Source: Octopus sinensis
Taxonomy: Eukaryota
Reading direction: 5' to 3'
Assembly: GCF_006345805.1 (NCBI RefSeq)
Contig: NC_043015.1
Span: 14,012,001-14,076,000 of the forward strand
DNA: 64,000 nucleotides
The translations under genes and the position numbers were made by a program. A model generated the notes under the pieces. It saw nothing but the letters and a program-made list of their open reading frames with translations, did no database searches and was not told where the DNA came from. Shown here piece by piece: positions 1-64,000 of this stretch (within the stretch, counting starts at the first letter, position 1; the number at the start of each line of letters is the position of its first letter).

Positions 1-313
1 TCCTTGCAGATGGCTTGAGTTTTGGCATCACTGCACCCATTGCTTTTCATGTGAACAAAACAGGACGTTTATGCCTGTGAACGGTTTACAGTCCTTTTCA
101 GGGCCACTTTACATTCAATTGTTGCACCCCCTGATATGTTCTTGTGGCTTCTCCAGGGCTTTTCATCATGTTGTTACTACTTTATTTATGGTCTATGGGG
201 AAAATCACTTCTTCTTCAATGTCAATGTTTGCAACTTAATGTAAAATAATATTCAAAGATATGTATAACGAAAAAAATGGTAGAACCTATTAAGACCATT
301 GTCGAGTATTTAA

Positions 314-344
314 TACCCGAGCAACGCCGGGTACTCCTGTTAGT
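314..344 (+). mobile_element. Helitron-like 3' terminus
   Basis: TACCCG-agcaacgc-CGGGTA hairpin followed 6 nt later by TTAG|T, a variant of the CTAG|T end; the 5' end was not located. Confidence 0.5.
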
Positions 345-566
345 GTATAATAAATCTGTCCCATTTATACTCACTCTTTTCATCTGTGCATCTTGTTGTC
401 TCTTAAGCCTGACATTAATATATATGTACGTACGTTTCGTATGTGTGTATATGTATGTGTGAGAGAGAAAATGGGGTTATACTATATGCATGTGGGAATA
501 CATATGTATATACTTATATATCCATATATTGCTATGTACGCATGCATATTAGATACACACACGCTC

Positions 567-651
567 ATATATATATATATATATATATACATACATACAT
601 ACATACATACATACATACATACATACATACATACATACATACATACATACA

Positions 652-682
<31 letters not shown>

Positions 683-780
683 CATACATACATACATACA
701 TACATACATACATACATACATACATACATTCATACATACATACATACATACATACATACTACACACACACATACACACAC
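567..780. repeat. compound (AT)n/(ACAT)n/(AC)n microsatellite
   Basis: direct inspection. Confidence 0.98.
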
Positions 781-1099
781 AATCACATGTAGTAAACAAG
801 CAAACAGGTATCAAATTTCTGAGCCAGGATTCGAAACTGAATCCACATTTTGCCACTTGTCATCGTTCTGTTGTTCTAGCCTGTTGCAATAAGAAATTTA
901 TAAGAATAAGCTGACCTCTTGATCTTTCACGAGTTATACATTTCAGAAGAACACGTCTACCAGTAGTCGTAGCATGCTCGAAACTGCTCTGCTGTGTATG
1001 AGTGAGTCGGGATTGTGAGTCTAAGAATACCCAGGTCCGGACTTGTCAGTAAGTCATTGACATGTTACTGTGTCCATGTGTTTGTACTAAGCGATTCGT

Positions 1100-1605
1100 T
1101 TGCACAAACTGAACAATGAACAATTTGGAAGAGAAAAATAACTGTGCGAAATTTTATTTCGAATCAGATTAATCTTTTGCTGGAATTTTATGTAATATTG
1201 GAACAGATCTATGAAAAATATTTATTAAGCAGTACGCAATGTCAGGAGTGGTATCAATCTTTCAAAACGTGAAAAGAATCCAACGAAGGCTCGAATCTGG
1301 ATGACCTTTTTATGATGAAGGACTACGGTCGCATTTATGAAATTATGTACCGTGATCCGTGAAAATCGCCGCCTGACTGCACCTAAAGTTCCTGAAAGAC
1401 TAGGCGTTTGCAATAGTTCGTGTCACAAAATTTTGAAAGGAATATTCAAGCTGGATCTACTTACTGTAAAATTTACATCACGTCTGCCGACAGATGGCAG
1501 AGGCCGCTACCAGAATCACAGTCAGTCAAAAACTGTTTGATTGTTCGAATCTTGATGAAAACTTTCTGGAAAGTGTCAAAGCAGGTGATGAAACGTGGGT
1601 ATATG
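1100..1605 (+). mobile_element. decayed mariner transposase, N-terminal part
   Basis: translates to VIRENRRLTAPKVPERLGVCNSSCHKIL (second HTH) and FLESVKAGDETWVY (TGDETW first catalytic Asp motif); frameshifted. Confidence 0.85.
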
Positions 1606-1627
1606 TCTTGTCTTTCATCTTGTACAT

Positions 1628-2143
1628 CAGGGGTGGGAAAACTTTTTAGTGTTGCGGACAAAAATTTCCCAAGAAAAAGTCTGCGGACGGATCACAGGTT
1701 CTAACTCTTATATCTGTGTAAATCTTGTATATATCTATATATAATTTGATATACATTAATAAAGATAAGTTTAACAGATTAAATTAACATGCAATCATCT
1801 TCATTTAGACCGCCACTGAATTTAGGACGTTTATACTTATGAGGTATTCTATTTTTTTCCCTTAAAGTGTAGTTGGGTCTCAAGGAGGTGGTATAAACTT
1901 AGCACTATGTGTTTTATAGTGAAAACAAAATTTTCATTCAAATGGCAATTACCGGACGATTTCTGACCATTTTAAGTCGTAGTGGAAACGCGACCTATGT
2001 CGCAAATAGGTATACGAATATTGTATAAATTTTGATTGGAAAATTTAATATATTTTGTACATATGAGTATATCAGCCTGCGAGCACAATAAAACGGGACT
2101 GCGGGCGCAATTGCACCTGCGCGCGAGGGTTTCCCCACCCCTG
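1628..2143. mobile_element. non-autonomous hAT element (MITE)
   Basis: 15-bp TIRs CAGGGGTGGGAAAAC / GTTTCCCCACCCCTG; perfect 8-bp TSD TTGTACAT at 1620-1627 and 2144-2151; inserted in a SINE tail. Confidence 0.92.
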
Positions 2144-2375
2144 TTGTACATGTTTCAGTCATTGGATTGCTGTCATGCTGGAATACTGTCTCGAAGGATC
2201 TAGCTGAATAAATTGACCCCAGTACTTTCTTTTTTTTTTTTAGTCTGGAGCATTATTCTGTCGGTTATTTTGCCGGATCGTTAAATTAAGGGAGAGGTAA
2301 ACAAATAACGGTTCTCAAGCGGTGGGGAGTGGACAAATACAAAGAAACACACATATAGGTACTCTCTCTTTCTCT

Positions 2376-2768
2376 TTACTCTTTTACTTGTTTCAGTCAT
2401 TTGATTGTGGCCATGCTGGAGCACCGCCCTTTTTAGTCGAGCATATCGACTCCAGGACTCATTATTTGTAAGCCTAGTACTTATTCTATCGATCTCTTTT
2501 GCTGAACCGCTAAGTTACGGGGACGTAAACACACCAGCATCGGTTGTCAAACACAGGTCAAACACAGACACACAGATATATACACACATACATACACACA
2601 TATATACACATATACGACGAGCTTCTTTCAGTTTCCGTCTACTAAATCCACTCACAAGGATTTGGTCGGCCCGACGCTATAGTAGAAGAAACTTGCCCTA
2701 GGTGCCACGCAGTGGGACTGCACTTGGAACCATGTGGTTCGTAAGCAAGCTACTTACCACACAGCCAC
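2376..2768 (-). mobile_element. tRNA-derived SINE family A (CORE-like)
   Basis: head with A box TGGCTGTGTGG and a B-box-like segment, CORE-like GGGCAAGT segment, tail TGACTGAAACAAGTAAAAGAG; more than 15 copies in the window. Confidence 0.9.
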
Positions 2769-2871
2769 ATATACACAAACACAAGCACACACAGACAAAC
2801 ACACATTAACCTGTCGTATGTGTGTATATCTTTGTATTTGTGGTTGTCACACATACACAGACACACACACA

Positions 2872-2912
<41 letters not shown>

Positions 2913-3119
2913 ACAACAGCTGATGGTTCGTTTACGCCCCTGTGAATTAGCAAGCGCGGCAAAGTGGCCGATACGAGTAAGTGCAAGTTCAGTAGCGTGG
3001 TCGATTTAATCGGGTATCGCCATATCTCAAATTTGAGGTCATGTACCTAAGTTAGGAACCAAATCTTCTTTTCTTTTGCTTTATCCCATTCATTTAATGG
3101 GATTTAGTTTTCAAGATAA

Positions 3120-3720
3120 GGAGTGGCGGCATGTCATCGTCAGGGGAACGGATCAGATGGAAAATACCTGACGTCAAGAGGCAGAGGTCAGACGTCGAAG
3201 ATGCACTGAGCGACTCACACTTCCTCGTCCCCTGCCAACCCTCCCCTGTGATAAATGTCCCCGGCTCTTCTATATCTCCCTTAGCCTGAACAGCCACCCC
3301 AGACACCGATACTCTTGACACCCATCAGGATGAAGAAGCACAAATCACTGGTTACAGATTAACTACTCGGATACGTGTTAATGCCGACGACGACGATGAT
3401 GACGAGATAGAGCGGTAGGCAGGTATGTAAGTAGGTAGGTACCTACATATATATATAGAGAGAGGGGGGAGAGAGAGAAAGAGAGAGAGATACCAAATAT
3501 CTAGGACACAATCGCCAAGGACAGCCCAAAGGAGCGGCATGTCATGGTCAAGGAAACGGTCCAGATGGAAAACAACAGACATCAAGAGACAGAGATCGCA
3601 CTTCCTCGTCCCCTGCCAACCTTCCCCCGCGATAGATGCCCTCCGTCACCTCTGTACCACCCTTAGCCTGAACAGCCACAATCACTGGCTACAGATTAAC
3701 TACTCGGATTTGAGTTAATT
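3120..3720. repeat. diverged direct duplication (3120-3380 vs 3530-3720)
   Basis: shared blocks GCGGCATGTCAT, CACTTCCTCGTCCCCTGCCAACC, CCCTTAGCCTGAACAGCCAC and ACAGATTAACTACTCGGAT. Confidence 0.8.
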
Positions 3721-3760
3721 CCAACGACGAGTTTTAGAGATATAATACATACATACATAC

Positions 3761-3787
<27 letters not shown>

Positions 3788-3791
<4 letters not shown>

Positions 3792-4078
3792 ACATAAGGG
3801 GGATCAGCCATCTGAATGTGGCTAGGGACAGGGCGGGGTGGTGGGTGTGTTACTGATGCATTTAGCCCCAGGCGATCATCGACGTCACCAGAAGGGCTGA
3901 CATCATCACGGTGTCCTTGCCAGCCTGCAAAGGGAGATCAGCCTGGCAAGGACACCGTGATGGTGTCAGCCCTTCTGGTGACGTCGATGATCGCCTGGGG
4001 CTAAATGCATCAGTAACACACCCACCACCCCGCCTTGTCCCTAGCCACATTCAGATGGCTGATCCCCCTTATGTTATA
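3788..4078. repeat. near-perfect palindrome (about 138-bp arms, about 11-19-nt loop) next to (TA)n
   Basis: TATAACATAAGGGGGATCAGCC...CCTTGCCAG mirrored by CTGGCAAGG...GGCTGATCCCCCTTATGTTATA with about 2-3 mismatches. Confidence 0.97.
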
Positions 4079-4119
4079 GAGCAGTTACTGTTTATATCTC
4101 GCTCAGAGATTTATTATTG

Positions 4120-4160
<41 letters not shown>

Positions 4161-4163
<3 letters not shown>

Positions 4164-4413
4164 CCTTCGAAACACGCATTGAGTCGAAACAGGGGCAACT
4201 GATGAAGGGGAATATTCCTTGTATTGTTTGTCTTGTACTCTGTTTTTTTTCGTTGTTAAAAAAAGTCAGTTTCCTTGTTTGATTTTGTTTTCGTTTCTCG
4301 TTGTGTTCTAAGTTTATTTGTGATGTCCTGTACTCATATATGCATGTATATATATACATATAGATGTAGGTATGTACATATATGTATGTATGCATATGTT
4401 TTATTTATTAAAT

Positions 4414-4420
<7 letters not shown>
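4161..4420 (+). mobile_element. (TA)n-embedded dispersed repeat; longer relative at 20520-21130
   Basis: GAAACACG...ACTGA(T/A)GAAGGGG...TCCTGTAC...TATGCATGTATATATACAT.TAGATGTAGG shared with 20870-21125; flanked by (TA)n on both sides. Confidence 0.75.
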
Positions 4421-4445
<25 letters not shown>

Positions 4446-5444
4446 AGTGATGAGACGTGTGTGCTCGCGCGAGCGTTGCATTGTCGACGGGACTCAAACT
4501 CAGATCGTGAAGAACCGAAACCCACACCGTAAGCCATTTTGTCCGCCGCTAAAATGTATTCAGTCCCTCGCTGATCTAAATAACCTGTTAACAGCAAAAG
4601 AGCATTAAAGAGGTCAACTCAAGTCAAGTCAAGTAATTCTGAAGGTAATTCAAACTAATGACTAATTGAAAACTCACGTGCTCATAAAAATAGTTCAAAC
4701 AAGAGTGCAGTTTTATAGGAAATGGTCGTAAATAGCAGTTACACCTCTAAAATCACATCCTGGTGTTTGTTTATCTATTTTTTTTAAATAGGAAGTCGTT
4801 GTTTTAATATAGTTCGAGATTATCTGAAAAGTTTGGATGGGCACGGTTACAGGATCTTTGATTTCGACTCAAGCTGAACGATAACAACAACAACAGCAAC
4901 AGCGACAGGGATAAAACTAAATACTAGACGGCGTTTAGTTCGGTGCTTTCCACTTTCTATTGATTTAACATCGTCGTCTCATTTTAAAGCCCAGTTTAAA
5001 GTTTCCTAGGTATCCCCTATTTCAAACTACCTCTCGGTAATTTGGACACGATTCCATAGTACCCATTCGGTGGTGGAGCACCCACTCAATGCCGCCCTAG
5101 GCAGCCGGTGAGTTTGCTTCCCTCCCGCTCCAGGATCTCGCCCCCTATACAGGCTTATTTAGCAAACCCAAAAGATGAAGCAAGGTCGATCTGAAATCGT
5201 TATACGGAGACTCTATCGTATTTGTTAATCCACTGTCCTCTTATTTAGTTAGACGGTTCTCGGGTTTTTTTTTTTTTTGGTTTTTTTGTCTTAATTTACT
5301 GCTCTCTTATCTATGCAAGCCAATAATTAATGCATAAACCCTTATTTATTCATTCATACAAGGACCCGTTTTGTCCGATATGATTACGATTCTGTTAGCT
5401 TACCGCCTTATTTTTGCCAACATATTAACAATGGAGATATATAT

Positions 5445-5592
5445 ATTTCTTTATTGCCCACAAGGGGCTAAGCATAGAGGGGACAAACAAGGACAGACAA
5501 AGGGATTAAGTCGATTACATCGACCCCAGTGCGAAACTGGTACTTTTATTTATCGACCCCGAAAGGATGAAAGGCAAAGTCGACCTCGGCGA
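5445..5592 (-). mobile_element. SINE family B, 5'-truncated
   Basis: TATCGACCCCGAAAGGATGAAAGGCAAAGTCGACC core (Nin/Deu-like domain, reverse complement). Confidence 0.85.
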
Positions 5593-6130
5593 GGTAAAAA
5601 ATTTAAGCTGATGCTTGATATAAACATCTACTTATTCTTACCTAAAAACACGAGTACACAATCATCTTATCACGAACGAAGTTGTTTATTTGCAGGCTTT
5701 GTTTACTTACGGGCATAATTCTAAAATAGTTGAAAATGCATATTCAGTTAAATAACATGTGAATTTATTACACGTTATCAACTTTTATTCTCCTTAGTAA
5801 CCTCATCTCACTTTCATGTGATCTTCCGTGCCCTACATATTATATCACCCACTGGGTTGGTTACGTGACTAACAGCATAAAACAATGAAATGATGGACAC
5901 TGAGAAAATACCTTTCAAAATACATTTCAACGATGTTCTAAGATTAAATTAACAAACAAAGCACATCTTATATGAATAGGAGTACAATACTTTTTTTTTT
6001 TTTTTATCAGAATATCAATATCAAGCATAGAAAAAAGGCCCGAATAAAAAAAAATAATAATTAGAAAGTGGAAATTAAGTAGCATGTTTTTCCATGGGCG
6101 TATATTTCTTATTTATGTCCATAAACTCTT

Positions 6131-6548
6131 GTTTTTTATTTCTTTATTGCCCACAAGGGGCTAAACATAGAGAGGACAAACAAGGACAGACAAACGGATT
6201 AAGTCGATTATATCGACCCTAGTGCGTAACTGGTACTTAATTTATCGGTCCCGAAAGGATGAAAGGCAAAGTGGACCTCGGCGGAATTTGAACTCAGAAC
6301 GTAGCGGCAGACGACGTACCTATTTCTTTACTACCCACAAGGGGCTTAACACAGAGAGGACAAACAAGGACAGACAAACGGATTACGTCGATTATATCGA
6401 CCCCAGTGCATAACTGGTACTTATTTAATCGACCCCGAAAGGATGAAAGGCAAAGTCGACCTCGGCGAAATTTGAACTCAGAACGTAGCGGCAGACGAAA
6501 TACTGCTAAGCATTTCGCCCGGCGTGCTGACGTTTCTACCAGCTCGCC
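6131..6548 (-). mobile_element. dimeric SINE family B
   Basis: two tandem bodies flanked together by TSD GTCCATAAACTCTT (6117-6130, 6549-6562). Confidence 0.9.
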
Positions 6549-8054
6549 GTCCATAAACTCTTCTTTTTGTAGTTTGTTTTCTTTTGACTGAACACTTTTT
6601 GTGAAGAGAAGTGTCATAAACGATCGAATCAATCTTGACATATAATTGGTGTAGGTTTGTTTAAAATTCGGTGTAATATAAGTTAACTTCATCCTTAATA
6701 GGATTTAAACGCAGATCAAATACTTCAGCTCTAATGAATTTGCCAACTTTAGAATACATTAAAGTACGAATTTAGTATGACTTTAAACTGCAGCCGGTAA
6801 TGGGATCCTGGTTCAGGTGTTGCAGGGTTTTGAGGAGTGCAGAACTACCGCTTAATCACTATTGCTTCTCGGTCCAAGCTATGGATTAAACAGCATGAAG
6901 CCATCCGAGCCAAGGTACGTTGGAATCATAGGACGCAGCATGGTAGACGTGAACTATTTCTGCAGACGAGCTTACTGAGTCAATGACGAATGTCATACCA
7001 CGAGATGCTGATTGGATGAACAGACAACTGTTAATGGCTAGGATCAGCCAGTTCAGTTAGCTAACTGCTGCCTTCATCCATAACCATGGCGTGCGTAGAT
7101 GAGATATTTCAGCTCAAGCCAAACATTCATGCTTCGTGGCGTCTGGTGTAGAACCACAATGGCCCGGGCAAGTCGCTTAACCTGGATGGAATAAATTAAT
7201 AAAATTATTTCCTGAACTTTTCATGATAGTTGGGACCCCACTAAGGTTTTTTTGTTTTTTTGCTTTTGTAGTATGCTAATTACAGCTCTGCTTATAGAGG
7301 CTCAAATTAGCGATTTGGAGAACTCTAATTTAACATCTTTAAAAAGGATCAATCTTGTAGGAGCGTAGTTTATTCTCTTATAGGGAACCCTAGGTTATTT
7401 CCTTAGAATGGCTCGAGTTATTATCTTTTGAATTTACTTTATATGATCAGAAATAAGAGGTACAGAAAACTGACGCAATAAGAAATCAAAACATTGTTGA
7501 GACTTCCGTCTGCAGAACCAGAACATATCACAGTTTCTATGGCATTAAGTAGAAAGACAAATTCCTGGTTGAACTGATCGTTGCAAGCCAATAAATCACA
7601 TGTCACACAGTGGTATCTAACTCAGGGCTATGTTAATTCGTTTGTTGTTAAGTTTTGGTTGTGTATCCAATGTATAAGCAAGTAACTGGACACAAATCGT
7701 CAATCTCGCGGTTTATTGGCCAATACTTCTAATACTTCGTTCTCATCTTCACTACCCTTCTATAATGTTGATTTCTAGCCAACGAGGAGAAGCATTATGC
7801 CGGTCACTGGAGTTGCTAGAAATAGAGCTAACTTTCCCTCTCATCACACTCGACTATTTTTTAAAATGAGGAATTACATTAGATGATGTTGTTCTGGATA
7901 TATCAAAAGACGAGATGGTCGAAAGTGGAACGTTGTTGATCGTAGGACTAATTGATTAGGTCTATTACGGCTATACAATAGTAATAATACTGATTTCTCT
8001 TCAAGGTATATCAAAATTTTATTAAAAAAAAGGAATTAATAGCAACATAATCAG

Positions 8055-8083
<29 letters not shown>

Positions 8084-8085
<2 letters not shown>

Positions 8086-8334
8086 TTCCGAGTTCAGTCC
8101 CACTACGTGGCACCTTAGGCATGTATCTTCTATTATAGCATCGGGCCAACGAAATCCTTGTGAGTAGATTTAGTAGACGAAAACTGAAAGAAACCCGTCG
8201 TATATATGTGTGTGTGTGTACTGGGCTTACAAAGAATAAGTCCTGGAGTCGATTTCTTCGACTAACACCCTCTAAGGTAATGCTCTAGCATGGCCACAAT
8301 CAAATGACTGAAATAAGTAAAAGAATAAAAGAAT
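8084..8334 (+). mobile_element. SINE family A, internally deleted
   Basis: GGTTCCGAGTTCAGTCCCACT head remnant, core and tail. Confidence 0.85.
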
Positions 8335-8689
8335 GTAAAAGTTTAAAATGTATAATAAAAATAAATCCTGCAGGCGAGAAATGAGACTGTATCATTTTCA
8401 TTCCATTCTTAAAGACACTGGCTATGCCAATGAATAATGTAAATAAAATACATTTCAGTCGTTTAGCTCTTGGCTATCTTGGCACTACTTTGAGAATGTA
8501 AAGACTTAACTCACTAGGAGAATACTTCTACTCTACAGTGTTCGGGATTTCACACACACATACACGTACATATTCACCCATGTGTATATATTTAGATTTA
8601 GATATATGTATGCACACACGCTCACACACCCTTGGTTACCAACTGAAATCATACAACAATATCTGTTCTTTTAAAAGTAAGATATTTGG

Positions 8690-9500
8690 TGGTTGAACTG
8701 TCTTGTTTAGGACCCTCAGTTTCTATTGTTAATAGTGCATGTATATGTATTGGTGAAGACCTTAGCAATGTCAGTAATCGTGGCTACATCTCCACACAGC
8801 TGTTACCAGCCTATATCATCAGCAGTGAAACCCTCTATGTCTTTGTCACTGATCTGACACTTACTCAAAGAGCAAATGTTCCTTAGAGTGCTTTTACAGC
8901 CCTCATCTGCGCACCCTCCATGGTGTAGTTGGCAGTATATCACTCAGCTATGCAGCCGACATAAGAGCATCTTTATCACCTTTGCCACCCACTGGTGCCG
9001 GTACTGATTAATCAAAGCCTCCGTACTTTTGCAGGTGGCATCATACCTCCACGATGCACAGGAGGTATGATTTAATGTTACAGCTACAGAGAAGACAGCT
9101 TGGCATACGGTTACCTTTATGGAGAAATGAATGCATTGATCTGAAAGACTGCGTTGAAATCTTCCCCAGCCATTGCCTGTCTAATAGGCCTGGGTATCGT
9201 TGTTAAAGCTATCCTTGATATTTGAAAGAATGCACTTCAGATAGTGAAGAGGGGTAAAAATAGTAGCATGCGGGAATTGGAAACCAATTCTGTTTTGGTG
9301 GTGTCAATAGTCATTCCTATCATGCTGTACGTTGTTATTGTCACTACAAGGACAATCCAAAGATCCTCTTGGGTATAGGTCATAAGAGTTTAGTCATCTC
9401 TATACTGTGTATCACTCAGCTCTCCTTTCTACAAAGTTTCGTGTTAGTTTAGATCCTTCTGATGTCAAAGAGTTGTCATCTAGTCTGAAACCCTACATAG
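8690..9500 (-). mobile_element. highly decayed RTE-clade LINE reverse transcriptase/C-terminal fragment
   Basis: minus strand reads ELSDTQYRDD*TLMTYTQEDL...IGMTIDTTKTEL, resembling RTE LQYADDCALVAHSEEDLQ...GL.IN..KTEV. Confidence 0.6.
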
Positions 9501-10519
9501 TTGTTTTCCTTAGTCTCGTTGTAGAGTAGTTTGATTAGGCAGGAGGAATATGGTGAAGGGGCTTTTTTTGTGTGTGTATTTAACCCTTAGACGTTATTAT
9601 TCGTAGTTTTATCTACTTAGCGTCCACCGTTAATAATGACTTATTTCACATCTTTCGGGGTTTCTGAATTCTTATGATGTAAACAATATATAATTCTCGC
9701 TGGTAAGAACAAAGCTTCTAAAATGGACGCAGAATTCGAAAGGTAGAATGTTTATGTAAGATGTGGGTTCGAACCCTATGGTCAACCTGCAGCTTTTTCC
9801 ATCCAAGGGCATTTTTTAACACAATATTTACATCCTATTATTTTTAGCTTTATCTTCTGCACGGTCCAACGTTAAAAACAGTGTGTGTGTGTGTCTGACG
9901 TTCTTTTATCTTAAAATTAACATCAGAATGCTCTATTGTTTCGCCATCCCTCTGATTCTTACTAACAACAACAGAAGCACTAATGACGAGAATAGAAAAG
10001 CAAAACAAAAATAGAAATTGTTATTTAGTTGTGATGACGATATCTGGGCAGCAATAGCTTCCACTGAAACAACAGCAACATCAATAACAATCAAAACAAC
10101 TGTATAATCATAATCAGAGTTACAGACACAACAACAGTAAAAATACATATAAGTAGAAATAAGAACAGTAAGAGCTACATTAACAATGATATTGTTTCAA
10201 CAGACGCAAGCGTATCTGGCAGTTTGAAAAGAGGACTCGTCTTCTGCAAGTCAATAATCACATATAGGAAGAGGGAACGTGACATATTTGAAAATAAATA
10301 CTCACTTTGGTCAAGGATGGGTGATGGGGTGCTCGCCAAATATCTTGGGTATGCTATCGCTGTACAGATTGCTTTGGGTACTTCGGTAAAATAGTGAAAA
10401 TATCCGATTGAACAGAAATGAATAATAGCAAAATACTTTTGGTGGAAGGAAGATTTTTCTTTGCATTTAGTTCTTTATCCACGAGCTAAATGTGCGTGTA
10501 CGTGTGTGCATAGACACAC

Positions 10520-10672
10520 ACACCTGTATGTATGTGTGTATGTATGTATGTATGTATGTATGTATGTATGTATGTATGTATGTATGTATGTATGCATGTG
10601 TGTGTATGTATTTATGTATGTATGTATGTATGTATGTATGTATGTATGCATGTATGTATGTATGTATGTATA
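10520..10672. repeat. (ATGT)n microsatellite
   Basis: direct inspection. Confidence 0.97.
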
Positions 10673-10874
10673 CTTTTACTATGTTACAAACGTTGTTTGC
10701 CAAATCTTTGTATCATAAAATGAAGAAAGATCAGAAATTAGCTATATGTTTAAGAAGTTCACTTCACAACTATGTGATTCTAGATTTGCCCCACCCACTC
10801 CAATATACACACTGCTCACCACTTTGAGGACTATGTATGTTTAATAAAAAGTAACTTATTTACATAAGTTTTAA

Positions 10875-11671
10875 GATCATCTCCTTCGGTGCATTACGCA
10901 GCAATACACCGGCCCCAGAGTTCCTGCCGCTTTTGGAATCAGGCCTGGAAGTCGTTTTCCGTAAGTGAGTCGAGTACCGTCTGCGATTCGCTCTTGATCT
11001 CGACAATGATGTTAAAACGACGACCTTTGAGCTGTATTTTTATCTTAGGATGAAAATCACAAGGCTTTTCGTTAGACGCTCTAAAGGAAAGAGATGGAGG
11101 TCCGCAGGCGTTAAATATGGTGAATAGCGTGGGTGAGGAAGCGATACCATATTGCTTTTTGGAGAGAAACTTACGAGTGAGGAGAGCTCGGTGACAGGGT
11201 GCATTAACGTCGTCAAGAATCCAGTTCTTCTCGATTGACAGTCTGGCTCTGGGACCCGAATTCACGATGCACAATACCACACGAGATTGACGCTCGTGGC
11301 AGGTCTTCCAGATCGCACATTGTCTTCCAGGGATGCTCATCCGTTTTTGAAGCATCCTTGCCACTCGAAACATTGCATACGACCAATTGCCCCATCACTA
11401 TAAGCTTACCAAAGCCTGCTCAATGTATCTTTAGCAGACTTCTTAAGTTTAACGCAAAATTTCACGTTGGCTCTTTGTTCGCAGACTACAGCATACTATA
11501 CACGTGACCACAAAACCACAAATTTCACAACTTGCAAAGTAAACACAGCGATGTCACTCGGTACACAACGTCATAAAGGTCGCTGCTAGTTCTCATTGCG
11601 CACACACCCGGGTACTGCCATCAGTTGGCGCGCTACAGAACTAATCCCGGAATTTTTTGATACCACCTCAT
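10875..11671 (-). mobile_element. internally deleted mariner element
   Basis: WILDDVNAPCH (HHDNAPAH), PCDF.PKIKIQLKGRRF, FQKRQELWGRCI..EGD; 5' TIR-like TATGAGGTGGTATCAAAAAATTCCGG at about 11645-11671. Confidence 0.88.
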
Positions 11672-11720
11672 ATGTGTGTGTGTAGGGATGTGTATGTGTT
11701 GGTGTGTATGTGTAGATGTA

Positions 11721-11753
<33 letters not shown>

Positions 11754-12140
11754 TACTCTTTTACTTGTTTCAGTCATGTGACTGTGGCCATGCTGGTGCA
11801 CCGCCTTTAGTCGACCAAATCGACCGCAGGACTTATTCTTTGTAAGCCTAGTACTTATTCTATCGGTCTCTTTTGCCGAACCGCTAAGTTACGGGGACAT
11901 AAACACACCAGCGGTTGTCAAGCGATCTTGGGTGGGGGCACAAACACAGACATACAAACATATATATACATATATACGACGAGCTTCTTTCAGTTTCCGT
12001 CTACCAAATCCACTCACAAGGTTTTGGTCGGCCCGAGGCTATAGTAGAAGACACTTGCCCAAGTTGCCGCGCAGTGGGACTGAACCCGGAACCATGTGGT
12101 TCGTAAGCAAGCTACTTACCACACAGCTACTCCTACGCCT
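11754..12140 (-). mobile_element. SINE family A, full length
   Basis: complete head, core, (CA) spacer and tail. Confidence 0.92.
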
Positions 12141-12231
12141 GTTGTTTATATCGCATCCTGTTATGTCACATAACTTAGAGGTTTCATAAAACGATATCCA
12201 TAATATAAGCACTAAGCTTGTCCCAACTATA

Positions 12232-12690
12232 CTCGAGGACAACTGCCCTCCTCTCATTCCGCCACACCTGTACAAAGGGACGACTATGCCCCCACCCTCG
12301 TCACACTTGTACAAGGGGACGACCGCTTCCTCCTCACGTTACACCTCATTCCTGTGACAACTGCTCTCCTCCTCTAGTCTTACCTCAACCGGGGAACGAC
12401 TGCGTCCTCCTCTTGTAACACCTGTACTCTTGGGCGACAGCTCTCCCTCTCTCGTCACACTTGTGCCAGTGGGTGACTGCTCCCCTTCTTGTTCAACCTG
12501 AACGGGGTGGGGACGACTGCTTCCCTTTCTCATCACACCTATACAAGGGGATGAGTGCTTTCCTCTCTCATCATATCTGTACTCTGGGACGACTACTCTT
12601 TTCTCTCGTCACATCTCAACCAAGGAACGACTACTCTCCCACTCTCGTCGCACCCGTACCCTGGGACGACTGCTCCCCTCTTTTCATCCC
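12232..12690. repeat. degenerate minisatellite, about 38-39-bp unit, about 12 copies
   Basis: consensus close to GGGACGACTGCTCCCCTCCTCTCGTCACACCTGTAC. Confidence 0.9.
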
Positions 12691-13004
12691 CTATTGTAAC
12701 ACCTCAGGTCCAGTGACTGAAAACAGTAGCAAAACTTTAGAAATACGAGTCACTGTGTGATAATATCGTCAAATTTTAATCCGATTAATGTGATATTATA
12801 TTCACATTTACAACGGTATGTATACTATAAGATCTACGCGGAAATCTGCAAACGCCATAGCAACCATTACCGGTGCTTTTCTTACAAAAGTTCCCCCTTA
12901 ATAGGGATATTATTCCAAGGGACAGTCTTCAGTTTACAACGGATTGGTTCCTCTTCAGGTTGTTTTGAATTTCATGTATGAACAAATTTAATCCGATCTG
13001 TATA

Positions 13005-13400
13005 TAGGCGCAGGCATGAATGTGTGGTTAAGAAACTCGCTTTGCAACCTCGTAGTTTCGGGTTCAGTCCCAATGTGCGGCACTTTGGGCAAATGTCTAC
13101 TACTATAACTCCCAGCCGACCAATGACTTAAGAGTGAATTTGGTAGATGAAAACTGTGCGGAAGCCCATCATATATGTGTGTGTGCGCGCGCGTCTTTGT
13201 TTTTGTCCCACTTACACTGCCTGATAAACGATATTGGTTTGTTTATGTCCCTGTAACCCTAGCGGCTCGGCAAAAGAGAGCGATAGAATAAGTACTAGGC
13301 TTTTAAAAATAAGCACTGAGGTCGATTTGTTCGACTAAACCCCAAGGCGATGCTCCAGCATGTCTGCAGTCCAATATTTGAAAGAAGGAAAATATAAAGC
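13005..13400 (+). mobile_element. SINE family A, diverged
   Basis: AGGCGCAGGC...GGGTTCAGTCCC...TTTGGGCAAATG...GATAGAATAAGTACTAGGC. Confidence 0.88.
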
Positions 13401-38077: not shown

Positions 38078-38985
38078 ATTGATTTCAAATTTTGGTACAA
38101 GGCCAGTAAATTTTTTTTGGAGCGGGGGGTGAGTCCATTACATCGACCCTAGTGTTCAACCGGTTTTTATTTTATCGACCTCGAAAGGTAAAGTCGACCT
38201 TGGCGGAATTTGAACTCAGAGAGCGCAAAGACGGATGAAATATCGCTAAGCATTTTTGCCCGGAGTGCTAACGACTGTGCCACCTCGAAGCCTTGATACT
38301 AAACGAATAATTATATCGTGTGAATAGTCTTCTAATCCTTTCTACTATAAGCATTAGGCCTGAAATATGAGGTAGGAATCCGGTACTTAGCTGGTGTTTA
38401 TTTCATAGATCGCGAAAGGATGAAAGCAAAGTCGATTAGGGCAAAATTTAAATTCAAAACGTAAAGCCTGAATAAATGCCGCTGAGCGCTTTGTTCGGTT
38501 CGTTAACGATTCTGCCAACTCGTCGCTTTATGGTCCCAAATTTTAGCACTAGGCCAGCGATTTTTGTGGGAAGAGACTAGTCGATTACATCGACACTAGT
38601 TCTCATTTGGTACTTATTTTATGGACCCCGAGAGAATAAAAAGTGAAGTCCGCCTCGGAAGAATTTGAACTCAGAACATAAAGCCGGAAGAAATACCTAT
38701 TTCTTTACTACCCACAAGAGGCTAAACACAGAGGGGACAAACAAGGACAGACAAACGGATTAAGTCGATTATATCGACCCCAGTGCGTAACTTGTACTTA
38801 ATTTATCGACCCCGAAAGGATGAAAGGCAAAGTCGACCTCGGCGGAATTTGAATTCAGAACGTAAGGGCTGACGAAATACCGCTAGGCATTTCGCCCGGC
38901 GTGCTAACTTTTCTGCCAGCTCACCACCAGCCGGAAGAAATACCGCTATGCATTTTATCCGACGTATGCTAGCTTGTTGCTTTAT
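38078..38985 (-). mobile_element. cluster of four SINE family B copies, one nested
   Basis: repeated GGAATTTGAACTCAGAAC and AAAGTCGACCT motifs; young copy 38698-38928 flanked by TSD AGCCGGAAGAAATACC. Confidence 0.88.
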
Positions 38986-39258
38986 AATAATAATGATAGA
39001 GAAGACGGCGCATGAGCGTTCAGCTTTTGCTGAACGACTTGCACAAATGATTTGTTTATAGGGATCAAATGTTCGTGCTGCACATTAGCTCACTTTCTAC
39101 CCATCCCGACATTGTCAGAACAGGAGCACTGTGCACTACGCGTCAGGTGTCGAAGTGATCGCAAAGCAACGTGAGGTGAAGTGTTTTGCTCAAGGACGCA
39201 GCATATCACCTGGTCTAAAAATTGAAATAATATTTATAATAATAATAATAATAATAAT

Positions 39259-39499
39259 AAAGAAGTGCAAAAGATTGTCTTAACTGGTACATCACACATA
39301 TTGAGAAGAGCATTGTCGATGTGAGAACTGTTGCTGCTCATGTATTTTAATTTAACTTAAAAAAAAAATTTTTTTTTAATGAACGAACTATTGAGTTTGG
39401 TTTAATGGCCTACCAATGTATACTATGAGTTTCTTTGCCCTAGGAGTCGGGAAGACACTCGGCAAGAAATGGAAGCAAATTTGAAAGAAGAAAAAAAAA

Positions 39500-39500
<1 letters not shown>
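39259..39500 (+). mobile_element. R4/Dong-like LINE 3' end in (TAA)n
   Basis: KEVQKIVLTGTSHILRRALSM* fits the R4-clade C-terminus (QK.VL.GT..ILR..L); (TAA)n on both sides. Confidence 0.75.
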
Positions 39501-39555
<55 letters not shown>

Positions 39556-39999
39556 CAATCCTTTCTATTGCAGGCACAAGGCTTGAAATTTGGAAGAAGG
39601 GGACTAGTCGATTTCATCAACCCCAGTGCTCAACTTAGCAGCATTTCGTTCGTCTTTACTTTCTGCGTTCAAACCCTACGGAGGCCGGCTTTGCCTTTCG
39701 TCCTTTCGGAGTTGATAAATAAGTATCAGTTGGCGACTGGAGTTCATGTATTCGACTTGCTCCTTCTCTCGACATTGCTGGCCTAGTGCGAAAATTTGAA
39801 ACCAGTTTAGAGAATTCTTTACTCACGGGATTATCGCCCCATCTCATTTGGAACTGGTCGTAATTGCCGTCGGGCGATAACATATTTTGCCTTCTCTGGA
39901 AGCTGAGTAAATTTCAATAAATCAGGAACCAAGAATTTATGCTGTCTGATATCTAATTGTCATTTGTTTGTTTTTATTTGTACATACATACATACATAC

Positions 40000-40822
40000 C
40001 ACACTAAAGATATCACCCACATCATAAGCAGTTGTCCGAAAATGTCATCACGCTATTATCTACCGATGAGACATGATGTAGCTAAGACACTATAGTGAAA
40101 TCCGTCGGAAGGATAATCCCGAAGACAAAGAAATAAGAACCCACAATATGGTAGAAGCCATAGCCACTCATGATAAAAAGGAATACTGGTGGAATGTCCC
40201 AGTGAAGACCTCAATAAAATGTAAGCATAACAGACCCGATATAATGATTTGGGATAGAGAAGAGAAACTGTGCACAGTTGTGGAAATTTGCTACCCAGCG
40301 GATGTTAGCATAAAGCGGAAGATCAGCTTTATGCTGACATTCAGCTTTCAGAAAAAATAGAACACCTATGTTAAACTATTGAGAAATCTGCTGTTACTCT
40401 ATCCAGATTACAAGTTCAGGTTTATACCTGTAATTATTGGGGCCCTGGGATATGTAATACACTGCCTAAATACCAATCTTGAGAAATTAGGCTTCTCAAA
40501 ACCAGAAAGGAGAAAGCTAATTCGAAGACTACAAATCCATTCCATCACTGGAACTGTAAAAATCTGTAAAACTTTCCAGAAGTTTATCATTTAAATATAT
40601 ATGAGCCTGTCTAAATATGCAACTATATGCATGAGAATACATAGACATACAAATTCGCACATACATAATACATACATACATGCATACATACAAACAAAGA
40701 TACCCTGTTTCTGATGTTGAAATTCCAATGAAGGAGCCTTGGATCGAGGTTAGAAACTGGATCTAGGTTAGAAATCTAGGTTTCTCCATTGGCAATAAAC
40801 CTTGAAATAAACTGAATAATAA
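40000..40822 (+). mobile_element. restriction-like-endonuclease LINE (R4/Dong-like), 5'-truncated, in (ACAT)n
   Basis: HIISSCP..SRYYLPMRHD (end of CCHC knuckle plus RHD), HNRPDIMIWD..VVEICYP (PD-(D/E) motif), PVIIGALG; stops and frameshifts. Confidence 0.88.
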
Positions 40823-41294
40823 CATACATACATACATACATACATACATACATACATACATACATACATACATACACGTGCACACAACACACACACATAC
40901 ACACACAGGAGCTACATATCGTTAAAGCTTATGATTTGAAAAAATGCTGAATAATTTTTCTTTTTCTATGCGTGTAATATATCAATTTAATACTTTAATC
41001 CGACTTAATCTGTCTTTCACTTTAGCACCACCACCTGGTCGAATGACGCTTTTATAGAGATCATTCTGTTGCAAGCATTCAAACTAGGTATCCCGGCTGA
41101 GGATAACTTACTTCCTCCCATTCACAGAAGCCTTAAAAAGGGTCATGATCATAACCCTTTTTCCTTCGGATATACCATTAAAACGTATGTATAGTGGTAA
41201 GGACACTTTCACATCTTTAATGTAAAGCAGTTCATAACCTCAACCAAAGACTAAATACAACGGCAAGTATAATTCAGTCTAACTAAATTACATT

Positions 41295-41506
41295 GGTTTC
41301 AAATTTTGGCACAAAGCCATCAATTTGGGGGGAGGGGTAAGTCTGTTACATCCACCCCATTGCTTAACTGATACTTATTTTATCGAACCTGAAATGAGGA
41401 AAGGCAAAGTCGACCTCGGTGGAATTTGAACTCAGAACGTAAAAACGGACAAAATGCCGCTAAGCATTTGCCCGGCGTGCTAACGATTCTGCCAGCTCAC
41501 TGCCTT
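41295..41506 (-). mobile_element. SINE family B
   Basis: head and core recognisable. Confidence 0.88.
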
Positions 41507-41554
41507 ATAACTCATTTTTATTAACCACAAAATTATCCATCCATCTTTTCCACC

Positions 41555-41880
41555 CGCTATTCCTAGGAGATTTATGGGCAGAGTTCTCTGGCACCGCCTC
41601 CATAAGGTCCTATCGGAAGCAACCGTCATCACACTTTCCGGCTGGATTCGCAAGCGCGACCAGATGAGATTAAGTATATAATCCAGATATCTCATTCATG
41701 GTCTTCACCCAAGGTCTCTTGCCGATTGACTCGGCTAGAAGAACCTGTCTTGTGATAACTTATTATGGCATTCTGAACATATATCTCTTGTACTGGAGCT
41801 GTGAACTCTCAATGCAGAGAAGTAGCGGCTGAAACTGGACAGATTCCCTGGGCAGAATTCTGCTTTAAGCACACCATATA
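41555..41880 (-). mobile_element. RTE-clade (Rex3/Expander-like) LINE C-terminal fragment
   Basis: QPLLLCIESSQLQY..MFRMP...GKRP...MRYLDYILNLIWSRLRIQPESVMTVASDRTLWR. Confidence 0.75.
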
Positions 41881-42456
41881 ATCCCCCAGAGCTTTTTTAT
41901 TTTTGTTGGGGGAGGGATTTTCAGAATTTTTTTGCGAATTTGTGTTCTACACACAGGAATTTATACGACTGTGCAAAACCCTCCAAAAAATATTGTGTAA
42001 GTTAAAGGATATTTAGCTGTTATTTTCAGCACGTCTCACGACCACCTTATACCGTCCTCATTTGTTTGTCATTCTGACGTATTGAGGTTTTTCAAGACCT
42101 TTATCCCCATAAACACATTTAATTGTCTATTGCTGGGATTTAGGCCAAAAGTTCAGACTATTTTAAACTGTGATTTTGAAAAAAATCGAAAATTTTTTTT
42201 TTAATTCTAATTTCGAAAATACTAAATAAATTTTTTTTTTCATAATCGTATGAATTCCCGTGTGTAGAACATAAATTCAAAAGCTTTTCAGAAAATTCTC
42301 AAAAAAAATGTTGAGGAGTTTATATGGCGTGCTTAAAGTAGAATTCCGTCATTCCCTGATCCCCGAGCTCCGTACTCTGTCGAGAAACGTTACTTCAGAG
42401 ACCCTTTGGATGAACCACATTTCGGTCTTTATATTCGCTATCGTAAAAGAGTTCGG

Positions 42457-42775
42457 TGGAGGCGCAATGGCCCAGTGGCTAGGGCAGCAGACTCGCGATC
42501 GTAGGATCGCTGTTTCGATTCCCAGATCGGGCGTTGTGAGTGTTTATTGAGCGAAAACACCTAAAGCTCCACGAGGCTCCGGCAGGGGGTGGTGGCGATC
42601 CCTGCTGTACTCTTTCGCCGCAACTTTCTCTCACTCTTTCTTCTGTTGGCCTGCTCGCTTAGCCAGCGGGGTGGCGTCATTTGAAGGCTAATACAATGCG
42701 AAGCGCATTGTAACCAGCGATGTGTAGCAACATCTGATAGCCTGGTCGTAAATAAATAAATAAATAAATAAATAG
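42457..42775 (+). mobile_element. tRNA-derived SINE family C, tail type 1
   Basis: GGAGGCGCAATGGCCCAGTGG A box, GTTTCGATTCCC B box, (TAAA)n end. Confidence 0.9.
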
Positions 42776-43174
42776 TTCGATCACAAAATTATAACAAATT
42801 AAAATACTTGATGACTAACCAAATAATGAAACATTTACGATCAAGGATCAGTGATTTTAGCTAAAATTGGTGGCAAGGCCACGTGATCTGTTTATGAGTT
42901 TTATAACTGAAACTAGACAATAAAAACAAATGTGTTTTTTTCTTTAGAAAAGAGTGACAAAAAAAACAATTCATAAGGATTTATACGAGGCAAGAACTGT
43001 GATTTATTTGCAAATACAAACTTAATGATTAACACGTACAAAGAAAACGAGTGTTACATAATTCATTGAGCGAGTGGCACTTAACAGTTTTTATTCTGAA
43101 ATAAATTTCTACGCTTAATTGTGCTATGAATGTGGGTTTTTTTCTTCTTTTTTAGTTATTTTGGAGTTTATTAA

Positions 43175-43840
43175 TGTGGCGAGCTGGCAGGATCGTTAGC
43201 TCTTCGGATAAAATACTTCGCGGCATTTCTTCTGACTCTTTACGTTCTAGGTTCAAATTCCGCCGAGCTCATCTGGGCATATCGTCCTTTTTAAAGTCGA
43301 TAGAAGTATCAACAGACCACCGAGGCTGATGTAATTGACTTAAGCCTCCCCTAAATTTACTGGTCTTGTAAAAAATATTTGAAACCATTATTTTTAGGTC
43401 TATTAAGATGGTAAACTAGCAGAATCGTTTAGTAGGACAAAATGCTAAGCGGCATTTCTTCCGACTCTATGTTCTGAATTAAAATACCGCCAAGTTCGAT
43501 TTTGTCTTGTCATTCTTTTGGGATCGCTCTATATATTAAAATTGCTGGCTTTGAAACAACCTTTTAGGTTCCTTGAAAAATTTAAAGACTTCCATCGTAC
43601 GTGAGTTCATCTTTGGAATAAGGAATGCGAGTGATGTGCATGAGTCTTGTAAACATTCTCTTCATTCCAGATATTCCGGCTTTACATTCTCTTCCTTCAT
43701 GGATATTCCGGCTTTGCATTCTGAGTTGGCTTTCATCCTTTTGGGATCGATAAAATGAATAACAATCGAACACTGGGTTGATGTAATCGACTAACACCTC
43801 CATCAAAATTTCAAGCCTTGTGCTTATAATAGAAGGATTA
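43175..43840 (+). mobile_element. three diverged SINE family B copies or fragments
   Basis: GGCGAGCTGGCAGGATCGTTAGC, GTTCAAATTCCGCCGAG and CTTTCATCCTTTTGGGATCGATAAA. Confidence 0.78.
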
Positions 43841-44597
43841 TGAGTCCGTGAGTATCCGATCCTATTTGAGTCGTTTGATCACCTTAAAACTAATAAAAAT
43901 TTAGATCGAATTCCAATACGAAAATGTCTTCAGTATAGAAAGAATATGACTAAATTTGTGTTTATTTTAACTTTTATTTGTTTCAGTCATTGACCAGCGG
44001 CTTCGCTTGGATACACACACACATATAGAAGGGCTTCCTCACAGACTCCATTTGCCAAATTCAGTCTCAAGGTAGAGTAGTATTGTGCTTTAGCAAAGTG
44101 TCATGGATAGTGGGTGATGTGTGAGTAGATGTGCTGTCGTGGTGCATCATCTGGGTTTTGTTTGTTTCTGCCTCAGTCTTCTTCCCGGTGCTGCCTCAAC
44201 TCAAACGCGGCAGCGTATCCAAATAACACTTTATTAATCGTCTGACCACACGTGGAATGAACGTGATTGTCAACGTCACTTCCAATACGAAAAAATATAT
44301 ACAGACACACTGTCAGCATCACTTTCTAATTTGTGCGTCACAGTGACGGTGATGCAATCCACTGCGACTATTGCTGTGTTTTTTTGTTTGTTTGTTTTTT
44401 TTTGACATCGTGGACGCACACTTATATTTCGTTCCCTGGTATATTTTTCAGTGACTTTGTATCAGCTTTCGAGTGATCAAATAACTGCCAACTGACTCTG
44501 ACTCAGCCCTCTTCTTCTTCATCTGTCAGCAGATGCGACACACATTTTGCGACGAAATACATCTTAAATTATTTTAATATCATGCTGCACGAACTTT

Positions 44598-44815
44598 TAC
44601 GACAGGGTGTTGAAAATTCTTAGCTTTAAGGCTATCACGAAAGACCTAGTTGGAGGCCCAACCTTTCGAGTCCTTTTACAGGACTTAGAAAAACTGAAGG
44701 ACTGCTACAATAAGTATGAGAACCTGACAGGAGAATATGTTGAATAAAATCATAATTAACTGATCCTCCTGTATTTTCTTTTACCTAAAGCCAGGAACTT
44801 TTCAGTATCCTCTTG
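44598..44815 (+). mobile_element. short mariner deletion derivative
   Basis: GLEKLKD.YNK..NLTGEYVE*-like C-terminus between diverged TIRs; second copy at 47732-47923. Confidence 0.72.
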
Positions 44816-45699
44816 CACACACACACACCTACGTATTCGGTAATTTTACAAACACTGAAGCGACGATTTTCACAGATCAACTCAAAATATCAGGGTTGTT
44901 TCTCCTGCTTTTCTTGACCAGAATTGACCGTCACACTAATGAATATGTCCCATAGATGTAATTATAATCAATTTAAATTACTCGGTCCACTTCATTATGT
45001 AGATAGACATTTACTTGACCTCCTGAAAACATTAGCCTAATTGTTCGTATCTAAATTTTACACTTCAGTTCGTTCATTTACTATCTGATTACCTTCTACT
45101 TCCTAAATTTAATACAGTTTATATATCTTGCCAGTATTTCATCCCAGAACACTATATTAGCGCGTCCTAGAACTATCAATAAATAAAGACGCCTGATCAT
45201 GTTCGGAAAAGGGCCTGTCGAAATGCATTGAAGAAAATATAATCCTGAAAAATGATTTTTAATAATTCAGAAATACAATTCTGCACTAAAACATATATAA
45301 GTAATGTTTTTTGCCACTTCAGGAGGACATCTCCAACTGGCTAACATCACAACGTGGGTCCGATGTACTGCGAGCAGGGGAACGAACCCCTACCATCTAA
45401 CGGTAACAAGACCAGTAGACCAGTCTTTTTCAGGATGATTCCCTTTGTCAGTACTGGAAACCTGTCTGCTAGGCATGGCAATTGTTCGTCCTAGCTCGCA
45501 GTATTTCGAAAAACAAACAACATTCAACCGCTGATTTTGCAACAAAGTAGCTTGTTCTAAAATCTCCAAAAGAGATACAAGTAGTAACAATACTGAAAAG
45601 TAATGTTTGTTGTCACTTCAACACGGCTGTTCTGTACAGAAATTCGTTACTACCATCTGGAGGAGAGAGATGTTAGCTCTAACTACTTTGCTCATACAT

Positions 45700-45789
<90 letters not shown>

Positions 45790-45809
45790 CACGTACATAC
45801 ATACATACA

Positions 45810-46438
45810 TGTCAAATAAAATGAGACAACAAAGCTGAGGCAGTGTGAAATTTCTAGGACATTTATAAAGAGAAAGGTAGTCTTACAGCTGTTTCAGGGA
45901 TAAAAAAGATATACCATCATCAAAGACGATATGAGAGAGTTAAATAGAAGGAAATAGTAGAGTTCAATATAAGAAGTTATTTTGGAAAGGGAGAGATATA
46001 AGAAATATACGAGGAAATATGAGAAAAAATATGTTGAATGTTAATGTTGTTGTTCCATTATTCAAAGAATGTTCTGTGTAGAACGGATAAAGAGGCTTCT
46101 TGTTCATGGTATATAAATTCCGATAAGAGTTCATATTTTGTGATTGCAACTGGATAGTGTGCAGATATCCAAAGGTATCTTGTAGTGTAATGGAACATCA
46201 ACTTTAACATTCAACATATTTTTTCTCATATTTCCTCGTATATTTCTTATATCTCTCGCTTTCCAAAATAACGCCTGATATTGAACTCTACAATTTCCTT
46301 CTATTTAACTCTCTCATATCGTCTTTGATGATGGGATATCTTTTATATCCCTGAAACAGCTGTAGGAAAACCTTTCTCTTTATAAATGTTCTAGAAATTT
46401 CGCACTACCTTGGTTTTGTTGTCTAATTTTATTTAACA
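45810..46438. mobile_element. foldback element with hammerhead-bearing arms
   Basis: about 235-bp inverted arms 45810-46043 and 46204-46438 with a 160-bp spacer. Confidence 0.93.
45880..45927 (-). ncRNA. type I hammerhead motif (C3 changed to U); mirror copy at 46321-46368 (+)
   Basis: GTCT-TTGATGA-tGG.ATA..TATCCCt-GAAAC-AGCT-GTA-AGAC; palindromic ACAGCTGT. Confidence 0.62.
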
Positions 46439-46530
46439 CAACATGCATTAGACTCCTCATTCATACTATTATCGAACCGGGAGTCTAATAGCGATCCTTA
46501 CGTAGCACTTACATAGCCTTACCTGCCTTT

Positions 46531-46935
46531 ATAGGCGCAGGCATGACTGTGTGGTAAGAAGCTTGTTTCCCAACCACATGGTTCAGGGTTCAATCCCACT
46601 GCGTGTCATCTTGGGCAAGTGTTTTCTACAATTGCTTCGGGCTGACCAAAGCCTTGTGAGTGGATTTGATAGACAGAAACTGATAGAAGGTCGAAATGTG
46701 TGTGTATGTATGTGTGTGTGTGTGTTTCTCCCCCATCACTGCTTGACAACCGGTGTTGGTGTATTTACGTCCCCGTAACTTAGTGGTTCAGTAAAAGAGA
46801 CCGATAGAATAAGTACTAGGCTTTAAAATAAGTGCTGGGGTCGATTTGTTCGACTAAACAAACCTTTCAAGGCGGTGCTCCAGTATGGCCGCAGTCAAAT
46901 GACTGAAACAAATAAAAGAATAAAAGAAAGTAAAA
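46531..46935 (+). mobile_element. SINE family A, full length
   Basis: complete head, core and tail. Confidence 0.9.
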
Positions 46936-47731
46936 GAATATAAAAGAAATATGTTTTTAGTTTGGCAGAATAAATCTTGGAGAAAAAATCCATTCTTTCT
47001 TTGATGACTGATCTTGCCCAAAGGTTACCCAACTTCTCTCAACACACGCTCCTCTTCTGCTTGTATCTCAAATTGATTTGTACCGAAGCAGACAATAGTT
47101 AGCTTAACCACTCCAGTAATTATCAATTTCTTATCAGACATTTAGGAAACGTTCTCTCTTGTTCTATCATTATCTCATCTACACGAAGGAACGGTTTTAT
47201 AATTATAACTGTAATTCATTGTTTTCTTTCAGTAGTATTATCGGTATGAACAATAAAACAATAAGGTAGGAACTAACATACTTAATATAGTGACTCAAGG
47301 CATTTTAATTATTTTAAACTACACCCTTAGTGACGAGATAAAAATATCATATAGTTAATTTAGCAGATAGTGAAAAAGATAAATAGATGTTAATCCATTT
47401 TTTTAGAATTTACTGGACACAAATTGTGTCTCAACAGGAAAATCGCTAAATACAAATGATTTTGAAACATTTGTATATTACTAATTGTTCATCATTGTAT
47501 ATTAACAGTAGCTAATCAATCGACCACAGACGAATGAAAGGCAATGGAGATGTCGGTAAAATTCGAACTCAAAAATAGAATGTCGAAAGAAAATACAGTG
47601 AAGAGTAGAAGACCCTACCAACTCCCTGTATACTGACCTCCAGATCTCACTTAAATTCAAGCTGCTTTCACACTGGTTCGCAAACTGTGTGTTGCAAGGA
47701 GAATCTGAATGCATCGCGAATATTTAAGAAC

Positions 47732-47923
47732 TACGATGAGGTATTCAAAGGTTCTTGGCTTTAAGGGTGTCGCGAAAAGCCTGGCTGGAGGTCCAACCTT
47801 CCTAGTTCTTTTACAGGGCTTAGAAAAACTGAAGGACCGCTACAGTGTGTGAATCTGAGAGGGGAATACGATGAATAAAATCCTAATTAACTGATCCTCC
47901 ACAAAGCCAGGAATATTTCAGCA
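47732..47923 (+). mobile_element. short mariner deletion derivative
   Basis: homologous to 44598-44815 (CTTAGAAAAACTGAAGGAC...GAATAAAATC.TAATTAACTGATCCTCC). Confidence 0.72.
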
Positions 47924-48739
47924 CACACACACACACATACTCACACACTCACACACACACACACACACACACATATGGACATACATACAAAAAACTGTGG
48001 ATCATGCACAATTACATACTCATATTTTTTTTTTATTTAGTTTCAGCTCACAAGCTGTGGCCATGCTGGGGCGTACATTTTTTGTTTACTTTGTTTACTT
48101 CAGATGATTTCTTTGAAGTAGACTTCAAAGAACACGCACACACACACACACAAATTCCCAACCATATTACGACGTACCAGCTGACCACTTACGCTTTATA
48201 TTTCTTCTGTAAAGCCTAATATTTTTCGTAATCAATTTATTGAACAGTCGTCGGTTAGAATTAATGAAATTTGCACCTAAAAGCTATTTTATAAGGAACT
48301 CAGTTGTATTCTTAATCATCATAAAAATAATATATACCTGCTGGGACAATAATGTTCCAGTGTTAGTGCATCCCTTGAATAAATATTTACAAATATTGTC
48401 ATTTCTTTGAAATACCATATAAACCGAGAAAATGTATATAAAATACGTTGCTATGTAAATAAATAAATAGGCTAAACTTAATTGACTTAATAAAATAATG
48501 CAATTTCTAAGGAGAGTTGTAAACACGACCCACCTTATATAAGCAAGAGGCAAAACATCCGGCTGCCTTTGTTGCCGTCACTCGTAAAAAGATGATTCCA
48601 TAGTATGAAGTATTGAAGTCGAATTTGAATAGATGTGGCTTTTGGGAACATATATTTCTCACCTGGTTTTTAGATTCGACATATGACTTCCAAAAGTCAA
48701 GAAAGATCAACTCTACTGTCGATATTTCTGAAATGATAG

Positions 48740-48938
48740 AAGGCGGTGAGCCGACAGAATCGTTAACACGCCGGGTAAAAAGCTTAGCGGCATTTCGTCC
48801 GTCTTCACGTTCAGGGTTCAAATTCCGAAGAGGTCGATTCTTATCTTTCATCCCATCGGGGGTCGAAAATAAATAGGTACCGATTGAATACTGGGGTCGA
48901 AATAGCCGACTTACCCTCCTCTAAAATTTTTGGCTCTG
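48740..48938 (+). mobile_element. SINE family B interrupted near its 3' end by the Mutator-like element
   Basis: AAGGCGGTGAGCC head and core; tail resumes after 50247. Confidence 0.82.
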
Positions 48939-50238
48939 GGATCTTTTCCTTTTGATAGCCAGATTTCAACATAATTTCTAGTTAACTAAAACACTTTAAA
49001 ACTTCGTATACTGGTAGAATGTGTCAAAAGAAAACATTATTTTCACTTGGCTTTTTTGATAAATTTGTAATTCGTTTGTTTAACGTAGTTTAATTTTTCG
49101 AATTTTAACCAATCCTATGCTCTCTTTTGAGCTGAAATTATTTGCTGCGTTATCGATATTGATAAACAAACGAGGAGAGTTGTGTTGGCATGTGCTAGAA
49201 ACAACACCCATATCTCTTAAATCGATGAATTTCGTCGCCCAATAAAAATATTAACGATATTTTTTGAATATTTTCTTTATTTTTTTTTTACCAAAAAGGC
49301 TTCTCCCATGGTTTTGAAGGGCCAAAAACAACAAAAACAAAACAATAATATGCCTAAATCGGTCTAGAGTGGGATATGAGGGTGCGTGGAGTGTGGGTCG
49401 TATTGTAAACATTTACGAAATATTTTTTCATAAAAGGATGCCCCAGCTTGTCGGAGGCTGTGATATAAATTGGGGAAAAAATCCTCGACACCAGTGCGTA
49501 ATTGGTACTTAATTTATCGACCCCGAAACGATGAAACATTGATCCCCCATTTCTGGTTTATTTATCTTTTGTGTAAATTTGTTCCGGCAAGGGGCTCTAT
49601 CGACACCAGTGCGTGCGTGCGTAACTGGTACTTAATTTACCCCTAACCCTAACCCTAAACCTAACCCCTAACCCTAACCCTATCGCGTGACAGCCTTCCG
49701 GCATCGGTCGCTAGCTTTGGTTAGGTTTAGGGTTAGGGGTTAGGTTCAGGGTTAGGGGTTAGGGTTAGAGGTTAGGTTTAGGGTTAGGGTTAGGGTTAAG
49801 GGTAAGGTTTAGGGTTAGGGTTAGAGTTAGGGATAAATTAAGTACCAGTTACGTACTGGGGCCGGTCTAAACAACGGCAGTAATTCGTTATCGATATTGA
49901 TAAATAAACGTGAATTTACTAATAATCGTAAAGAAAAAAAATCCCACCTTGGGGCCGGTAGGTTAGCCCGACATCGAACTCACGAACACTACATTACGAA
50001 CAAAACGGATGTTGTCTCAGTTTTTAGACGCAGCAAATGATGTCAGCTCAAAAGAGAGCATAGAATTGGTTAAAATTCGAAAAATTAAACTACGTTAAAC
50101 AAACGAATTACAAATTTATCAAAAAAGCCAAGTGAAAATAATGTTTTCTTTTGACACATTCTACCAGTATACGAAGTTTTAAAGTGTTTGGTTAACTAGA
50201 AATTGTGTTGAAATCTGGCTATCAAAAGGAAAAGATCC
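48939..50238. mobile_element. Mutator-like (MULE) non-autonomous element, 1.3 kb
   Basis: about 210-bp TIRs beginning GGATCTTTTCCTTTTGATAGCCAG; perfect 9-bp TSD TTGGCTCTG at 48930-48938 and 50239-50247. Confidence 0.92.
49641..49832. repeat. (CCCTAA)n - about 36-bp spacer - (TTAGGG)n telomeric cassette
   Basis: C-strand tract 49641-49682, G-strand tract 49719-49832. Confidence 0.95.
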
Positions 50239-63922: not shown

Positions 63923-64000
63923 TATTAGAGACAAAACCACTATTTGCAAAACAACAAGGAAAGACTTAATCAAAAATTTTATAAATTCAAAGTGGCGGTT

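Follow-up and report, generated by a model that had tools for sequence, protein, structure and literature searches.

Short interstitial telomeric sequence in the surveyed part of the Octopus sinensis genome is mainly transposon cargo. In a census with a TIR library that included subfamilies first noticed for their tracts, an inward-facing TIR of one DNA transposon family lies within 900 bp of 59 of 69 perfect (TTAGGG)3 tracts, as against 3 of 85 control windows from Merlin-gene loci. The preliminary description of this DNA had proposed to determine what fraction of interstitial telomeric sites falls within the family, and this fraction is high. A member of the family is a 1.3-kb element at 48939..50238 of the window, the whole stretch of 64,000 nucleotides analyzed here. 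We consider it probable that this is a TIR transposon without coding capacity that a Merlin transposase likely mobilizes in trans. Its telomere-bracketed cassette likely arose when one arm, made of SINE and telomeric sequence, was duplicated in inverted form around a chip captured from the rDNA spacer, and the cassette is likely passive cargo. The family-level cargo result is stronger than the cassette finding, and it is the part worth following up.

The assembly contains 12,929 overlapping matches to perfect (TTAGGG)3. The census is based on 91 of them, all in C1:1-63 Mb (one contig, 2.3% of the assembly; the last 9 of 100 listed matches, at 3 sites, were left out), and matches on the same strand within 300 bp were merged, yielding the 69 tracts. 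The 59 family-associated tracts comprise 57 found by blastn, one from earlier sampled loci, and one read by eye. Among the remaining ten, one belongs to a second GG-ended family, four share their interior with subfamily A, and five look unrelated. A rough pattern rule assigns 37 of the 57 elements to type C, the commonest tract-bearing subfamily, 13 to type A, 7 to type B, and none to the cassette type; 47 of the 57 have a single tract, and 10 have an opposite tract upstream. The tracts are inherited along with their flanks rather than inserted independently at each locus with a tract-only empty ortholog. Long arrays such as the one on contig C25 form a different class from the short census tracts. 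A 25-kb cluster of telomeric tract starts outside the census range (G000:C1:75756580-75781022) is probably a long interstitial array.

A sample drawn by TIR motif (first 30 matches, 26 loci) contains 7 loci with clustered telomeric hexamers inward of the TIR and 19 loci without them; the tract share of 27% is a floor, since the motif misses most of subfamily C, the most tract-rich one, whose TIR differs at this place. At least four tract layouts can be distinguished: a single off-centre tract in subfamily C, a single central tract in subfamily A, tracts inside both TIRs in subfamily B, and the cassette. The closest sister subfamily has TG microsatellites at the cassette position, other subfamilies carry CA, TA, or TG microsatellites, and tract-free subfamilies have also transposed, with intact 8-bp target-site duplications (TSDs). 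The second GG-ended family (L051, L324) has 8- or 9-bp TSDs and a tract module related to that of subfamily C; in L051 (2709-2975) the order is G-then-C, the polarity opposite to that of the cassette. The preliminary description inferred that the telomeric repeats are a built-in module, a view that it took to be refuted if most members lacked them. A telomere-bracketed module throughout the family is not supported, given the 19 tract-free loci that form the majority of the sample (in which subfamily C is under-represented), and both the TG microsatellites of the closest sister subfamily and the predominance of single-tract census elements speak against it further.

The tracts are likely passive cargo. 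An unlikely alternative is that they constitute a selected module that helps the elements, for instance by recruiting telomere-repeat-binding proteins that would protect the ends after excision, assist synapsis, or conceal the element from silencing. The recurrence of tracts in four family layouts and in a second TIR family is a counterpoint to the passive reading, being more frequent than pure accident would suggest; a module would also agree with the contribution of the commonest tract-bearing subfamily to the census (37 of 57 sites) and with the location of subfamily B tracts just inside both TIRs. However, 19 of the 26 sampled loci do without tracts, and the number and polarity of tracts vary (single in 47 of 57; G-then-C in L051). 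Tract length in cassette copies ranges from about 2 to 18 perfect hexamers, and the CA, TA, and TG microsatellites of other subfamilies are carried equally well.

The element in the window is genuine, young, and non-autonomous, and it is likely a Merlin. Its TIRs (48939-49150 and 50028-50238) are 97% identical over 212 bp, and its parts, together with a second family member from the window, are as follows.

48930..48938, + strand: left target-site duplication, 9 bp, present once at the X2 empty site
48939..49150, + strand: left TIR, 212 bp, starting with GG
49151..49484, + strand: non-coding backbone common to the TG-microsatellite sister subfamily, with 771 first-look candidates in the genome
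49193..49216, + strand: 24-bp chip that recurs in the two subterminal inverted repeats of a Merlin transposase element (21/24 here; E 0.011, weak)
49485..49536, - strand: SINE piece 1, 52 bp, 88-92% to SINE copies within the window
49600..49639, - strand: SINE piece 2, forming the outer portion of the inner palindrome's left arm
49640..49682, + strand: degenerate (CCCTAA)n tract of about 7 units
49683..49718, + strand: 36-bp core, composed of two pieces of the GC-rich repeat behind 28S rDNA that are joined with loss of the 32 bases between them
49719..49832, + strand: degenerate (TTAGGG)n tract of about 18 units with a 19-bp higher-order period
49832..49859, + strand: SINE piece 3, which repeats piece 2 in inverted form and joins the telomeric tract at the same base
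49860..50027, + strand: right interior; 49886-49910 within it is a 25-bp direct copy of 49148-49172
50028..50238, - strand: right TIR, 97% identical to the left TIR
50239..50247, + strand: right target-site duplication, the same 9-mer as at 48930..48938
16492..17281, no strand assigned: second member of the TIR family, more diverged (75-79% to the TIR) and with an eroded left end
16776-17003: single central (TTAGGG)n tract of this second member (layout A)

The TSD of the window copy is TTGGCTCTG, found both at 48930-48938 and at 50239-50247. The empty site is provided by a 450-base contig of run X2 (another organism, B), which joins 48929 straight to 50239: its bases 1-145 map to 48786-48929 and bases 146-217 to 50239-50310, the 9-mer is present once, and the entire element is absent. 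The left and right junctions of the filled site are spanned by contigs of runs X1 and X11; in this read-based support 49632-49838 was masked as repeat, so the cassette itself lies outside the mapping. Run X14 yielded no coverage, an outcome without weight, and in RNA runs at most 0.22 of the sequence words were present (0.28 in one run presumed to be RNA). The longest stop-free frame in the element has 67 codons; no coding frame was found in it, for a Merlin-type DDE_Tnp_IS1595 transposase or otherwise, and a coding role was rejected. The element inserted into a SINE tail (48741-48930); this SINE copy is related to the one that supplied the element's SINE pieces. A stretch at about 50620-51330 looks, by eye, like a decayed LINE reverse-transcriptase fragment.

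From the 9-bp TSD and the long TIRs, the preliminary description had assigned the element to the Mutator-like elements (MULEs). The part of this assignment that stands is a non-autonomous long-TIR DNA transposon with captured host pieces; the Mutator identity is not supported, as 9 bp is the TSD length in 3 and 8 bp in 38 of the 43 end pairs having any TSD (8 or 9 bp in 41 of 43). The full set of 63 end pairs, in which some rows are alternative pairings at one locus, contains 38 TSDs of 8 bp (26 exact, 12 with one mismatch), 3 of 9 bp, 1 of 7 bp, 1 of 11 bp, and 20 pairs with none. In census elements with two ends (n = 33), 23 TSDs are of 8 bp, one of 8 or 10 bp, and one of 10 bp, and 8 elements have none; a length of 8 or 9 bp therefore applies to 23 or 24 of the 25 TSDs. 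Thus, the 9-bp TSD of the window copy is a rare case within a family that is large, with 2433 first-look candidates for the TIR in the 2.72-Gb genome and 4277 exact matches to one 27-base TIR motif.

The TIR termini are GG on both ends in the window copy and its sister copies. Merlin elements are defined by GG ends and 8- or 9-bp TSDs (PMC8101967), and the TSDs of MULEs span 8-11 bp, with 9 bp in most of the groups listed in PMC6446971. The genome contains 690 candidate Merlin transposases, of which 150 were scored; Merlin transposase elements of this genome show GG ends and 8- or 9-bp TSDs, and one resident Merlin family shows both TSD lengths. Because of the 8-bp TSD majority and the GG ends, Merlin is a better fit than Mutator, and the superfamily of the element, judged by its ends and TSDs, is likely Merlin. 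The TIR length of 212 bp falls within the Merlin range of 24-462 bp, and since long TIRs are also MULE-like, it is not diagnostic. The 24-bp chip, matched at 23/24 in the sister copy L003, occurs in a Merlin element whose transposase is confirmed by Pfam; the possible link to Merlin is weak, because the family takes chips from many repeats.

We regard as improbable a variant of the same history in which the mobilizing enzyme was a Mutator-type (or hAT/P) transposase rather than Merlin. Long TIRs, captured host DNA, and TSDs of 8-11 bp fit MULEs, MULE domains are present in the genome (215 candidates), and the 9-bp TSD of the window copy is genuine. However, the 8-bp majority, the rarity of 9 bp, and the GG ends match the resident Merlins; none of 41 MULE matches has family TIRs on both sides or an intact TIR-TSD pair; and the 24-bp chip is common to the subterminal repeats of a Merlin element. 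The hAT and P elements have 8-bp TSDs with CA/TA-type termini, a pattern that the GG termini of the window family do not match.

A Merlin source of the transposase is our preferred reading. The autonomous partner envisaged in the preliminary description was not found: no transposase bracketed by family TIRs was seen in 90 of the 150 scored Merlin matches (L031-L060, L103-L142, and L404-L423, 14 of them again with wider flanks) or in 41 of 88 MULE matches (21 of the 41 viewed with 1.5-kb flanks only), and no partner emerged from 11 family ends traced 9 kb inward or from a tblastn search with Merlin proteins over 227 loci carrying the family. Where family TIRs lie near transposase genes, they were separate insertions, and a broken Merlin gene after a family TIR at C9 proved to be part of a family whose ends are different. 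Members of the window family frequently sit inside one another or inside other Merlin-type elements (L351, L334, L200, L112). Some Merlin elements are near-perfect palindromes with two inverted (part-)copies of the transposase gene (L106, L107, L108, L352), and the window itself contains a Merlin transposase relic (55326-55577; tblastn E 4e-16). The outer 103 bp of the family TIR also form head-to-tail satellite arrays at C20:17025448-17026711 (L253) and on C9699 (L254).

The preliminary description of the cassette itself was accurate. The structure (CCCTAA)n-36 bp-(TTAGGG)n lies inside the TIRs with the C tract on the left (49640-49682) and the G tract on the right (49719-49832), the polarity of a tiny linear chromosome, and the inverted flanking SINE pieces form a nested inner palindrome with 66-nt arms that are 88% complementary (fold z = -8.9 vs 200 shuffles). 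The pieces are presumably SINE-derived, given the tRNA-like head of the copies in the window. Both tracts are degenerate rather than perfect, and the G-strand tract holds one canonical four-G-run motif. They are not a chance occurrence, because the two hexamers are found 15 times in the 1.3 kb of the element, compared to 0.15 per kb across the rest of the window. As the same description implied, sister copies inherit the cassette: 21 core matches (0-2 mismatches) at 20 loci show the identical layout within the TIR family. An assembly artefact is ruled out by this shared layout and by the empty site in run X2.

By its sequence, the 36-bp core is derived from rDNA spacer-type DNA, because its donor repeat accompanies 28S on contigs C25, C2, and C18. 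The search for the core yielded 12 exact matches and 30 at up to 3 mismatches; besides the 21 in cassettes, the other 9 sit in a GC-rich repeat of about 220 bp, adjoining 28S fragments. An Rfam scan detected 28S rRNA 3' fragments inside the GC-rich repeat arrays on C25 and C2 (3 matches, 14 loci), and on C18 the repeat unit is found 0.85-1 kb behind 28S matches, which include a full-length one. The best core matches are in dispersed rDNA-derived arrays, not in a full-length rDNA unit. The donor match, shared bases included, covers 49681-49722; the core consists of two donor pieces joined at a shared CGC with 32 bases missing, and its ends meet the telomeric repeat in register, the shared bases being TA at the left end and GGTT at the right end. 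Other identities of the core were rejected: a structured RNA (no Rfam match at the element locus), a tRNA (none detected in the 64-kb window), and a part of a nested MITE (the core traces to the rDNA-associated repeat).

On C25, a 4.75-kb degenerate (CCCTAA)n array (G000:C25:28869422-28874180; L250 4923-9680) is followed directly by rDNA-spacer repeats and 28S fragments, which make up 14 kb after the telomeric array and lie about 50 kb from the contig end. This may be a real telomere-rDNA junction placed internally. A full-length 28S gene in L255 (C6303) has a much lower GC content (about 44%) and is only 75% like the chromosomal copies, and unplaced contigs contain distinct Merlin and MULE families; these odd 28S, Merlin, and MULE sequences may come from a second organism.

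The cassette is a patchwork of one small subfamily, not a mini-chromosome module. Most likely, the apparent mini-chromosome goes back to a single inverted duplication, produced by template-switching repair and since passed on to about 20 copies. The two arms have an identical starting base in the SINE in nearly all cassette copies compared (16 rows, 15 elements), and a 19-bp higher-order unit is common to them. A single inversion event is preferred because these identical outer junctions and the common unit are unexplained by two independent telomerase additions. The 19-bp unit has no matches among the 430 hexamers of the 4.75-kb C25 array; in subfamily B it recurs in the same register with two bases different. 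Interior inversions are frequent in the family, as in the palindromic interior of L028 and in a whole cassette duplicated in reverse on C30.

The proposed scenario is excision of a family member followed by refilling of the gap through template-switching repair. The repair would have copied short pieces of abundant repeats via 2-4-base microhomologies, namely a SINE, the rDNA spacer, subterminal DNA of another Merlin, and a telomeric tract already in a sister subfamily, and would then have folded back, so that the arm was copied in reverse. The product would be mobile, since transposition requires the TIRs only, and its tract lengths would have drifted afterwards by slippage. The linear-chromosome polarity would follow from the inversion, making a telomerase step unnecessary. 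We infer template switching from the microhomologies together with what is generally known of gap repair at the donor sites of transposons. A backbone tree of 38 rows places the 17 cassette rows without exception in one supported clade of 22 rows, intermixed with 3 TG-type and 2 other rows (5 label changes on the best tree); the mean pairwise difference amounts to 4.5% among cassette rows, as against 5.0% between cassette and TG rows. The tree, which is weak (22 of 35 inner branches open; midpoint-rooted for drawing only), allows but does not show a single gain of the cassette followed by loss or exchange.

Another origin of the bracket, which seems unlikely to us, is telomerase healing: a broken piece of the rDNA spacer would have been capped at both ends and then captured whole as a relic mini-chromosome. 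The core ends join the repeat in register via the shared TA and GGTT, as telomerase would give too, but in-register microhomology would be equally expected under template switching. On C25 the (CCCTAA)n array abuts the spacer array with the polarity of one cassette junction, and some cassette repeat variants are also found in that array. However, the two outer junctions fall on one and the same SINE base and both arms have the 19-bp unit missing from the C25 array, whereas independent additions should differ, and the 30 core matches include no telomere-flanked core outside the transposon. Under the preferred reading, that of an inverted duplication, the cassette is a record of element assembly, with SINE, rDNA-spacer, and telomeric pieces joined via microhomology and inversion.

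The broadest claim is distinctly unlikely, namely that a Merlin-type radiation is the main source of interstitial telomeric DNA, that the tracts are kept as a selected module recruiting telomere-binding proteins, and that thousands of tracts next to transposase break sites seed new telomeres and rearrangement. The observation that the surveyed tracts are mostly cargo has consequences of its own. The usual reading of short interstitial telomeric sequences is that they are scars left by chromosome fusion or by telomerase action at breaks. With 59 of the 69 surveyed tracts moved by one DNA transposon family, their counts or maps would mislead on chromosome history. At the same time, near-identical, dated tracts from across the genome, for which empty alleles exist, become a resource for testing what internal telomeric repeats do.

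Several known systems resemble the family in part. Pack-MULEs have long TIRs and host fragments from several sources. Together with other non-autonomous MULEs, they are similar to the window family in having long TIRs around such captured fragments, but here the majority of TSDs are of 8 bp and the cargo consists of repeats, not gene fragments. Capture of host fragments is described in PMC6446971. Non-autonomous elements of the Merlin (IS1595/IS1016-related) superfamily share with the family GG termini, 8- and occasional 9-bp TSDs, TIR lengths within 24-462 bp, and internal tandem repeats, inverted duplicated ones included (PMC8101967). The same source reports that Merlin is abundant in an octopus, and its table lists an Aplysia Merlin with a 6-bp repeat by period only. 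The family differs from these elements in its telomeric repeats and its cargo of rDNA-spacer and SINE chips; the text of PMC8101967 has no match to "telomer," and hexamer matches in its supplement occur in bulk sequence files only.

Short interstitial telomeric sequences of vertebrates are likewise short internal tracts with junctions in frame with the repeat (PMC8537989). In that study the TERC-flanked sites showed no transposon enrichment, and transposons were judged not to be spreaders of tracts, whereas here 59 of 69 tracts are within one transposon family. Insertion of the tracts by telomerase at each locus is not supported: the in-frame junctions are present but non-specific, the empty site lacks the whole element, and the tracts are inherited with their flanks. 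In nematodes, 1,229 tracts were counted, and the portions of PMC9071541 that bear on them draw no link to a TIR family. No report of a mollusc TIR family supplying most interstitial telomeric tracts emerged from the open papers searched, and elements of the family may well already exist as entries in repeat libraries such as Repbase and Dfam. Internal tandem repeats in Merlin elements, MITE-borne microsatellites, and the TBE elements of Oxytricha are already known. The TBEs, like the window family, are DNA transposons with the host telomeric repeat and a large copy number; they differ in being autonomous Tc1/mariner elements whose target duplications are ANT and whose TIRs have the repeat at their extreme termini (PMC4724952). 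A TBE type was rejected, as the tracts of the window family are internal, vary, and are missing from many of its members, and its TSDs are of 8-9 bp. Finally, GTCY in insects and Xstir in Xenopus are also tandem repeats spread by small TIR elements (PMC6947457); in the family described here, the repeat is telomeric, and the end of the TIR also forms a 103-bp satellite.
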